A stretch of DNA of 64,000 nt. It comes from Candidatus Hydrogenedentota bacterium. GTDB lineage: Bacteria > Hydrogenedentota > Hydrogenedentia > Hydrogenedentales > SLHB01. The notes under the pieces were generated by a model. It was given only the letters and a program-made list of their open reading frames with translations, made no database searches and had not been told where the DNA came from. Of this stretch, positions 1-64,000 are shown one piece after another. The stretch is from contig BTWA01000003.1 in assembly GCA_045863295.1 (NCBI GenBank), positions 225,888 to 289,887 on the forward strand. Direction: 5' to 3'. A program made the translations under genes and the position numbers. Numbering within the stretch: position 1 is the first letter of the stretch; each line of letters starts with the position of its first letter.

Positions 1-956
1 TTCGCACTGAAAAGCTGATCGCCTTTCACTGTGCCATAGACCACCCAGCGATCGACATAACCTTCGCTTTCGGTGTTGCCATCGGCAATGGGTTCGAGGT
101 AATGCGCGTCTTTGAAGTGATCGTTGACGTTTGCATCCCAGTCCAACTGGTTCACGATGTATTCGAGGTCATCGTGTTTGTCGGCGGGGATGTCCTTCAC
201 CAAGAGGTGACGCCACACTTCGCGGCCTTCCACCAAGGACTGGAACATGGAGAACACATCGCTGCCCCACTGCGGTTCGTAGGTCACGAGCGAACCCGGC
301 GCGTGCAAAATACACGGCGGCACCAGCCAGCCCGTGCCCGGCTTCAAGCGATACGCCTTCGAATAATCGAGGATGCCATTGTCGCCCGCATTCCATTTCG
401 CGAGGCAGTCGATCACATTCTGCTTGGTCGTGCCCGGCTCGAGGCCGAAGAACGTATACGGAAAGTTGTTGCCGATGGCGTTGAGTTGCGGCGGAAAGTA
501 ATAGGATTCCGGTTTGCCTTCGCGTCCGAGCAAAGCGGCCTGTTCGGCGCTTTGGTGATGGTGGTGCGGTATCGGGCCCATGTTGTCGAAGAATTTCGAA
601 TACACCGGCCAGCGTTTGTATTTGTTCCAGATGGCGTCGCCAATGATCTCCGCGCCCAGCGAGGCAACCGCATCGCGCAACGTGAACCGTTTGCCGCCGC
701 TGACCACATAGCTGAGGCCTTCGTCCGGGGCCGCGCCTTCGTTGTCAGCCGCGGTGGTGGACGCAAACCAGCGCTCGTCGATGCCGCCCCGGTGTTTGCC
801 GTAGGCATAGTAATCCTCGGGATGCAGTTTGATGCGTTTGCCCGGCTGCAGGAACGAGCGCGGCACCCACGTGGGCGACAACCGCAGAATCCCCTCCCCC
901 GCCGCCAATGCCTCCTTTGCCGCCTTCAATACCGCGTCGCCCGTCAACGTATCCAT
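1..956 (-). CDS. Cupin/phosphomannose-isomerase-like hypothetical protein, 3' end runs off the window
   Basis: Not in the ORF track. Manual translation from ATG 956 (SD AAGGGGAG upstream): MDTLTGDAVLKAAKEALAAGEGILRLSPTWVPRSF...KFFDNMGPIPHHHHQ...GKPESYYF...ILHAPGSLVTYEPQWGSDV; open to the window edge; H-x-H, KPE, HA and E-x-Q-x-x-SD spacing resembles class I PMI. Confidence 0.75.
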   Translation of the reverse strand, partial: MDTLTGDAVLKAAKEALAAGEGILRLSPTWVPRSFLQPGKRIKLHPEDYYAYGKHRGGIDERWFASTTAADNEGAAPDEGLSYVVSGGKRFTLRDAVASLGAEIIGDAIWNKYKRWPVYSKFFDNMGPIPHHHHQSAEQAALLGREGKPESYYFPPQLNAIGNNFPYTFFGLEPGTTKQNVIDCLAKWNAGDNGILDYSKAYRLKPGTGWLVPPCILHAPGSLVTYEPQWGSDVFSMFQSLVEGREVWRHLLVKDIPADKHDDLEYIVNQLDWDANVNDHFKDAHYLEPIADGNTESEGYVDRWVVYGTVKGDQLFSA

Positions 957-1201
957 GAATGACTCCCCTTGTAATGCGTGTACCGGCCGGGCCGGATGTC
1001 CCTCGGAGTGGGTCCGCCGCCCCCGAAGATGAATCGTGTGGGCGCGAACACCACTTTTATAACACGACGGAACCAGCGAGACAATCGGGCGAGGGAATTG
1101 CGATTCGTTGCTTCTCGCGCACCCTAAACCCGGATTTGCCTTTCCGTCCATCCCACGGCGATAATCCCGCCCTCCAACGGGAGCCAAAGGGGGAACCCAT
1201 C

Positions 1202-2350
1202 ATGCACAGGCTGGCCTGTCTGTTTGCTGTTTGTCTGGGAGCGTGTTTCGCCGTCGCACAAGACGCGCAGCCGCCCATCGCCAAACTCGATCCCAATATG
1301 GCGATCAAAGACGCCGAAGAGGGCGTCCTCTGGTACGATATTCTCCGTCTGGACCTCGAAGGCCGCGCGTGGAGCGACGTGGAAACTCCGTATGATCGGC
1401 TACCGGCGCGCGTAAAGGATACGGTGCGAAAATCCGTCTGGCGTTTATCGACGCATAGCGCGGGGATGTACGTCCGGTTCGTGACCGACGCCACGCAGAT
1501 CTCCGCCCGTTGGACGTTGCGCCACGAAGAACTGGCCATGGATCATATGCCGGCCACCGGTGTGAGCGGCCTTGATTTATACATGCGAGACGGCGACACG
1601 TGGCGATGGATCGCCGTCGGCCGCCCGAAGGAAACTCCTGCGAACAAAGTAAAGCTGTTGGAAGGGCTTCCCGCGGGCACGCGCGAATTTATGTTGTATC
1701 TCCCGTTGTACAACGGCGTCGCGTCCGTGGAACTGGGCATCGCGGAAGGCACGTTTATTGCCAAGGCGCCTTCCTGGCCAACCGCCAACGTCCGACCCAT
1801 CGTCTTTTACGGCACGTCCATCACTCAAGGCGGCTGCGCATCGCGACCCGGCATGGCCTATCCCGCTATTCTCAGCCGGACCTTGCAGCGGCCCGCCATC
1901 AATCTTGGATTTTCCGGCAACGGAAAGATGGATCCGGAGATCGCCGACATCCTCTGCGAACTGGATCCTGCTGTCTACGTCATCGACTGCACCCCGAACA
2001 TGGATCCCGAGGAAATTACCGAGCGCACCGTGCCGCTGGTGAAGAAACTGCGCGCCGCGAGGCCGGATACCCCCATCGTGCTGGTGGAATGCATCACGCC
2101 GCAAAACGCCTGGGCCCTGCGCCCTCGCGCCGAATTCGTCAATCCAAAAAACGACGCACTCAAAGCGGAATACGAAAAACTGATGGCGGAACAGACCCCG
2201 GGGCTGCATTACGTGCCCGGCAATACACTTCTGGGACCCGAGGGGGAGACGGAATCAACGGTGGACGGGGTCCATCCGACCGATGTGGGATTCCGGTATT
2301 ACGCGTTGGCCTTGGAACCGTTGCTCAGGTCTTTGACGGCTACGCCTTAA
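1202..2350 (+). CDS. Secreted SGNH/GDSL hydrolase with N-terminal GxDLY domain
   Basis: Signal peptide MHRLACLFAVCLGACFAVA; SGLDLY; FYGTSITQG; NLGFSGNG; DGVHP. Confidence 0.9.
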   Translation: MHRLACLFAVCLGACFAVAQDAQPPIAKLDPNMAIKDAEEGVLWYDILRLDLEGRAWSDVETPYDRLPARVKDTVRKSVWRLSTHSAGMYVRFVTDATQISARWTLRHEELAMDHMPATGVSGLDLYMRDGDTWRWIAVGRPKETPANKVKLLEGLPAGTREFMLYLPLYNGVASVELGIAEGTFIAKAPSWPTANVRPIVFYGTSITQGGCASRPGMAYPAILSRTLQRPAINLGFSGNGKMDPEIADILCELDPAVYVIDCTPNMDPEEITERTVPLVKKLRAARPDTPIVLVECITPQNAWALRPRAEFVNPKNDALKAEYEKLMAEQTPGLHYVPGNTLLGPEGETESTVDGVHPTDVGFRYYALALEPLLRSLTATP

Positions 2351-2633
2351 TCGATGACCGGCCGGCGAAACCCTGACACTTCCCGTTTTTAAGCGCGGAG
2401 TATGCGGTTTTCGGCTTACATGTGCCTCTTTGGAACTTTTTCTTGCCACAAAACACCCTTTTCATGGTATTATTTCTTCAGGTGCAAATAGAGGGTGATG
2501 GGCGTTGGGGTTGCATCGTTCGTAATTTGGTTTCTGTACTGCTTCACCATCCTCGTCAATGAAATCTCTGTGTCTCAAGCAAAATGGGCGCGGCTCATGA
2601 GTCGAATTCGCGTCAAGGGAAGGAGCTATCGAC

Positions 2634-3722
2634 ATGTCGAGTAAATGGTTGCCTTTGGCATCCGCGGCGCTGTTATTGACAGCGGCCGGCTGCCAGACGG
2701 TAGGCCGGGGTTTGCACACCGTGCCGACCGCGCGTGATTACAGTCAATTGGAAAAAGTGGACTCGAAAGACGTCGAGGGCATTGTTTCCAAGGCCCACCA
2801 GACCGGGGCGCAACACTACAGCCCCTACGAGTATTTTTCGGCGGCCGCATATCTGAACGAAGCGATCGAATCGCGGCATGAAGGCGATCAGCGCGGCATG
2901 TGGGATTACAGCGCGCTGGCCCGCGACATGGGCGAAGCCTCCATGCAAAAGGGCGGCATTCCGGAAAAGCCCTTCATCGTCATGCCGAAGAACGTCGACG
3001 GCGCAAAGGCCGAATTCGAACGCGTGAAGGCCCTGTGGGCCGGGTTGGACAAAGAGAAGGCGATTCAAGTGTCGCCCGTGCTCTATGCCCATGCCACCAC
3101 GGCGCTGAGCTTTGCCGAACACGAAATTACGGAACGGTTCGACTATCCCGAGGGCATTCGCGATCTGCGTACGGTGGAAGCCGACGTGGACACCATCTGG
3201 GCGCAAGACGTGGACGGTGACGGCATCGTCGACATGAAAGACGGCGCTCCATGGGCGCCCGAAGACAAAGACGGCTTTGAAGACGAGGACGGCGTGCCGG
3301 ATCCGGACAACGATCAAGACGGCATCCTGGATCCCAACGACCTCGCGCCGAACGATCCGGAAACCAAGAACCGGTGGCATGATTACGACGGCGTGCCGGA
3401 CAGCTACCCCGCGTTGGAGTCCATCTTTTTCTCGTCGGGCAGCTCGGCCATCACGGCGGACGCACGCGGTTACCTGCGCGCGCTCATCATCATCCTGAAC
3501 GAATGGCCGGAGTTGAAGCTCGGCGTGCACGGCCACACCGACGAAGTGGCCTCGAACGAGTTCAACTTGAAGCTCTCGCAGCGCCGCGCGGAAGCCGTGC
3601 AGAAGTACTTGCTTGAGCATGGCGCGCCCGGCGACCGCCTGGTGTTGCGCTTCCACGGCGAAGAGCAGCCCGCGGGCCAAAGCCTGGCCAAGAACCGCCG
3701 CGTGGATCTCGCATTCGAGTAA
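2634..3722 (+). CDS. OmpA-family lipoprotein with thrombospondin type-3-like Asp-rich Ca-binding repeats
   Basis: Lipobox LTAAGC; DVDGDG, DKDGFEDEDG, DNDQDG repeats; OmpA C-terminal motifs GHTD, NLKLSQRRAEAV, NRRV; SD GGAAGGAG. Confidence 0.9.
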   Translation: MSSKWLPLASAALLLTAAGCQTVGRGLHTVPTARDYSQLEKVDSKDVEGIVSKAHQTGAQHYSPYEYFSAAAYLNEAIESRHEGDQRGMWDYSALARDMGEASMQKGGIPEKPFIVMPKNVDGAKAEFERVKALWAGLDKEKAIQVSPVLYAHATTALSFAEHEITERFDYPEGIRDLRTVEADVDTIWAQDVDGDGIVDMKDGAPWAPEDKDGFEDEDGVPDPDNDQDGILDPNDLAPNDPETKNRWHDYDGVPDSYPALESIFFSSGSSAITADARGYLRALIIILNEWPELKLGVHGHTDEVASNEFNLKLSQRRAEAVQKYLLEHGAPGDRLVLRFHGEEQPAGQSLAKNRRVDLAFE

Positions 3723-3749
3723 CCGCGGTCATTCCGTAAACACACGGTG

Positions 3750-3786
3750 CGGGGCGGCTCCTGTTGGAGCCGCCCCGTTTTTTTTG
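3750..3786 (+). terminator. Intrinsic terminator of the OmpA gene
   Basis: CGGGGCGGCTCC-tgtt-GGAGCCGCCCCG followed by T8. Confidence 0.9.
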
Positions 3787-3831
3787 TGATCGCGATGCGC
3801 GCGCTAATCCGGCAGCGGTCTCCGCGGGCAC

Positions 3832-3870
3832 AAAAAAGCGTGCGCACCGCCGCATGGCCGGTGCGCACGC
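3832..3870 (-). terminator. Intrinsic terminator on the minus strand, after the small peptide ORF
   Basis: Minus strand GCGTGCGCACCG-9 nt-CGGTGCGCACGC then T6. Confidence 0.85.
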
Positions 3871-3892
3871 AATGTCGCGTCAGCGATTTGCC

Positions 3893-3994
3893 TCAGACCG
3901 GAATAAACGATCCAAGCAAACCGGTGAAAAGACCGAGTACCAAGTTGATGATGAAGCTAAACAGACCCTGTAACAACGAAAGCAGGCTGGGCAT
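3893..3994 (-). CDS. 33-aa hydrophobic small protein MPSLLSLLQGLFSFIINLVLGLFTGLLGSFIPV
   Basis: Manual translation (below ORF-track cutoff); GGGAGG SD 8 nt before ATG; terminator 22 nt after the stop; upstream sigma70-like promoter. Confidence 0.75.
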   Translation of the reverse strand: MPSLLSLLQGLFSFIINLVLGLFTGLLGSFIPV

Positions 3995-4131
3995 GTCTTG
4001 ATCCTCCCGAATGTCCCTAAGCGCGTTAGGGATGGCCTAGTGCGCACCACGATGGCCGGCACACCCCGTGTGAACCGGCACTTGCAATACCCATGGTTCC
4101 GGTAACCGTTACCGCAGGGCAACCACGGTCC

Positions 4132-4160
4132 ATTGTGACACAGGTTTCCTCATCGCGCAA
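4132..4160 (-). promoter_or_regulatory. Candidate sigma70 promoter for the small peptide gene
   Basis: TTGCGC-17 nt-CACAAT with TGn extended -10 on the minus strand. Confidence 0.4.
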
Positions 4161-4243
4161 TGCAAACCGGGCCGCACGAAACGGTAACAGAGTTCTAACA
4201 ACAAGAATTGTGATGTAGACAGGGCAAAAAGACGGGAAAAAGA

Positions 4244-4330
4244 TGGTGCGCGGAGGGAGACTCGAACTCCCATCCCCTTTCGAGGACCAGATCCTTAGTC
4301 TGGCGCGTCTGCCAGTTCCGCCATCCGCGC
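4244..4330 (-). tRNA. tRNA-Leu, anticodon AAG
   Basis: GCGCGGATGGCGGAACTGGCAGACGCGCCAGACTAAGGATCTGGTCCTCGAAAGGGGATGGGAGTTCGAGTCTCCCTCCGCGCACCA: 87 nt, long variable arm, A73, encoded CCA, anticodon stem CCAGA/TCTGG with loop CT-AAG-GA. Confidence 0.95.
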
Positions 4331-4340
4331 ACACCCGCAT

Positions 4341-4370
4341 AGTGTAGCGAATAAACGCGGGATGGTGCAA
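4341..4370 (-). promoter_or_regulatory. Candidate sigma70 promoter of tRNA-Leu
   Basis: TTGCAC-18 nt-TACACT ending 10 nt upstream of the tRNA 5' end. Confidence 0.55.
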
Positions 4371-4441
4371 GAAATTGCGCGATATTGGGCACTCCGCGCC
4401 GATGCGCATGCATCCTGGCTCGTCACACGACCGCACAAAAT

Positions 4442-6271
4442 TCAGCGCGAATCCACACTTTGCCCGGACAACGCCTCAATGCGATCCGCCAGACCCGGGG
4501 CCGCATTCGGATCGAGTTCGGCGGCCTGCTTGTAGAACTCCAGAGCCTTGTGCGAATCTTTGCGCAGTTCGCTCAGGATGCCAAGGTTTACGAGGGCTCG
4601 CGCGTCTCGGGGGTCTTCTTCCAATGCGCGCTCAAAATACTTCTCCGCAAGGCCATACTCCGCCGCATCGCGAAACGCCACCCCCATGAGGTTCCTCATG
4701 TCCGGCCCGGGATCGGTAATTTGATCGAACGCTTCATCCGCACGATCGAATTGGCGCATCGCCACATACGCGCCGCCCAACAGGAACCGCGCATCGGCGT
4801 TCTTGGGATCCAGATCCACGGCCTTTTTTGCCATAGCTGTTGCTTCGTCCATGCGGCCCAGATTTCCCAGACAGGTGGCTGCTTTGATGTAGTACACCGG
4901 CTTGGGATGTATTTCCGACGCGGCCTGCAACGCGTCCACCGCCTCCGCAAAGCGTCCATGTGCGATTAAGTGTTCACCCAAAAAGAAAAGCGCGTGATCG
5001 TTTCCGGGCCGGGACTGGATGGCGCGTTTCCATAGGGTCTCCGCGTTTGTCCAATAGCCGATCTCGATCCACGTCGCTGTAATCATTACGACGGCCAGCA
5101 CCGGCGCGGCCGCCGCGGCCGCAAGCCTGGCCTTCGGAAATGCGCGCACCACATCACGCACGCCCCAGGCGAATACCATGAAAAGGCCTATTGAGGGCAC
5201 GTACATCCATCGATCCGCCATGGCCTGGCCGCCAACCTGACCCAGTATCCCGATCACGGGCAGCAGCGCCACAAGGTACCAACCCCAGCCGTTGGCCACG
5301 TACGGACGGCGGCGAAAAGTCCAGACAGCGGCCGCCGTTACCAACAGGATTAACCCCACGTCGATCACGGTGCGCGTCACGGGAATGCCTAGTGGATAGG
5401 GATAGTGAGCGGCGAGATTACTCGGCCACACAAGGTTCCACACATACATGACATAGGCGTCGGCGGCGGCCTGCAGGCGCTGAAGGGCATTCGTCCGTTC
5501 GCCAAACGTCACGTCGCCCGAATACGCGTGCACGGCGTACGTGATCACGGACCACACCAGACTGACGGCCCATAGCGGTGTCTTTTCCACCACGACGCGT
5601 CGCCATGAACCACGATCCCACACGTTCAAACGGTTCAGCGGCCACACGTCTATAATCACAAGAAGCATGGGCAGCGTCACGACGGTAGGCTTCGCAAGCA
5701 GTCCCATGACAAACCAGACCATTACCCCAATCATGTCGCGCCGGTTGGGACGCGCTGCGTAGCGCGTGTAGAACACGATCGCGATCAAAATGAATAGTGT
5801 GCTGAGCACGTCCTTGCGCGAGGCCACGAACGCGACCGCCTGAACCTGCACCGGATGTATGGCGAAGAGAACGGCCACCGCCGCGCTGCACATGCGCTCC
5901 CCGGTGAGGCGGAACAGAACAAGAAACACAAGCGCGGCGTTCACCGCATGAATCAGGACACTGGTCGCGTGATGACCGATCGGCGCCAATCCAAACAGGG
6001 ACACATCGGCCATATGCGACAGCAACGTCAACGGCTGCCAATTGTGAAAGACGATTTGCGTGAATGCGCCCGCAAACCCCGCCCACGTTAGCCCTCCCTG
6101 CACCAGGGCGTTGCCGGTCACATACTCGGTATCGTCGTAGGGTTCGATGAATCCGTTGAACAGGGCGCGGGAAAAAACGACCGCAACCACGAGCCCTATT
6201 GCGGCGGCAATTGCTGCTGGCTGGGTCAGGGGTGATGCCGGATTGGGTTTTTGATGCTGCTGGGCACACAT
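4442..6271 (-). CDS. TMTC-like GT-C membrane glycosyltransferase with C-terminal TPR repeats
   Basis: YDDTEYV after the first TM helix, WQPLTLLSH, FAIHPVQVQAV, ADRWMYVP, many TM helices, TPR-like C-terminus; start uncertain. Confidence 0.8.
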   Translation of the reverse strand: MCAQQHQKPNPASPLTQPAAIAAAIGLVVAVVFSRALFNGFIEPYDDTEYVTGNALVQGGLTWAGFAGAFTQIVFHNWQPLTLLSHMADVSLFGLAPIGHHATSVLIHAVNAALVFLVLFRLTGERMCSAAVAVLFAIHPVQVQAVAFVASRKDVLSTLFILIAIVFYTRYAARPNRRDMIGVMVWFVMGLLAKPTVVTLPMLLVIIDVWPLNRLNVWDRGSWRRVVVEKTPLWAVSLVWSVITYAVHAYSGDVTFGERTNALQRLQAAADAYVMYVWNLVWPSNLAAHYPYPLGIPVTRTVIDVGLILLVTAAAVWTFRRRPYVANGWGWYLVALLPVIGILGQVGGQAMADRWMYVPSIGLFMVFAWGVRDVVRAFPKARLAAAAAAPVLAVVMITATWIEIGYWTNAETLWKRAIQSRPGNDHALFFLGEHLIAHGRFAEAVDALQAASEIHPKPVYYIKAATCLGNLGRMDEATAMAKKAVDLDPKNADARFLLGGAYVAMRQFDRADEAFDQITDPGPDMRNLMGVAFRDAAEYGLAEKYFERALEEDPRDARALVNLGILSELRKDSHKALEFYKQAAELDPNAAPGLADRIEALSGQSVDSR

Positions 6272-6595
6272 ACAACTCGCCTCTTGGATTCGGGGTTTCC
6301 TGTGCTCGGGCCACAGGTGCCGGAACTGGCGCGAGCCGGTACAGTACCGCACATAGTGCCATAGCCGGGAAATCTGCTGGAAACCAGTCGCCGCTACCGC
6401 CTATTGTCAATAGATTTCCAATCTCAACTGTATACCCTGTATCACTTTTTGACACGAAGTCAACACCCCCGTGTTGCAATGGCAACCAAGGTGACACCCT
6501 TTTGCCGGGCCCCGGAATTGACTGGGTGGAGCATGCGTTTCAGGCCGGCTCAACGTGTGTCGTGGGGTCGCCCGAGGCGGACCTGAAATTCCGTA

Positions 6596-6624
6596 TTGAC
6601 AAGAATTTCAGGCTCGTGTAGAGT
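6596..6624 (+). promoter_or_regulatory. sigma70 promoter upstream of the prepilin-like gene
   Basis: TTGACA-17 nt-TAGAGT. Confidence 0.6.
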
Positions 6625-6926
6625 GGGCTTTACCGTGAGGAGTGGCCTTCCTCGGGTAATGGCTACTGGCGCAAGCTCTCTGGATTCTGTTCGGGCAAAG
6701 GGAGGGTCAAGGGCTTATTCATTCAGCACCGTTTCGAGACCGATGCTATTTCGGTCGAATCCTGTGTTCATTCTCTGGACAGGGAAAGCAAACAGGCTGC
6801 TGCAAGGGCGATGGTGAAGGTGAATGCGTTTTTTTTATAACATACATACACCGTATCGCCTGAGCAAAAGCCTCCTCGATCCCACGGCCATAGTGGCCTT
6901 GGGAATCACCAAGGAGACAGTCTCAC

Positions 6927-7976
6927 ATGAAGCGCAATAAGGGTTTCACCCTCATTGAATTGCTGGTGGTCATCGCGATCATCGGCATCTTGGCGGCGAT
7001 TTTGCTGCCTGCCTTGGCCCGTGCTCGCGAAGCCGCGCGCCGCGCCAGCTGCCAAAACAACCTGAAGCAGACCGGTCTTGCGTTCAAAATGTTTGCCGGC
7101 GAGCACAAGGATCGTTGGGTTGCCCGTTACCTCCAGTACAACAGCGGTTCCGGTACGGACTTCTGGGGCAACTGGGACGGCTTCCAAATGATGCCGGAAT
7201 ACCTGTCTGACCCGTTCGTCACGCTGTGCCCCTCGGACGGTGAAGCCCACGCCGGTAAAAAGACCGCCGCGGACTTCCTGGGCAACGTGAGCCAGAACTG
7301 GGACGGCACGGTCGCTCCCTTCAACGCGTTTATTGACCGCATCCCGGCCGGCATCAAGTCGATTGCCGCGGCCCGTCGTGCGGCTGGTAACCCCAGCGTT
7401 TCCTGCAACAACCCGGCGGCTTCCAACTACCGTCCGGAGTTCTGCTACTACCGCATTCCCGACCTTTCCTATGTGTACTGGGGCTGGGCCATCAAGAAGA
7501 ACTGGCTGAACACGACCCAGGACTTCACGCACATGGGCGCAATTGACAGCGAATGCGCGAACATTTCCTTCTACCGCGCTGACGGTACGCAAGAGAATGT
7601 GGAAGAGTACGTCACGGGTTCGACGGCCGCTGGCATCTCCGGTTCCAGCGTTGGCGATCCTCTTTCGGTTCCGTCCACGGGTGAAGAGTTCGCCCTGTTG
7701 GCGCTGAAGGAAGGCATCGAGCGCTTCTTCATCACCGACATCAACGCTCCGGGCGGCAGCAACGCCGCGCAGTCCGAATTGGTCGTGTACCACGACGCTG
7801 CGCACTCCGAAGCGGCTGAGTTGGATCCGAATGAATTCAACCACGTCCCCGGCGGTTCGAACATCCTGTTCATGGACGGCCACGTTGAATTCGCCCGCTA
7901 CCCGCAGTCGGTTGGCAACAAGTTCTGGCCGCTGTACTCCGAAGGTGCGGTTGACGGCGTGTTCTACTTCCCCTGA
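6927..7976 (+). CDS. Prepilin-type N-terminal cleavage/methylation protein, DUF1559 / H-X9-DG family
   Basis: [45 protein letters not shown]-terminal [24 protein letters not shown]. Confidence 0.93.
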
Positions 7977-8010
7977 TCGCATGATCACGGCTTAGTAGCC
8001 TGACGTTAAC

Positions 8011-8046
8011 ACGGGAGCCTGGGTTCGCCCAGGCTCCCGTTTTTTG
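8011..8046 (+). terminator. Intrinsic terminator
   Basis: ACGGGAGCCTGGG-ttcg-CCCAGGCTCCCGT followed by a T run. Confidence 0.9.
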
Positions 8047-8056
8047 TTTCTTCCTC

Positions 8057-8237
8057 TGGAGTGCGGAAGCTTGCTTCCGCTTTGGATGAGCCAGCTTGCT
8101 GGCGTCGCATTCTGTACACGCCTTGTGCGTTATGTTCCAGCGGTAGTCAGGGCGTTTGCTTGCGAGGGTCCGGCATTGGGGTGGGCACGCGGGAGCAAGC
8201 TCCCTTGGGTAAAGCGGAAGCAAGCTTCCGCACTCCA
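8057..8237. repeat. REP/REPIN-like palindromic element, single 181-bp copy
   Basis: Perfect 27-bp terminal inverted repeats TGGAGTGCGGAAGCTTGCTTCCGCTTT; internal hairpins GCCAGC-TT-GCTGGC and GGGAGC-AA-GCTCCC. Confidence 0.9.
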
Positions 8238-8247
8238 AAGAGCGCAT

Positions 8248-9012
8248 TTACTTCGGCAGAATCCAAATCACACAGCGGTAGGCCGTACCCCACCGCATCG
8301 CGCAGAGGACAGGCGTTATCAGCCGTAGCGCCGCCTGGGCAACGGCATTGCCCCGGCCGGGCCAGTTGCCCATCAGCACAAGCCACATCCACGTCCAAAG
8401 GCGCACGGGGACATTGCTTTCCATCGAGATTCGCCGTGCGTCCCCAGCGGCGCCTTCGAATTGGCGGGCAATAGCTTTGGCATCGGGCAAGCCCATAGTG
8501 CGGTGTTCCTCGAGCCAACGGATGGACCCGCCGGTAAACCGGCGATGCGCTTCCCGAACCGTTTCTTCCGCGCGGCGTGCGTGCTCGCCGGATGGAAATG
8601 CGACGACGGCGGCGCCGTCACCGTGCAAAACGCGCAGGATGGAGACAGTGGCCGCGGCGCGCGCGGTGTCCGGCAGGTGCTCGAACGTGTCCACGCACAC
8701 GCACAGATCGAACGCTCCATCGGCGAACGGCAAGTGCGCGATATCGGCCGCGACCGGCACGACGCGTTGTGCCCCGCGCGCGGCTTTGAGGTGGTCCACG
8801 GCCACGTCCACCGCGATCACGCGACGTCCGCTGAACCGGGAGAGGCCGTTTTCATTCGCGCCGATCTCGAGGATGCGGCCATCCAGGCGATTCATACGGC
8901 GCAGCCGGCGCACGATGGGGACATAACGCATCGCCCAATCGGGATAGCCTCGCCCATCCTTTTCGGCATATGCGCGCAACCACCGCGCGATGGATTCGGT
9001 GAATCGTTTCAT
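8248..9012 (-). CDS. Class I SAM-dependent methyltransferase
   Basis: ILEIGANENG, VIAVDV, ADIAHLPFADGAFDLCVCVDTFEHL; start set at MKRFTES because the longer ORF runs into repeats. Confidence 0.85.
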   Translation of the reverse strand: MKRFTESIARWLRAYAEKDGRGYPDWAMRYVPIVRRLRRMNRLDGRILEIGANENGLSRFSGRRVIAVDVAVDHLKAARGAQRVVPVAADIAHLPFADGAFDLCVCVDTFEHLPDTARAAATVSILRVLHGDGAAVVAFPSGEHARRAEETVREAHRRFTGGSIRWLEEHRTMGLPDAKAIARQFEGAAGDARRISMESNVPVRLWTWMWLVLMGNWPGRGNAVAQAALRLITPVLCAMRWGTAYRCVIWILPK

Positions 9013-9059
9013 GCGGCAAGATATATCACGGATCCATCCGAGGATTACACGGAATACTC

Positions 9060-9550
9060 TGGAGTGCGGAAGCTTGCTTCCGCCTTGGATGAGCCAGCTT
9101 GCTGGCGTCGCATTCTGTGCATGCTTTGTGCGTAATGCTTCAGCGGGTGTCAGGGCGTTTGCTTGCGAGGGATTGGCGTTTGGGGTGTGCACGCGGGAGC
9201 AAGCTCCCTTGGGTAAAGCGGAAGCAAGCTTTCGCTTTAGATGAGCCAGCATGCTGGCGTCGCATTCTGTGCATGCTTTGTGCGTAATGCTTCAGCGGGT
9301 GTCAGGGCGTTTGCTTGCGAGGGAATGGCATTGGGGTGTGCACGCGGGAGCAAGCTCCCTTGGGCAAAAGCGGAAGCAAGCTTCCGCAGGCCAGAGATGA
9401 GCCGGCTTACTGGCGTCGCATTCTGTGCATGCTTTGTGCGTTATGCTTTAGCGGTTGTCAGGGCGTTTGCTTGCGAGCGCGCGGCATTGGGGTGTGCACA
9501 CGGGAGCAAGCTCCCTTAGGCAGGGCGGAAGCAAGCTTCCGCAGGCCAGA
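9060..9550. repeat. Tandem array of three REPIN-like units (same family and orientation as 8057-8237)
   Basis: Three ~155-165 bp units, each GATGAGCC..GCTGGCGTCGCATTCTGT...CAGGGCGTTTGCTTGCGAG...GGGAGCAAGCTCCCTT...GCGGAAGCAAGCTT. Confidence 0.9.
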
Positions 9551-9557
9551 GTGCGCA

Positions 9558-9671
9558 TTTGACCCCAACGGGGTCAAACATACTAGCCTAGGGCAAAGTT
9601 CGCCCGCGCGGAGCGAGGAGAACGCCGCCCTAGGAAACGAGGCCCCCATGCTCCCCACTCTGAAGGAGTGG
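9558..9671. repeat. Second palindromic extragenic element (three hairpins)
   Basis: TTTGACCCC-aac-GGGGTCAAA; CCTAGGGC...GCCCTAGG; CCACTC-tgaag-GAGTGG; single copy in the window. Confidence 0.5.
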
Positions 9672-9796
9672 CACAATGTGTTACGACCTTCGGATGCGGC
9701 CCGGTCGTGCACACGCGGCAGGTCTCCTCGCTCAAAACGTTTCGAAATCTGTGCGGGCTGCAGCCTCCCAGCATCAACCGGCCGGCAACGACAGTG

Positions 9797-9824
9797 TGCT
9801 TCCCGTGGCGGGAGGCATTATAAT
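9797..9824 (+). promoter_or_regulatory. Candidate -10 box with adjacent inverted repeat upstream of the PspA-like operon
   Basis: TATAAT at 9819-9824 preceded by TGCTTCCCG-tgg-CGGGAGGCA. Confidence 0.45.
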
Positions 9825-9877
9825 GCGGATTCGAACGGTAGTTGGCGCGGAATAGCCCAAGGAGGAGGATCGATCCG

Positions 9878-10702
9878 ATGTTTGCAGCGATTGGCAGGTG
9901 GTTCCGGGCGTTGGGCTATTTGTTTACGGGCAAGATCGATTCATCCCGACGCGGCATGGATCTGAATCCGCACGTGATCCGCGCGAAATACGAAGACATC
10001 ATCCGTGCGAAAACCAGTCAGATTCACACGTATAAGCAGGCCATGGCGACGCTGATTGCACAGCAGGTGCAGAAAATGGCCAAGGTGAAGCAACTCACTG
10101 ATGACGTGAAGCACCTGGAAAACCTGAAATCCGGCGCGTTGGCCAAGGCGAAGAAGACAGTGGAAGAACTGAAGGCCAAGGGCCAGCCCGAAGAAACCAT
10201 CAAGACGCACGAGGATTACCTGAAGTGCCTCTCGGCGTTCAACGATTTCAGCTCCACATTGAACGAGAAGCAGGAACGCATCGCGGAGTTGGAAGAAGAT
10301 CTGGGCGAATACGGAAAGCGCATCAGTGAACACAAACTGCAGTTGCAGTCACTGCTCCGCGATGTGGACAAACTGCGTTCGGAATCGGCGGACGCGGTGG
10401 CGGAAGTCATCACGGCGAAGGAAGAAAAGGAAATTGCCGAGTCCATTGCCGGCATCGCGCAGGATGGAACTGCCGAGGAATTGCAGCGGTTGCGCCAGAT
10501 GCGCCAGGAAGTCAAGGCGGAAGCCCGCGTGACGCGCGAATTGGCGGGCACGACGACGCGCGCGCAAGAGGAAGAATTCATTGCGTATGCGCGGCAGTCG
10601 GAAGGCAGCAGCGAATTCGATCAACTGATCGGCCTGGCGGAAAAGGCCGACACGGCGGCCCCGGAACAGGCCCCCGCCGAAACCGAACGCCTGCCGGAAT
10701 GA
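9878..10702 (+). CDS. PspA/IM30 (Vipp1/ESCRT-III superfamily)-like coiled-coil protein
   Basis: SD GGAGGAGG; N-terminal amphipathic helix MFAAIGRWFRALGYLF, DLNP hinge (cf. PspA EDP), long helical hairpin, C-terminal short helices EEEFIAY and SEFDQL; 274 aa. Confidence 0.7.
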   Translation: MFAAIGRWFRALGYLFTGKIDSSRRGMDLNPHVIRAKYEDIIRAKTSQIHTYKQAMATLIAQQVQKMAKVKQLTDDVKHLENLKSGALAKAKKTVEELKAKGQPEETIKTHEDYLKCLSAFNDFSSTLNEKQERIAELEEDLGEYGKRISEHKLQLQSLLRDVDKLRSESADAVAEVITAKEEKEIAESIAGIAQDGTAEELQRLRQMRQEVKAEARVTRELAGTTTRAQEEEFIAYARQSEGSSEFDQLIGLAEKADTAAPEQAPAETERLPE

Positions 10703-10723
10703 TCGGCCCGGACAGGGAATTTC

Positions 10724-12544
10724 ATGCAGCCTGACTACCCATTTTTGCGCACCGCGGGCCGGATACTGAACGCGGGCCAGGCGCGGACGATTTTGTTTAC
10801 GGGCAACATCCACGATCTCTTCCGTGTGGAAAAGCCCGACGGGCAAATCGACTACGTCCCGCTGATCGAATACCTCATCGCCAAGTGGAACCTGCCGCAA
10901 TACATGCTGCTGGTCTATGAATTGAACGGACCCATCCGGTTCGTCAATGAAAGTGACCGGCCCATTCTTCGCGACGCGTGGTTGCGCTGGCGGGTCGGCC
11001 TGACAGGCGATCAGCTTGCCATCAAACGCGTAACCGAGTCCGTGCGCACGACGCAGGATCAGGATGCCGCGGCGCGCGCGTACGACGCCAACCTGCAGTC
11101 CGCCGTCGGCAACGCGACCGTGGCGCTGGAACTGCTGCGGCAGATGTGCTTGTGTTCGCGCACGCGAATCGACGGCAAACCCGCGCTCGACAAAAACCTG
11201 ATCATCTTGATCGAAGCCGGTGATCTGCTGGTGCCCGAAGGCGAAATTACCCGCCTGTCGGACGCGGACCGCCGGCGCGTCAGCATTTGCCACGACTGGT
11301 TTTCCGATCCCGGCTTCACGAACGGGGGCGATTCGGTGGTTGTCTTTGCGGAATCGCGCAGCCAATTGAACCAGCGCATCGCGGGCCTCCCCCATGTGCT
11401 GGAATCCTCCGTGCCCTCTCCCGACGAAGCCGCGCGCAAGGAATTCATCTCCTGGTTCAATCAGCGCCAGCCGGAAATCGCGAAAGCACGGCTGTGGTCG
11501 ACCGAGGACGACCTTGCGAAGTACACGGCGGGGTTGTCGTTGCACGCGTTGAACCAACTGTTGAAGGGCGCGGCCTACCAGCGGGAGCCGCTTTCGCTCG
11601 ATCACGTCGTGGCCAAAGTCGAGGAATTTATCCAAAGCCAATTGGGCGAAGATGTCGTGGAGTTCAAGAAGCCCTCGCACACCCTGGACGACGTGGTCGG
11701 ATTTTCGCGCCTGAAGCATTTCCTGCGCACGGAACTAATCCCCCGCTTTCAATCCACCGGACCGGACGCGCTTCCCGGTGCGGCCGTGGCCGGGCCCATT
11801 GGCGGCGGCAAGACGTTTATATTCGAAGCGGTCGCGTCGGAACTGGACATGGTGGTGCTGGTGATCAAGAACATCCGCAGCCAGTGGTTCGGCCAGACCG
11901 ATGTGATCTTCGAGCGGTTGAAGCGCGTGCTCGAAGCGCTGTCGAAAGTGCTCATCTTCGTCGATGAAGCGGACACGCAATTCGGCGCCATTGGCCCCGA
12001 GGCACACGACACCGAGCGCCGCCTGACTGGCAAGATTCAGCAACTCATGTCCGACCCGCGCACGCGCGGACGGGTCATCTGGTTGCTGATGACCGCGCGC
12101 ATTCATTTGTTGTCCCCGGACATCCGCCGCCCAGGGCGCGTGGGCGATCTCATCATTCCCGTGCTTGACCCCGAAGGGGCCGATCGCGAAGCGTTTTTAC
12201 GCTGGGTGGTAAAAGATGTCGTCGCGGGGGAACTGGACACAGCCCAGTTGGAACGGTTGTCCGATGCGACCATCAATTACTCGGCGGCGAGTTTCGCATC
12301 GCTGCGATCCGAACTGCGCGCGCAGACGAAAGTAGCCGGGGGATCGCTTCCATTCGAACGCGTCCTCGAACGGGTCAACGACATGCTGCCCGCGGATATC
12401 CGGGAGACGCGTGAATACCAGGAATTGCAGGCCCTGGTGAACTGCACCCGCCGCAGCCTCCTCCCCGATCCCACCATCGACGAAAGTCAGCGCGCCGCCT
12501 GGGCCGCCGAACTCCGCAAACTCGAATCCAAAGGCATCCGCTAA
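10724..12544 (+). CDS. AAA+ ATPase with a degenerate N-terminal AAA-like region and an active C-terminal classic-clade AAA domain
   Basis: TLDDVVG, Walker A GPIGGGKT, pore loop SQWFGQTD, Walker B LIFVDEAD, second region of homology LSPDIRRPGR. Confidence 0.9.
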   Translation: MQPDYPFLRTAGRILNAGQARTILFTGNIHDLFRVEKPDGQIDYVPLIEYLIAKWNLPQYMLLVYELNGPIRFVNESDRPILRDAWLRWRVGLTGDQLAIKRVTESVRTTQDQDAAARAYDANLQSAVGNATVALELLRQMCLCSRTRIDGKPALDKNLIILIEAGDLLVPEGEITRLSDADRRRVSICHDWFSDPGFTNGGDSVVVFAESRSQLNQRIAGLPHVLESSVPSPDEAARKEFISWFNQRQPEIAKARLWSTEDDLAKYTAGLSLHALNQLLKGAAYQREPLSLDHVVAKVEEFIQSQLGEDVVEFKKPSHTLDDVVGFSRLKHFLRTELIPRFQSTGPDALPGAAVAGPIGGGKTFIFEAVASELDMVVLVIKNIRSQWFGQTDVIFERLKRVLEALSKVLIFVDEADTQFGAIGPEAHDTERRLTGKIQQLMSDPRTRGRVIWLLMTARIHLLSPDIRRPGRVGDLIIPVLDPEGADREAFLRWVVKDVVAGELDTAQLERLSDATINYSAASFASLRSELRAQTKVAGGSLPFERVLERVNDMLPADIRETREYQELQALVNCTRRSLLPDPTIDESQRAAWAAELRKLESKGIR

Positions 12545-12546
12545 CT

Positions 12547-12872
12547 CTCTGGCCTGCCGAATCGTGCTTCCGCGTGCACACCGAAACGCCAAGCCTACAC
12601 AAGCAGACGCCCTGATAAACGCGGAAACAAATCGCACGATCCGTCCACAGAATGCGACGCCAGCAAGCTGGCTCATCTCTGGCCTGCGGAAGCTTGCTTC
12701 CGCTTTACCTAAGGGAGCTTGCTCCCGGGTGCACACCCAAATGCCGGACCCTCGCAAGCAAACGCCCTGACAAACGCTAAAACATAACGCATAAGGCGTG
12801 TTCAGAATGCGACGCCAGCGAGCTGGCTCATCTAAAGCGGAAGCAAGCTTCCGCAGGCCAGGGAGCTTGCTC
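12547..12872. repeat. Two REPIN-like units in inverted orientation relative to the 8-9.5 kb copies (first unit decayed)
   Basis: CAGAATGCGACGCCAGC.AGCTGGCTCATC twice; GCGGAAGCTTGCTTCCGC; GGGAGCTTGCTCCC; lies between convergent genes. Confidence 0.9.
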
Positions 12873-12899
12873 ACTTGCGCGCGCATTTAGCCCGCGTGT

Positions 12900-13301
12900 T
12901 CAGGGTCTTTCAATCCACGTGGGCTCCCAGAGATGTCCGTCCGGGTCTTCCACTTCGTACATCGCCATGGCGCCCTCGGGCGCATCCGTGTCCACGCGGT
13001 AATAATTGCCGCCGTGTGCCTTGGCGGTTTCCGCAAACGCCTCCACCGCTTCTCTTGACTCCAACGACAGTCCAAATATCGCGGCATTGGTCTTGCGCGT
13101 GTCCGCGACTTCACGCCCCCTGACGAATCGCCTATACGCTTCTCCGGTCCACAACATGATCCAAATACCATGGCGCCACGAGAGGCTGCACGCGCTCCCG
13201 TCCGAGCACCCGGCGTCCTTCACAAATCCGAGTGCTTCGTAAAATGCCATCGACCGTGTTAAATCGCTAACCGGCAAGTGAATGACGATATGGGTGCTCA
13301 T
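12900..13301 (-). CDS. VOC/glyoxalase family protein
   Basis: IHLPVSDLTRSMAFYEALGF; EDPDGHLWE. Confidence 0.9.
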   Translation of the reverse strand: MSTHIVIHLPVSDLTRSMAFYEALGFVKDAGCSDGSACSLSWRHGIWIMLWTGEAYRRFVRGREVADTRKTNAAIFGLSLESREAVEAFAETAKAHGGNYYRVDTDAPEGAMAMYEVEDPDGHLWEPTWIERP

Positions 13302-13435
13302 GCGGCGAATTGTACCGTACCCCACCTTCCCGCGGAAAACCATCCCGCCTAGGCAGATTGCATTCCGGCCGCAAACTACATGTTGCTCCATTGCCGAAAA
13401 AACGCTAAGGTACCCCTTTCTACCGGGAGAGGCTC

Positions 13436-14380
13436 ATGAAGAACCAGTTTGTCGATACGCTCCAAGACGGCGATATCGTCAATGATTACTTTATCGCGGC
13501 GCGCAAGGATCTAAGGGATCAGACCAAGGGCGGAAAGTTCTTGGGAATGGTGTTCCGCGATCGAACGGGCGATGTAGGCGGCGTATTGTGGAACAATGCC
13601 CAGAATGTGGCAAAACTGTTCGCCGTCGGCGACGTGGTGCAGGTGCGCGGGACGGTGCAGACGTATCAGGACCGGATGCAAATCCGCGTGGATCAAGTGT
13701 TGCCCATGCGCGACGAGGAGTACGACCCCGCAGATTTGGTCGCGGCGGTGCAGAATTCCAGCGAGATTTTAACGGAATTTCAAGCCTTGCTCGGCACCAT
13801 CAAGAACGAATGGCTGCGCAAGCTGGTGGATGCTTTCTGGGCGGACGCGGATTTCAGCGCGAAGTTTGAGCGCGCGGCGGCCGGAAAACGCTGGCACCAC
13901 GGCTATCGGGGCGGCCTGTTGCAGCATTGCCTGGAACTGGCCAAACTCGCGGATGCTACCGCGGCGGTGTTCCCGAGGATTGATCGCGATCTCCTGCTCA
14001 CCAGCGTGTTGATTCACGACATCGGCAAAATCGAGGAATTGAGTGACGAATTGTGCGTAGAGTACACGACACCCGGAAAGCTCCTCGGTCACCTCGCCAT
14101 CGGCTATGAGATGGCCAACCGGAAGATGAATGCCATTCCCGGTTTTCCGGAGACAATCCGGATACAACTGCTCCACTGCATTCTCTCCCATCACGGATCG
14201 AATGAATTCGGATCGCCGGTGGTGCCCAAAACGCTGGAAGCCGTCGCGCTGCACCACATCGACAACCTCGGCGCGCAACTAAACGCTGTCGCCCGTATTG
14301 TCGACGAGACCAGGGGCAAGGGCCAGGCGTGGTCCGACTACCAGCCGCTCATTGAACGGGAGATTTGGACGAAGGAATAG
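13436..14380 (+). CDS. yhaM: YhaM/Cbf1-family 3'-5' exoribonuclease (OB fold + HD domain)
   Basis: DRTG OB fold; AAGKRWHHGYRGGLLQH; LIHDIGK; HCILSHHG; GSPVVPKTLEA. Confidence 0.88.
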   Translation: MKNQFVDTLQDGDIVNDYFIAARKDLRDQTKGGKFLGMVFRDRTGDVGGVLWNNAQNVAKLFAVGDVVQVRGTVQTYQDRMQIRVDQVLPMRDEEYDPADLVAAVQNSSEILTEFQALLGTIKNEWLRKLVDAFWADADFSAKFERAAAGKRWHHGYRGGLLQHCLELAKLADATAAVFPRIDRDLLLTSVLIHDIGKIEELSDELCVEYTTPGKLLGHLAIGYEMANRKMNAIPGFPETIRIQLLHCILSHHGSNEFGSPVVPKTLEAVALHHIDNLGAQLNAVARIVDETRGKGQAWSDYQPLIEREIWTKE

Positions 14381-14424
14381 ACTTTGTCCGGCTGCGAAGC
14401 CGCGAATCGCGAGTGCCCTCGACC

Positions 14425-15210
14425 ATGGAAACCCCACATCGATCCGTCGTGTCGGTCTTGACGTTTGTGCGTGATGAGTTGGCGTCGTTGTCGCGCCAAT
14501 TGGGCGCGTTGACGCCGTACGAAGTGAGCCATGCCGTGCCGGAACTGGACACCCGCCTGCGCCGGGTGTACGAAGGCCTGGAAGCGTGCCGGAAATACGT
14601 GGCGCTGCACCGGCCGCCGGAATGCCGCTACTACAAACCCGCGGAAACCATTCGTTCGATCAAGGGAACGCTGTCGGCTTCCCCTTTCACCATCGACGTG
14701 CAGGCGAACCGGGAATGCTACGGCGATCCCGATCAAATCGGCGAAATTCTGAAAATCATGGTACGTAGTCTTCCACCCACGCAGGGCGGTGTCACCGTGG
14801 AATTGCTGCTGGCATCTGTTCAGCCCAAGATCGTGGTCAGCGTGGACGGCGAGGCCCGGTTTCCCGAAACGTTCGTGATCGAAGGCATGATTGCGGTCAC
14901 ACTGCGCGAGATGGGACGGTGCTGGATTGGCGCCACGCACGGCGGACACATTCACGAAGCCGCCGACGGCGCCGTGCTCTATCTCGAAGGCAATGCCACG
15001 GTACCCGATCAGAATGCCGACATGAGCGCGTTGCAGGTGCCGCTGGATGTGGCGACGCGCAAGCTCACTGCGTGGCGCGGGGCGATCGGCCAATACGAGG
15101 AAGGCCTGGTTGCACCGGAGGAAGTCATTACGCTCTACGCGAAAAACGTGGATCAGGTGTTGGAACTGGTGGCCCCCGCCGTCGATGCGGCGCGATCACT
15201 GGAGTTGTGA
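14425..15210 (+). CDS. Hypothetical protein, possibly a degenerate histidine-kinase fold
   Basis: Coding-like ORF filling the gap after yhaM; segments YGDPDQIGEILKIMV and ATHGGHI resemble HATPase landmarks. Confidence 0.6.
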   Translation: METPHRSVVSVLTFVRDELASLSRQLGALTPYEVSHAVPELDTRLRRVYEGLEACRKYVALHRPPECRYYKPAETIRSIKGTLSASPFTIDVQANRECYGDPDQIGEILKIMVRSLPPTQGGVTVELLLASVQPKIVVSVDGEARFPETFVIEGMIAVTLREMGRCWIGATHGGHIHEAADGAVLYLEGNATVPDQNADMSALQVPLDVATRKLTAWRGAIGQYEEGLVAPEEVITLYAKNVDQVLELVAPAVDAARSLEL

Positions 15211-15234
15211 CCCAGACGCGGCTGGATGTCGCGT

Positions 15235-16344
15235 CTACTTCAGCCGCTTCACTGTGCCCGCTCTAATCGCCCTGCCTCGATCCGCGCTGGCCACCGCGGC
15301 GAAGCAGAGGGCCAGGCTGTCGAGATTGGCGCGCGCGTGGTGCAATGGTTGCCGGTTCTCGGCAATGCTGTTCAAGAGTTCCGCCATGGCCCCGTGAAAG
15401 CCGTCGGGAAACCAGGTGCCTTTCAGTCTCGGCGAGGCGATGCCCCGGCTGGAGTACATCGATACCGCCTGCTTGCTGAGGCTTGGCCCGACGCTGCGCA
15501 ACAGCCCCAGTGTGCCTGCCACGTCGGTGCGATCTTCCTGGCCCAGAGGCGTATCGCCATTCAAGCCCAACGTAGCGACGCCGTCTTCGAACTCGACGAC
15601 CGCGTGACCGATCAACGGCGGCGCGGGCCGCTGACTTCGCGATCGCGCGATCGACGCATAGACCTGAATGGCCTTTCTCCCGGTAAAGAAAACGGCGGCC
15701 ATGTCAAACCAGTGAATCGCGAAATCGTAGAGCAACAAGTGGCGCTCGTTATTGAAGACCGTGTTCACAACCCAGTTGTGATCCCAGTGCAGCGTGAAAT
15801 CCACGGTGTTCACGTCGCCGATGCAGCCGGCTTTCACGGCTTCGCGCATGTACGCGAAATGCGGCGCCCACCGGCCATTCTGATTCACGGCGAGCCGCAC
15901 GCCTTTGGCGTCGGCCAGATCGGCAAGCCGCGCGCCTTCATTCAGATCGAGAACAAAGGGCTTCTGCGAGAGCACGTGCTTGCCCGCGCGAATCGCGGCA
16001 CGAATGATCTCAGGCCGGCCGTGCGGATGCGTGGCCACGTCGACCACCTCAATGCCGGTGTGCTTGATCAGGTCGCGGTATTCCGTGTAGACGGCCGCCT
16101 TGGGGTAGTACGTTTTTCGACGGGCCTCGGCTTTGGCGCGGTCCACGTCGCAAAGCGCGACGACGCGCAGACCGGCTTTCGTGTAGGCGTTCAGATGCTG
16201 TTCCGTGATGCCGCCGCAGCCGATGAGGCCGATATCCGGCGAAAAGTTTTTGGGTACCTGCGGACGGTACGGGAGATCGGGTGCGGCGATTGTGCGCAGG
16301 CTGGTTTGAGGACTAAGGCCGTAGGTCGCTTTCGTCTTCGCCAT
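15235..16344 (-). CDS. Gfo/Idh/MocA family oxidoreductase
   Basis: IGLIGCGGI, AGKHVLSQKP, AVNQNGRW, YDFAIHWFD. Confidence 0.92.
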   Translation of the reverse strand: MAKTKATYGLSPQTSLRTIAAPDLPYRPQVPKNFSPDIGLIGCGGITEQHLNAYTKAGLRVVALCDVDRAKAEARRKTYYPKAAVYTEYRDLIKHTGIEVVDVATHPHGRPEIIRAAIRAGKHVLSQKPFVLDLNEGARLADLADAKGVRLAVNQNGRWAPHFAYMREAVKAGCIGDVNTVDFTLHWDHNWVVNTVFNNERHLLLYDFAIHWFDMAAVFFTGRKAIQVYASIARSRSQRPAPPLIGHAVVEFEDGVATLGLNGDTPLGQEDRTDVAGTLGLLRSVGPSLSKQAVSMYSSRGIASPRLKGTWFPDGFHGAMAELLNSIAENRQPLHHARANLDSLALCFAAVASADRGRAIRAGTVKRLK

Positions 16345-16368
16345 GCGCCTGTTCTCCAGCGCGGTTCG

Positions 16369-19300
16369 TTATCGCCACCACTTCATCAATTGAAGCGCGT
16401 TCGCCGTGGTCACGTCAAACGCGAACTCGAACGGTCCGGGCATGGCCGATATCTTAACGAGCAAAGTATTCCGGCCCTGCTTCAGCACGTACGGGACAGC
16501 CTCGGGTGTCAAAGGAAGATGCCGCGACGGCGGGATCGCCTGATGAATCAGGGCCCCGTTCATCCACATCTTGACCGCATTCGGAGTCTTGATGAGCAGG
16601 TCCACTTCGTGGCGCGATGGCGCATGGATCTCCGCATACGCGTAAGCCGTGGCAGGTTCCCACATGCACTCCGGACCAAACGCGGGGAAACACGCCCGGC
16701 GCAAATCGAGGCGGAAACTCTCGTGCTCGGCGGCGTACCACCGCGCCCACGTGACCCGGCCCAGCGGGCCATCGTAAGCGGCATGCAAATCAATACGGTC
16801 TTCCGGACCCAACACGGTTTCGTGTCCATGCACAAACGGACCGGCGACCGACCAAACGCGCACCTTGGTCGCCTCGCGGCGCAACCATTCAATGCCTGTG
16901 CCGGGCAGCGTGGTTTCCTCGAGCGACGGCACGGATCGCCGGGCGAAGTGTTGGAGCATGTTAACGAAGAGCTTGCCGGCCACCGGGTCTTTGACAAGGT
17001 GCTCAAGGATGCGAAGGTGGGTAAACACAAGGCGCCCGGTTCCGAACCGCCTCACCAGGATATGCGTTCCCCAATGCGAACCCGCTTCGAGGGCTACGCG
17101 CGATCCGTCAAACGAACCGCAGATGTCTTCATCGCCCGCTTCCTCGAATGTCCGAAGGGGGACGACATTCGCATAGGGCTGCCGCATGAACGTTCGGTTG
17201 GGCAGCCCCTCGGTAATGGGATGCAGCTTCGCGTAGTGGACGATTCCGGGAGTCACTCCGGCCGCCCATCGGCTAGTTGCCGTGATACCCGTGTCGATGT
17301 GCTCGGCCAAGTCGTTCCAGTCGTCCGGCACACCGAAGAACAGCGTAACGGCCCCGCCATAGGTTTCGGCCAACACTCGGGCCAGTTCTTCTTCGGGATA
17401 GGCGCGAATCGAATTCGCAATCGGGGGCACAATATGAACCGGGGCCTGACTTTCCACGGATTTGACCAGCGCCTGGCAGACGTTTTGCCAATGGCGTGCC
17501 GGATCGACGACGTGAATTATATCCTCATACCGCGTGGCGGGTTGTGTTACGAAGAATTCGGCGGTACCTTCCGCAATGACTTTCATGCCCTGCATGATGC
17601 GCACAGTGAACTGATGCGTCCCGGTGGAACCGGAAGCCGAAATCGATCCGGACCACAACTCCTTGCCGGATTTTGGCAATTTGACGTTTCGCTTCTTCTT
17701 CCACAACACCTGATTGGTCGGTCCGACGACTTGCAACGAGAGGTCTGCACGGATGTCGATCCGATCGTCGTTGATCATGGTCACCTGCACGTCGACTTCG
17801 TCGCGCGGCGTGAGGTTGGTTCGATCCAAATAGATTGCCACGGATACCGGCTTGAGTGCGCGCTGCAAGACCTTGAACACCGGTTTGGGCTTTCCACCCG
17901 CGTCGATAAGGCCCATGCCACTGCCATCGGGGCAATCCCCCAATTCGGCGTACCATACCGAAGCCAGTTTGGGATTGGATCGAAGCGCTTCGATATACGA
18001 TCGAATGGTCTCCGCCTGAATATCGCGAGTCGCCTGGGCCAACCCCGCGGCATCGCCCACTATGCGGTCGAGTTCCCGCTCGGCAATGCTGTCCGGACGC
18101 GAGGAATCCGGCTCCATGGAACCGTACCCCATGGCAATATGGACGGACATGCCTTCCTGTACACCGGCTTGTTGAAGCAGTGATCGTGCCGCGGGGTGGA
18201 CAGGGGCGCGGTGCAGGCCAATGGATTCGACCGCAACTTCGGGCTCGTCGTGAAACGGTCTAAACATACGGGCGCACTCACCGGTCACATGCGCGGCGCG
18301 CTGCACCGGTACCACAATTCGAGTGGGGTCCGCCTCGCGTGCGACGGATCGCACAGCCGCGGCAGCGTGATTCAGCGCGTCGTGGCACGCGGGATTGTAG
18401 GCTGAGGCCGCATCCAAAAAATCCCAGGAAACCACGGAAGGATGATTTCGCGCGCGAACAACGGCGGCGCGGGCAGCGGCCTCGGCGCAGTTTTCTGTGT
18501 GAACACGATCCGCGGATACAGGCACAAACGCCTCATGAAAGATCAGTAGTCCGACTTCATCCGCCGCACGTAACGTATCCAACGACGGGATGCGTTGCGG
18601 AATTCGAATCGCATTGAAACCCGCTTGTTTCGCAAGCGTTAGGTACGCGCGCGCATCATGCAACGGTTGCGGCCTGTACCAGACGCCCTTGACCAGATAG
18701 GGCCGGTTATTGAGAAAGTACCGGTTTTCCTTGATCGTGAATTCCCGCATGCCGAAGCAAACGCAATCCTCGTCCACCGTGGCGCCATCAATCAGGAGTT
18801 GAACTCGCAGCGTATATACGACGGGCGTTTCCGGAGACCAGGATTGGAATTCCGGCAGATCGAGGGACAATGCGCCGGGCGCGCCTTCGGCAGACATGGC
18901 CGTGCCTTCCACGGCAATTCGAACCGTGCCGGGGACAGACGTGGTGATGGTGGCGGTCACTTTCTTGCGCCTGATGTCCGGCATCACCAACACATCGATC
19001 ACGTGTCGGCTTGGCTTTCCACTAAGCACGGCATTGCCCAAAATGGCGGGCGGCGGGTCTTCCTGCGCAAATTGCATCTCGGGGATCTGGGATGAATGGG
19101 TGGTTGGAAGCGCTGCCACCCGCACGGCCAGACTAACTTTGCCCTTGGCCACGTTAGCTGCGAGGATTGCGGTTAGTGGTACGCCAATCCCTTCGCAGGA
19201 TCCGACCTGTAGTCCATTGATCCAGGCGGTTGCGCTTCCATCGATGCCCTCGATGACGAGGAGGGCTGTACGATGGATCCACTCGTCGTCAAGCGTCAAT

Positions 19301-19455
19301 TCTGCGAAATACCACACGATACGGGCGTAGGCAGCCGAACCTTCGTGCGGGCCGGGGGGCTCGGTGTGCCAGTTCGCCGCGAGTCCACGATCGGTGGGAT
19401 CGGGGACAACGCGCCAAGGACTTTCAAATGCCTTTGAGAGACGGAATGCGTTCAT
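16369..19455 (-). CDS. GH2-like multidomain protein (catalytic glutamates apparently absent)
   Basis: WINGLQVG sugar-binding domain, WSPETPVVYTL, FGMREF, FLNNRPY, AGFNAIR, ADEVGLL, RNHPSVVSW; start uncertain (19455 or 19503). Confidence 0.8.
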   Translation of the reverse strand: MNAFRLSKAFESPWRVVPDPTDRGLAANWHTEPPGPHEGSAAYARIVWYFAELTLDDEWIHRTALLVIEGIDGSATAWINGLQVGSCEGIGVPLTAILAANVAKGKVSLAVRVAALPTTHSSQIPEMQFAQEDPPPAILGNAVLSGKPSRHVIDVLVMPDIRRKKVTATITTSVPGTVRIAVEGTAMSAEGAPGALSLDLPEFQSWSPETPVVYTLRVQLLIDGATVDEDCVCFGMREFTIKENRYFLNNRPYLVKGVWYRPQPLHDARAYLTLAKQAGFNAIRIPQRIPSLDTLRAADEVGLLIFHEAFVPVSADRVHTENCAEAAARAAVVRARNHPSVVSWDFLDAASAYNPACHDALNHAAAAVRSVAREADPTRIVVPVQRAAHVTGECARMFRPFHDEPEVAVESIGLHRAPVHPAARSLLQQAGVQEGMSVHIAMGYGSMEPDSSRPDSIAERELDRIVGDAAGLAQATRDIQAETIRSYIEALRSNPKLASVWYAELGDCPDGSGMGLIDAGGKPKPVFKVLQRALKPVSVAIYLDRTNLTPRDEVDVQVTMINDDRIDIRADLSLQVVGPTNQVLWKKKRNVKLPKSGKELWSGSISASGSTGTHQFTVRIMQGMKVIAEGTAEFFVTQPATRYEDIIHVVDPARHWQNVCQALVKSVESQAPVHIVPPIANSIRAYPEEELARVLAETYGGAVTLFFGVPDDWNDLAEHIDTGITATSRWAAGVTPGIVHYAKLHPITEGLPNRTFMRQPYANVVPLRTFEEAGDEDICGSFDGSRVALEAGSHWGTHILVRRFGTGRLVFTHLRILEHLVKDPVAGKLFVNMLQHFARRSVPSLEETTLPGTGIEWLRREATKVRVWSVAGPFVHGHETVLGPEDRIDLHAAYDGPLGRVTWARWYAAEHESFRLDLRRACFPAFGPECMWEPATAYAYAEIHAPSRHEVDLLIKTPNAVKMWMNGALIHQAIPPSRHLPLTPEAVPYVLKQGRNTLLVKISAMPGPFEFAFDVTTANALQLMKWWR

Positions 19456-19537
19456 GCCTGCTTTCGCGCTGATGAAGGGGATGCGATGGATCGTACCGCG
19501 CATGGAGCGGCTGAATCAAGCACTAAAAACCGCTATG

Positions 19538-20050
19538 TCAATACGTTAGCGCGCCGACTAGCAGCATGGCAAAGCCGGCGAATGTTTTGGCGAAAAGTCC
19601 CGCGACCTTGCCCAGAGCCGCGCCGAATCCGGTCCAGGCGGCTTCTTTCAGTTGCTTTTCCATTTGAATGTATTCGTACAAGGTGGCGCCCGCGAATGCG
19701 CCGACCATGGCGCCTATTAGTGTGCCCACGATGGGAAACAGCGGGGAACCGAATACGGCGCCCAGAAGGCAGCCGACCAGCGCAGCCACTATGGAGCCCT
19801 TCCCTCCGCCAAACTTGCTGGCGCCGAAGCCGGCCGCAAGCGTTTCGAGGATTTCGCCAAGGATAGCGAGCGCGAGCATGCCCCCCATTCCGATCCACCC
19901 GAAATGGTCGAACCCGGTGATGGCCCAAAGCGCGGCCATGGCCCCCAAAATGATCCAATTGCCAAACAGGCCAAGCAAATCGAGCAGGATTCCGATTAGA
20001 ATAGCCAGACCAAATGTCGTCCAACCGAGGATGGCGAGCGCGATACTCAT
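19538..20050 (-). CDS. DUF456 family membrane protein
   Basis: Gly-rich hydrophobic helices, GASKFGGGK, GAMVGAFAGATLYE, GFGAALG. Confidence 0.85.
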   Translation of the reverse strand: MSIALAILGWTTFGLAILIGILLDLLGLFGNWIILGAMAALWAITGFDHFGWIGMGGMLALAILGEILETLAAGFGASKFGGGKGSIVAALVGCLLGAVFGSPLFPIVGTLIGAMVGAFAGATLYEYIQMEKQLKEAAWTGFGAALGKVAGLFAKTFAGFAMLLVGALTY

Positions 20051-20158
20051 GAGGCGTACAACCTTGTCGATGAGGCGCGGGACGCAGCCCGGTACCCGCG
20101 CCGTGGAGTGACGGCACTCTAGCAAAGTCGGCGGACCGAATTCCAAGAAAGTACTTTG

Positions 20159-21316
20159 ATGAACTGCACGACACAAGCAATTTGGAGCGGCGGAGCGTGG
20201 ATTTTGGCGGGCTTAATGGCCTTCACCACGGATTTGACCGTGGACGAAATCTCCTTTCCCGGAATTGACGCCTTGCCTGTCCTGGAAATATTGCCGGATC
20301 CGCTAATGCTGGATGGCAAGAAGGTTACGAGTGCTGAGGAGTGGAGTCGCCACCGAGAGCATCTTCGATCCTTGATGTTGCACTATGAATACGGACAAAT
20401 CCCACCGCCTCCGGAATCGTTGACAGTGGAACCCCAGGACGAAGAGGTTGCGCTGGAGGGCAAGGCGTTGTTGCGGCGGTTCACGTTGCGACTGGGACCG
20501 GATGGGAGCGTTCCGGTGGAATGCGGCTACTATCTTCCTGCAAGCGGCCGCGGCCCGTTTCCGGTGATTGTCGCGGTTGATCCGGTTTTTGACGTTCATG
20601 TACGTCCGATTGCCGAGCAGGTGACTGGCCGGGGATTTGCATTTGCGGGCTTTCGGTATCTTGATGTGGCACGGGACGAACCGCAGCGGGATTCGGGCGT
20701 TTATGCGGCATACCCCAATTTTGATTGGGGCACGATCGCGGCGTGGGCGTGGGGATGTTCGCGCCTGATAGATCACCTTGTCACCATTGATTCAATCGAC
20801 CCGGAGCGCATTGTTGTCACGGGACATTCGCGCTGCGGCAAGGCTGCACTGCTATGCGGCGCCTTGGACGAACGGGTGGCCGTGACGGCACCCCACTGTT
20901 CCGGGGAAGGCGGCACGGGATCGCATAGGATTCAAGGGCCAGGCGCGGAATCCCTTGATGCGATTACGGATCCCCAGCGATTTCACTATTGGTTTCACCC
21001 GAGGCTGCGTGAGTTCGCATCAAATCCGCGTAAGCTGCCCTTTGACCAGCATTTCGTAATGGCCATGATAGCGCCGCGCGCGCTTGTGTGCGTGGAAGCG
21101 GACGAGGACCGATGGGCCAATCCGTCGGGAGCGCGAATTATGGCCCAATCAGCAATGCCTGTATACGACTTGTTTGGAGCAAGGGAAAAGCTGGGGTATT
21201 ACTTGCGAAAGGGAACACACGACCCGACGGCTGAATCGTGGCAGGCGATCATGGATTTTGGGGAATGTGTATTTCAGGGAAAAACGATTCCACCCGCCTA
21301 TCGCGTAACCGAGTAA
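20159..21316 (+). CDS. CE15 glucuronoyl-esterase-like alpha/beta hydrolase
   Basis: LPDPL, WGTIAAWAWG, nucleophile motif GHSRCGK, LPFDQH, IAPR, DRWANP. Confidence 0.88.
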   Translation: MNCTTQAIWSGGAWILAGLMAFTTDLTVDEISFPGIDALPVLEILPDPLMLDGKKVTSAEEWSRHREHLRSLMLHYEYGQIPPPPESLTVEPQDEEVALEGKALLRRFTLRLGPDGSVPVECGYYLPASGRGPFPVIVAVDPVFDVHVRPIAEQVTGRGFAFAGFRYLDVARDEPQRDSGVYAAYPNFDWGTIAAWAWGCSRLIDHLVTIDSIDPERIVVTGHSRCGKAALLCGALDERVAVTAPHCSGEGGTGSHRIQGPGAESLDAITDPQRFHYWFHPRLREFASNPRKLPFDQHFVMAMIAPRALVCVEADEDRWANPSGARIMAQSAMPVYDLFGAREKLGYYLRKGTHDPTAESWQAIMDFGECVFQGKTIPPAYRVTE

Positions 21317-21322
21317 GTTGGA

Positions 21323-22249
21323 TCAGATACCATCGAACGGTTTTCCGTATCGTCCCAACGTGCGAGCACTATCGATGGACATGGGAAATCGTGTGGCGGG
21401 ATACCGAACGAACGAACAATGTCCATCCAGATACAGGACATTGCCGCCACCGGGAACATGCGAAAAATCGATGACCTTGGTAGTCGCATGGTCCCACATC
21501 AGGGGAATGGTACTGGCGGCGGAGGTAGCTGCGGCTGCTGCATTGATGTTGGTGATAAGAAATCGTTCGATTCCTTCACGCAGCCTGAAGATGACGTTGC
21601 CGCCGCCGGCCTGGGTGCCGGCATGGACACTGGAAACCCGGAAATCCTCGTCGCTCGCGCGGCCGCCGGTGGCCACGTTGGCCAGGGCCAATTCTCCCCA
21701 GGGCGTGGAGAGAAACTCCGGTTCTTCGTGGCGGCCGTTGATGCCGGTACCTACCGTGCCGGTAAGCGGCCCGAGGATATTGATGTCGGCGGTGATCATG
21801 TACCCGGTGTAGTGATACGGCTCCTGCCCGATTTCTTCCGGCGTAATGACCCCGTCACCATTGCCTTTGCCCACGTCGTAGCGCTCGAGCATGTCGTTGG
21901 TGGCGGCCCAGGAAGGGCACCAGATAACGTTGTAGTCGTTCACGTATTCGGGAAACATGGCAGGGCCGTTGAACATCATCTCCACGCTGAGGTTTCCGAA
22001 CACATTTCGAATTTGCCGCTGGGGGTACTTTCCCCGGCTCTCGCCGGCGTACATGGCAAGAGACAATCCGAGTTGTTTCAAGTTGCTTTGGCACGATGCG
22101 CGGCGAGCGGCTTCCCGGGCACGGGCCAACGCAGGCAGAAGTATGGCGGCCAGAATTCCGATGATCGCTATGACCACGAGCAGTTCTATAAGGGTAAATC
22201 CACCGCGCTTCTTCAGAGTGCTTCTTTCGAATTGAGCTCGCACTTGCAT
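21323..22249 (-). CDS. Second DUF1559 / H-X9-DG prepilin-type protein
   Basis: [61 protein letters not shown] overlaps the upstream TAA (TAATG). Confidence 0.92.
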
Positions 22250-24903
22250 TAGTCGTCGTCCTCTTCGTCCCTGTCGGCAACCGCCCACGCTTCGCCCTTC
22301 GCAATAGGTCTTCTCGTCAATTGCGGATAGGGCGTATCGTATCCCTTCACGGAATGCCATATGACACGATTGAAGGTAGCCTCATCCGCACGGTCGATAT
22401 CGTCGAGAGGCATTTCGTTGGAGACCTTGGCCCAGTGCCGCTGTTTGCCTTTCAGGGACGACAAAGCTGGGTTCATTTCGTCGAGGGGAATTGTGTTTGG
22501 TTTGGCTACATACGGTGTGAGATCAGGCGTATCCGTAAAGCAGCCGGACATGGGATTGGCCGCCATGTTCAGTTGATTCATGGGATCGAGTCCCAAAATG
22601 AGTTCCATGGTGCGCAACATGCTGTTCTGATTGTAGTGAGTGCTGTCCACGGAGCGTCTCTTAGTATACGGGCTGATGCAAAGGGCGACAGTCCGGTGTC
22701 CATCGACATGATCAAGTCCGGCTTGAGGGTCATCCTGGACAACGAAAATGGCTGTCTCCGGCCAGAAGCGGCTGTGGGAGACGGCCTCCACGATACGCCC
22801 GAGGGCGAGATCGTTGTCCGCGACCGCGGCGCGCGGCGTGGGCATGCCAGGACGTGTTCCGGATGTATGGTCATTGGGAAGCAACATGATCACGAAGTTG
22901 TACCACTCGCCTTTTTCCTCGCATGCGCGAAACTCCTTGAGAAACTCCTCTGCGCGATACACGTCCTGCACTTTACCTGGAAAACCGATGAACGTGGGGC
23001 AAATGTAGGGTTCAAGGCCGCGCACTTCGGTGGTCGCTCGTATGTCGATGGTTTTTTGTCCGTTCTTGTAGTCCCGGTAGATGTCGGTCCACGTGGCGTC
23101 ATTGGGCGTAATGTGCGCTTTAACCATTTCGCCGTAGTTTCGAAACGTAAGGCCTTTCGCCAATACGTGGTCCCAGATAAAGCCGGAGGACGCATAGGCC
23201 AATGCGTCATCGCCATCATAGGGGTAGCTGCGGGTAAATCCGCCAAAGCTTTTTTCGATGTAGTCGGTAACATAGCCTTCGTTGGTCCACTGATGACCGT
23301 CCGCACTCAATACGCCGTTACAGTAGAAATTATCCAGCAACACGAACTCCTCGGCGAGGGCATGGTGATTGGGCGTGACGTCCCGGCCGAAATGACAGAA
23401 CTGGGGATCGCCATTGCCCTGGGGCATATCACCGAACACCTGGTCGTAGGTCCGGTTCTCTTTGATGATGTACAAGACGTGTTTGATAGGAGATACTTCG
23501 CCCGGTCGTGACGGCACGGGAGTTACCGCCGCCGGAGCCTCTTTCATAGTGAGAATTCGATTCATCAAAGGCAAACGCATGTTGACCGCGGTTTGATAGG
23601 TAAACTCTTCGAGTTCGGAATCGCCGGGCACGGGAATGAAGGAGACAGACCCCATGTGCTCGTGGCTGTTGAACCCGCCCGGGGCCATGGGTTTGCCGAG
23701 GTGCTCGCTCAGTTGTTTGGTTACCTCCGAGTCGTCTTGTGCCCGGCTTCCCACGCCCTTGGTGTTGGCAACACAAAGCGTCGCGCCATCGCCCAACAGG
23801 CAAACGTCACCCGGGTACCATCCCGTGGGGATGAGACCGCGAACGCGCCCGTTGGCCGTGTCCAGAACGGCAATGCAGTTGTTGCCGCCGTTGGCTACAT
23901 ACAGGGTCTTACCGTCAGCAGATGCGGCAAGGGCGTTGGGGGCGCTGCCGAACGGCAGCGTATGCATTGGCTTCACTCCCCACCGATCCGTGACGGCGTG
24001 AGAGGCAAGGTCAACCACAGAAACCGTATCGCTGTTCGCATTGGCTACAAAGAGACGCTTTCGATCCGGGGACAATCCCATGCCGCTGGGATGAAGATCG
24101 ACCTCGATTTCGGCGGTTACCTGCCGCGTTTCCAAATCAATCACGGATACAGTGCCCGAACTTGCTATCCCCGCTTCATCGATAACCACTTCACTGCCGG
24201 ACGATGGTCCCGTCAAGTCACCCGGCTTGGGCCTTCGGCCGCCCCAGTTGGTGACGTAGGCCCGGCTTCCATTCAGGAGCACATCAAAGGGCGCGATCCC
24301 GACCGGGATCGCGGCCTCGATCTTTCGAGCGGCCAGATTCACGACGACAATATCGTTGTTACGGCTTCGTGTGACATAAGCGATGTCATTGATCTCATCC
24401 AGGGCTATGCCCCCGGGGGTGGAGTTGTCGTCGCCCTTGGGACCCGGGAGTTCGATGGTCTCAACCCATGCCCACTTCCCAGTGGCATCCTGCTTTGCGC
24501 CGTACAGAAACTTTGACGCTGAAGTCGTCCAGACGATACCGGCCGCGCTCCAAGCGATTCCTCGGAAGCTGTTGCCTCCCTCAGGCAGTTTCAGCGTTTG
24601 GGTGACTTTCCGGGTTGAGGTATCGATGAATACAAGGTCGAGCCTGCCTTTGACCGCCACCGCGGAACCGTCCGGGCTGAGTGCGATTCCCGTTGGCCGG
24701 CCTGAAAACAACACGGTTTCGCCCGCGGGAGCAATCCGTTGGGTAGTGGGAACGACGTAGGTCCCGTCGTCGGCGGGGCCTACGACGGCCTTAACAAGGA
24801 ATTCATCGGGACCCTCTCGCAGAGCCGACTGGACACCACGCGGTTCTCGCGACGTGACACACCCCGTAATAATCAACAATCCGACAACCATAAGTTTTCG
24901 CAT
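22249..24903 (-). CDS. Lipoprotein with YVTN/YncE beta-propeller and phosphoesterase (alkaline-phosphatase superfamily) domain
   Basis: Lipobox [25 protein letters not shown] repeats; [34 protein letters not shown]. Confidence 0.88.
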
Positions 24904-25083
24904 ATTGGTCTCCCCCCGGGGTATCCAGCCCGCTTTCCGCCCTTACCGGCATCCGGTTTACAGGACTTCCGGACAATTATCAATAGGAATTGTTTACTCC
25001 GCGTCAGGGGACTTGGGGATTTCGCCATTGTGCGTTTGTTCAGTATACTGGCCGTTTCGGTAACTGGCATGAAAGGGAGCGGT

Positions 25084-26889
25084 ATGGCCAAGACGAAACG
25101 AATTCCGAAACGGTCCGAAGTACGCGAGAGCGACACGTGGGATCTTTCTGTCTTATTTAAGAATGATGAGGACTGGCACAAGGCACTCAAGAAGCAGGAA
25201 AAGAAAGTACCGCACTTCGAGAAGTTTCGCGGCCGGCTTGGCGAGTCCCCCAACAAATTGCGGGAATGTTACCAGTTTGAAGCCCAATTCGATCTCGAAA
25301 TGGAACGGATAGGCCATTACGCATTCTTGAAAGCCTCTGAGGATGTTTCAAACAGCACCTATCAGGGAATGGTCGCCCAGTACCGGCATCTGGCGACGGT
25401 GGCCTCGGAAGCGGCGAGCTTTATCGCTCCTGAGATTCAGCAGATTCCGGACAAGACCATGGCCGATTACCTGAAGTCAAAGGCACTGCAGGAATACCGG
25501 TTCTCGCTGGAGCGTCTCTTGCGTTACAAACCGCACATTCTGTCCGATAAGGAGGAGCGCCTCCTGGCGATGCAAGGCGAAGTGGCAGGTACGGCCGGGA
25601 AGGTGTTTGGGCAATTGAACGACGCCGACTTGAAATTCGGATTCGTGAAAGATGAGCACGGCAACAAGGTTGAGCTGACGCACAGTTCCTACCGCGTTTT
25701 GCTGGAGTCTCGCAAGCGATCGGTGCGCAAGGAAGCGTTCCACAAGCTGTACGATTCCTATGAGCAGCACGCCAACACGCTTTCGGCGACGTTAAGCTCC
25801 TCTGTGTTGCAGGACGTGTATTACTCCAAAGTGCGGAATCACGGATCCGCGCTTCAATCGGCGCTGTTTGGCGACAATGTTCCGGTTGCGGTTTACGACA
25901 ATTTGATCGCAACCGTGCATAAAAACCTGGATACGGTGTATCGCTATCTCGATTTGCGGCGGCGCGCGCTCAAGTTGAAGAAACTTCACGTTTACGACAC
26001 GTATGTGCCGATAGTCGAGTTGAAGAGCGTGAAGACGCCTTACGAAAAGGCGGCCAGCCAGGTCTGTGATGCGCTGGCTCCGCTTGGGGACGAGTATGTA
26101 AAGGTACTTCGCAAAGGTCTTGGCGAGGCGCGCTGGGTGGATCGGTACGAAAACACGGGCAAGCGCAGCGGGGCCTTTTCCGCCGGCGGCTACGAAGGTC
26201 CCCCGTATATCTTGATGAACTACGAAGAGAGCACGATTGACAGCATGTTTACGCTGGCCCATGAAGCCGGGCATTCGATGCACACGTATTACAGTGCGCA
26301 CAATCAGCCGTTTCACTACTACGATTACACAATCTTTGTGGCGGAGGTGGCATCCACGTTCAATGAGCTGCTGCTGAACAAACACTTAAAACAGCAGATC
26401 AAGCACAAGGACATGCTGGCGTTTCTTTTGTGCCGCGAAATTGATGAGATCCGGGGCACACTGGTTCGCCAGACGATGTTCGCGGAATTTGAGAAAGTGC
26501 TTCATGGAATTGCCGAACAAGGGGAGCCGCTGACTCTGGCGAGAATTCGCGAGGAGTATGGGGCACTTTTGCTGCGTTATTTTGGATCGGCAATGGTAAT
26601 CGACGAAGCCCTGACGCTTGAGGGTCTTCGGATTCCGCATTTCTACAATGCGTTTTATGTCTACAAGTACGCAACGGGAATTTCAGCGGCCATCGCGCTT
26701 TCGCGCAAAGTGTTGGAGGGCGGCAAGGCGGAACGGGATGCGTACCTTCGCTTCTTGAAAGGCGGCGGTTCCAAATATCCACTGGATCTGTTGCGCGACG
26801 CGGGAGTGGATATGTCGCAACCGGAGCCCATCGAAGCGGCCATGACCCACTTCGGAAACCTGGTGTCGCAACTGGAATCGATACTCTGA
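25084..26889 (+). CDS. pepF: Oligoendopeptidase F (peptidase M3B)
   Basis: TWDLS, GKRSGAFS, TLAHEAGHSMH, FVAEVAST, RQTMFAEFE, RIPHFY. Confidence 0.95.
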   Translation: MAKTKRIPKRSEVRESDTWDLSVLFKNDEDWHKALKKQEKKVPHFEKFRGRLGESPNKLRECYQFEAQFDLEMERIGHYAFLKASEDVSNSTYQGMVAQYRHLATVASEAASFIAPEIQQIPDKTMADYLKSKALQEYRFSLERLLRYKPHILSDKEERLLAMQGEVAGTAGKVFGQLNDADLKFGFVKDEHGNKVELTHSSYRVLLESRKRSVRKEAFHKLYDSYEQHANTLSATLSSSVLQDVYYSKVRNHGSALQSALFGDNVPVAVYDNLIATVHKNLDTVYRYLDLRRRALKLKKLHVYDTYVPIVELKSVKTPYEKAASQVCDALAPLGDEYVKVLRKGLGEARWVDRYENTGKRSGAFSAGGYEGPPYILMNYEESTIDSMFTLAHEAGHSMHTYYSAHNQPFHYYDYTIFVAEVASTFNELLLNKHLKQQIKHKDMLAFLLCREIDEIRGTLVRQTMFAEFEKVLHGIAEQGEPLTLARIREEYGALLLRYFGSAMVIDEALTLEGLRIPHFYNAFYVYKYATGISAAIALSRKVLEGGKAERDAYLRFLKGGGSKYPLDLLRDAGVDMSQPEPIEAAMTHFGNLVSQLESIL

Positions 26890-27740
26890 TGGAACGTGCT
26901 CCCCTTTTGGTGTCTGCCCCTGATTCGCTGCAATTGATCTGCAGTGACGTATGGGGCGGCATCGATCGAGCGCGGCTGGATGTGAAAGCGCCTGGCCTGA
27001 ACGGGTTGATTTATGCCCATCCCAGTGGATCCCACAGGGGCGGTGATGTGTACTACCTTACGGCCTGCAGTGCAGGGCTGATGGCCCGGATGTGTCTTGC
27101 CGACGTGGCCGGACACGGCGAACAGGTATCCGATTTCAGCACGTGGCTTCACAATGTGTTGAGGCGGCACATGAACCTACCGAAGCCGGACAAGATTCTG
27201 CAGCGTGTAAACCGTCTGGTAAACGCCAAGGGCGTGGAGGTCATGTCGACCGCGGCCGTGTTTACGTACTATGCGACCAACGGGACTCTGAATTTCGGGT
27301 ACGCCGGCCACCCGCACGCGCTGGTCTATCGCGCCGATCGCGCGGTCTGGGAGGCGCTGAAAGCGCCGGCGTCGGAATCCGATTCACCGCGCAACGTAAC
27401 ATTCGGCGTCATCGAGGATGTCCACTACGATTTGGGATCGGTGAAGTTAAGCGAAGGCGATCGCTTCATCGTGTATTCGGACGGCGTGACCGAATCCATG
27501 AGCCCTGATCATCGTGTATTCGGCGACGAAGCATTGCTGAAGGTGCTGAGCCTGAACGCACGCGCGAGCAACCGGGAACTGGGCGATCGAATAGTGGAGG
27601 CGCTCTGCGCCCACACGGAGAGCGCGGAACCTTCGCATGACGACGTAACATTCATGTTATTCGAGGTGGCACACCTCATGCGGGGATCGAAAACGTATCA
27701 CTTTATGAAGAATCGGGTTCGCAAGGCGTTGCGCCACTGA
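26889..27740 (+). CDS. Stand-alone PP2C/SpoIIE (RsbU-like) Ser/Thr phosphatase
   Basis: GGDVY, ADVAGHG, AGHP, YSDGVTE, HDDVT; TGATG overlap with pepF. Confidence 0.9.
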   Translation: MERAPLLVSAPDSLQLICSDVWGGIDRARLDVKAPGLNGLIYAHPSGSHRGGDVYYLTACSAGLMARMCLADVAGHGEQVSDFSTWLHNVLRRHMNLPKPDKILQRVNRLVNAKGVEVMSTAAVFTYYATNGTLNFGYAGHPHALVYRADRAVWEALKAPASESDSPRNVTFGVIEDVHYDLGSVKLSEGDRFIVYSDGVTESMSPDHRVFGDEALLKVLSLNARASNRELGDRIVEALCAHTESAEPSHDDVTFMLFEVAHLMRGSKTYHFMKNRVRKALRH

Positions 27741-27773
27741 CGGCGGGACGCCCATAACATCCGGGAGATTGGT

Positions 27774-29303
27774 GTGACGCGGAAACTTGCGCAGTGTTGC
27801 ATGGTACTTTCCCTTTCGATGGCTGCCGCGTGGGCGCAATCGGACCTGGATCGGCTTACTCTCCTTCAGCCGTTTAAGCCGCAGCGAGCGAGCAGCGCCA
27901 ACCCCGATATCGCAAAGAATGGCGATGCGCGGCCCATTCCGGCAGGCGAAACGCTTGTGCTGGCGGATCTGGAAGGACCGGGAGTTGTAAACCATGTCTG
28001 GTGCACGATAGGGACGCCGGATCCGTTTCACGGCCGGACCCACGTGCTGCGTGTGTATTACGACGGCAACGAACGGCCCAGCGTCGAGGCGCCTCTGGGC
28101 GATTTCTTCGGCGTGGGCCACGGCGCCATGGTGGACTACACGTCGGCGGTGACCTCGGTGTCGAGTTTTGGAAGGTCGCGGAGTTCATACTGGCGGATGC
28201 CGTTTCAGAGCCGCATTAAAATAACGGTCACCAACGAGTCGTCAACGTACAGCACCGATTCGTTTTATTTTTATGTGGACTGGGAAAAGTACGAGAGATT
28301 GCCGGAAGACGCGCTCTATTTTCATGCCCAGTACCGTCAGCAAAATCCCACTACGCCGGACGATTTCATTGTGCTTGAGACGACGGGCAAAGGGCACTTC
28401 GCGGGGATGGTGTATTCCGCGCATCAGGCCGAGATTGGCTGGTTTGGCGAGGGCGACGATCGGTTCTATATTGACGGTGAAGAAACGCCCAGCCTTATGG
28501 GCACGGGCACGGAAGACTATTTCAATGACGCGTGGGGATTTCGCAAGTTCAACACGCCCTATTATGGCGTGTCCCTTTGGGAGGGGTACGCGGCGGGCGA
28601 TCGCGTGACAGCGTACCGTTGGCATGTACCCGATCCCATTCCTTTCACGAAATCGATCAAGGTGGCCATGGAGACACGCGGCAGCGTGTTCTCGCGTACT
28701 GGTGAGTTTTACGGGCAATTCCTTCACCGGCGCGACTTCATCAGTTCTGTGGCGTATTGGTACCAGTGGCCCGCGAAACATATTGAGGGGTCGATGCCGC
28801 CGGTCGCGGATCGGGTGCCGCCCTATACCGTGCTCCCGGTGGGCGCGTTGACCGTGAAGGCAAAGCCGGATTCAGGGATTATGAAGGATGAGTCCCAAGT
28901 GCTGTATATGCCGGCAAAGGCGGGGAGCGCGGTCACGTTTGAATTCACCGTGCCCGCGAGCGGCCGGTATCAGGTGAATGCCGTGATGAATTACGGATTT
29001 CGCGGAGGCGTCTTCGAGGCCAAAATTAACGACACCCCCGTTGGCGGTCCCTTCGACTTTTACGAGGATGGCGCGGACCCGGTGTGGACTCGGTTCGACA
29101 CGCATGCGCTGGAAGCAGGCGAATCGCATACCCTGACATTTACTTCGGTCGGTCCGTCACCTCGAGCACGGGCAGGCATGCCCTCCGCCCAGGGCTTAGG
29201 CATGGTCTACCTCGTGCTATTACGCCTCGAGGATCTGCCAGGCTACGAAGTGACATTAAAGGAAGAACAGGCGAAACGCGCCAGTGCCGCGCCAAAGCAA
29301 TAG
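27774..29303 (+). CDS. DUF2961 / GH172 family secreted glycoside hydrolase with C-terminal extension
   Basis: GPGVVNHVW, PLGDFFG, WRMPF, WFGEGDD, GTGTEDYF, YRWHVPDPIPF. Confidence 0.88.
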   Translation: MTRKLAQCCMVLSLSMAAAWAQSDLDRLTLLQPFKPQRASSANPDIAKNGDARPIPAGETLVLADLEGPGVVNHVWCTIGTPDPFHGRTHVLRVYYDGNERPSVEAPLGDFFGVGHGAMVDYTSAVTSVSSFGRSRSSYWRMPFQSRIKITVTNESSTYSTDSFYFYVDWEKYERLPEDALYFHAQYRQQNPTTPDDFIVLETTGKGHFAGMVYSAHQAEIGWFGEGDDRFYIDGEETPSLMGTGTEDYFNDAWGFRKFNTPYYGVSLWEGYAAGDRVTAYRWHVPDPIPFTKSIKVAMETRGSVFSRTGEFYGQFLHRRDFISSVAYWYQWPAKHIEGSMPPVADRVPPYTVLPVGALTVKAKPDSGIMKDESQVLYMPAKAGSAVTFEFTVPASGRYQVNAVMNYGFRGGVFEAKINDTPVGGPFDFYEDGADPVWTRFDTHALEAGESHTLTFTSVGPSPRARAGMPSAQGLGMVYLVLLRLEDLPGYEVTLKEEQAKRASAAPKQ

Positions 29304-29319
29304 TATGTCCGTGCCTCAG

Positions 29320-29889
29320 CTATGGCGCGATCGTTGATGCGATGTCGACCAGCCGTGTCAGCTCCGCAAATACAGCGCGTTTTCCCGGATCCGCATTGTA
29401 GAGCGCGGCGACCTTCTCGCGTGCGGCCGCCATGTTGCCGCTGGCCTTGCCCCGGGCAATGAGTTCGCGGCATGCGTCAGGCATGGGACCCCAGTTGCCG
29501 CATTCGACAAACTTATCGTTAAGGAACACAAATTTGGGAATGGCCTCTCCCCCGTTGGTAAGGAACCGGGCAAACACTTCCTTGTGTTGCATTCGCGTGA
29601 CAAACCGGACCAGCAAGTTGTCCGATTCGTCGGCCATACGCGCCAGCACGGGCACATGGCGCACCACGTCGCCGCACCAATCTTCGGCGATGGCGACGAC
29701 ATGAACCGGACGCGGCATGGCGTTCAGCACGCCCAAAATGATGGGATCGAGGGTCAAGGCACGGCGGTTTTCGTCCATGGCGTTGGCATGGTTCACGTTT
29801 TCCGCGGCAGCGAGCCAGGCTTCGTAAGGTTGGCCCGAATGGAACACGGCTCTCCAGTCAATCGTGGGCAAGATGGGCGGACGCGGCAT
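29320..29889 (-). CDS. Thioredoxin-like protein (WCGD monothiol type)
   Basis: AEDWCGD, TNGGEAIPKF, WGP. Confidence 0.85.
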   Translation of the reverse strand: MPRPPILPTIDWRAVFHSGQPYEAWLAAAENVNHANAMDENRRALTLDPIILGVLNAMPRPVHVVAIAEDWCGDVVRHVPVLARMADESDNLLVRFVTRMQHKEVFARFLTNGGEAIPKFVFLNDKFVECGNWGPMPDACRELIARGKASGNMAAAREKVAALYNADPGKRAVFAELTRLVDIASTIAP

Positions 29890-30059
29890 GGAACGGCTTC
29901 TCCTCGTCGATGTGCAGTCTTGGCGGCTTTCGCGCTGTTCGTATCAATTCCAAGTAACGCTGCGACTCCGGCGAATTCTTCCCGCGGTGGAAATCTTGAT
30001 TGGATGACCGGTACCATCTTGGATTGGCGGAAGGCAACGAATTAACACGGGGGCCCATC

Positions 30060-30935
30060 ATGTTTTCCCTAGCGGCGTTTTTTATCACTGTGGCGGCGGC
30101 AGCGCCGAAAGACGTGGAACCTGCGTTTGAAATGCCATTGTGGCCGGCCGAGGCGCCCGGGGCGCCGCTGGAGAAACCTGAAGACAATCCCCGCATTATT
30201 GCCTATCTGCCGGAAACAGAAGGGCCGCATGCGGCTGTCGTGATTTTTCCGGGCGGCGGCTACCACGGCCTTGCCATGGATCACGAAGGCGATGAGATCG
30301 GGCGGTGGTTGGTGGAGCACAACATGGCTGGGTTTGTTGTCACATATCGCCGCGGCAAGGCCTACCCACACCCGGTTCCAATGACGGACGCGCAACGGGG
30401 CATTCGCACGGTCCGTGCACGCGCGGCGGAATGGAAAGTCGATCCCTCCAGGATTGGTGTCATCGGGTTCTCCGCGGGCGGGCACCTTGCGGCCACGACG
30501 GGTGTGCATTATGTAGACGAGCGTCCCGATCAGGCCGATCCGATTGAGCGCGTTTCGTGCCGTCCCGATTTTCTGATTCTAATGTACCCGGTCATTACGT
30601 TTACGGATCCGGCCCGGCATGAAGGGTCGATGAAGAATTTGCTTGGCGAGACTCCCGACCCGGCGCTGGTGAAGGAGATGTCGCTCGAACTTCAAGTGAC
30701 AGCCAAGACGCCGCCTACTTTCTTGATCCATACGCAAGAGGATCAGGCGGTACCAGTCAAGAACGCGTTGTTGTTTTATGAATCGCTGGTGCAAAACGGC
30801 GTTGCCGCGGAAATGCATGTCTTCGACAAGGGCAAGCATGGCCTCGGACTTGGGTACAAGACTCCGGAATTGACGTACGCCGCGTGGCCGGATTTGTGCC
30901 TGCGCTGGCTTGCCACACAAGGATTTATCCAGTAG
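30060..30935 (+). CDS. Alpha/beta hydrolase (xylan/feruloyl esterase-like)
   Basis: PGGGY, GFSAGGHLA, RPDF, PPTFL, HGLG. Confidence 0.9.
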   Translation: MFSLAAFFITVAAAAPKDVEPAFEMPLWPAEAPGAPLEKPEDNPRIIAYLPETEGPHAAVVIFPGGGYHGLAMDHEGDEIGRWLVEHNMAGFVVTYRRGKAYPHPVPMTDAQRGIRTVRARAAEWKVDPSRIGVIGFSAGGHLAATTGVHYVDERPDQADPIERVSCRPDFLILMYPVITFTDPARHEGSMKNLLGETPDPALVKEMSLELQVTAKTPPTFLIHTQEDQAVPVKNALLFYESLVQNGVAAEMHVFDKGKHGLGLGYKTPELTYAAWPDLCLRWLATQGFIQ

Positions 30936-32784
30936 CGGCTTGGCTGAGCGCTGTTTGCACGTTCGCGTTGGCGTTTGCAATGTACTTGTCGACGACGCTC
31001 TCAAGTATGATGAGCGGCAGCGAACCGTTTTTCAGTATCACATCGTGAAACGCTTTGATGTCGAAAGCGTCCCCCAATTCGGTCTTGGCCTTTTCACGCA
31101 ACTCGAGAATCTTTATCATGCCAATTTTGTAGGCACACGCCTGGCCGGGATTGACGATGTAGCGTTCGATTTCGGCGGTGACTTCTCCCACGGGCATTCC
31201 AGTATTGGTCATCATGTAGTCAATGGCCTGCTCACGCGTCCAGCGTTTGTAATGAATGCCGGTATCGACAACAAGGCGCACGGCACGGAACAATTCGGCC
31301 TGAAGCCGGCCCAGGTTTGAAAACGAGTCGCTGTGAAATCCGGCTTCCCATGCCAACCGTTCCGAATAGAGCGCCCAACCCTCTGCATAGGCCGTGAAAG
31401 GCAGCACTTTTCGAAAGGTCGGGCCTTCCATAGCCTGCTGAAATACGAATTGGAAATGATGGCCCGGTATGGCTTCGTGATAGGCGAGCGTGCGCATGCC
31501 ATACTTTTGAATCTCGCTCATGTCACGCAGGTTTGCGTAAAAGATGCCCGGCCGGGAACCGTCCAACGCGGGCGGGTAGTAGTATGCCCCCGGCGCGGTT
31601 TTCTCTTTGAATTCGGGAATGCGTTCGACCTTCACGCTCACCGGCGGACGCTGACTGAACCACTCGCCAAGACCGGCGTCAATTTCGTCGATGATGGTTT
31701 GGTAGTCGGCAAGGCATTGTATGCGGCCGGCTTCGGAGTCTTCGTATTTGAACCGATCTTCTTTGGACAGATCGCCCATAAGTTCCTTCAGCGGTTTGCC
31801 GGAGTATCCTTGCTCTGCGAGGATGGCAAGCATTTCCGATTGAATGCGATCCACTTCGGAAAGTCCAACCCGATGAATCTCTTCCGCGGTCATGTCCGTT
31901 GTGGTCTGGCTACGCAGTGCGTATGCATAGAACGCGTCCCCATCGGGCAACTTCCAAACGCCGTCGTCCGTGGTGGTCTTCGGCGCCAACTCCTCGAAGT
32001 AGGCAATCAATTTCTGGTAGGCCGGGTAGACGCCGGTCTCGATTGCCTGTGATGCGGCGGCCGTAATGCCGGTGCAATCGGCTTCGCTCATATCGGTATC
32101 GTTCAAATTTTTCTGCAACGAAGTGAACAAGATGTTCTCATTGGGTGGCGCGGCGACGAACCCCTTCATTTCCGTTAATACGCGTTCGACGACAAACCGG
32201 GGTGGAAGGATTCCTTTCTCTTCCCGGAGGCGCAACCCCTCAAGCACTTGGTCGAATTTCTCGCCAAATTTGACAAGACGTGCAAGATATTGGTCGGCAT
32301 CTTTTCGATCGTCTATCTGGTGCATCTCAGCCATGAACGAGGGCAAATCGTTCTGCACACCGAAGAGTTGATTAACGGGATAGTCGTGAAACAGATAGGG
32401 TTCGCCTTCGACAGACAGGGAAAGAAACCAGTCGAGTACTTGCGTGGACAATTGCTGCGATTCGGTCTGTCCAGTGATGTCGTACCGGCGAAGCGTATCC
32501 CGGTCGCGCTTGGCCTTGGCGAGCAGTTTTTGCGCGTGTGCAGGAGATGCGTCGGTAAAATCATCGTTATGTCCGCGCAAACCATAAGGTTCGAGCAGGC
32601 GCATCTGGGTCAACATTTCAGGATCCATGAGCGCATATTCCAGAAATACCCGCTCGTAGAAAATATTGATGTTAAATGGTTTGAACCAGACGATATTGAC
32701 GATGAATCCCGCGGCGACGATCAGCGCGCCAGTGCATCCCAGTGCGACTATACGCAATACCGTTCTCAATTTCCGCTTCGCCAT
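30925..32784 (-). CDS. DUF885 family protein (putative metallopeptidase)
   Basis: HEAIPGHHFQ, AYAEGWALYSE, RAVRLVVDTGIH, EIERY, PGQACAYKIG; SD GAGGAG. Confidence 0.92.
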   Translation of the reverse strand: MAKRKLRTVLRIVALGCTGALIVAAGFIVNIVWFKPFNINIFYERVFLEYALMDPEMLTQMRLLEPYGLRGHNDDFTDASPAHAQKLLAKAKRDRDTLRRYDITGQTESQQLSTQVLDWFLSLSVEGEPYLFHDYPVNQLFGVQNDLPSFMAEMHQIDDRKDADQYLARLVKFGEKFDQVLEGLRLREEKGILPPRFVVERVLTEMKGFVAAPPNENILFTSLQKNLNDTDMSEADCTGITAAASQAIETGVYPAYQKLIAYFEELAPKTTTDDGVWKLPDGDAFYAYALRSQTTTDMTAEEIHRVGLSEVDRIQSEMLAILAEQGYSGKPLKELMGDLSKEDRFKYEDSEAGRIQCLADYQTIIDEIDAGLGEWFSQRPPVSVKVERIPEFKEKTAPGAYYYPPALDGSRPGIFYANLRDMSEIQKYGMRTLAYHEAIPGHHFQFVFQQAMEGPTFRKVLPFTAYAEGWALYSERLAWEAGFHSDSFSNLGRLQAELFRAVRLVVDTGIHYKRWTREQAIDYMMTNTGMPVGEVTAEIERYIVNPGQACAYKIGMIKILELREKAKTELGDAFDIKAFHDVILKNGSLPLIILESVVDKYIANANANVQTALSQAATG

Positions 32785-32872
32785 AACGCACTCCTCGTAA
32801 TTCACCAGGGTTGGAGGCCAAAGGAAAGAATAGAGCATTGCCGTACTGAATTCACCCTGGGGAAGCGAAAAC

Positions 32873-33415
32873 TCAAGGAGATTGCTGGGTGAAGATCAAC
32901 TTGCCGATGTCGAATCCGCGGGTCTCCAGATCCGTTAGTATCTGTTCCGTGATGTCCTGGCTCAACGTGGGAGTCCGGCTCAGAATGAACAAACTCGCCT
33001 TCCGGGAATCGGAGACCACGGCGTACGTGTAGTCGGAGTCGAGCGTGATGATCCAGTACTCTCCCTCAAACAAGCTGCCTAATGGGAAATTGAAACGCAC
33101 AGCGAGTTTCGCGTTGGTTTGCGCGTCTACGATTCTGGCCGTGCCCTCGATGGTCGTCTCAGGTCCTTCAAGGCCACCCTGGAGACCACGGTTAAACACA
33201 CGAACGGTTCCATCGTCGTTGATCGAATACTCGGCGGTGACTCCGGCAAGGCCAAGGTTGAAGAACTGAGGGTATGCGGCGATTTGATACCACAGTCCCG
33301 CATACTTCTGTAAATCAACGTAGGCCACGGTAGCGGGCGGGGTGCCGCAACCAGCAAACAATGCGCAGAACAAACCCAAAACAAGGACGAACGGGACAAA
33401 CTTCTTCAACTGCAT
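32873..33415 (-). CDS. blc: Bacterial lipocalin (Blc-like lipoprotein)
   Basis: Lipobox LFAGC; VDLQKYAGLWYQIA; YWII; ILSRTP. Confidence 0.9.
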   Translation of the reverse strand: MQLKKFVPFVLVLGLFCALFAGCGTPPATVAYVDLQKYAGLWYQIAAYPQFFNLGLAGVTAEYSINDDGTVRVFNRGLQGGLEGPETTIEGTARIVDAQTNAKLAVRFNFPLGSLFEGEYWIITLDSDYTYAVVSDSRKASLFILSRTPTLSQDITEQILTDLETRGFDIGKLIFTQQSP

Positions 33416-33512
33416 ACTGCTTCAAGACTCCTGCCCAAATCGGGCGAATGGCGATAGCCGTACCACGTTTCCCGTCTAAGATTCTTAACGGGCGCGGTTC
33501 GATGTCATTGAT

Positions 33513-34748
33513 TCAGGAAGGCTGCATGTGCGGTTTGTAGGCGATTCGCATGGCGAACAACAGGCCGGTCGCGGCGAGTGCCATCGCACTGCCGAATAGG
33601 AATGGAGCCGCCGCGCCGAAACCATCCCATTCTCCCCAGCCGCCCCAAAACAGACCGGCCAGGAGCGACGCAGGCAAGTGTATGATTCCGATGACTCCAT
33701 GGTACACGCCGTAGGCCGATCCCCGAAGTTCGGGGTTTACGAGATCTGCAAGAAATGCGCGCGTTACGCCGTCAGTCAGGCCGTGGTACACCCCATAGAT
33801 CAAAAATAGAGCACACGTTGCCGCTGTTGATCCGCTCAATGCGAAGCCCGCATAGATGGCAGCGTATGCCAGCCATCCGCACGCGAGAACCTTGAACCGC
33901 CCAATGCGATCGGACAATGCGCCCGCATAGAGTGATACAATTGAGTTGACCACGTTGAATCCCGAGAGCAGGACAAGGATGCCAATGATGCCAAGTCCCC
34001 GTTCCTGCACGCGGAGTATCAGGAATGCATCAGACGAATTGCCCAATCCGAATACGGCGGCCGCAAGGAGGAATGCCCAAAAGGGCCTGCCGAGAGACTT
34101 GAAAGAGGGGTTTGTCGAATTGGGCGTGCGCGCGTTCACAGTCTCCTTGGCAAACGCCGCCAACACGACAACGGCCAGCAAGGCAGGCACCAGGCTGACA
34201 AGCACTACCGATTGAAAGGCCGTCGCATCCAGAGCAGCGGTTCCGCCGGAAACCAAACCAATTACAGCAGCCGCAATGAGAAGGCCCGCCACAGCGCCCG
34301 CTGAATCCGCGGCCCGATGAATGCCAAAGGCCCTTCCGCGCTGCCGAATGTCTATCGAATCGGCAATCAGTGCGTCGCGCGGCGCTGTCCGGACGCCCTT
34401 GCCGACCCGGTCAGCCCAGCGAACAGCGGCGACAATCCACCAGTTCGTAGCAAACAAAAAGAATACTTTGGCGATGGCCGAGATTCCGTATCCCGCGACT
34501 GAAGGCCACTTACGGGATCGCCACATATCGGAATAGTACCCCGAAGCCAGCTTGACAAGGCTGGCTGTCGATTCCGCTACGCCTTCCACCAGACCAATGG
34601 TTACTGTTTTTGCGCCCAGAACATTGGCCAAGAATAGGGGCAAAAGATTGAAAACCATCTCACTGGAGACGTCTGTCAAGAAACTGGTGGCACTGACCAC
34701 CCAGACATTTCCAGGCATCCGGGCGGGCGTCTGGGTGGAATCGGCCAT
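33513..34748 (-). CDS. MFS transporter
   Basis: TDVSSEM, DRVGKGVRTAPRDALIA, GALSDRIGR, about 12 TM helices. Confidence 0.92.
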   Translation of the reverse strand: MADSTQTPARMPGNVWVVSATSFLTDVSSEMVFNLLPLFLANVLGAKTVTIGLVEGVAESTASLVKLASGYYSDMWRSRKWPSVAGYGISAIAKVFFLFATNWWIVAAVRWADRVGKGVRTAPRDALIADSIDIRQRGRAFGIHRAADSAGAVAGLLIAAAVIGLVSGGTAALDATAFQSVVLVSLVPALLAVVVLAAFAKETVNARTPNSTNPSFKSLGRPFWAFLLAAAVFGLGNSSDAFLILRVQERGLGIIGILVLLSGFNVVNSIVSLYAGALSDRIGRFKVLACGWLAYAAIYAGFALSGSTAATCALFLIYGVYHGLTDGVTRAFLADLVNPELRGSAYGVYHGVIGIIHLPASLLAGLFWGGWGEWDGFGAAAPFLFGSAMALAATGLLFAMRIAYKPHMQPS

Positions 34749-34980
34749 GGCATTTCCTTCCGTGTCGTGGATGGTTCAAGGACATCAAGTATGATGCGCG
34801 TTGGCGCAATTCATTTCTAACCTACAGTCCTGCCCGCCCCAAACGCACTCTGCGGGCCGGGGCCGTACGTAGTTCGCGCCGTCCGGATGCCATGGGAACG
34901 CCGTCGCAACGGTCATCGAGGACTTGTGCCAACCCGGCTACCACGGCCACGTACGACCGGGTATAATTCCACCATACCCT

Positions 34981-35847
34981 ATGCGGCATCATCGAATTAT
35001 TTGGCTGTCCACCGGCTGTATTGTTGTACTGGCCGCCATTGTCGTGGCCTTGCGGGAGGTCCGCGCCCCGGCGGTGGAACCGCGCCAGGATCCGTTCGGC
35101 GATATCACGCGCGAACTCAGTGATGCACAGGTGGATGTGTTGTTTCGCACCATGCGGGAGTGCCTTTCGCGCGATCCGCAGGGGGTGCGCACACGCACAC
35201 GCTTGATCGTGGAAGCCGTGGCGGATATCGCGGAAAAAGGACATCGCGAATCGGCGGACGCCTATTATGCGTTGGCGTTGCGCAAGGTGGCCGCAAAGGA
35301 TCTACGGGGTGCCGAGGACGCCTACCGCAAGGCCATAGAGTTGCGGCCGGATTGGTCCTGGGCGCACAACGGGTTGGGTATCCTGCTTCATACAATGAGC
35401 CGCAGCAAAGAAGCCGAGGCGGAATTCCTGAAGGCCATTGAGTTTGATCCCAAATGGAGCCGCCCGTACAACGACTTGGCCATTCTCTACCGGCTGACAG
35501 GCAACCTGGAGGCCGCCGATGCCGCGGCACAAAAAGCCCTCGCACTCGAGCCGGACAGCGTGGCAACGCACAATAATTATGGGAACCTGCTTATGGCGCT
35601 GGAAAGGTACGACGAAGCCGAGGCCGCGTACCGCAAGGCCATCGACATCGACCCGGACCACCCCGCTCCCTATTACAACCTCGCCTGCGTGGCCGCCGCT
35701 CGTGAAAACCGCGAAGAAGTGGTGCCGCTCCTGATGGTGGCGATTACGTTCGATGAAAGCTACCGGCAACAAGCGCAGGTGGACGCCGATTTCGATTCGA
35801 TGCGCGAGGATCCACTTTTTCAGAAGTTGATGAACGAGCAGGATTGA
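34981..35847 (+). CDS. Membrane-anchored TPR protein
   Basis: N-terminal hydrophobic helix; repeated A-Y-R-K-A-I-x-L-x-P / AHNGLG TPR units; YYNLAC. Confidence 0.88.
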   Translation: MRHHRIIWLSTGCIVVLAAIVVALREVRAPAVEPRQDPFGDITRELSDAQVDVLFRTMRECLSRDPQGVRTRTRLIVEAVADIAEKGHRESADAYYALALRKVAAKDLRGAEDAYRKAIELRPDWSWAHNGLGILLHTMSRSKEAEAEFLKAIEFDPKWSRPYNDLAILYRLTGNLEAADAAAQKALALEPDSVATHNNYGNLLMALERYDEAEAAYRKAIDIDPDHPAPYYNLACVAAARENREEVVPLLMVAITFDESYRQQAQVDADFDSMREDPLFQKLMNEQD

Positions 35848-36157
35848 TGGGTGTCAACAACTTGAGCTTCAAATCCGTCCACCAGTGTTCGCATGGCCGT
35901 AGGATTAGTTTGCCGGACTGTAAAGGTCCGGCAAGCAGACAAAGTTACGTCCATATGAAAATGGATCAAACCAAACGAAATAAGAAAACTGTAACTTTCT
36001 TATTTACAGCATTTTAACTTACCGCACGTAGCGATCATGCCAGAATGCACCCTTGGTCGCATTTCCCTCACAGCACAAAGCCGCGCAGCGCCTTGATTTG
36101 GCTCCGCCGCATGGTATGATAGGCACTTCAACTGGCTTTATCCGGGAAAGAAGCACG

Positions 36158-38098
36158 ATGTACACGCGATTTCATGTAATTCTTGGTGTCTTGGCAGTGG
36201 CTTGGTTGGCGGAAGCCCCCTTTGCCCAAGACGCGCCCACGTTGCCGGTGGCCGTCACCCGCCCGGTGAACTTCATGGACGATATTCATTCCCTTCTCGC
36301 CGAACGCTGTTGGTCCTGTCACGGGCCGAACAAGCAAATGGCCGGACTTCGGCTGGACTCTAGAGACGCGATTCTCAAGGGCGGGGAATCGGGTCCGGCG
36401 GTAGTCGAAGGAAAAAGCGCGGAAAGTTACTTGATTGAGCTGGTGTCGGGGCAGGTCCAGGACCTCATTATGCCTCCCAAAGGGGTACCTCTGAATGCCG
36501 AGCAAATCGGAATACTTAGGGCGTGGATCGATCAAGGATTGAAATGGGACCCGTCTGCCAGCCAACCGGACGCGTGGGATGCACCCATCGAGCCGCGCCG
36601 CCCCGCCATTCCAGAAGCAGTTGCCGCGACGCTCTCGGACAATCCCGTGGACCGGTTCTTGGGCCCGTATTTTCAGGAACACGCCATGGCGCCGGGGGAA
36701 CCCGTGGCGGATGCGGTATTTGTACGCAGAGCTTATCTCGACACGATTGGGTTGTTGCCCACAAACGACGAATTGCAGGCATTTCTGAACGATCCCAACC
36801 CCGACAAACGGGCGCAATTGGTTCGCACGTTGCTGGCCAACAACCAGGGTTATGCGGAACACTGGATGACGTTCTGGAACGACTGTCTGCGCAACGATTT
36901 CACGGGCACGGGATACATCGACGGCGGACGTAAGTCCATTACGGATTGGCTGTACCGTGCGTTGTATAACAACATGCCCTACGACCAATTCGCCATGCAG
37001 CTCGTCAATCCGACGCCGGAGTCGGAGGGTTTTGTCAAAGGCATCATCTGGCGCGGCGTGACGGCGGCAGTGCAACAGCCGCCCGTGCAGGCAGCCAAAT
37101 CAGTCTCGCAGGTGTTTCTCGGGGTCAACCTCAAATGCGCGTCGTGTCACGATAGTTTCGTCGACAACTGGAAGCTGAAAGACGCCTATGGCATGGCGAG
37201 CATTTTCTCGGATGACGCGCTCGAACTGGTGCGCTGCGATGTGCCGCAGGGCGAAATTGCCGCGCCGGCGTTCCTGTGGCAAGAACTGGGTGCCATTGAG
37301 GCGGAACGTCCGCGAGCAGGACGGATGGCGCAATTGGCGCGCACATTGACCAGCGAAGAGAACGGTCGTTTTACGCGGACCATGGTGAACCGCTTATGGG
37401 CGCAGTTCTTTGGTCGGGGCCTGGTGGAGCCGCTGGACGTTATGGGCAACAAGCCTTTTTATCCAGATCTTTTGGATTGGCTCGCGACGGATTTGGTGGA
37501 CAGCGGATACAATCTCAAGCACACGATGGAAATTATCCTCACATCCAAGGCCTACCAGTTGCCGGCAGTACCGCGCACGGGCCGGGTGGAGGAAGCGACG
37601 GACTATGCCTTTGCCGGGCCGGAGTTGCGGCGGTTGAGCGCGGAGCAGTTTATGGACGCGGTGAGCCGCGTGACCGGCCATTGGCAAGTGGATCCGAAAT
37701 TCACGCCGCCCGGGGAAGACCCCAACGATCCGGCGCGCATGGTCCGCGCATGGCGGGTACCGTCCGATCCGCTGACACGGGCATTGGGCCGGCCAAACCG
37801 GGAACAGGTGACCACCCGGCGGGAAGGCGATGCCACAACCTTGCAGGCGGTCGAACTCACCAACGGCGCCACATTTGCCACGTTTCTGACCGAGGCATCC
37901 ATGCGGGTAATGGATGCGGGCGAGCCGCCGGTGGATGATATAATTAACCGGATTTATTTGGCTGCGCTGCAGCGTTCGCCCTCCGACACCGAACGCGCGG
38001 CGGCCCAGGCCCTGGTGGGCGCACCGGTAACCGTCGATGGCTTGTCGGATTTGTTGTGGGCGGTGTCGATGCTGCCCGAATTCCAGTTGATCCATTGA
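36158..38098 (+). CDS. Planctomycete-type cytochrome c + DUF1549/DUF1553 (PSD1) protein
   Basis: Signal peptide; CWSCH and CASCH heme motifs; LRLDS; RRAYLDTIGLLP; VNRLWAQFFGRGLV; LLDWLA; RRLSAEQ. Confidence 0.92.
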   Translation: MYTRFHVILGVLAVAWLAEAPFAQDAPTLPVAVTRPVNFMDDIHSLLAERCWSCHGPNKQMAGLRLDSRDAILKGGESGPAVVEGKSAESYLIELVSGQVQDLIMPPKGVPLNAEQIGILRAWIDQGLKWDPSASQPDAWDAPIEPRRPAIPEAVAATLSDNPVDRFLGPYFQEHAMAPGEPVADAVFVRRAYLDTIGLLPTNDELQAFLNDPNPDKRAQLVRTLLANNQGYAEHWMTFWNDCLRNDFTGTGYIDGGRKSITDWLYRALYNNMPYDQFAMQLVNPTPESEGFVKGIIWRGVTAAVQQPPVQAAKSVSQVFLGVNLKCASCHDSFVDNWKLKDAYGMASIFSDDALELVRCDVPQGEIAAPAFLWQELGAIEAERPRAGRMAQLARTLTSEENGRFTRTMVNRLWAQFFGRGLVEPLDVMGNKPFYPDLLDWLATDLVDSGYNLKHTMEIILTSKAYQLPAVPRTGRVEEATDYAFAGPELRRLSAEQFMDAVSRVTGHWQVDPKFTPPGEDPNDPARMVRAWRVPSDPLTRALGRPNREQVTTRREGDATTLQAVELTNGATFATFLTEASMRVMDAGEPPVDDIINRIYLAALQRSPSDTERAAAQALVGAPVTVDGLSDLLWAVSMLPEFQLIH

Positions 38099-38108
38099 GG
38101 AGCGCGTG

Positions 38109-39533
38109 ATGACATCGAAAACCTGGAATCGCCGGGAGTTTCTGAAGACCACCAGTGCCGCAACTCTGTCCGCGCTGGCAGCCGGATATCCCCGGATTGT
38201 ATCCGCCGAGAATGAGTTGGAAGCCATTACGCCGACCGCGGACACCATGATCATTTTGTGGATGGCGGGCGGCATGGCGAGTACGGAAACCTTCGATCCA
38301 AAACGCTATACGGCCTATGAGTCTGGATTGGAATCGGCCAAGGTCTTGAGCACGTTTAACCCGATCGACACGGTAGTCGACAACATCAAGATTTCCGAGG
38401 GGCTCGAAAACGTCGCGAAGGTAATGGACCGCATGAGTCTCGTGCGTACATTCACCGCCGCCGATCTTGGCTTTATTCTGCATTCACGCCATCAGTTTCA
38501 TTGGCATACGGGCTACATACCGCCGCAGACGGTAGCGTGTCCGCACATCGGCGCGTTTATCGCTCGCACGTTGGGCCCAAAGAATCCGGACGTGCCTCCA
38601 TTCATTAACATCGGCCAACGATTCGATCTCGGCGAAGGCGAGGAATTGAAGTCGTTCACCACGGCCGGCTTCCTTGGCAGTGAATATGGGCCGTTCAATG
38701 TGCCGTATCCGCAAGAGGCCGCGAAGGCCGTCCAACCGCCAGAAGGCATGACGTTTTCGCGGTTCGAGAACCGCGAGAAGGCGTTCCGCGAATTGGTCAA
38801 ATCAAGTCCGGTGGGCGAATTTGGCAGTGCTTATCAGCAGGAATCACTGATGCGCAGCATGGACAATGCGCACCGCCTGCTGAATTCTCCAGCGGCCAAA
38901 GCATTTGACCTGTCGCTGGAACCGAAAGAGAGCTTCGATCGTTATAACACCGGCCGATTCGGACTCGGATGTCTGTTGGCGCGGCGGTTGACGGAAGCCG
39001 GCGCCCGGTTCATTGAGGTAACGACGGAATACGAGCCGTTTGTCCACTGGGACACGCACGAAAACGGCCACACCCGCGCGGCGGATTTGAAGGCCATGAT
39101 CGACCGGCCAATCGCCCAACTCGTACTCGATTTGGAGGCGCGGGGTCTGCTCGATCGAACCATCATATGTCTGGCATCGGAATTCAGCCGCGATATGATG
39201 ACCGAAGGCAAGCCGGAAAAGCGCGTGAAAGATCAGGTGGAAGTGCCCGCCGTCATGACCGAGATGAAGCATTACGGCATGCACCGCCACTTCACCGCCG
39301 CGGGCAGCATGCTCCTTATTGGCGGCGGCATGAAGAAGGGATACCTGCACGGGGTCACCGCCGATGAACGCCCGTGCAAGACCATCGACAAACCGGTCGA
39401 TGTCACTTCGCTTCATGCCACGCTGTACCGGGCGATGGGCATTCCCGCGAATCTCCAATATGAAATCGAACAGCGCCCGTTCTATGTCACGGAAGATGGA
39501 AAGGGCAAGCCTGTGATGGATTTGTTCGCCTAG
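38109..39533 (+). CDS. DUF1501 family protein with Tat signal
   Basis: NRREFLK twin-arginine; WMAGG; TFDPK; CLLARRL; WDTH; SEFSR. Confidence 0.92.
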   Translation: MTSKTWNRREFLKTTSAATLSALAAGYPRIVSAENELEAITPTADTMIILWMAGGMASTETFDPKRYTAYESGLESAKVLSTFNPIDTVVDNIKISEGLENVAKVMDRMSLVRTFTAADLGFILHSRHQFHWHTGYIPPQTVACPHIGAFIARTLGPKNPDVPPFINIGQRFDLGEGEELKSFTTAGFLGSEYGPFNVPYPQEAAKAVQPPEGMTFSRFENREKAFRELVKSSPVGEFGSAYQQESLMRSMDNAHRLLNSPAAKAFDLSLEPKESFDRYNTGRFGLGCLLARRLTEAGARFIEVTTEYEPFVHWDTHENGHTRAADLKAMIDRPIAQLVLDLEARGLLDRTIICLASEFSRDMMTEGKPEKRVKDQVEVPAVMTEMKHYGMHRHFTAAGSMLLIGGGMKKGYLHGVTADERPCKTIDKPVDVTSLHATLYRAMGIPANLQYEIEQRPFYVTEDGKGKPVMDLFA

Positions 39534-39743
39534 CCCGGATATTTCACGAATTTGTCCAATTAACTTTGTAACAACACTTCAACCGGCCAGTTACCAAAAC
39601 TGGCGCACTTACAGTGTGCACGTGAAATATCCTCGGCGTTTCAAGCTTAGGGAATTCTGCGTGCAATCAGATTCGAAGCGAGACCGGCCCTTGGAATTGA
39701 GTACCGTTCCAAGGGCCTTTTGTTGACGACAGGAAAATGCCAC

Positions 39744-40949
39744 ATGGCGCCGTTGATCGATCCCGATACCGCCCGAGATCTGGTTTTGCGTCATGCGTTG
39801 CCACGTGCGCCGCTATCGCTCGCGATCGATCAAACCATCGGACTGCAATTGACCGAGGACATCCGGGCGGACGCGGATTACCCCCCCTTTCCCCGCGCAA
39901 TGATGGACGGCTACGCCGTACGGCTGCTGGACGCGGGACGTGTGGTAAAAGTAATCGGTGAATCGGCCGCCGGACACCCGTGCGACTTTGTTGTCGGCGC
40001 GGGTGAGGCGGTCGCCATCATGACCGGCGCGCCGTGTCCCCGGGGCACGGAGGCGGTGGTGCCAAAGGAGCGCGTGGAGGATGCCGAAGAGGGCGTGCGG
40101 CTGCCGCTCGACATTAAACCCATGGCAAACCTCATGCCCAAGGCGAGCGAATGCGCGCGAGGCGATGTTATTCTCCGTGCAGGCGATTGGATTACTCCCT
40201 TGGCCCTGGCTGCGCTTCATACGTTTGGCATCCGGCACGTGCGCGCCACGCCGAGGCCCACGGCCGCCGTGATTACAACAGGCGACGAACTGGTGCCCTC
40301 GCATATGTCGCCGGGTCCTGCGCAAATCCGAAATTCCAACGGACCAATGCTGTCAGGTGCCCTCCGGCTGTTGGGAGTGGAGGATGTGTTGGTCCTGCAT
40401 GCAAACGATGATTCGCATGCGTTTTCGGCGGCATTGGATCAAGCCCGCCCGCGAGACCTCATTGTGTTAAGCGGGGCAGTCTCGGCGGGAAAATACGACA
40501 CGGTGCCGCAAGCACTGCAGACGTACGGCGCTACACGGGTTTTTCACAAGGTCTCCCAACAGCCGGGCAAACCGCTGCTCTTCGCCGTCAATGAATCCCA
40601 ACTCATCTTCGGACTGCCGGGAAATCCCTTATCGTGCCATTTGGGAATTCACCGGTACATTGCGCCGGCCGTGCGAAAGATTCTCGGGATGCCGCACGAA
40701 CCGGATGCAACCGAAGGTATACTCACAGCGCCGGTGGCGGCAAAAGACACACGCACGTTGTTTCAACTGGTATGCGCACACGCGGATGACGCAGGATACC
40801 GCGTGAATCCCACTCGCGGAAAGAGTTCGGCGGACCTGTATTCAGGCGCCCTCGCAAACGCGATGATTCGCATCGAACCAGGTCAGGGAGAGATTGCAGC
40901 GGGAACAAAAATCCGGTTTGAATGGCTGCTGGGCTCGGTCAGACGCTAG
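39744..40949 (+). CDS. moeA: Molybdopterin molybdotransferase
   Basis: PPFPRAMMDGYA, IMTGAP, TGDEL, IRNSN, SGAVSAGKYD, QPGKP, GLPGNP. Confidence 0.95.
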   Translation: MAPLIDPDTARDLVLRHALPRAPLSLAIDQTIGLQLTEDIRADADYPPFPRAMMDGYAVRLLDAGRVVKVIGESAAGHPCDFVVGAGEAVAIMTGAPCPRGTEAVVPKERVEDAEEGVRLPLDIKPMANLMPKASECARGDVILRAGDWITPLALAALHTFGIRHVRATPRPTAAVITTGDELVPSHMSPGPAQIRNSNGPMLSGALRLLGVEDVLVLHANDDSHAFSAALDQARPRDLIVLSGAVSAGKYDTVPQALQTYGATRVFHKVSQQPGKPLLFAVNESQLIFGLPGNPLSCHLGIHRYIAPAVRKILGMPHEPDATEGILTAPVAAKDTRTLFQLVCAHADDAGYRVNPTRGKSSADLYSGALANAMIRIEPGQGEIAAGTKIRFEWLLGSVRR

Positions 40950-40970
40950 ATCGCCATAATCCAATGCGCC

Positions 40971-41717
40971 TTATCCCGGCAACCCTTCAATCCAGTCTCC
41001 GATGCCTTTCACTTGCGCGGGCGGAATTCGATGCCCGCCCTCAAAGAAATCCGTGCTGACCTCATATCCCAGTTCCGTCAGTTTGGCGAGCGATTGTTCC
41101 GCCAACCCGAAGACCATGGTGGAATCGTCGCGCGCATGCACGAGGCGCACCGGAAAGCGGTGCTTGGCGGGCAGGCGATCGGCCGCGTCGGGCGGCAGGT
41201 CCGATCCGCAGCATATCAGACCGTCCACGGGCATCTCGCCGCGTGTGGCAAATCGCCAGGCCACGGTAGCGCCCTGACTAAAGCCCAACACAAACACCCT
41301 GCGCCAGTTGAACTTGTGATGCTCGCGCAGATGACTCAACAGTTGATGGATATACGCCATCAGCCCTTCTATGGCGCGTTCGCGTTCGAACAGCGTCATC
41401 CAGACGAAACCCACTGTGCGAGGTTCCCAATTCATATAGGTTTGATGCGGGCCGAACGGCGCGACCACGAGCAGGTTGCGATTGCGCCACGGCTCAAACC
41501 GCTTCAGAAACCGGTCGCCCGATTGACCGTAGCCGTGAAACACCAGCACGAGATCCGGCGGATCACCGTGCGCGTTCGACGGTTCCAGGATGGAATAGTA
41601 GGCTTGCGTATCAATTGTCAGCGCGTGGTAGGTAATCGGCTCGCTGTTTTCCGGTGTGTCTTCGAAATCCAATTCCAACTCCTTCATTCGACGAAAATGC
41701 GCTAAGGGATTTAGCAT
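40971..41717 (-). CDS. Phospholipase/carboxylesterase family alpha/beta hydrolase
   Basis: FHGYGQ, LGFSQGA, HARDD, FEGGH. Confidence 0.88.
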   Translation of the reverse strand: MLNPLAHFRRMKELELDFEDTPENSEPITYHALTIDTQAYYSILEPSNAHGDPPDLVLVFHGYGQSGDRFLKRFEPWRNRNLLVVAPFGPHQTYMNWEPRTVGFVWMTLFERERAIEGLMAYIHQLLSHLREHHKFNWRRVFVLGFSQGATVAWRFATRGEMPVDGLICCGSDLPPDAADRLPAKHRFPVRLVHARDDSTMVFGLAEQSLAKLTELGYEVSTDFFEGGHRIPPAQVKGIGDWIEGLPG

Positions 41718-41825
41718 GATTCTCGCACATGCCGTTCATCCAATACGACGGTGGACGCAGCGAACAAGGAATGGCACCGGGAGGCCGGCCGAGGGATTGA
41801 CGATGACCGCGAATCGCGCCGTTCC

Positions 41826-42689
41826 CTAGATCTGGGGGACGGCGCCGTTCAACCACTGCAAACACGGCGCAATCGTGTTCGGATGGGGCCACTCGTGGCC
41901 GCCGGCGTACTGCTGCACATACGGCGTGATGCCTGCCTGCTGCAGCTTTGCCGCGGTTTCGGGGATATCTTTCGCCAGGTTGGAATCCTGATTGCCGATG
42001 AGAATGAACACGGCCAACGGCTTGCCCCCGGGCTTAAGATCCGTGTTGATGGGCCAGCCCGCCCCCATGGCCAGCACACCGCACACCTTGTCCGGAAAGC
42101 GAAACGCCAACGCCAGAGAGGCGCGCGCACCGCCGCTGAAACCGGTGGCAAACCGGCGCGAGGGGTGCAGGTTCAAGCGCACTTCCGTATCTTTCACGAC
42201 GGCGTCCTGCGCCGCGAAAATGTCGGCCCACGGCCCATTGCGCGAGTTGTTGGAGGCCGCCATGATCCACCCCAGTGGCGCGACGCCTGCATACAACTGA
42301 TTCATCAATTCCTTGGTCTTGGCGCCTGCATCAAATACATAAAGAATGGAATGGGGTGTCTTCGAATCATACGTAGACGGCACATACAGTTCGTAGCTCT
42401 GGTTCCGGTCGTGCATGCACACGACGTGCGTATTGCCATGCAGATTGGTAAATTGCATCGCAAAATCCTGGCGTGCCTTGTGGATTTCGTCCAGCAGCCG
42501 TTGCGGCCCGGGCGATTCCGGCGACATGTCGATCAGCCGTTGCGTCTCTGCAATGGCCTGATCCCATTTGCCCATGTCGCGCAATTGAGACGCACGATTC
42601 AAGGCCGGATCTTCGCGCTTTGGCGCACCCCCGCACCCGGCCAACGCCAGCGCGGCAAGGAGTCCAACAAGAATCCGTGTCGCGCGCAT
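41826..42689 (-). CDS. Lipoprotein esterase (TPR-like helix pair + alpha/beta hydrolase)
   Basis: Lipobox LALAGC; SYELYVP; SNNSRNG; TGFSGGA; GGHEWP. Confidence 0.8.
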   Translation of the reverse strand: MRATRILVGLLAALALAGCGGAPKREDPALNRASQLRDMGKWDQAIAETQRLIDMSPESPGPQRLLDEIHKARQDFAMQFTNLHGNTHVVCMHDRNQSYELYVPSTYDSKTPHSILYVFDAGAKTKELMNQLYAGVAPLGWIMAASNNSRNGPWADIFAAQDAVVKDTEVRLNLHPSRRFATGFSGGARASLALAFRFPDKVCGVLAMGAGWPINTDLKPGGKPLAVFILIGNQDSNLAKDIPETAAKLQQAGITPYVQQYAGGHEWPHPNTIAPCLQWLNGAVPQI

Positions 42690-42828
42690 CACCAGACGGT
42701 ATTCGCCCATAATGACTGGAAACCCCACACGGGAACACACCCTAGGTCTATGTATTCGTTCCGGGGCCAAGTTCGTGCAAGAAAATTCGTCGCCTGAGCA
42801 ATTCCGCAACCGACGTTCTCGCCCCCTA

Positions 42829-42867
42829 TTGACAGCAACCCAAAAGCGTGTTACAGTTTCGATACAC
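42829..42867 (+). promoter_or_regulatory. sigma70 promoter with overlapping candidate GntR/YtrA operator
   Basis: TTGACA-17 nt-TACAGT with TGn extension; GTGT-12 nt-ACAC inverted repeat over the -10. Confidence 0.65.
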
Positions 42868-42901
42868 CAATATAACTCCTGGTGCGGAGGGTTTTGGGTA
42901 C

Positions 42902-43315
42902 ATGATCCATCTCTCGCTACAGCCCGGTGACGGGCTTCCACTCTATCTACAACTGGCACAACAACTTAAGCACATGATCGCCACCGGCCGACTCAAACCC
43001 GACGCAGAATTGCCTTCGGTTCGGGCCCTCTCCGAGCAGTTGCTCGTCAACCCCAATACGGTCGTACGCGCCTTTCGCGAATTGGAAGTCGCCGGCCTCG
43101 TGTACAAAAAACGCGGCTCCGGCACCTACGTCTCGGGCAACGGCACGCCCTACACCGAGGACGAGTGCCGCCGGATACTCACTCAGAAAGTAGACGCGCT
43201 CATCGTGGAGGGCCGAAGCCTCCGCTACGGCGTCGATAAACTCGTCGACCTCATAAAGGAACGCGATCGGGACCTCAACCAACGCCCGCCGGCCACAAAA
43301 GGAGAGCATTCATGA
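42902..43315 (+). CDS. GntR family regulator (YtrA subfamily)
   Basis: PLYLQL, LPSVRALS, VNPNTVVRAFRELE, GSGTYV; short C-terminal domain. Confidence 0.95.
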   Translation: MIHLSLQPGDGLPLYLQLAQQLKHMIATGRLKPDAELPSVRALSEQLLVNPNTVVRAFRELEVAGLVYKKRGSGTYVSGNGTPYTEDECRRILTQKVDALIVEGRSLRYGVDKLVDLIKERDRDLNQRPPATKGEHS

Positions 43316-44223
43316 ATCCGTCGAACCCGGTTGTTTCCGTCAATCATCTCACGTGCCGGTTCGGCAAGAAAGTAGCCTTGGACGATGTCAGCATCGAGGT
43401 GAAACGCGGCCGGGTCTTCGGCCTCATGGGCGAGAACGGCGCGGGCAAAACCACGCTCATGAAGCACATCCTCGGCGCGATGACGCCGAAACAAGGCGAT
43501 GTGCGCGTGTTCGGCATCGACCCCACGCGAAATCCACCCGCCGTGCTCGCGGAGATTGGCTACCTCTCCGAAGATCGCGCGCTGCCCCTGTGGATGCGCG
43601 TGACGGAGGCGCTCCGGTACACGCAGGCGTTCTATCCCAAGTGGGACGAGGCCTACGCCGAAAGACTCCGCAACCAGTTCCGGCTTGCGCCGGATACGCG
43701 CATCCGCCACATGTCGCGCGGGGAAAAGGCGAAGATGGGCCTGCTGCTCGCATTGGCGCACCGGCCCGATCTGCTGCTGCTCGATGAACCGTCGTCGGGG
43801 CTCGACGCCGTGGCCCGGCGCGAAATTCTCGCTGTGGTCGTGCGCTCGGTGGCGGAAGAAGGCCGTACCGTGATCTTCTCGTCCCATCTGCTCGACGAAG
43901 TGGAACGCATAGTCGACGATGTCGCCATGATTCATCAGGGCAAGCTCGTGTTGCACGCGTCCATGGACGACGTGAAGGCGACGCATCACCGCCGCATCGT
44001 GGAATTCGCCGAACCGAGGTCAACCCTGCCGGACATCGAAGGCGTGCTCCACGCCGAAGGCGAAGGCCGCGAATGGTCCATCATCAGCGAAGGCGACGCG
44101 GAAACCACGAAGTCGGCATTAAAAGCCGCCGGGGCCACAATCATCGACGAATCCACCCCGTCGCTCGATTCCATCTTCGTCGCCCGCGTTGTCGGCAGCC
44201 GCGATCCGGTGGCAGTGGCGTAA
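43312..44223 (+). CDS. ABC transporter ATP-binding protein (YtrB-like)
   Basis: GENGAGKTT, MSRGE, LLLDEPSSGLD, SSH; ATGA overlap with GntR. Confidence 0.95.
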   Translation: MNPSNPVVSVNHLTCRFGKKVALDDVSIEVKRGRVFGLMGENGAGKTTLMKHILGAMTPKQGDVRVFGIDPTRNPPAVLAEIGYLSEDRALPLWMRVTEALRYTQAFYPKWDEAYAERLRNQFRLAPDTRIRHMSRGEKAKMGLLLALAHRPDLLLLDEPSSGLDAVARREILAVVVRSVAEEGRTVIFSSHLLDEVERIVDDVAMIHQGKLVLHASMDDVKATHHRRIVEFAEPRSTLPDIEGVLHAEGEGREWSIISEGDAETTKSALKAAGATIIDESTPSLDSIFVARVVGSRDPVAVA

Positions 44224-44241
44224 GTCGATGGAGCACACATC

Positions 44242-47200
44242 ATGAGTCAAGGCGAATCGATTTCGGCTACGCCAGTTGCCGCGCGCGCGGGTAGTCCGCT
44301 ATGGCCGCAGGTAAAAGCGTTGGTGTGGGAAGAAATTCGCACGGGCGGGGCGATCGCGGCGGCGCTTGTGGCGTGTTGCGTGTTCCTACTGATCCAAATT
44401 CCGTTTGTGTTCGGGGAACATGCATGGACGCTCGACGCTGCTGTCATTCTTGGGTTTGTCACGGGCGTTCCGTTCATCACTTCGTTGCTTCTGATCCTTC
44501 GCACGGATTATTCCGGACACTTGGTAGGCGGTTTCTCCGGCCGAATATTGCGTTTGCCGGTGGGTACCTCAACGGCTGTCGGTATCGTGATCGCTGTGCG
44601 TCTGACGTTTGTTGCACTTTCCTACGCCGCCCTTGCGCTCACATGTAATCTTCTGTACGGCGATGGCCCGGGTTTTGCCTCGTTGTTTTCAATCCTCCTT
44701 ATGTATACGATTGCTCAAACGCTGGACTGGCTGCGCGCGCCGGTTTCTGGGTTGGTCACCTTATTGATCGCGACGCTAGTCGTTCTCTCCATAGCAGCGC
44801 TTCCAAATAATGCCGGCATTGAGACGATTATTGATGCCTATTTCGCATTGCCCCTTGGAACGATAGGAGCCGCGCTCGTGGTGACTGTAGCGGGTTCATT
44901 CGTCGTCTCTACGGCGGCTGTGCATGCCACGCGCGCGGGAAAGCGCTGGATTGGTCTGCCGGAGATTTGGCAATGGCATGAACTTTTTGACTCCAGGCGG
45001 CGAATCCGCACGCGTCAATTCTCCTCGCCTCTCGCGGCGCAGATCTGGTTTGATATGCGGCAGTCCTCCTGGATGCTCCCCTGCGTCACATTCATCGTTT
45101 GGGTGTTGCTTGCTATTGGCATTCTGCTCGCCGTGCTGAACGATGCCAAAACGCCGCTCAACGACGACCGCGTGTACGAAGATTACATAATGGTACTTTC
45201 CCTGCTGTGCTTTCCCGCGCTGCTTGTGGCTGGAGTAGTGCACGGAGTCACCATGCGGGCGTTAGGTTTTCGTAGGCCATCGCAAAACATCCCGGCGCAC
45301 TATATCAATCCTTTGTCGAGTTGCGATCTTGCTCTTTCCCGGATGTCTGCGAACGCAATGATTCTCTCCCCGGTGGTGGCAGTAGGATTGATCCTGCACG
45401 GAATCATCTTGAGCTGGGGATTGCTGAACCAAGGTTCGCTCCTGAGCACAATCGCGCAATCGTATTCAGAAGGATTCACATCGCTCCGGGAAATCGTATG
45501 GGCCTTTGCGGGCCGGGGCCTGTTTGCCGCGTGGTTCGCGTGGCCGTTGATGGCCATTGGAACGAGGCTGATTCGCCGCCTTGCCGCATTTGCGATAGTG
45601 TGTCTCGTTGGCATTCTTGTGGCCGAGATTCTGATAGGCGACATGAATGACTTATGGGAACTATTCAACCTTTCCGGCGGAATCTTCTTGATGGCCGTTT
45701 TGGGATGGCAGCTATGGCGCCTGCGGCGGCTCAGTCTGGTGCCCCCCAGGACAATTGCAGTGTGGATTGCGATCTGGGCGCTGGCCACGTGGCTGTTGCT
45801 ATCGCAAATGCGTCCCTTCGTGGAAAGTGAGGCTGCGCGCTACACCGTCTGGCTACGCGCTGGAATCGTGTGTGGCGGGTTGGGGACCCTTGTGCCGCTC
45901 GCTTATGCGGCGTATGTCTTTGACTATCACCGCCGCCGGCATGGGTCAATGGTGGTTGCGGATTCGGCGCAGCACAAATCGCCCTGGAGCAGGGCAGTGG
46001 GCTGGCCCACGCGTTGCACATGGTATGCAATAACTGCGTTTGTCATATGGCTCGCCTGGCCGGCACGCCCAGCCTATGTGGCCTATCTGGAATCCATTCC
46101 CTTTCCCGCCACACTGGATGAAGTTTCGCGCTGGGGAGACACCGACAATCACGCCAGCGCGCCAATTACACCGTATCAAGATGTGCTGATAGAGCGTGAT
46201 CGACTGGCTAATGCTTTTAGACACGCCAGAGAAAGTCAACAGATGTCCCTGCCGCCGTCCTTGAGAAATCTTGCGGGGCTGGACACACGCGGAATCACCG
46301 AACTCATACAGGCAGGCCGGACATCAAAGCTCACTCCTGAAATGTCCGGAGCCATCGAGGATTACTGGCAAGAAGTGACAGGGCATATCACAGCAGAGAT
46401 TGTCGACACCGGTGATCGAATCGAGGGTCCGTCGCAGTTTCCAGCTTCAGCAACAATGGCGATAGCGCTATTTCGAAGCACGGCATATTATTCAAATCTG
46501 CCGAATGAATTGTTGATTGATGTCTATAAGAAATCAAATTCAGGCGATCCGGCAGGCGCTATCGCTTCGCTGGAGGCGAACTTTCCGCTAGCCACCTCTC
46601 TGGTTGGATTTCATGATTTTGGTGGCCAATACATGAGGCTTGAGACATACAGAAATGCCTGCATCGGCTTGGAGTTGTTGATGACCATGAACCTAGACGA
46701 CAGACAACTTTCCCATCTGGACCAAATCTTCGCCCAGGCGGCCGCTGAGTGCGCGGATGACAAGCCTTTGATTCGGGCCGGAATGGGCGAACTTGTCGTC
46801 GCGCTACAATTTGGCGAAGACGAAGATGGCTTCGCATACGGCTGGCAGATCCACTCGGTGGCATGGAACCTATTGTATCCGCTGTCGGTTGAACGCATGG
46901 CGCGGTTGATTGAGATAGACCTGCGCCCGCTGGATAACACGGCTCGCTATGAAGACTGGGTGGCAATGTATAGAGGAGCCAAGCATCCGCCGCTGGAATG
47001 GCTTATATTGAACCCAATCTCTAGGTATGGATTCACGATGTTTCGCTCTACTCGCCATGCAACCTTGTTGCATCTAGCGTTGGCGCGCACAGCCATTGCA
47101 ATCAGACGTTACTCTCTGTCGCACGGCAAATTGCCCGACTCGATTGCCGATCTGCCATCTGATTTCCTAAGGCAAGTAACCGAAGTAACCCGTGTTGAAG

Positions 47201-47370
47201 ATTTCGACTTGCAGACAAATGCCAAGGGCGGATTCGTGCTTTCAGCCAGACTGCCGAACTATACGGGCCATCACAGCTTTGCGAAGCAGGATGGTAAAGA
47301 CCATTGGATCATTTTCGTGGTTTCGGAAATGGAAATGCAAAGTTCATTACATGCCACTGCAGGCACGTGA
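44242..47370 (+). CDS. Large multi-pass membrane protein (putative ABC permease) with soluble C-terminal domain, paralog 1
   Basis: ALVWEEIR and AQIWFDMR repeat starts typical of ABC-2-type permease halves; many TM helices in the first ~600 aa; follows the ABC ATPase. Confidence 0.75.
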   Translation: MSQGESISATPVAARAGSPLWPQVKALVWEEIRTGGAIAAALVACCVFLLIQIPFVFGEHAWTLDAAVILGFVTGVPFITSLLLILRTDYSGHLVGGFSGRILRLPVGTSTAVGIVIAVRLTFVALSYAALALTCNLLYGDGPGFASLFSILLMYTIAQTLDWLRAPVSGLVTLLIATLVVLSIAALPNNAGIETIIDAYFALPLGTIGAALVVTVAGSFVVSTAAVHATRAGKRWIGLPEIWQWHELFDSRRRIRTRQFSSPLAAQIWFDMRQSSWMLPCVTFIVWVLLAIGILLAVLNDAKTPLNDDRVYEDYIMVLSLLCFPALLVAGVVHGVTMRALGFRRPSQNIPAHYINPLSSCDLALSRMSANAMILSPVVAVGLILHGIILSWGLLNQGSLLSTIAQSYSEGFTSLREIVWAFAGRGLFAAWFAWPLMAIGTRLIRRLAAFAIVCLVGILVAEILIGDMNDLWELFNLSGGIFLMAVLGWQLWRLRRLSLVPPRTIAVWIAIWALATWLLLSQMRPFVESEAARYTVWLRAGIVCGGLGTLVPLAYAAYVFDYHRRRHGSMVVADSAQHKSPWSRAVGWPTRCTWYAITAFVIWLAWPARPAYVAYLESIPFPATLDEVSRWGDTDNHASAPITPYQDVLIERDRLANAFRHARESQQMSLPPSLRNLAGLDTRGITELIQAGRTSKLTPEMSGAIEDYWQEVTGHITAEIVDTGDRIEGPSQFPASATMAIALFRSTAYYSNLPNELLIDVYKKSNSGDPAGAIASLEANFPLATSLVGFHDFGGQYMRLETYRNACIGLELLMTMNLDDRQLSHLDQIFAQAAAECADDKPLIRAGMGELVVALQFGEDEDGFAYGWQIHSVAWNLLYPLSVERMARLIEIDLRPLDNTARYEDWVAMYRGAKHPPLEWLILNPISRYGFTMFRSTRHATLLHLALARTAIAIRRYSLSHGKLPDSIADLPSDFLRQVTEVTRVEDFDLQTNAKGGFVLSARLPNYTGHHSFAKQDGKDHWIIFVVSEMEMQSSLHATAGT

Positions 47371-47440
47371 TTAGAAAAATGCCGTTCAAGCGCGAGTATG
47401 CACACAGAACTAGGCGTGCAATTGCCACGGAGACCCCGTC

Positions 47441-50400
47441 ATGACCAACAGCGAATCGATATCGGCGGCACCCGTAGCCGCGCGCGCGGGTAGTCCGCTA
47501 TGGCCGCAGGTAAAAGCGTTGGTGTGGGAAGAAATTCGCACGGGCGGCGCGATTGCCGCGGCGTGTCTGGCGGTTGGGCTGGTATGCCTGATCGAATGCA
47601 AGCTGGTATTGGATGGCGAAATTTGGCTTCGCGATACCGCGGTTATATTGATGATTATCGCGGGAGTGCCCGTGGTAACCGCGCTGCTCTTGATCCTGCG
47701 CACGGATTATTCGGGCCATATGGTTGGCGGGTATTCGGAGCGCGTCATGCGCTTGCCGGTTCCCTTGCTGGTTTTGTCGGGCGTGCCGCTTGTGGTGCGA
47801 ACGCTCAATGTGTTGGTGTGCAGCGCGGCGCTTTTGTTCACATGCCATGCGCTCCTGAATAACGGGCCCGGTCTTTCGTTGACCGCGCTCGTCGTTGCCT
47901 TGTACCTGTGCATACAAACGCTGGACTGGCTGCGCGCGCCGTTGTCGGGGCTATCCAGCCTGTTGCTCGCGGCACTGGGCATGGGATTGGTTCTGTTATT
48001 CCTGAACACGAATATAGTAGCCGAGTTTCTGACTTCGTTCTCGCAATGGAGCAGTCCCGCGCTGGCCGGCCTGTTGGTAACGGCTATGCTTGCTTCATTC
48101 GTCGTATCCACCGCCGCTGTATTCGCATCACGCGCAGGCCGCTCCTTCGGCGTGCCCGAGATGTGGCATTGGCCGCAATACATTTCCTATGCGCGCAAGC
48201 CCCGTTCGGTTCCGTTCAAATCTCCCCTTTCCGCCCAAGTGTGGCACGACCTCCAACACTCCATGTGGACCCTTCCCGGCGTGACCTTGCTCATTTGGGT
48301 GCTTCTCGGCGGAAGCATCATGGTCACAAAACTGACCCAACCCGGCCCCGGGTTTAGGGAGTTGGACGCATACACCCAGTATATGAATCTGCTTGGGGCG
48401 CTGTTGCTGCCTTCATTCTTGCTGGGCGCCTGCGTGCACGGTATTTCCACCCGTGTGCGAGGATTCCGGGCTTCGGCACAGGCGTTCCCGAGCTACTTCA
48501 TGAATCCGCTTACCAGCAGCGAGATGGCGCTCGCCCGCATGCTGGCCAACGCGGCGATACTCACGGCAACACTCGCGGCGCTGACCCTCATTCACTTTTT
48601 GCTGATGAGCGAAGGCTTGCTATTCGACGTACTGCCTGCCGCGTTTCGGCAAGGACACCTATCCTTTCGAGAGACGCTCTGGAGTTTGGGAAGCCGCGCG
48701 GTGCTGGCAGGACTGCTGGCGTGGCCCCTGATGGCCATCGGCACGCGGTTGGTGCTGCGACTGGGCGCGATCACGCTGGGCTCGGCTGTCCTTCTAACCA
48801 TCATGGTGGAATCGAATATACTTTCATCGCTCCTGGCAGGCGCGATTCTCGCGCTACTTCTTGCCGCCATCACTTCCAGAGAATTCGCGATTGCATGGCG
48901 ACGCAATCGGATTCCCGCGCGCATGGTTGCGCTGTGGACCGCGGTATGGTCGCTCACCGCATGGCTGCTGCTGTCGCAATTGAGGCACGGCGCAACAGCG
49001 GCTGAAAGTCCGCTGCTATTCTACCTGACGGCAATCGTAACGTGCGTGGGCGTCGCGTCGCTTGTACCGTTGCCCTACTTCGCGTTCGTTCAGGATATTC
49101 ACCATCGCCGTCACAGCGGGCGCCCGGATCAAGGCGCGGACCAGCACAAGTCCCTCATGGGAAACATCACGCCGTGGCGCAACCGTCTCGCGTGGTCGGC
49201 CCTCGCCGTCTTCTGCGTGTGGCTCGGCTGGCCGGGAACCCCGGGCTATGTGTCGTATCTGCACGGTAAAGGCTATCCCGCCTCGTTCGGCGAGTTGGAA
49301 AACCGATTGCCCGCCGGCAGCGAAAAGCAGGCCGATCCGTTTCGCGATGTGACCGCCGAACTATTTTATCTGCTCGCCCAGAGTTCCGATCGCCATTTTT
49401 CGGAGCCCGTGGGAATGCGCCCTGGAGAGCACAGACTCGGTGGTTTTCCTTACCAGGATTCGTACCAGTACGCGTTATCGGAATACAATCAATACCGGGA
49501 TGTACCCTTGCCGCCGTATGTGTGGGGCCCAATGGAGTACCACTGGAACAAGGTCACGTCAAAAATCCTTCCGGATATTCTGACGGTCTGTCGCGGCATT
49601 TTGGGACCCGCGCGATACGAAGTCTCCACGCTGACGCACACAGCACAATTCGATGCGTACCGGCGCTTGTCATACGAGTTGCAGCTCGATGCGTACTACC
49701 ATCTCGAAAAGCAAGACTCGGCTAAGGCCATTGAGGATACCCTTGCGCAGCTGGCCTTGGCGCTCTCCCTCGCGGGGAACCATTCGGTCGATGGACAGTG
49801 GCAACGCATGAAGATCTATGACGACGCGGTCAGCACCGCCGAGACCATCCTCATGCGTGCCATCCTGTCCGACGCAGATCTGCAGCGTCTGGGTAACGCG
49901 TTTGACCAGGCAGCCGCCGTGTGCGCGGATATGCGCATGCTTTCCATGGCCCAAGTGGGGGATTCGCTGGCGCTCCTGGGCACCGGTCAGGCCATGACGG
50001 CGGACGATTTCAAGAACATGAATGTTGGAACTCGATATGCGCTGCAGCCGGATGGGTTTGCGCTAATCTGGAATCTGTTGTTTCCCGTCTCAAACGAACG
50101 AATGTTCGCAATGGAGGGCTTGAGACTTGCGAAGTTGGATTCCCCCGGTCACACACCCGTGTGGAGTTCATATGTGCCGATGCGACGCCACAGGAATATC
50201 CAACTACTCGCCCCACGCGTTGAAAGCAGCTCTTCGAATGTGCACGCAAGACTCAATGTAGAGCACCCCCTGATATTGGTTCGCCTCCATTTGGCCCAGG
50301 TGGGCATTGCAGCCGAGCGGTATCGCCTGGACACCGGTGCGTTTCCGGATGAACCCGCGCAATTGGTGCCCAACTATCTCCCGAGACTGCCGGACGAACT

Positions 50401-50590
50401 GGCTTCGGAAAAAGTGAGGCACTTCGGATTTAAGGTCAGCGACGATGAGTGGTTCCGTGTGACGTGCGCGGTCCCCGATCTTGCACGCGCGTCGCAAAGC
50501 ACCAGACGCCCTGAGGATGTACTGGATTTCATCCCGTTCACCATCACGTCGGCCGAGCGAAGGGAGAAGCTGCAGGCCTCCCGCAGATAA
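47441..50590 (+). CDS. Large multi-pass membrane protein (putative ABC permease), paralog 2
   Basis: Colinear with 44242-47370 (LLILRTDYSGH, QTLDWLRAP, SPL.AQ.W, AWPLMAIGTRL, HRR.H, QHKS). Confidence 0.75.
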   Translation: MTNSESISAAPVAARAGSPLWPQVKALVWEEIRTGGAIAAACLAVGLVCLIECKLVLDGEIWLRDTAVILMIIAGVPVVTALLLILRTDYSGHMVGGYSERVMRLPVPLLVLSGVPLVVRTLNVLVCSAALLFTCHALLNNGPGLSLTALVVALYLCIQTLDWLRAPLSGLSSLLLAALGMGLVLLFLNTNIVAEFLTSFSQWSSPALAGLLVTAMLASFVVSTAAVFASRAGRSFGVPEMWHWPQYISYARKPRSVPFKSPLSAQVWHDLQHSMWTLPGVTLLIWVLLGGSIMVTKLTQPGPGFRELDAYTQYMNLLGALLLPSFLLGACVHGISTRVRGFRASAQAFPSYFMNPLTSSEMALARMLANAAILTATLAALTLIHFLLMSEGLLFDVLPAAFRQGHLSFRETLWSLGSRAVLAGLLAWPLMAIGTRLVLRLGAITLGSAVLLTIMVESNILSSLLAGAILALLLAAITSREFAIAWRRNRIPARMVALWTAVWSLTAWLLLSQLRHGATAAESPLLFYLTAIVTCVGVASLVPLPYFAFVQDIHHRRHSGRPDQGADQHKSLMGNITPWRNRLAWSALAVFCVWLGWPGTPGYVSYLHGKGYPASFGELENRLPAGSEKQADPFRDVTAELFYLLAQSSDRHFSEPVGMRPGEHRLGGFPYQDSYQYALSEYNQYRDVPLPPYVWGPMEYHWNKVTSKILPDILTVCRGILGPARYEVSTLTHTAQFDAYRRLSYELQLDAYYHLEKQDSAKAIEDTLAQLALALSLAGNHSVDGQWQRMKIYDDAVSTAETILMRAILSDADLQRLGNAFDQAAAVCADMRMLSMAQVGDSLALLGTGQAMTADDFKNMNVGTRYALQPDGFALIWNLLFPVSNERMFAMEGLRLAKLDSPGHTPVWSSYVPMRRHRNIQLLAPRVESSSSNVHARLNVEHPLILVRLHLAQVGIAAERYRLDTGAFPDEPAQLVPNYLPRLPDELASEKVRHFGFKVSDDEWFRVTCAVPDLARASQSTRRPEDVLDFIPFTITSAERREKLQASRR

Positions 50591-50699
50591 TCAAGCAGGT
50601 AGGTAAAGGCAAGTCTCAACAACGAGAGTTGAGTCTTTCTTGTGGGACTATCTTTCAAGAGGCGAAAACAGCCGGCGACTGCGGTTTGCCACCCCGTAT

Positions 50700-50729
50700 T
50701 TGACTTCCCCGGCCCTCAGTTTCTATACT
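50700..50729 (+). promoter_or_regulatory. sigma70 promoter of tRNA-Ala
   Basis: TTGACT-18 nt-TATACT. Confidence 0.65.
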
Positions 50730-50742
50730 TCCCGTTCCCAGT

Positions 50743-50818
50743 GGGGGTGTAGCTCAGATGGGAGAGCGCATGACTGGCAGTCATGAGGTCAGGGGTTCGA
50801 TCCCCCTCACCTCCACCA
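50743..50818 (+). tRNA. tRNA-Ala, anticodon GGC
   Basis: 76 nt cloverleaf, G3:U70, anticodon stem CATGA/TCATG with loop CT-GGC-AG, GTTCGA, encoded CCA. Confidence 0.97.
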
Positions 50819-51101
50819 CTTTTTCTTCTGGCCTCAGGCGATAGACGACAAGCCTCAGAACGCCTCGTCTCGTTCTTCGATTTCTATTGGGAAACGCGCT
50901 CCCGAATTGCTCCCCTTAAAACTGCTATATAAAACCACATCCATTCCCATGAAACCACTTTGCGTCAGTCCCGTTTTCATTCGCACGTGTTCTCGGCCAT
51001 TCGAGGTTCTGTATTCGCCCTTCTCGCCCCGATTCGCGTCACTCCCCTGCCTCCTGCTACACTCTCGCCCTGTGTACTTTCTGAGGTAAGGAAACTGCCC
51101 A

Positions 51102-52397
51102 GTGGCCATTGCTGAAGCCGCCTTGTACTACAAACAGACGGTCCGGGAATTGTCGGACCGCATCGTAAACGCGCAGAAGCCCATTCGAATTCTCGATGCG
51201 ATCAAATGGGATGCAAGCGTGCAGGAGGCGTTTTTTGCCAGCGGGTGCAAGGAACAGCCGCCCGTGGATCGCACGTATTACGATTCGCGCCCCCTCTCGT
51301 TCAATCCTGCCACGAAGCGCAAGGAATTCTACGACATCGATCGCGAGATCGTGCGTAAATTGGGCCAGTACAACCCGGTCGGCCAGATTATGTGCCGCAT
51401 CTGCCGGGAGTACCGAATGGTCGTGCGCTTGCTGGAAGCGCGCGGCACCCAGGAATTCGCAAATATCTCCGCCGAATTGTACGGATCCGCCGCGGACGCG
51501 TTTCATGCGGGCGATCCGACGCTGGCCGATCTCGGCGTGATGATGTCGGACAACCTGCAAAACATCGATCGCAGCCTGTTCCTGGAGAGCGAAGAAAAGA
51601 CGATTACCAGCGATCAGGCGGTGGACGTATTGCAGAAACGGCTCGACGCCGCGTTTCCCGAGGCGCCCGGCGCGATTCGCGTGCTCATCAGCGACGGCAT
51701 TGTCGCCGATGCGGCCGCCGGTTCCGATTACGTGAAGATCCGCAAGGAAGCGAAGTTCTCCGAGCGCGATCTAAAGATGCTGGAGATTCATGAAGGCTGG
51801 GTGCACGTGGGAACAACGCTGAATGGACAAGCCCAGCCTATCTGCACATTCTTGAGCAAAGGACCTCCGTCAGCAACCATTACGCAAGAGGGCCTCGCGC
51901 TGTTCATGGAGATCATCACGTTCACGTCGCATCCCCAACGGTTGCGCCGAGTGACGAACCGCATACGCGCGGTGCATCTGGCGGAACAAGGCGCCACCTT
52001 CCGGGACGTGTTTCAGTATTTCCGCGAGCAGGGATTTTCGGATGTGGACAGCTATCAGAACGCGTCACGCGTATTTCGCGGAAGCACTCCGACCGGCGGA
52101 CCCTTTACCAAGGACCTCTCGTACAGCAAGGGATTCGTGCTTGTCTACAACTTCATTTGCCTTGCCGTAAAAAAAGGAAAGCTGAACCGGATTCCCCTGT
52201 TGTTCTGCGGCAAGACCACATTGGACGACATGCGCACGCTGGCAACGCTGGTGGAGGAAGGCGTGGTTATCGCGCCGAAGTTTCTGCCGCCGCAATTCGC
52301 TGACCTGAATGCCATGTCCGCCTGGATGTGCTATTCGAATTTCCTGAACCGCCTGAATCTCGCGCGCATCGAAGCGGACTATTCGAATATCCTGTGA
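51102..52397 (+). CDS. QEGLA-motif (DUF1704, MATCAP-like) metallopeptidase family protein
   Basis: HEGWVH (HExxxH), TQEGLA, RVFRG, FTKDLSY; GTG start. Confidence 0.88.
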   Translation: MAIAEAALYYKQTVRELSDRIVNAQKPIRILDAIKWDASVQEAFFASGCKEQPPVDRTYYDSRPLSFNPATKRKEFYDIDREIVRKLGQYNPVGQIMCRICREYRMVVRLLEARGTQEFANISAELYGSAADAFHAGDPTLADLGVMMSDNLQNIDRSLFLESEEKTITSDQAVDVLQKRLDAAFPEAPGAIRVLISDGIVADAAAGSDYVKIRKEAKFSERDLKMLEIHEGWVHVGTTLNGQAQPICTFLSKGPPSATITQEGLALFMEIITFTSHPQRLRRVTNRIRAVHLAEQGATFRDVFQYFREQGFSDVDSYQNASRVFRGSTPTGGPFTKDLSYSKGFVLVYNFICLAVKKGKLNRIPLLFCGKTTLDDMRTLATLVEEGVVIAPKFLPPQFADLNAMSAWMCYSNFLNRLNLARIEADYSNIL

Positions 52398-52405
52398 GGA
52401 CGTGA

Positions 52406-53524
52406 CTACCGGGTGGCAGTCTCGGAGAGAGAAGCCCGCGCGGCACACGACTCGAAGGTCTCGATGATTCCCCCGGCTAACACGTGACCATCTTTGTCAT
52501 AAAGCACAGCCCACTGACCCGGCGTCACCGATCGCTCCGGCTCGTGAAAGTCCACTCGAAAACCGTCGTCACACGGCGAAACCGTGGCCCCCGCTGGATT
52601 GTGGTGCGCGCGCAATTGAACCAAACAGTCAAACGGACCACTCCCGGGTGAGTTTCCACTCCAGGTGACTTCACACGCGGACAAGGATCGGCAATACGTC
52701 TCCTCTTCAAACCCCACAACCAGCGCATTGCGGTCCACATCGATGCGAACGACATAGAGCGGACGCTCCGCCGCGAGATCAATGCCGCGCCGCTGGCCAA
52801 TGGTGTAATACATGAGCCCCTTGTGCGTCCCCAGTACTTCGCCCAACGTGGTGACAATCGGCCCGGGCTTTGGCGCCCCAAGACGAGACACCAGAAAATT
52901 GCGGTAGTTGTCATCGGGCACGAAACAGATTTCCTGGCTCTCGGGCTTGTCCGCCGTCACGAGTCCAAGGTCGCGAGCAATCTCGCGGACCGCGGACTTG
53001 TCGTGTTCGCCGACGGGAAACAACGCACGCCGCAACTGATCCTGGCCAAGACCCGCCAGGGTATAGCTTTGATCTTTGCGCGTGTCGAGTCCGCGCCTCA
53101 GCGCCACGCGCCCGTTGATCTCCGCGCGGCGTACATAATGGCCGGTCGCGATGTAGTCAGCCTCGACCGCCATTGCCTTCTCGTAGAGCGCCCCGAACTT
53201 CACACGCTGGTTGCAGCGCGAACAAGGATTCGGCGTGCGGCCCGCCTGATACTCTCGAATGAAATCGGAAATGACTTCCCGCTCAAACCGATCAATGTAA
53301 TTCACCACATAGTGCGGAATGCCCAGCGTGTCGCACACCCGCCGTGCGTCCTGAGCGGCATCCAGCGTGCAACACGCCTTATCCGACGATTCGCGCCCCT
53401 CGCCGCTGGCCACGCGCATCGTCATGCCGACACAGTCATACCCGGCCTTGACCAGCAATGCCGCGGCCACGGAACTATCGACGCCGCCACTCATGGCGAC
53501 TATGACTCGATTGGAAGCAGTCAT
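52406..53524 (-). CDS. mnmA: tRNA-specific 2-thiouridylase (CxxC type)
   Basis: AMSGGVDSS, TPNPCSRCN, ATGHY, KDQSY, SQEICF, YTIGQRRG, TPGQ. Confidence 0.96.
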   Translation of the reverse strand: MTASNRVIVAMSGGVDSSVAAALLVKAGYDCVGMTMRVASGEGRESSDKACCTLDAAQDARRVCDTLGIPHYVVNYIDRFEREVISDFIREYQAGRTPNPCSRCNQRVKFGALYEKAMAVEADYIATGHYVRRAEINGRVALRRGLDTRKDQSYTLAGLGQDQLRRALFPVGEHDKSAVREIARDLGLVTADKPESQEICFVPDDNYRNFLVSRLGAPKPGPIVTTLGEVLGTHKGLMYYTIGQRRGIDLAAERPLYVVRIDVDRNALVVGFEEETYCRSLSACEVTWSGNSPGSGPFDCLVQLRAHHNPAGATVSPCDDGFRVDFHEPERSVTPGQWAVLYDKDGHVLAGGIIETFESCAARASLSETATR

Positions 53525-53730
53525 GGGTTGTTTCAGTATCAGTTTTGGTAATGGGCTGGGCACGGACGGCGCCACACCGTACAGGAAGGTTCCCGGAATC
53601 CGACCGATGGCCATTACCGCCCAGTCGCGGCAATGGATCCAAACCTGAGAAAAGTATACACGAATCCGGCGAAAAATATCACGCCCGGCGCGAACCGATC
53701 CGCGCCGGGCGTGTCATGTCGTACCGATAA

Positions 53731-54189
53731 TCAGCTATTGCCTTGGGGCGGCACCGTGCCCGAAACAGGCCGAACCGAGGGGCGTTGCGCTTCGCCATCT
53801 CCATCCGGAATGGCGGACGTGCCCGGCACCTGTCCTGGCGGCTTCATGGTGCACTTGCCTTCGAACAGCACCCCTTCCGCAATGCTCACCCGGGGAGCGA
53901 TAATGTCTCCAACCAGCTTGCCTTGCGTGGTAATTTCCAAGCGGTCGTGGGCGTACACGTTGCCTTCGACTTCGCCGCTGATCACAATCTGACCCGCAAC
54001 CAAATCCGCCTTCACGCGGCCGGTTTCCTGGACCACAATGGTATCGTCGCTGTGCATCCGGCCCGAGAATACGCCTTCAATGCGTACCGTGCCTTTCGAC
54101 TTCAATTCGCCGACGACCGTTGTGCCCTGACCGATAATGGTAACAACTTTGGTATCGCTGTATACGCGTTTCTTGCTGCTGTCCAGCAC
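53731..54189 (-). CDS. Bactofilin (polymer-forming cytoskeletal protein)
   Basis: TIIGQGTTVVGEL, VRIEG, ISGEVEGNV, GDIIAPRVSIAEGVLFEG. Confidence 0.93.
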   Translation of the reverse strand: MLDSSKKRVYSDTKVVTIIGQGTTVVGELKSKGTVRIEGVFSGRMHSDDTIVVQETGRVKADLVAGQIVISGEVEGNVYAHDRLEITTQGKLVGDIIAPRVSIAEGVLFEGKCTMKPPGQVPGTSAIPDGDGEAQRPSVRPVSGTVPPQGNS

Positions 54190-54195
54190 GTGAAT

Positions 54196-55227
54196 TCAAT
54201 TCCCCAAGTATTTTTCTGGATCGACCTGACGCCCGTTCTTCCGGACTTCATAGTGTACGTGATTGCCCGTGCTGCGTCCAGTGCTGCCTACTTCGCCCAA
54301 CACATCGCCGCGCGATACCTCCGTGCCCTCGGAAACCAGAATCTTGCGCATGTGCCCGTACACGGTCTCCAAGCCGTTGCCGTGATCCACGCGAACCATG
54401 TTTCCGAGATAGCCGTCCCAACCGGCCTCCACCACTTTGCCCTTGCCGGTCGAATGAATCTTGGTGCCTGCCGGAGCACGAATGTCCATGCCATCGTGAT
54501 GCCGCAGCCGCCGCGAAAACGGATCCTGCCGATAGCCAAACCGCGAACTGACCTGTCCATACCGGCGGGACAACGGCCATTCCGCCGGCATGCGTTCCAC
54601 TTGATCCGATCGGGCCGACAAACCATCAAGCAAATCGGTATAGCTCGCGATGCGCAGCGATATCTCTTCCTTGATCAGATCGGCGGAGGGGCGCGACAGA
54701 CCGTAAATGATTTGAGGAGGCGCGATTAGTTCCAGCTCGTCGCTGGTGGCCGAAATCAGTTCGCTGCCGGGGGAACCGCCCTGCCCACCGGTATCCAATC
54801 CGTTGGGAGATCCCACAAATGTCCGCGGCGCTGTGCTTCGGGGAGGGAGTTTCGCATCGTTTCTGAGGCGCTTTTCAAGGTCGTATAACTCGCCCAGTTC
54901 CGCCGTTATCTTGGAAAGACGCTCTTCATATTCCTTCCGGACTTCGGCTTCGATGACCGTACGGGCATTTTCAGGAAGGGAGGCGTCGCTCGCAGGCTGG
55001 CTTTCCGGAGCCGCTTGCGCACCGATGGCCAGCTTCTGACGACGTTGCTCTTGTTGGAGTTCTGTAACGTTCTCGCTTGCTGAACGGTACAATTGCAAGC
55101 TGAATGTGGTTGAAAACGATAAGACGACAAATGCCCCCACGACAACCCACATGTGATAGGCGGACAGATTCAGACTACGAGTCGTCCCCTGACCGTGGGG
55201 GATAAGCATCACGGTCCAATGCTTCAT
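54196..55227 (-). CDS. M23 family peptidase with N-terminal TM and coiled coil
   Basis: WTVMLIPH, SSRFGYRQDPF, HDGMD, YGHM, GSTGRSTGNHVHYEV. Confidence 0.93.
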   Translation of the reverse strand: MKHWTVMLIPHGQGTTRSLNLSAYHMWVVVGAFVVLSFSTTFSLQLYRSASENVTELQQEQRRQKLAIGAQAAPESQPASDASLPENARTVIEAEVRKEYEERLSKITAELGELYDLEKRLRNDAKLPPRSTAPRTFVGSPNGLDTGGQGGSPGSELISATSDELELIAPPQIIYGLSRPSADLIKEEISLRIASYTDLLDGLSARSDQVERMPAEWPLSRRYGQVSSRFGYRQDPFSRRLRHHDGMDIRAPAGTKIHSTGKGKVVEAGWDGYLGNMVRVDHGNGLETVYGHMRKILVSEGTEVSRGDVLGEVGSTGRSTGNHVHYEVRKNGRQVDPEKYLGN

Positions 55228-55533
55228 GCAGTTCGCACTCCGACTTTACCGAGCTTCGGATTGCTAGACACAGGAGGGTAAGAGCCCACACACTCCCTCC
55301 AACTCAGCGTACAACAATCTCGCTGTGAAATCCCTGCGCCTCGAAGAAAGTTCCCCCTCTACGAGACCGCCGAAGTATAGCATGGAGTGCCGGACAAGTC
55401 AACCAATTCCAGCACGCCAAACTGCGAATATCGCGCAATATGTAGATGCGCGAATTTCAATTATTACTACCCATTGGGGTCTCGAAGCCCCACGCCTCGC
55501 CCAGTCCTACATGCGCCAAAATCGCCCCGCACG

Positions 55534-56097
55534 TCAACGCGAACGCTTCTTGAACCCCGTCACAAACAACTCGATAAAGTCCTCGGGACGCTTCTCCGGA
55601 TACTTCTTCCGATTAAAAACCTTGACGAGATCCCGGTAGTCCTTCTGATGTTTGGAATCTTCGAGGTAGAGTTCGTACAACGGCTGCGTGGGCACCTTGC
55701 CGTCCAGATACCGCGGACAGCCTACATCGTCGTGCAGCGAGAACCCCTTGAACTCGCCATCGCGCGTCTCTTCCAGCCGGAACGGATACAGGCGGCAAAG
55801 AATCGGACGTGACTCATATATGCCGCAATACCGGGTCTTTTTATCGAGAAAATGGCAACCGCGCTTGTCACGCCGAAGGGCCATGATATACCGGTCGCCG
55901 TCAACGTCAAGCCACGTGGGATCGTCGTCCTCCACCTCCTCGATTTCGTCCGTCGCGAGGAACTCCAGAAACTCGTACGGATCCTGCTTGGTATTCTTGA
56001 CGATGCGTACAACGTCCCACGGAGTGGGCAGGCATACGACTTCTGTACAACAGTGATTACAGTGATGGCAACTGAATTGAACGTGGTATCGGCCCAT
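55534..56097 (-). CDS. YkgJ-family CxxCxxCC protein
   Basis: FSCHHCNHCC, CHFL, CGIYESRPILCRLYPF, GCP. Confidence 0.9.
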   Translation of the reverse strand: MGRYHVQFSCHHCNHCCTEVVCLPTPWDVVRIVKNTKQDPYEFLEFLATDEIEEVEDDDPTWLDVDGDRYIMALRRDKRGCHFLDKKTRYCGIYESRPILCRLYPFRLEETRDGEFKGFSLHDDVGCPRYLDGKVPTQPLYELYLEDSKHQKDYRDLVKVFNRKKYPEKRPEDFIELFVTGFKKRSR

Positions 56098-56596
56098 GGT
56101 GTCCTTGCTCAGTTCGGAGTACGGTGAAGGGACGCATCCTGAAGCCGCCCGGCCTACACCCGGGCGAGGATTGCCGCATCAAAGTACCGGTTTTCACAGG
56201 TGAACGCAAGCGGCATCTTTCGGGCCGCGCCGCGGTCAATTTGTACGTCAGCGGGAAAAAATTGCTTAATATCACGCAATTAGGGTACAAACAAGGAATG
56301 CTGCGCCTTCGGACCGGATTGTGAACGGGATTCCCTCGCAATCACAATCGGTACCGGGCTGGTGGAACCGGAACACGGATCAGTCGGTCTAGAATCCGGT
56401 TCAAGGCCGGCTTGCTACTCCTGCGCCACGTGCGGAGGACAGGGCAAACCGGCCCATGGTGTCGTGATTCGGCGCGAAACACGCCGAATTCCAGCCTAGA
56501 ATTCACGTTGTCGCCGTGCTATACTTCGTTGCTCCGCTTGAAGATGCACGGCGGGGAGCAGTATGTCCAACACACTAAGCGAGAGGAGGTGAAGGA

Positions 56597-56836
56597 ATGG
56601 CGGATTTGAAACAAGTGGAAGATATGGTCCGCAAGATCATTGTCGAAAAACTCGATCGCAAAGCCGAGGAAGTCACCATGGAAGCCAAGTTCATTGAAGA
56701 CCTTGGCGCAGACTCCCTGGATGTCACGGAACTCCTTATGGCGCTTGAGGAAGAGTACAATATCGACATCGACGACGAAGCGAACGAAATCCAGACGGTT
56801 GGGGATGCCGTTCGTTACATCGCGGGCAAGCTTTGA
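56597..56836 (+). CDS. acpP: Acyl carrier protein
   Basis: [22 protein letters not shown]. Confidence 0.97.
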
Positions 56837-57029
56837 TTTAAATCAGCAATTGCGCTCCCCAGGGAGTGCTTTCGCATATACGTATGCCGATTCAACGCCC
56901 AGCCCATTCTGGTAACGAACCAGGGGGCTGGGTGTTCAGTAATCGTTGCAGGCGTTTTCAATTCAAAGAGTTAGCGTGCCGTGTTGACGCGCGGATTCCA
57001 TGCACACTGCCAACACGAAAAAGGGCGCC

Positions 57030-58259
57030 ATGATACGCAGGGTAGTGATTACCGGGATGGGCGTCGTTTCGCCCCTGGGAAACGATATTGAATCCTTTTG
57101 GAAAGCCATCGTAAATGGCACGTCCGGAATCGTATCCGTGACCCGTTTCGATCCGTCGGACCTCCCAACCCAAATTGCGGGTCAAGCAGCCGACGTCTGT
57201 CCGACGGGCATGGGACCGAAGGACTTGCGCCGTTGCGACCGGTATACCATTTTCGCCCTCGGGGCCGCCGAACAAGCATGGGTGCAATCCGGCCTCACCA
57301 TCGAAAACGAGGTGCCTGAACGCTGCGGCGTCATTGTCGGTAGTGGCATTGGCGGTATCGAAACGCTCGAAGAAGGCCATTCGAAATTCATGACGGAAGG
57401 CCCCCGGCGCTTGTCTCCCTTGACCATACCCAAGTTGCTGTCGAATATCGCCGCGGGCGAGATAGCCATACGGTTCGGCCTGCGCGGACCGAACAAGAGC
57501 GTCGTCACCGCCTGCGCAACCGGCGCCCAAAGCATGGCGGAAGCAGCCATGCTGATACGCCACGGTTTTGCCGATGTCATGGTTTGCGGCGGCTCCGAAG
57601 CCCCCATTACACCCTTTGCCATGGCCGGATTCTGCGCGATGAAGGCGCTCTCCCGCCGAAACGATGAACCGCAGCGGGCAAGTCGGCCATTCGACGTGGA
57701 CCGGGACGGATTTGTCATGGGCGAAGGCGCGGGCGTGCTCGTGCTGGAATCCGAAGAACACGCCAAGGCGCGCGGCGCGGTCATTCTGGGTGAATATGCG
57801 GGGCACGGCGAGACGTGCGACGCATATCACATGACCTCGCCATTGCCGGACGGGTCCGGTGCCGCGGCAGCCATGCGCATCGCCCTGCAGGATGCCAAGG
57901 CCGAGGCATCCCAAGTGGGCTACTTCAATGCTCACGGTACAAGCACCAAGTACAACGACGCTGCCGAGTCCCTGGCGTTGCGAGCGGTATTTGGCGACTC
58001 GATGCCCCCGGTCAGTTCCACCAAATCGATGATTGGCCACTTGCTGGGCGCTGCTGGCGCCGTCGAGGCCATCGTCTGTCTGTTGTCGATCCGCGACGGA
58101 ATTCTGCCCCCCTCCATCAATTGCGATAATCAGGATCCTGAGTGCCCCGTAAATCTCATTGCAGGCGCCGCACGCGAGGCGGAAGTTGCAATGGCTATGT
58201 CCAACTCGTTAGGGTTTGGCGGGCACAACGTATCGATTATTGTAAAACGGTATGCTTGA
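57030..58259 (+). CDS. fabF: Beta-ketoacyl-ACP synthase II
   Basis: RRVVITGMG, TACATG, RPFD, NAHGTST, KSMIGHLLGAAG, GFGGHN. Confidence 0.96.
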   Translation: MIRRVVITGMGVVSPLGNDIESFWKAIVNGTSGIVSVTRFDPSDLPTQIAGQAADVCPTGMGPKDLRRCDRYTIFALGAAEQAWVQSGLTIENEVPERCGVIVGSGIGGIETLEEGHSKFMTEGPRRLSPLTIPKLLSNIAAGEIAIRFGLRGPNKSVVTACATGAQSMAEAAMLIRHGFADVMVCGGSEAPITPFAMAGFCAMKALSRRNDEPQRASRPFDVDRDGFVMGEGAGVLVLESEEHAKARGAVILGEYAGHGETCDAYHMTSPLPDGSGAAAAMRIALQDAKAEASQVGYFNAHGTSTKYNDAAESLALRAVFGDSMPPVSSTKSMIGHLLGAAGAVEAIVCLLSIRDGILPPSINCDNQDPECPVNLIAGAAREAEVAMAMSNSLGFGGHNVSIIVKRYA

Positions 58260-58968
58260 GGACGAACAGCGGGCACACGATCTGAAAACGATTCAAGCGC
58301 GGCTCGGTTTCCAGGTTCAAACGTTGCCGCTGCTGGATCGTGCCCTCACCCATGCGTCCACGGCTGCCGAATCGGACGGACCCACGTACAATTACGAATC
58401 ATTGGAGTTCTTGGGCGATGCAGTCCTTGGACTTGCGGTAGGCCATTATCTCTTTGACCGGCAACCGGATTTGACTCCGGGCGAATACAGTCGAATGCGG
58501 GCCGGCGTGGTGAATCGGCGATGCCTGGCTCGCGTGGCGGGTCGCGTGGGAATCGCGCCATTCATCCGGCTGGGCCGGGGAGAAGAGTTGGCCGGCGGAC
58601 GCGATCGGGCATCGCTACTTGCGGACTGCATGGAAGCGATGATCGGAGCAATCTACTGGGACCAGGGATTCGAAGCGGCCAAGGGATTTGTGTACAAGGT
58701 TTTCGGTCCGGAGTTGGATGAGATCCTCACGGCAGAACCCGTGTGGGATTACAAGTCCAGGCTGCAACACTATTGTCAGGCAGAACGCATCGCACTGCCT
58801 CGGTTTGATGTAATCCGATCCGAAGGTCCGGATCATTGCAAGGAATTTGAAGTCGAAGTCTCGATCCGAGGGACTCCTGTGGGGCGGGGAATCGGATCAA
58901 GCAAGAAAGAAGCAGAGCAAAATGCGGCACGTGTCGCCCTCATGGCAGAAGGCGTGCGCGTTATTTGA
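58252..58968 (+). CDS. rnc: Ribonuclease III
   Basis: ALTHAS, YESLEFLGDAVL, ADCMEAMIGAIY, DYKSRLQ, dsRBD SKKEAEQNAA. Confidence 0.96.
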   Translation: MLEDEQRAHDLKTIQARLGFQVQTLPLLDRALTHASTAAESDGPTYNYESLEFLGDAVLGLAVGHYLFDRQPDLTPGEYSRMRAGVVNRRCLARVAGRVGIAPFIRLGRGEELAGGRDRASLLADCMEAMIGAIYWDQGFEAAKGFVYKVFGPELDEILTAEPVWDYKSRLQHYCQAERIALPRFDVIRSEGPDHCKEFEVEVSIRGTPVGRGIGSSKKEAEQNAARVALMAEGVRVI

Positions 58969-59292
58969 CTCGTCGAGTTCGATCCGGACTTAATCTCGGA
59001 TTGAGTATATAGCAGCAAAGCAACGGAAATGGTCCCTGCGGGGGACGCTTACACCGATTGCTTTTGAAGCCAACGAGATGTTGCCGTGCCGGCTGGGGTG
59101 AATGGCGGTTCATGCGGCGGCGGCATCACGAATACGGAGGGTTGCGTCCATAGAGGCAGGCAGTAACGGGCACAAAGCCATCGTGTCGCAAACGGCAGTC
59201 AGGCGCCAGGCGATACGGCGGAATAAACCAGAACATGAACCGCAAGCAGCCGGGTGCAACCCGGCCTGACCGAGTAGGGGGTTAGAGGCGTC

Positions 59293-61392
59293 ATGAATGG
59301 CATTGGATTTCTGGATATCTCCATCTTTGCGGGCCTCTGCGCACTCGCGTTTGTGGGCTACCTCGCCAAGTACGTATTGTCGAAACCCCAGGGTAATCAG
59401 CGCATGGCCCAGATTTCGTTGCTGGTCCAGCAAGGCGCCCGCGCGTTCTTACGCCGCGAATACACCTATGTCTCACTCTTCGTGGGTGCCATCTTTCTTG
59501 CGCTCACGTTGATCGGCGTCCTCGACAACGCAAATATCTTCGAAAAAGACCTCCATCTGGATTGGCGTACGGGGGTCGCGTTTGTCGCAGGCGCGCTCGC
59601 CAGCACCGCTGCCGGGTTCCTCGGCATGGGCATCGCCACGCGATCGAATTCGCGCACGGCGGCCGCCGCGGAAAGTGGCGGCGTTAAGGCCGCACTGGAT
59701 GTCGCCGTGAGCGGCGGAGCCGTCATGGGCATGGGGGTTGTCGGTATCGCCCTTATCGGCCTGGCCGTAGTATACAAAGTCTTCGGAGGCGACCCAGTCA
59801 TTGTAAACGGATATGCCATGGGCGCGTCCCTGGTCGCGCTGTTTGCACGGTCGGGCGGCGGCATTTTCACCAAAGGCGCGGACATGGGCGCCGATCTGGT
59901 TGGCAAAGTGGAAGCGGGAATTCCGGAAGATGATCCACGCAATCCCGCCGTAATCGCCGATAACGTAGGCGACAATGTCGGCGATGTCGCCGGATTGGGA
60001 GCGGATCTGCTCGAATCGTATGTGGAATCGATTATTGCGACGCTGGCCATATCCGCCACCATGTTTGTCGGCTTGTCGGTTGTAGCTCCGGGGGCGGCGG
60101 AATTCGTTCGAGCGTTTCCCTTTATCGTCGCCGCGATCGGCATCTTCGCCTCGATCGCCGGTGTCATGTATGTCAAGATATTTGCTCAATCCAACCCGCA
60201 GAGCGCCCTGATGAACGGCACCTACATCAGCGCCGTACTTACGATTGCCGGCATCGGCCTGTACTCCTGGAAGTTTGGCATGCCCTTCGAAATGACTACG
60301 GGGGAATCCGTAATGCAGGTCGCGTGGTGGGGGCCGTTTGCCGCCGCCGTGCTCGGGATATTGTCGGGGGCGGGCGTGGGATTCACAAGCGAATACTTCA
60401 CCTCCGGCCGGTACAATCCGGTGCGAAAACTCGCCGAGCGCTGCCAGACCGGACCAGCCATCGCCGTGACAGACGGTACCGCCGTCGGCATGCAAAGCAC
60501 CGCTGCCCCGGTAATTATTCTCGCCATCGCTGTAGTTCTCGCATATCAATGTTGCGGGGTGTATGGGGTCGCCATAGCAGCGCTGGGTATGCTGGCCACG
60601 ACGGGAATGGTTGTGGCGGTGGATTCCTACGGCCCCATTGCCGACAATGCCGGCGGCATTGCCGAAATGAGCCATCTCGACCCAAAGGTTCGTGCCATCA
60701 CCGACAATCTGGATGCCGTAGGCAACACAACGGCAGCCATCGGCAAAGGTTTTGCCATTGGGTCGGCCGCATTTGCCGCCATAGGCTTGCTCAGCGCATT
60801 CATGATGGCAACGGGCCTGCACGGCGCGCAAACCTCGCTGAGCGACCCGCTTATCCTCGCAGGCATTCTCATCGGCGCCATGTTGCCGTTCTTCTTTTCT
60901 TCCCTGTTGTTTCGTGCAGTCGGCAAATGCGCGGACACCATGATCATTGAAGTGCGCCGGCAATTCCGGGATATACCAGGCCTGAAAGAAGGCAAAGAAG
61001 GCGTCGTGCCCGACAGCGCCACCTGCGTCTCCATCGCCACGCAGGGCGCCATTCTCGGAATGCTCGGACCGGGCATGCTTGCCATCGTATTTCCGATTGT
61101 TATCGGCGTGATCCTCGGCGCCGAGGGACTGGCGGGCATGCTCGTGGGGGCAATCGCCACCGGGGTAATGTTGGGCATCCAGACCGCCAACTCGGGCGGC
61201 GCCATGGACAACGCCAAGAAATACATCGAAGAGGGCCACTTTGGCGGCAAGCACTCCGAAGCGCACAAAGCGGCCGTCGTGGGCGACACAGTGGGCGACC
61301 CTTTGAAAGACACCGTAGGTCCCTCGATTAACATTCTGATTAAATTGATGTGCGTGATCTCACTGGTGCTTGCACCAATTTTCGCACTCTAG
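59293..61392 (+). CDS. hppA: Membrane-integral pyrophosphatase, K+-dependent type, probably Na+-translocating
   Basis: GGIFTKGADMGADLVGKVE, DNVGDNVGD, ADLLESY, GNTTAA (Ala = K+-dependent signature), GDTVGDPLKDT. Confidence 0.95.
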   Translation: MNGIGFLDISIFAGLCALAFVGYLAKYVLSKPQGNQRMAQISLLVQQGARAFLRREYTYVSLFVGAIFLALTLIGVLDNANIFEKDLHLDWRTGVAFVAGALASTAAGFLGMGIATRSNSRTAAAAESGGVKAALDVAVSGGAVMGMGVVGIALIGLAVVYKVFGGDPVIVNGYAMGASLVALFARSGGGIFTKGADMGADLVGKVEAGIPEDDPRNPAVIADNVGDNVGDVAGLGADLLESYVESIIATLAISATMFVGLSVVAPGAAEFVRAFPFIVAAIGIFASIAGVMYVKIFAQSNPQSALMNGTYISAVLTIAGIGLYSWKFGMPFEMTTGESVMQVAWWGPFAAAVLGILSGAGVGFTSEYFTSGRYNPVRKLAERCQTGPAIAVTDGTAVGMQSTAAPVIILAIAVVLAYQCCGVYGVAIAALGMLATTGMVVAVDSYGPIADNAGGIAEMSHLDPKVRAITDNLDAVGNTTAAIGKGFAIGSAAFAAIGLLSAFMMATGLHGAQTSLSDPLILAGILIGAMLPFFFSSLLFRAVGKCADTMIIEVRRQFRDIPGLKEGKEGVVPDSATCVSIATQGAILGMLGPGMLAIVFPIVIGVILGAEGLAGMLVGAIATGVMLGIQTANSGGAMDNAKKYIEEGHFGGKHSEAHKAAVVGDTVGDPLKDTVGPSINILIKLMCVISLVLAPIFAL

Positions 61393-61451
61393 TCCATACT
61401 TCTTGCAGGCGGCTAGACCCTACAGCCTGTAGGAAAATGCCGGAAATGACT

Positions 61452-61488
61452 GTGCCGGGAGTCTTGCGGCTCCCGGCACTCTTATTTT
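61452..61488 (+). terminator. Probable intrinsic terminator after hppA
   Basis: GTGCCGGGAG-tcttgcgg-CTCCCGGCAC then TCTTATTTT. Confidence 0.7.
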
Positions 61489-61608
61489 CGCCCAAGCCTG
61501 TGGTAAACTTGAGCCGCGTCGCAGGGCTTCCGCCCGTGACCCATGCATGTGGAGCAATTATCCCAAGGTCGCATTGGACCGCCATCAAACTGAATAGGAC
61601 CCTTTGCA

Positions 61609-63504
61609 ATGTCTTGTTTGCGCGCCTCATTTTGCCTGATGTTCGCGGTGTCCATGCTGCCTTCCCTGGGTGCGAACGCCCAGGATCCCAATCCTCCCTC
61701 CATTCATTCCGATCGGGGAGCATGGCCAATCCGGCGGCAATGGAACATGGAAGAAGTGCGCCACTATGCAAAGTGGGTCGAACACCTGTATGAGAAAAAA
61801 ACAAAGGGCACAGTCGAGCAACGGATCGCTAAAGTGGATGTCATGCTCACTGATCCCGATATGAATCTGCTGATGGATCCGGCATTTCTCGGCACCGGGT
61901 CAAACCCTCAATTGCCCGCCGGAACCATTCGCAGCGTTCACAGCATGATCGATTGCGGCAAGTTCACCGCATTCTTGCCCGCGTATTACGCCTACCGCCG
62001 CGCCCTCCCGTGGATGTCCTCGTATGTGCGATCCGGTGGCGGCGATATACGTACCGCGCCGCGCAACTTCCCGGCGGGTGTTGAAAGCAGCTTCACCAGC
62101 CCATCGTTGAGTTCCTTCTTTCTAAACACCATAGGCGGATTCTCATCGGGCAACTACCGGGTTGAGCTGGAAGGTCCAAACGTGGAGTTGTCCGATACCG
62201 TGCCTGTCGGTATTAATCAAGAGTACCTGCTGCCCGGCTGTGTAAATTACGTCGATGGACACTGTCTGCTGCTGGCAAGGGTTACCGACTACGGCGAACT
62301 TCAGTTTATCAACGCCAGTACAACCCATACCCGCGATATCTTTACCTACAACGGAATGAACACAGTCGCGGGCATCACCCCCAGGGGAATCGCCGATCCC
62401 GCCAATCCATGGAGCGGATGCTATCAAGGTCTGCGCGTGTTCCGCTTTCCCATCGCAGAGACAGACTCAAAAGGACGCGTGATCAAAGTCCGCCGACGCA
62501 CCAACGAAGAAATGCGGGAATTCGGATTTTCGACAGAGCAGTATACCGTGCTCGAGGAAATGTATAAGACCCAGCATATCAAGGAAGGCGGTTTTCAACT
62601 GGAATCGTTTCACGATCTCGTCCGGATGCGAATGCGCACGGTCGAGGTCATCAAACCCATGGAATTCATGGAGCAGTATTGCGACGAACTGAAGCAGGTG
62701 TTTGACGAACGAGAGGCGTTTGTTCAGGCGGCCTGGCAAGACGTAAAGCAGAACGGCGGAATCGTGTATCCGGAAGAGCGCTCCGATGAAAATATCTTCC
62801 AGGCCTTCGGCCGCTGGGAAACCTGGAGTTCACCCTCCTCCGACGTCGACCGGCGGAACAAGTACTTCTATCTCGCCGATTGGATGGACTATTGCATCCG
62901 CTGGTTTGGAATCAAACCTGAATTGATCGACCTGGCCGGGTTCGAGAAATACGAAATACGAAGTCAGGCGGATTTGGCCAAGGCATTTGTGCAAGAGAAA
63001 ACGCGCATGTTCCTGGAACGAAAATTCTCCTACACAAAGTCCAATGGACAACCCGTCGAATTGACGTTGCTCGATGTGGAGAATCGCCTGTTTGACCTTT
63101 CGTTCGATCCGAATCATCCTCCCGAACTGCGATGGGGCGCGCCGGAAAACAGCGAAGAACGCGCCGGAATGCCGCAAACCACCACCCCCGTGCCCGGCGG
63201 AGCCCGTGTCGCGATGGACGAAGCCTACCGGCTCCAGTACTTCTACCGGACTGTCTGCCAGCGGGAAACGGAAATGAGCATCCTGCGAGGCATGTTCACC
63301 AGCGGTTTCCCAATTCGCGACCGGCTTGAGGGCCAAATGACCAAGTGGGTCAGCTACAACAAGCCGACCGAGGCCATCGCCATGTGGCTGGGAGAATCAT
63401 CTGAACCCGCCGTGGAAGAGCCCAAGGAACCGGCGCATATCCTCGTCCCCAAAAGCCGATCGGCCATGAGATCCCAGGAAGCGGAGAACGAACGTTCATC
63501 GTGA
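61609..63504 (+). CDS. Secreted hypothetical protein, possible papain-like Cys-His catalytic core
   Basis: 631-aa ORF with signal peptide ending GANA-Q; IDCGKF and DGHCLL motifs. Confidence 0.8.
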   Translation: MSCLRASFCLMFAVSMLPSLGANAQDPNPPSIHSDRGAWPIRRQWNMEEVRHYAKWVEHLYEKKTKGTVEQRIAKVDVMLTDPDMNLLMDPAFLGTGSNPQLPAGTIRSVHSMIDCGKFTAFLPAYYAYRRALPWMSSYVRSGGGDIRTAPRNFPAGVESSFTSPSLSSFFLNTIGGFSSGNYRVELEGPNVELSDTVPVGINQEYLLPGCVNYVDGHCLLLARVTDYGELQFINASTTHTRDIFTYNGMNTVAGITPRGIADPANPWSGCYQGLRVFRFPIAETDSKGRVIKVRRRTNEEMREFGFSTEQYTVLEEMYKTQHIKEGGFQLESFHDLVRMRMRTVEVIKPMEFMEQYCDELKQVFDEREAFVQAAWQDVKQNGGIVYPEERSDENIFQAFGRWETWSSPSSDVDRRNKYFYLADWMDYCIRWFGIKPELIDLAGFEKYEIRSQADLAKAFVQEKTRMFLERKFSYTKSNGQPVELTLLDVENRLFDLSFDPNHPPELRWGAPENSEERAGMPQTTTPVPGGARVAMDEAYRLQYFYRTVCQRETEMSILRGMFTSGFPIRDRLEGQMTKWVSYNKPTEAIAMWLGESSEPAVEEPKEPAHILVPKSRSAMRSQEAENERSS

Positions 63505-64000
63505 AGCGGACTTGAGGACCGTTGCACTTCCGAAAATCTACTCAAAGCTGCCCTACCTGTTGACACGTGACCAAACACTACACCAAGGAATGGGTAACGC
63601 CTATCCCTGACCGGAACGTGTCGCCAGCCCGTTTTCCTCCTTGAAATTCCACTTCATCACCCCTTCGGGGGATCAATACGCGGGTAGCATTATGGAAAGT
63701 TGGAACTCTCCAAAAATATGGTAAAATAGAAATTGGTCTGGAGGACCGTCTCCAAGTACAAGTAAATCACCGGACGAACGGCCGCAAATACCCTGACTAG
63801 ACTGCAAATGCAAGTTCCAGGACTTTGTTGCGCCCTCGGCCAAGGGTATCCAAATTTGGCGCACGATTTGCCCGATCGAGTCAATAAAAGAAACGGCCAG
63901 CAAGGCATGGCTCTTATCTTTGTGGTGCTGGCCGTTATCGCCATTCTAGACTGCTTTAACTTATTATGCCTACGGTGATATACTGTGGTCATGAGATCTA

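Follow-up and report, generated by a model that had tools for sequence, protein, structure and literature searches.

Two genes lie in tandem on the forward strand of a 64,000-nt stretch of a Candidatus Hydrogenedentota contig (the window), with a gap of 21 nt (10703-10723) between them; the features of the locus are collected in Table 1. An earlier interpretation made from the letters alone (the sequence-only reading) had proposed a two-gene operon with this gap, a Shine-Dalgarno sequence upstream of gene 1 and a TATAAT box with an adjacent inverted repeat. The open reading frame coordinates agree with this layout, the purine-rich Shine-Dalgarno sequence was found to be preserved across 12 aligned related upstream regions, in which its GGAG core is nearly invariant, and TATAAT lies inside a palindrome. 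Since 32/32 close homologues of the gene 1 protein begin with MF, the start was placed at 9878 and not at the alternative TTG 9842. The palindrome GCATTATAATGC may serve as a -10 element and perhaps also as an operator, and AATAAT-like hexamers stand at a comparable distance in related short-form loci. A consensus scan did not detect a complete sigma-70 site, nor did it show a terminator on the + strand between or after genes 1 and 2. The flanking genes encode a DUF1559 prepilin-type protein, a methyltransferase, a glyoxalase-fold protein and an HD/OB protein, and no psp, lia or membrane-partner genes were present among the neighbours in the window. The proposed lack of a membrane partner holds only for the copy in this genome; in most other lineages the pair brackets transporter genes.

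Table 1. Features of the two-gene locus and its surroundings (positions are those of the window).
Feature	Position (nt)	Strand	Residues	Remarks
REP/MITE-like palindromic repeat, left outer copy	8054-8250	.		Flanks module, outside operon
Same repeat, three to four arrayed copies	9056-9560	.		Upstream of gene 1
12-nt perfect palindrome GCATTATAATGC	9815-9826	+		Contains TATAAT (9819-9824); read directly in sequence
Shine-Dalgarno AAGGAGGAGGA	9859-9869	+		Ends 8 nt 5' of gene 1 ATG
Gene 1	9878-10702	+	274 aa	ATG 9878, TGA 10700-10702; divergent PspA/Vipp1-like (ESCRT-III superfamily), as judged from sequence
Helix alpha0	9881-9961	+	2-28	Putative membrane-binding helix; AF2 pLDDT 86-90
Long helical hairpin	9968-10462	+	31-100 and 112-195	AF2 pLDDT >90
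Extended hairpin tip	10178-10210	+	101-111	
EFDQLIGL motif	10613-10636	+	246-253	Start of flexible tail
C-terminal tripeptide LPE	10691-10699	+	272-274	After variable acidic linker
Gene 2	10724-12544	+	606 aa	ATG 10724, TAA 12542-12544; predicted type-II (tandem D1-D2) AAA+ ATPase
D1, degenerate AAA module	10724-11623	+	~1-300	Structurally aligned from D1 of type-II AAA proteins onward
TGNIHD	10799-10816	+	26	In place of D1 Walker A
LIILIEAGD	11198-11224	+	159	At D1 Walker B position
D2, AAA module with intact motifs	11624-12454	+		Predicted active
D2 Walker A GPIGGGKT	11792-11815	+	357	
D2 pore loop 1 QWFGQ	11882-11896	+	386-391 (SQWFGQ)	
D2 Walker B VLIFVDEAD	11948-11974	+	409	
D2 arginine-finger region RRPGR	12125-12139	+	468	
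C-terminal helix motif R-Y-Q-x-L-Q-A-L-x-N-C-T-R-R-x-L-L-P	12410-12466	+	563-581	Beyond AAA small subdomain
Two inverted copies of same repeat	12546-12864	.		Begin 2 nt after gene 2 stop

The AF2 model of the gene 1 protein (pLDDT 82) consists of helices at residues 2-28, 31-100, 105-109, 112-195 and 202-250 followed by a low-confidence tail, an order that fits alpha0, an alpha1-alpha2/3 hairpin, alpha4/alpha5 and a flexible C-terminus. The N-terminal amphipathic helix described earlier was recovered as a predicted helix, with F2, R7 and W8 invariant in close homologues, but its amphipathic character is only modest and unexceptional, the hydrophobic moment of 0.40 being reached by 14% of shuffled sequences. 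Likewise, the insertion at the hairpin tip is real, but profile alignments give it a length of ~25-35 residues relative to Vipp1/PspA, larger than the ~20 first estimated. The acidic flexible tail was upheld, residues 250-274 carrying a net charge of -4. Two conserved elements mark this end of the protein: the EFDQLIGL pattern, present in 32/32 close homologues and 27/92 diverse family members and a candidate docking motif, and LPE, the C-terminus of 32/32 close homologues and 33/92 diverse members, which may act as a recognition element.

Gene 1 matched Pfam PspA_IM30 (PF04012) at 18.1 bits (E 0.0021, profile positions 31-208 of 220), below the gathering threshold of 33.9 bits. A profile of 92 family members had Vipp1 (6zvr) as its best match in the PDB (E 2.2e-8), and the match was collinear (query 39-96 with 30-87, query 133-250 with 99-213) and included the shared ELAG-x-D region; the same profile also matched unrelated coiled coils, and as spike HR1 constructs reached E 4e-7, coiled-coil bias comes near to the Vipp1 signal. 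PspA_IM30 was the commonest Pfam match within the family (20/92 members at E <= 0.01, best 3.4e-7; the next family matched 7), and the five top Foldseek matches of the gene 1 model were all Vipp1 (E 2e-3 to 1.6e-2). Using hhalign, the family aligned with 31 canonical PspA sequences at E 1.7e-4 over 189 columns (query 18-250, template 2-200), with a probability of only 49%, and with a single canonical PspA at a probability of 5%; two reversed-sequence controls gave E 0.078 and 0.046 over 20-32 columns. An exhaustive fold search ranked an Smc coiled coil first (Z 13.3), E. coli PspA (4whe) 15th (Z 10.8) and the CHMP4B hairpin 37th, and was thus dominated by generic helical hairpins; therefore fold alone cannot place gene 1. 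A phmmer search of gene 1 against the PDB yielded chance coiled coils only. On the strength of the Vipp1 profile match, the PspA_IM30 matches, the Foldseek ranking and the hhalign alignment, the gene 1 protein is, as far as sequence comparison can tell, a divergent PspA/Vipp1 protein within the ESCRT-III superfamily, in keeping with the PspA-like assignment originally made.

Pfam matches of gene 2 above cut-off were to classical AAA only, with the AAA family at residues 355-474 (E 3e-14). Its AF2 model (pLDDT 85) aligns over residues 1..577 with D1-D2 of Drg1 (Z 20.8, 480 residues) as well as with those of NVL, Rix7, p97, Cdc48, VAT and Pex1/6, and because the model starts at D1, gene 2 lacks an N-terminal substrate/adaptor domain. 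The first module, residues 1-300 of which carry the Atlas label PF29202, had been read as a region lacking a Walker A lysine; this was confirmed, since TGNIHD and LIILIEAGD occupy the D1 Walker positions and GK[ST] was absent from the aligned D1 P-loop position in all 36 sequences aligned. The aromatic pore loop, Walker A/B and RRPGR, previously described as intact, proved so throughout the family, all four D2 motif patterns matching in 36/36 aligned members. D2 alone aligns with Vps4 (3eih; Z 19.7, rmsd 3.6, 264 residues), spastin, FIGNL1 and Rpt subunits. Within the C-terminal helix motif R563, Q566, L568-L571, N573-R576, L579 and L580 are invariant. From motifs and model together, gene 2 is predicted to be a type-II AAA+ ATPase of the substrate-threading type, with an inactive D1 and intact D2 motifs.

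In its long form the operon has the gene order A-B-C-D-E-F-G, where C is the homologue of gene 1 and G that of gene 2. A scan of genome contigs with a single protein found no loci, while an alignment-based scan succeeded, and 70 loci with a gene 1 homologue were surveyed, 14 of which end before gene 2 could appear. G lay downstream of C on the same strand in 46 of the remaining 56 untruncated loci; the other 10 had room for gene 2 and none within the fetched flank, and in 5/5 tested genomes among the loci without an adjacent gene 2 it was located elsewhere in the genome. In a set of 135 genomes from the phylum, gene 1 was present in 27 and gene 2 likewise in 27, with both in 26, gene 1 alone in 1 and gene 2 alone in 1; in one 99%-complete genome gene 2 was present and gene 1 was not found with the query used. 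The module is patchy in distribution and confined to 3/15 families (27/135 genomes). Proteins from MAGs labelled as several different phyla share 55-70% identity, and operon order is conserved. At 28/70 loci, those of the long form, genes for a binding protein, a permease and an ABC ATPase stand between gene 1 and gene 2, and the pair is preceded by genes for an NMT1+OmpA protein and for a coiled-coil protein of the membrane. The two-gene form accounts for 18/70 loci, and tblastn detected none of A, B, D or E of the long form in the window genome. Co-occurrence, which the sequence-only reading had set as a check, was thus found, and the pair is conserved as a tight unit. The module is listed from sludge and bioreactor metagenomes, as contigs, and no RNA data set is among those listed.

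The window genome also carries three canonical PspA genes, separate from gene 1. One operon, on contig C17, starts with a PspA gene whose product exceeds the Pfam cut-off (49.4 bits), and its last gene encodes a tandem AAA protein; over 411 residues this protein is 28% identical to that of gene 2 (E 4e-32), and it partly retains the C-terminal helix motif; gene 1 and the C17 PspA showed no BLASTP similarity. A 289-aa protein of the C17 operon and protein B of the long form have a common architecture, with no significant BLASTP similarity between them (E 0.32).

A comparative survey by Ravi et al. (mSystems 2024; PMC11237479, section 18, Supplementary Text 2.2 and Table S3) had already described PspA together with an 'inactive-Classical-AAA+Classical-AAA' dyad, with examples from Clostridium (AEY64321.1/AEY64320.1) and Handelsmanbacteria (OGG56892.1), and had drawn the analogy with Snf7/Vps4. 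The earlier argument for novelty, that characterised bacterial PspA has no such partner, is therefore overtaken; the dyad and the analogy are known in silico, the idea is not new, and what the window holds is a new, minimal member of that dyad. As in the dyad of Ravi et al., a PspA-superfamily gene adjoins a two-AAA protein with an inactive N-terminal copy, and the optional partners are the same (ABC ATPase, permease, PBPB+OmpA binding protein and a membrane coiled-coil or 'TM+Snf7' protein). The C17 operon, whose AAA is homologous to gene 2, has the OGG56892.1 architecture with exactly the same gene order. In contrast, the gene 1 family of the window is separate and more divergent, falls below the Pfam cut-off and has an extended tip and an LPE end, and the long form found here, A-B-C-D-E-F-G, has two binding proteins. 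This locus contributes three things: the system in a clean form of two components, a PspA-like subfamily of its own in which candidate recognition motifs are present, and a genome that carries both the two-gene and the canonical-PspA version. Literature searches for an experimental study of the dyad yielded only the comparative survey and a review.

The homologies of both genes, the catalytic motifs, the degenerate D1, the operon, the co-occurrence of the pair and the parallel canonical-PspA operon are the data from which we argue that the locus encodes a minimal two-gene system, in which a PspA/Vipp1-like protein is served by a dedicated type-II AAA+ ATPase that remodels or recycles its polymer, a reading to which we assign a probability of about 0.6. 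Helix alpha0 and the extended hairpin would attach the PspA-like protein to the cytoplasmic membrane, on its inner face, where the protein would polymerise under envelope stress, as do PspA and Vipp1. The ATPase would form a hexamer whose nucleotide-dead D1 ring may serve as a scaffold or docking surface, while the active D2 ring, with its QWFGQ loop, Walker A/B and arginine fingers, would recognise and thread the flexible acidic C-terminal tail of the gene 1 protein, marked by EFDxLIGL and the invariant terminal LPE. With the polymer as its substrate, such threading would extract subunits and so remodel or recycle the polymer, making the enzyme an analogue of Vps4 acting on ESCRT-III, drawn from the Cdc48-like branch of AAA+ proteins. 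For gene 2 we take remodelling of the polymer, driven by ATP, to be the most probable mechanism, a reading at which Ravi et al. (PMC11237479) had arrived independently. A complex prediction for the full-length ATPase with gene 1 residues 196-274 scored 0.00 and, having been run without controls, weighs neither way.

Because most lineages embed the pair in a transporter operon, the ATPase could have other clients. It might extract or assemble membrane or trans-envelope complexes, acting on envelope proteins such as the ABC importer or the OmpA-linked binding protein, with the PspA-like protein as a scaffold or adaptor that recruits the enzyme and is not its substrate. Type-II AAA+ relatives (Cdc48, Pex1/6, Drg1) extract diverse clients. 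The bracketed importer genes and the NMT1+OmpA and membrane coiled-coil genes that precede them would suit such a function, and the Conclusion of PMC11237479 proposes that such systems help to assemble sub- and trans-membrane complexes. However, the two-gene form does without these partners both in the window genome and at the other short loci, and since it persists without them, the core function needs only the proteins of genes 1 and 2; we consider it unlikely that envelope clients are what the pair is for.

It appears less probable still that the PspA-like protein binds and inhibits the AAA+ enzyme until the membrane is stressed, upon which the ATPase would act on another target. The 1:1 operonic pairing is suited to a stoichiometric regulator, and negative regulation of the AAA+ domain of PspF by PspA is described in a 2025 review (PMC7619361), but gene 2 has neither a DNA-binding domain nor bEBP features, matches only classical AAA in Pfam, and has the aromatic pore loop and the type-II fold that characterise threading enzymes. 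The anti-phage option offered earlier, or another kind of mobile defence cassette, would consist of a polymer-forming effector and an ATPase carried between repeat elements. The patchy distribution would agree with this, as would the inverted 186-nt repeats that bracket the module (pair I1, 8056-8241 against 12676-12861, 91% complementary), full-length blastn matches of which occur only around the module in a search of the whole genome. Against it, the PADLOC matches were generic only, to coiled-coil (LmuB/JetC) and AAA/P-loop (IetA, E 7.5e-7) proteins, the neighbours are not defence genes, and the identity kept across MAGs labelled as several phyla together with the operon order resembles a housekeeping or stress function. 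With nothing specific from PADLOC, the anti-phage option found no support, and we regard it as very improbable.

Returning to the recycling of a PspA-like polymer, a bolder form of this proposal is that several bacterial phyla run a true ATP-driven ESCRT-III-type cycle, in which a dead-D1 Cdc48-like type-II AAA+ enzyme recognises an invariant C-terminal degron, EFDxLIGL...LPE, on the PspA-like polymer, threads it and so disassembles the coat; we hold this tentatively, at somewhat less than even odds. Two recent papers of the ESCRT field, the 2025 review and that of Makarova et al., hold the view opposite to a bacterial partner of the Vps4 kind: a Vps4-like ATPase is said in the review to appear absent in bacteria (PMC7619361), and ESCRT systems are described as 'confined to archaea and eukaryotes' (PMC10936438). 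Such a cycle, if true, would contradict this stated absence, and would mean either that the Vps4 solution was invented independently or that a vestige of its origin has survived. A conserved PspA-like and AAA+ pair free of transporter partners offers the least complex setting for asking whether bacterial ESCRT-III-type polymers use ATP-driven recycling and, as a second question, how a substrate would be recognised without an MIT-MIM contact.

Among known systems, Vipp1/IM30 and canonical PspA provide the best profile and Foldseek matches of gene 1, whose predicted helix order fits their alpha0-alpha5 order, while gene 1 differs in an identity of ~15%, distinct C-terminal motifs and a longer hairpin with helices of 70 and 84 residues. 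E. coli PspF is described in the review (PMC7619361) as a sigma-54 enhancer-binding protein with an HTH that is inhibited by PspA. There too a genetic link joins a protein of the PspA family and an AAA+ ATPase, whereas the gene 2 enzyme belongs to the classical clade, has a pore loop and lacks a DNA-binding domain. A PspF-type regulator identity for gene 2 was rejected, HTH or bEBP features being absent.

Cdc48/p97/VAT and other type-II AAA+ proteins gave the best sequence matches of gene 2, and its D1-D2 tandem fold aligns over ~450-480 residues with those of Cdc48/p97/VAT, Drg1/AFG2, NVL/Rix7 and Pex1/6. Unlike Cdc48/p97/VAT, gene 2 has no N-terminal double-psi-barrel, the aligned p97/VAT chains beginning at ~residue 200 (D1), and its D1 lacks the P-loop lysine, in contrast to their two active rings. 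The label 'Vps4-like' does not stand as family membership: neither an MIT domain (Pfam) nor Vps4_C was matched in gene 2, which has two AAA modules in place of one, VAT/p97 were nearer and no Vps4 appeared among its 60 best PDB sequence matches, and the NCBIfam models for CdvC (47.3 bits, cut-off 650) and CDC48 (61 bits, cut-off 803) both scored below their cut-offs. Gene 2 is thus not a Vps4 orthologue. The tail motifs of gene 1 also differ from the MIM consensus. What is shared with Vps4 is the aromatic pore loop, Walker A/B, the arginine fingers and the superposition of D2 (Z 19.3-19.7, rmsd 3.0-3.6), and, as in the ESCRT-III/Vps4 systems of archaea and eukaryotes (CdvB/CdvC), a hairpin protein with a flexible tail is encoded beside a classical-clade AAA+ enzyme, here by two genes that stand alone.

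Gene 1, which encodes the PspA/Vipp1-like protein, and gene 2, which encodes the tandem (D1-D2) AAA+ ATPase, are separated by a gap of 21 nt, and the two-gene operon with its Shine-Dalgarno sequence and TATAAT, first described in a sequence-only reading that proposed a bacterial ESCRT-III/Vps4-like module, was confirmed by the sequence. Every motif cited in that reading was found at its position, and the neighbouring genes are, as it held, unrelated to the Psp and Lia systems, no relative of either being found among the genes flanking the pair. The start of gene 1 was assigned to ATG 9878 because of the ribosome-binding site AAGGAGGAGGA and the N-terminal MF of 32/32 close homologues; a purine-rich ribosome-binding site is kept in 12 related upstream regions. 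Consensus scans returned neither a complete sigma-70 site nor a + strand terminator. DNA near-identical to window 9700-12700 is present in metagenome runs on sludge and bioreactors, spread over several studies, and in none of the runs recorded as RNA.

Coordinates of the features discussed (in the window unless a contig or locus is named)
Feature	Coordinates	Strand or orientation	Remark
REP/MITE-like array	8054-8250
Methyltransferase gene	8248-9252	minus	inside repeat-bracketed stretch
REP/MITE-like array	9056-9560
TATAAT	9819-9824		within perfect 12-nt palindrome
Ribosome-binding site	9859-9869		upstream of gene 1
Gene 1	9878-10702	co-directional with gene 2	ORF, 274 aa
Gene 2	10724-12544	co-directional with gene 1	ORF, 606 aa
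T-A-R of gene 2	12098-12106		residues 457-459
REP/MITE-like array	12546-12864
Paralogous six-gene operon	contig C17:37745-45023 (L079:3745-11023)		headed by canonical PspA
Long-form example	L023:3484-11675
ORF before canonical PspA	L076:2187-2675	minus
ORF before canonical PspA	L077:2197-2712	minus

The gene pair and the methyltransferase gene are bracketed by a palindromic REP/MITE-like element of ~150-190 nt, of which the outermost copies lie in inverted orientation, with 91% complementarity across 186 nt. By blastn the repeat occurs genome-wide in 36 pieces, with full-length copies only around this module, and the three arrays account for 7 of 14 exact core motifs across the 6.3-Mb genome.

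Seventy genome loci with a gene 1 homologue were sorted by tblastn for the presence of other operon genes. An adjacent pair of the window type was found at 18 and a seven-gene long form (A-B-C-D-E-F-G) at 28, the ATPase being in the operon at 46/70; at 14 the sequence ends before the ATPase could appear, and at 10 there was room but no ATPase within the flank, although it lay elsewhere in the genome in 5/5 genomes checked from this class. The expected co-occurrence was borne out in a scan of 135 genomes from the phylum of the window, where gene 1 was present in 27, gene 2 in 27 and both in 26, counts given without a statistic because the genomes are related and hence not independent. The unpaired cases were one gene-1-only genome (84% complete) and one gene-2-only genome (99% complete), and the distribution is patchy, covering only 3/15 families. 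In the 99% complete genome G045 the gene 2 homologue (E 1.5e-249) has ~2.1 kb of contig upstream, and no gene 1 homologue was found with the query used. Two MAGs filed as 'Candidatus Bathyarchaeia archaeon' and 'Bifidobacteriaceae' carry the operon at ~63% identity, labels that more likely reflect mis-binning than true occurrence.

The long form, represented by L023 and 27 other loci, mostly in Verrucomicrobiota-labelled MAGs, opens with an NMT1-like binding protein that carries an OmpA domain (A) and a 308-aa membrane coiled-coil protein (B), after which the gene 1 homologue (C) and the gene 2 homologue (G) bracket a second binding protein (D), an ABC permease (E) and an ABC ATPase (F). A, D, E and F were assigned by Pfam, which gave no match for B; tblastn found none of A, B, D and E in the window's own genome. 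The supposed absence of a membrane partner thus holds at the window copy but not for 28/70 loci, which have the permease, ABC ATPase and OmpA-linked binding protein. By gene association, this tie to binding-protein-dependent importers suggests an envelope or osmotic-stress setting. In parallel, some archaeal ESCRT loci carry a ProX-type binding protein, according to Makarova et al. 2024 (PMC10936438).

The PspA-like identity of gene 1 was upheld by a 92-sequence profile, whose best PDB match was Vipp1 6zvr (E 2.2e-8) in two collinear stretches that leave ~35 query residues at the hairpin tip unmatched, although the single sequence reached its top Pfam match, PspA_IM30, below threshold (18.1 bits vs 33.9) and the profile also matched coronavirus HR1 coiled coils (E 4e-7). 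The family is large (1144 matches at E <= 1e-3 in a 90%-clustered collection; 473 representatives at 50% clustering), and PspA_IM30 was the commonest Pfam family among its members (20/92, best E 3.4e-7; runner-up 7). When aligned by hhalign with a set of 31 canonical PspAs drawn from related genomes, the family matched end to end over 189 columns (E 1.7e-4, probability 49%), against E 0.078 and 0.046 across 20-32 columns for two reversed control sequences; alignment with a single canonical PspA failed. The AF2 model (pLDDT 82) has helices at 2-28, 31-100, 105-109, 112-195 and 202-250 and a low-confidence tail past residue 250. Structural searches were divided, Foldseek against the PDB returning Vipp1 chains as its best five (E 2e-3 to 1.6e-2), whereas an exhaustive search placed generic hairpins on top and E. 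coli PspA 15th. Membership of the PspA/Vipp1 superfamily is nevertheless very likely, and is further backed by genomic context, since a second operon of the same genome joins a canonical PspA to a homologous AAA protein. In the tail, close homologues share the layout of EFDxLIGL, a variable acidic linker and a terminal LPE that is invariant in 32/32 of them and present in 33/92 of the diverse set.

That second operon, on contig C17, runs from PspA, one of three in this genome over the Pfam cut-off, through an NMT1+OmpA binding protein, permease, ABC ATPase and 289-aa membrane coiled-coil protein to a 593-aa tandem AAA, which shares 28% identity with gene 2 across 411 residues (E 4e-32) and retains part of its C-terminal motif. 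BLASTP detected no similarity between gene 1 and the C17 PspA. A canonical-PspA version and a divergent two-gene version are present in one genome. Both of the best canonical PspA genes (L076, L077) have immediately before them an ORF of 162-171 aa with RxxxR-like and D-x-G-R-G-G stretches, which we take to resemble a PilZ-type c-di-GMP-binding domain.

The gene 2 product was found to be Cdc48-like and therefore not a Vps4 family member, contrary to what had been proposed. Pfam AAA matched only the second half (355-474, E 3e-14), and the best curated families, CDC48 (61 bits) and CdvC (47 bits), each scored far under cut-off. Residues 1..577 of the AF2 model (pLDDT 85) align to the D1-D2 tandem of Drg1 (Z 20.8, 480 residues), and also to those of NVL, Rix7, p97, Cdc48, VAT and Pex1/6; the model starts directly at D1 and therefore has no MIT or double-psi-barrel domain. 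TGNIHD occupies the P-loop place of D1, where no aligned family member has GK[ST], and D2 carries intact Walker A, Walker B, pore loop QWFGQ and RRPGR, patterns matched in 36/36 members. A C-terminal helix motif (563-581) is strongly conserved. At the end of strand beta4 the family has an invariant T-A-R in place of the A-T-N (sensor 1) of p97-type AAA proteins, and T457 or R459 may serve as sensor.

We consider it most likely, at a probability of roughly 0.6, that the ATPase remodels or recycles a membrane polymer of the PspA-like protein by tail threading. The PspA-like protein would polymerise on the membrane, the hexameric ATPase would thread its flexible tail via the active D2 ring, by which the polymer would be remodelled or recycled, and the dead D1 ring would provide the surface on which the conserved tail motifs dock. 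It is less probable that the ATPase serves different clients in the envelope, the PspA-like protein acting as a scaffold, and doubtful that the PspA-like protein is instead a PspF-style inhibitor of the ATPase; that the module is a defence or mobile cassette seems very improbable. For the module as first proposed, the features are thus real and the function largely right under the tail-threading reading, but the family and the novelty are not.

The pairing is already in print as a prediction: Ravi et al. (mSystems 2024; PMC11237479) report an occasional co-occurrence of bacterial PspA with a two-AAA+ protein whose N-terminal AAA+ is inactive, and propose ATP-dependent membrane remodelling likened to Snf7 and VPS4. 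Elsewhere, a 2025 review (PMC7619361) states that a Vps4-like ATPase appears absent from bacteria, and the paper of Makarova et al. confines ESCRT systems to archaea and eukaryotes. No experimental work on this dyad was found in the full-text literature searched, in which subscription journals are thinly covered. The window locus adds a minimal new member to a system known from prediction, and is a good entry point for experiments. As for known systems, the C17 gene order is exactly the one that Ravi et al. list (Table S3) for OGG56892.1. Among solved structures VAT and p97 are nearest to gene 2 by sequence, yet gene 2 lacks their double-psi-barrel domain and its D1 P-loop is degenerate. Taken by itself, its D2 fits the structures of Vps4, spastin, FIGNL1 and proteasomal Rpt subunits equally well (Z ~19, rmsd 3.0-3.6), but unlike Vps4 it belongs to a D1-D2 tandem without MIT; thus, while the module is proposed to work like ESCRT-III/Vps4, its enzyme is Cdc48-like.
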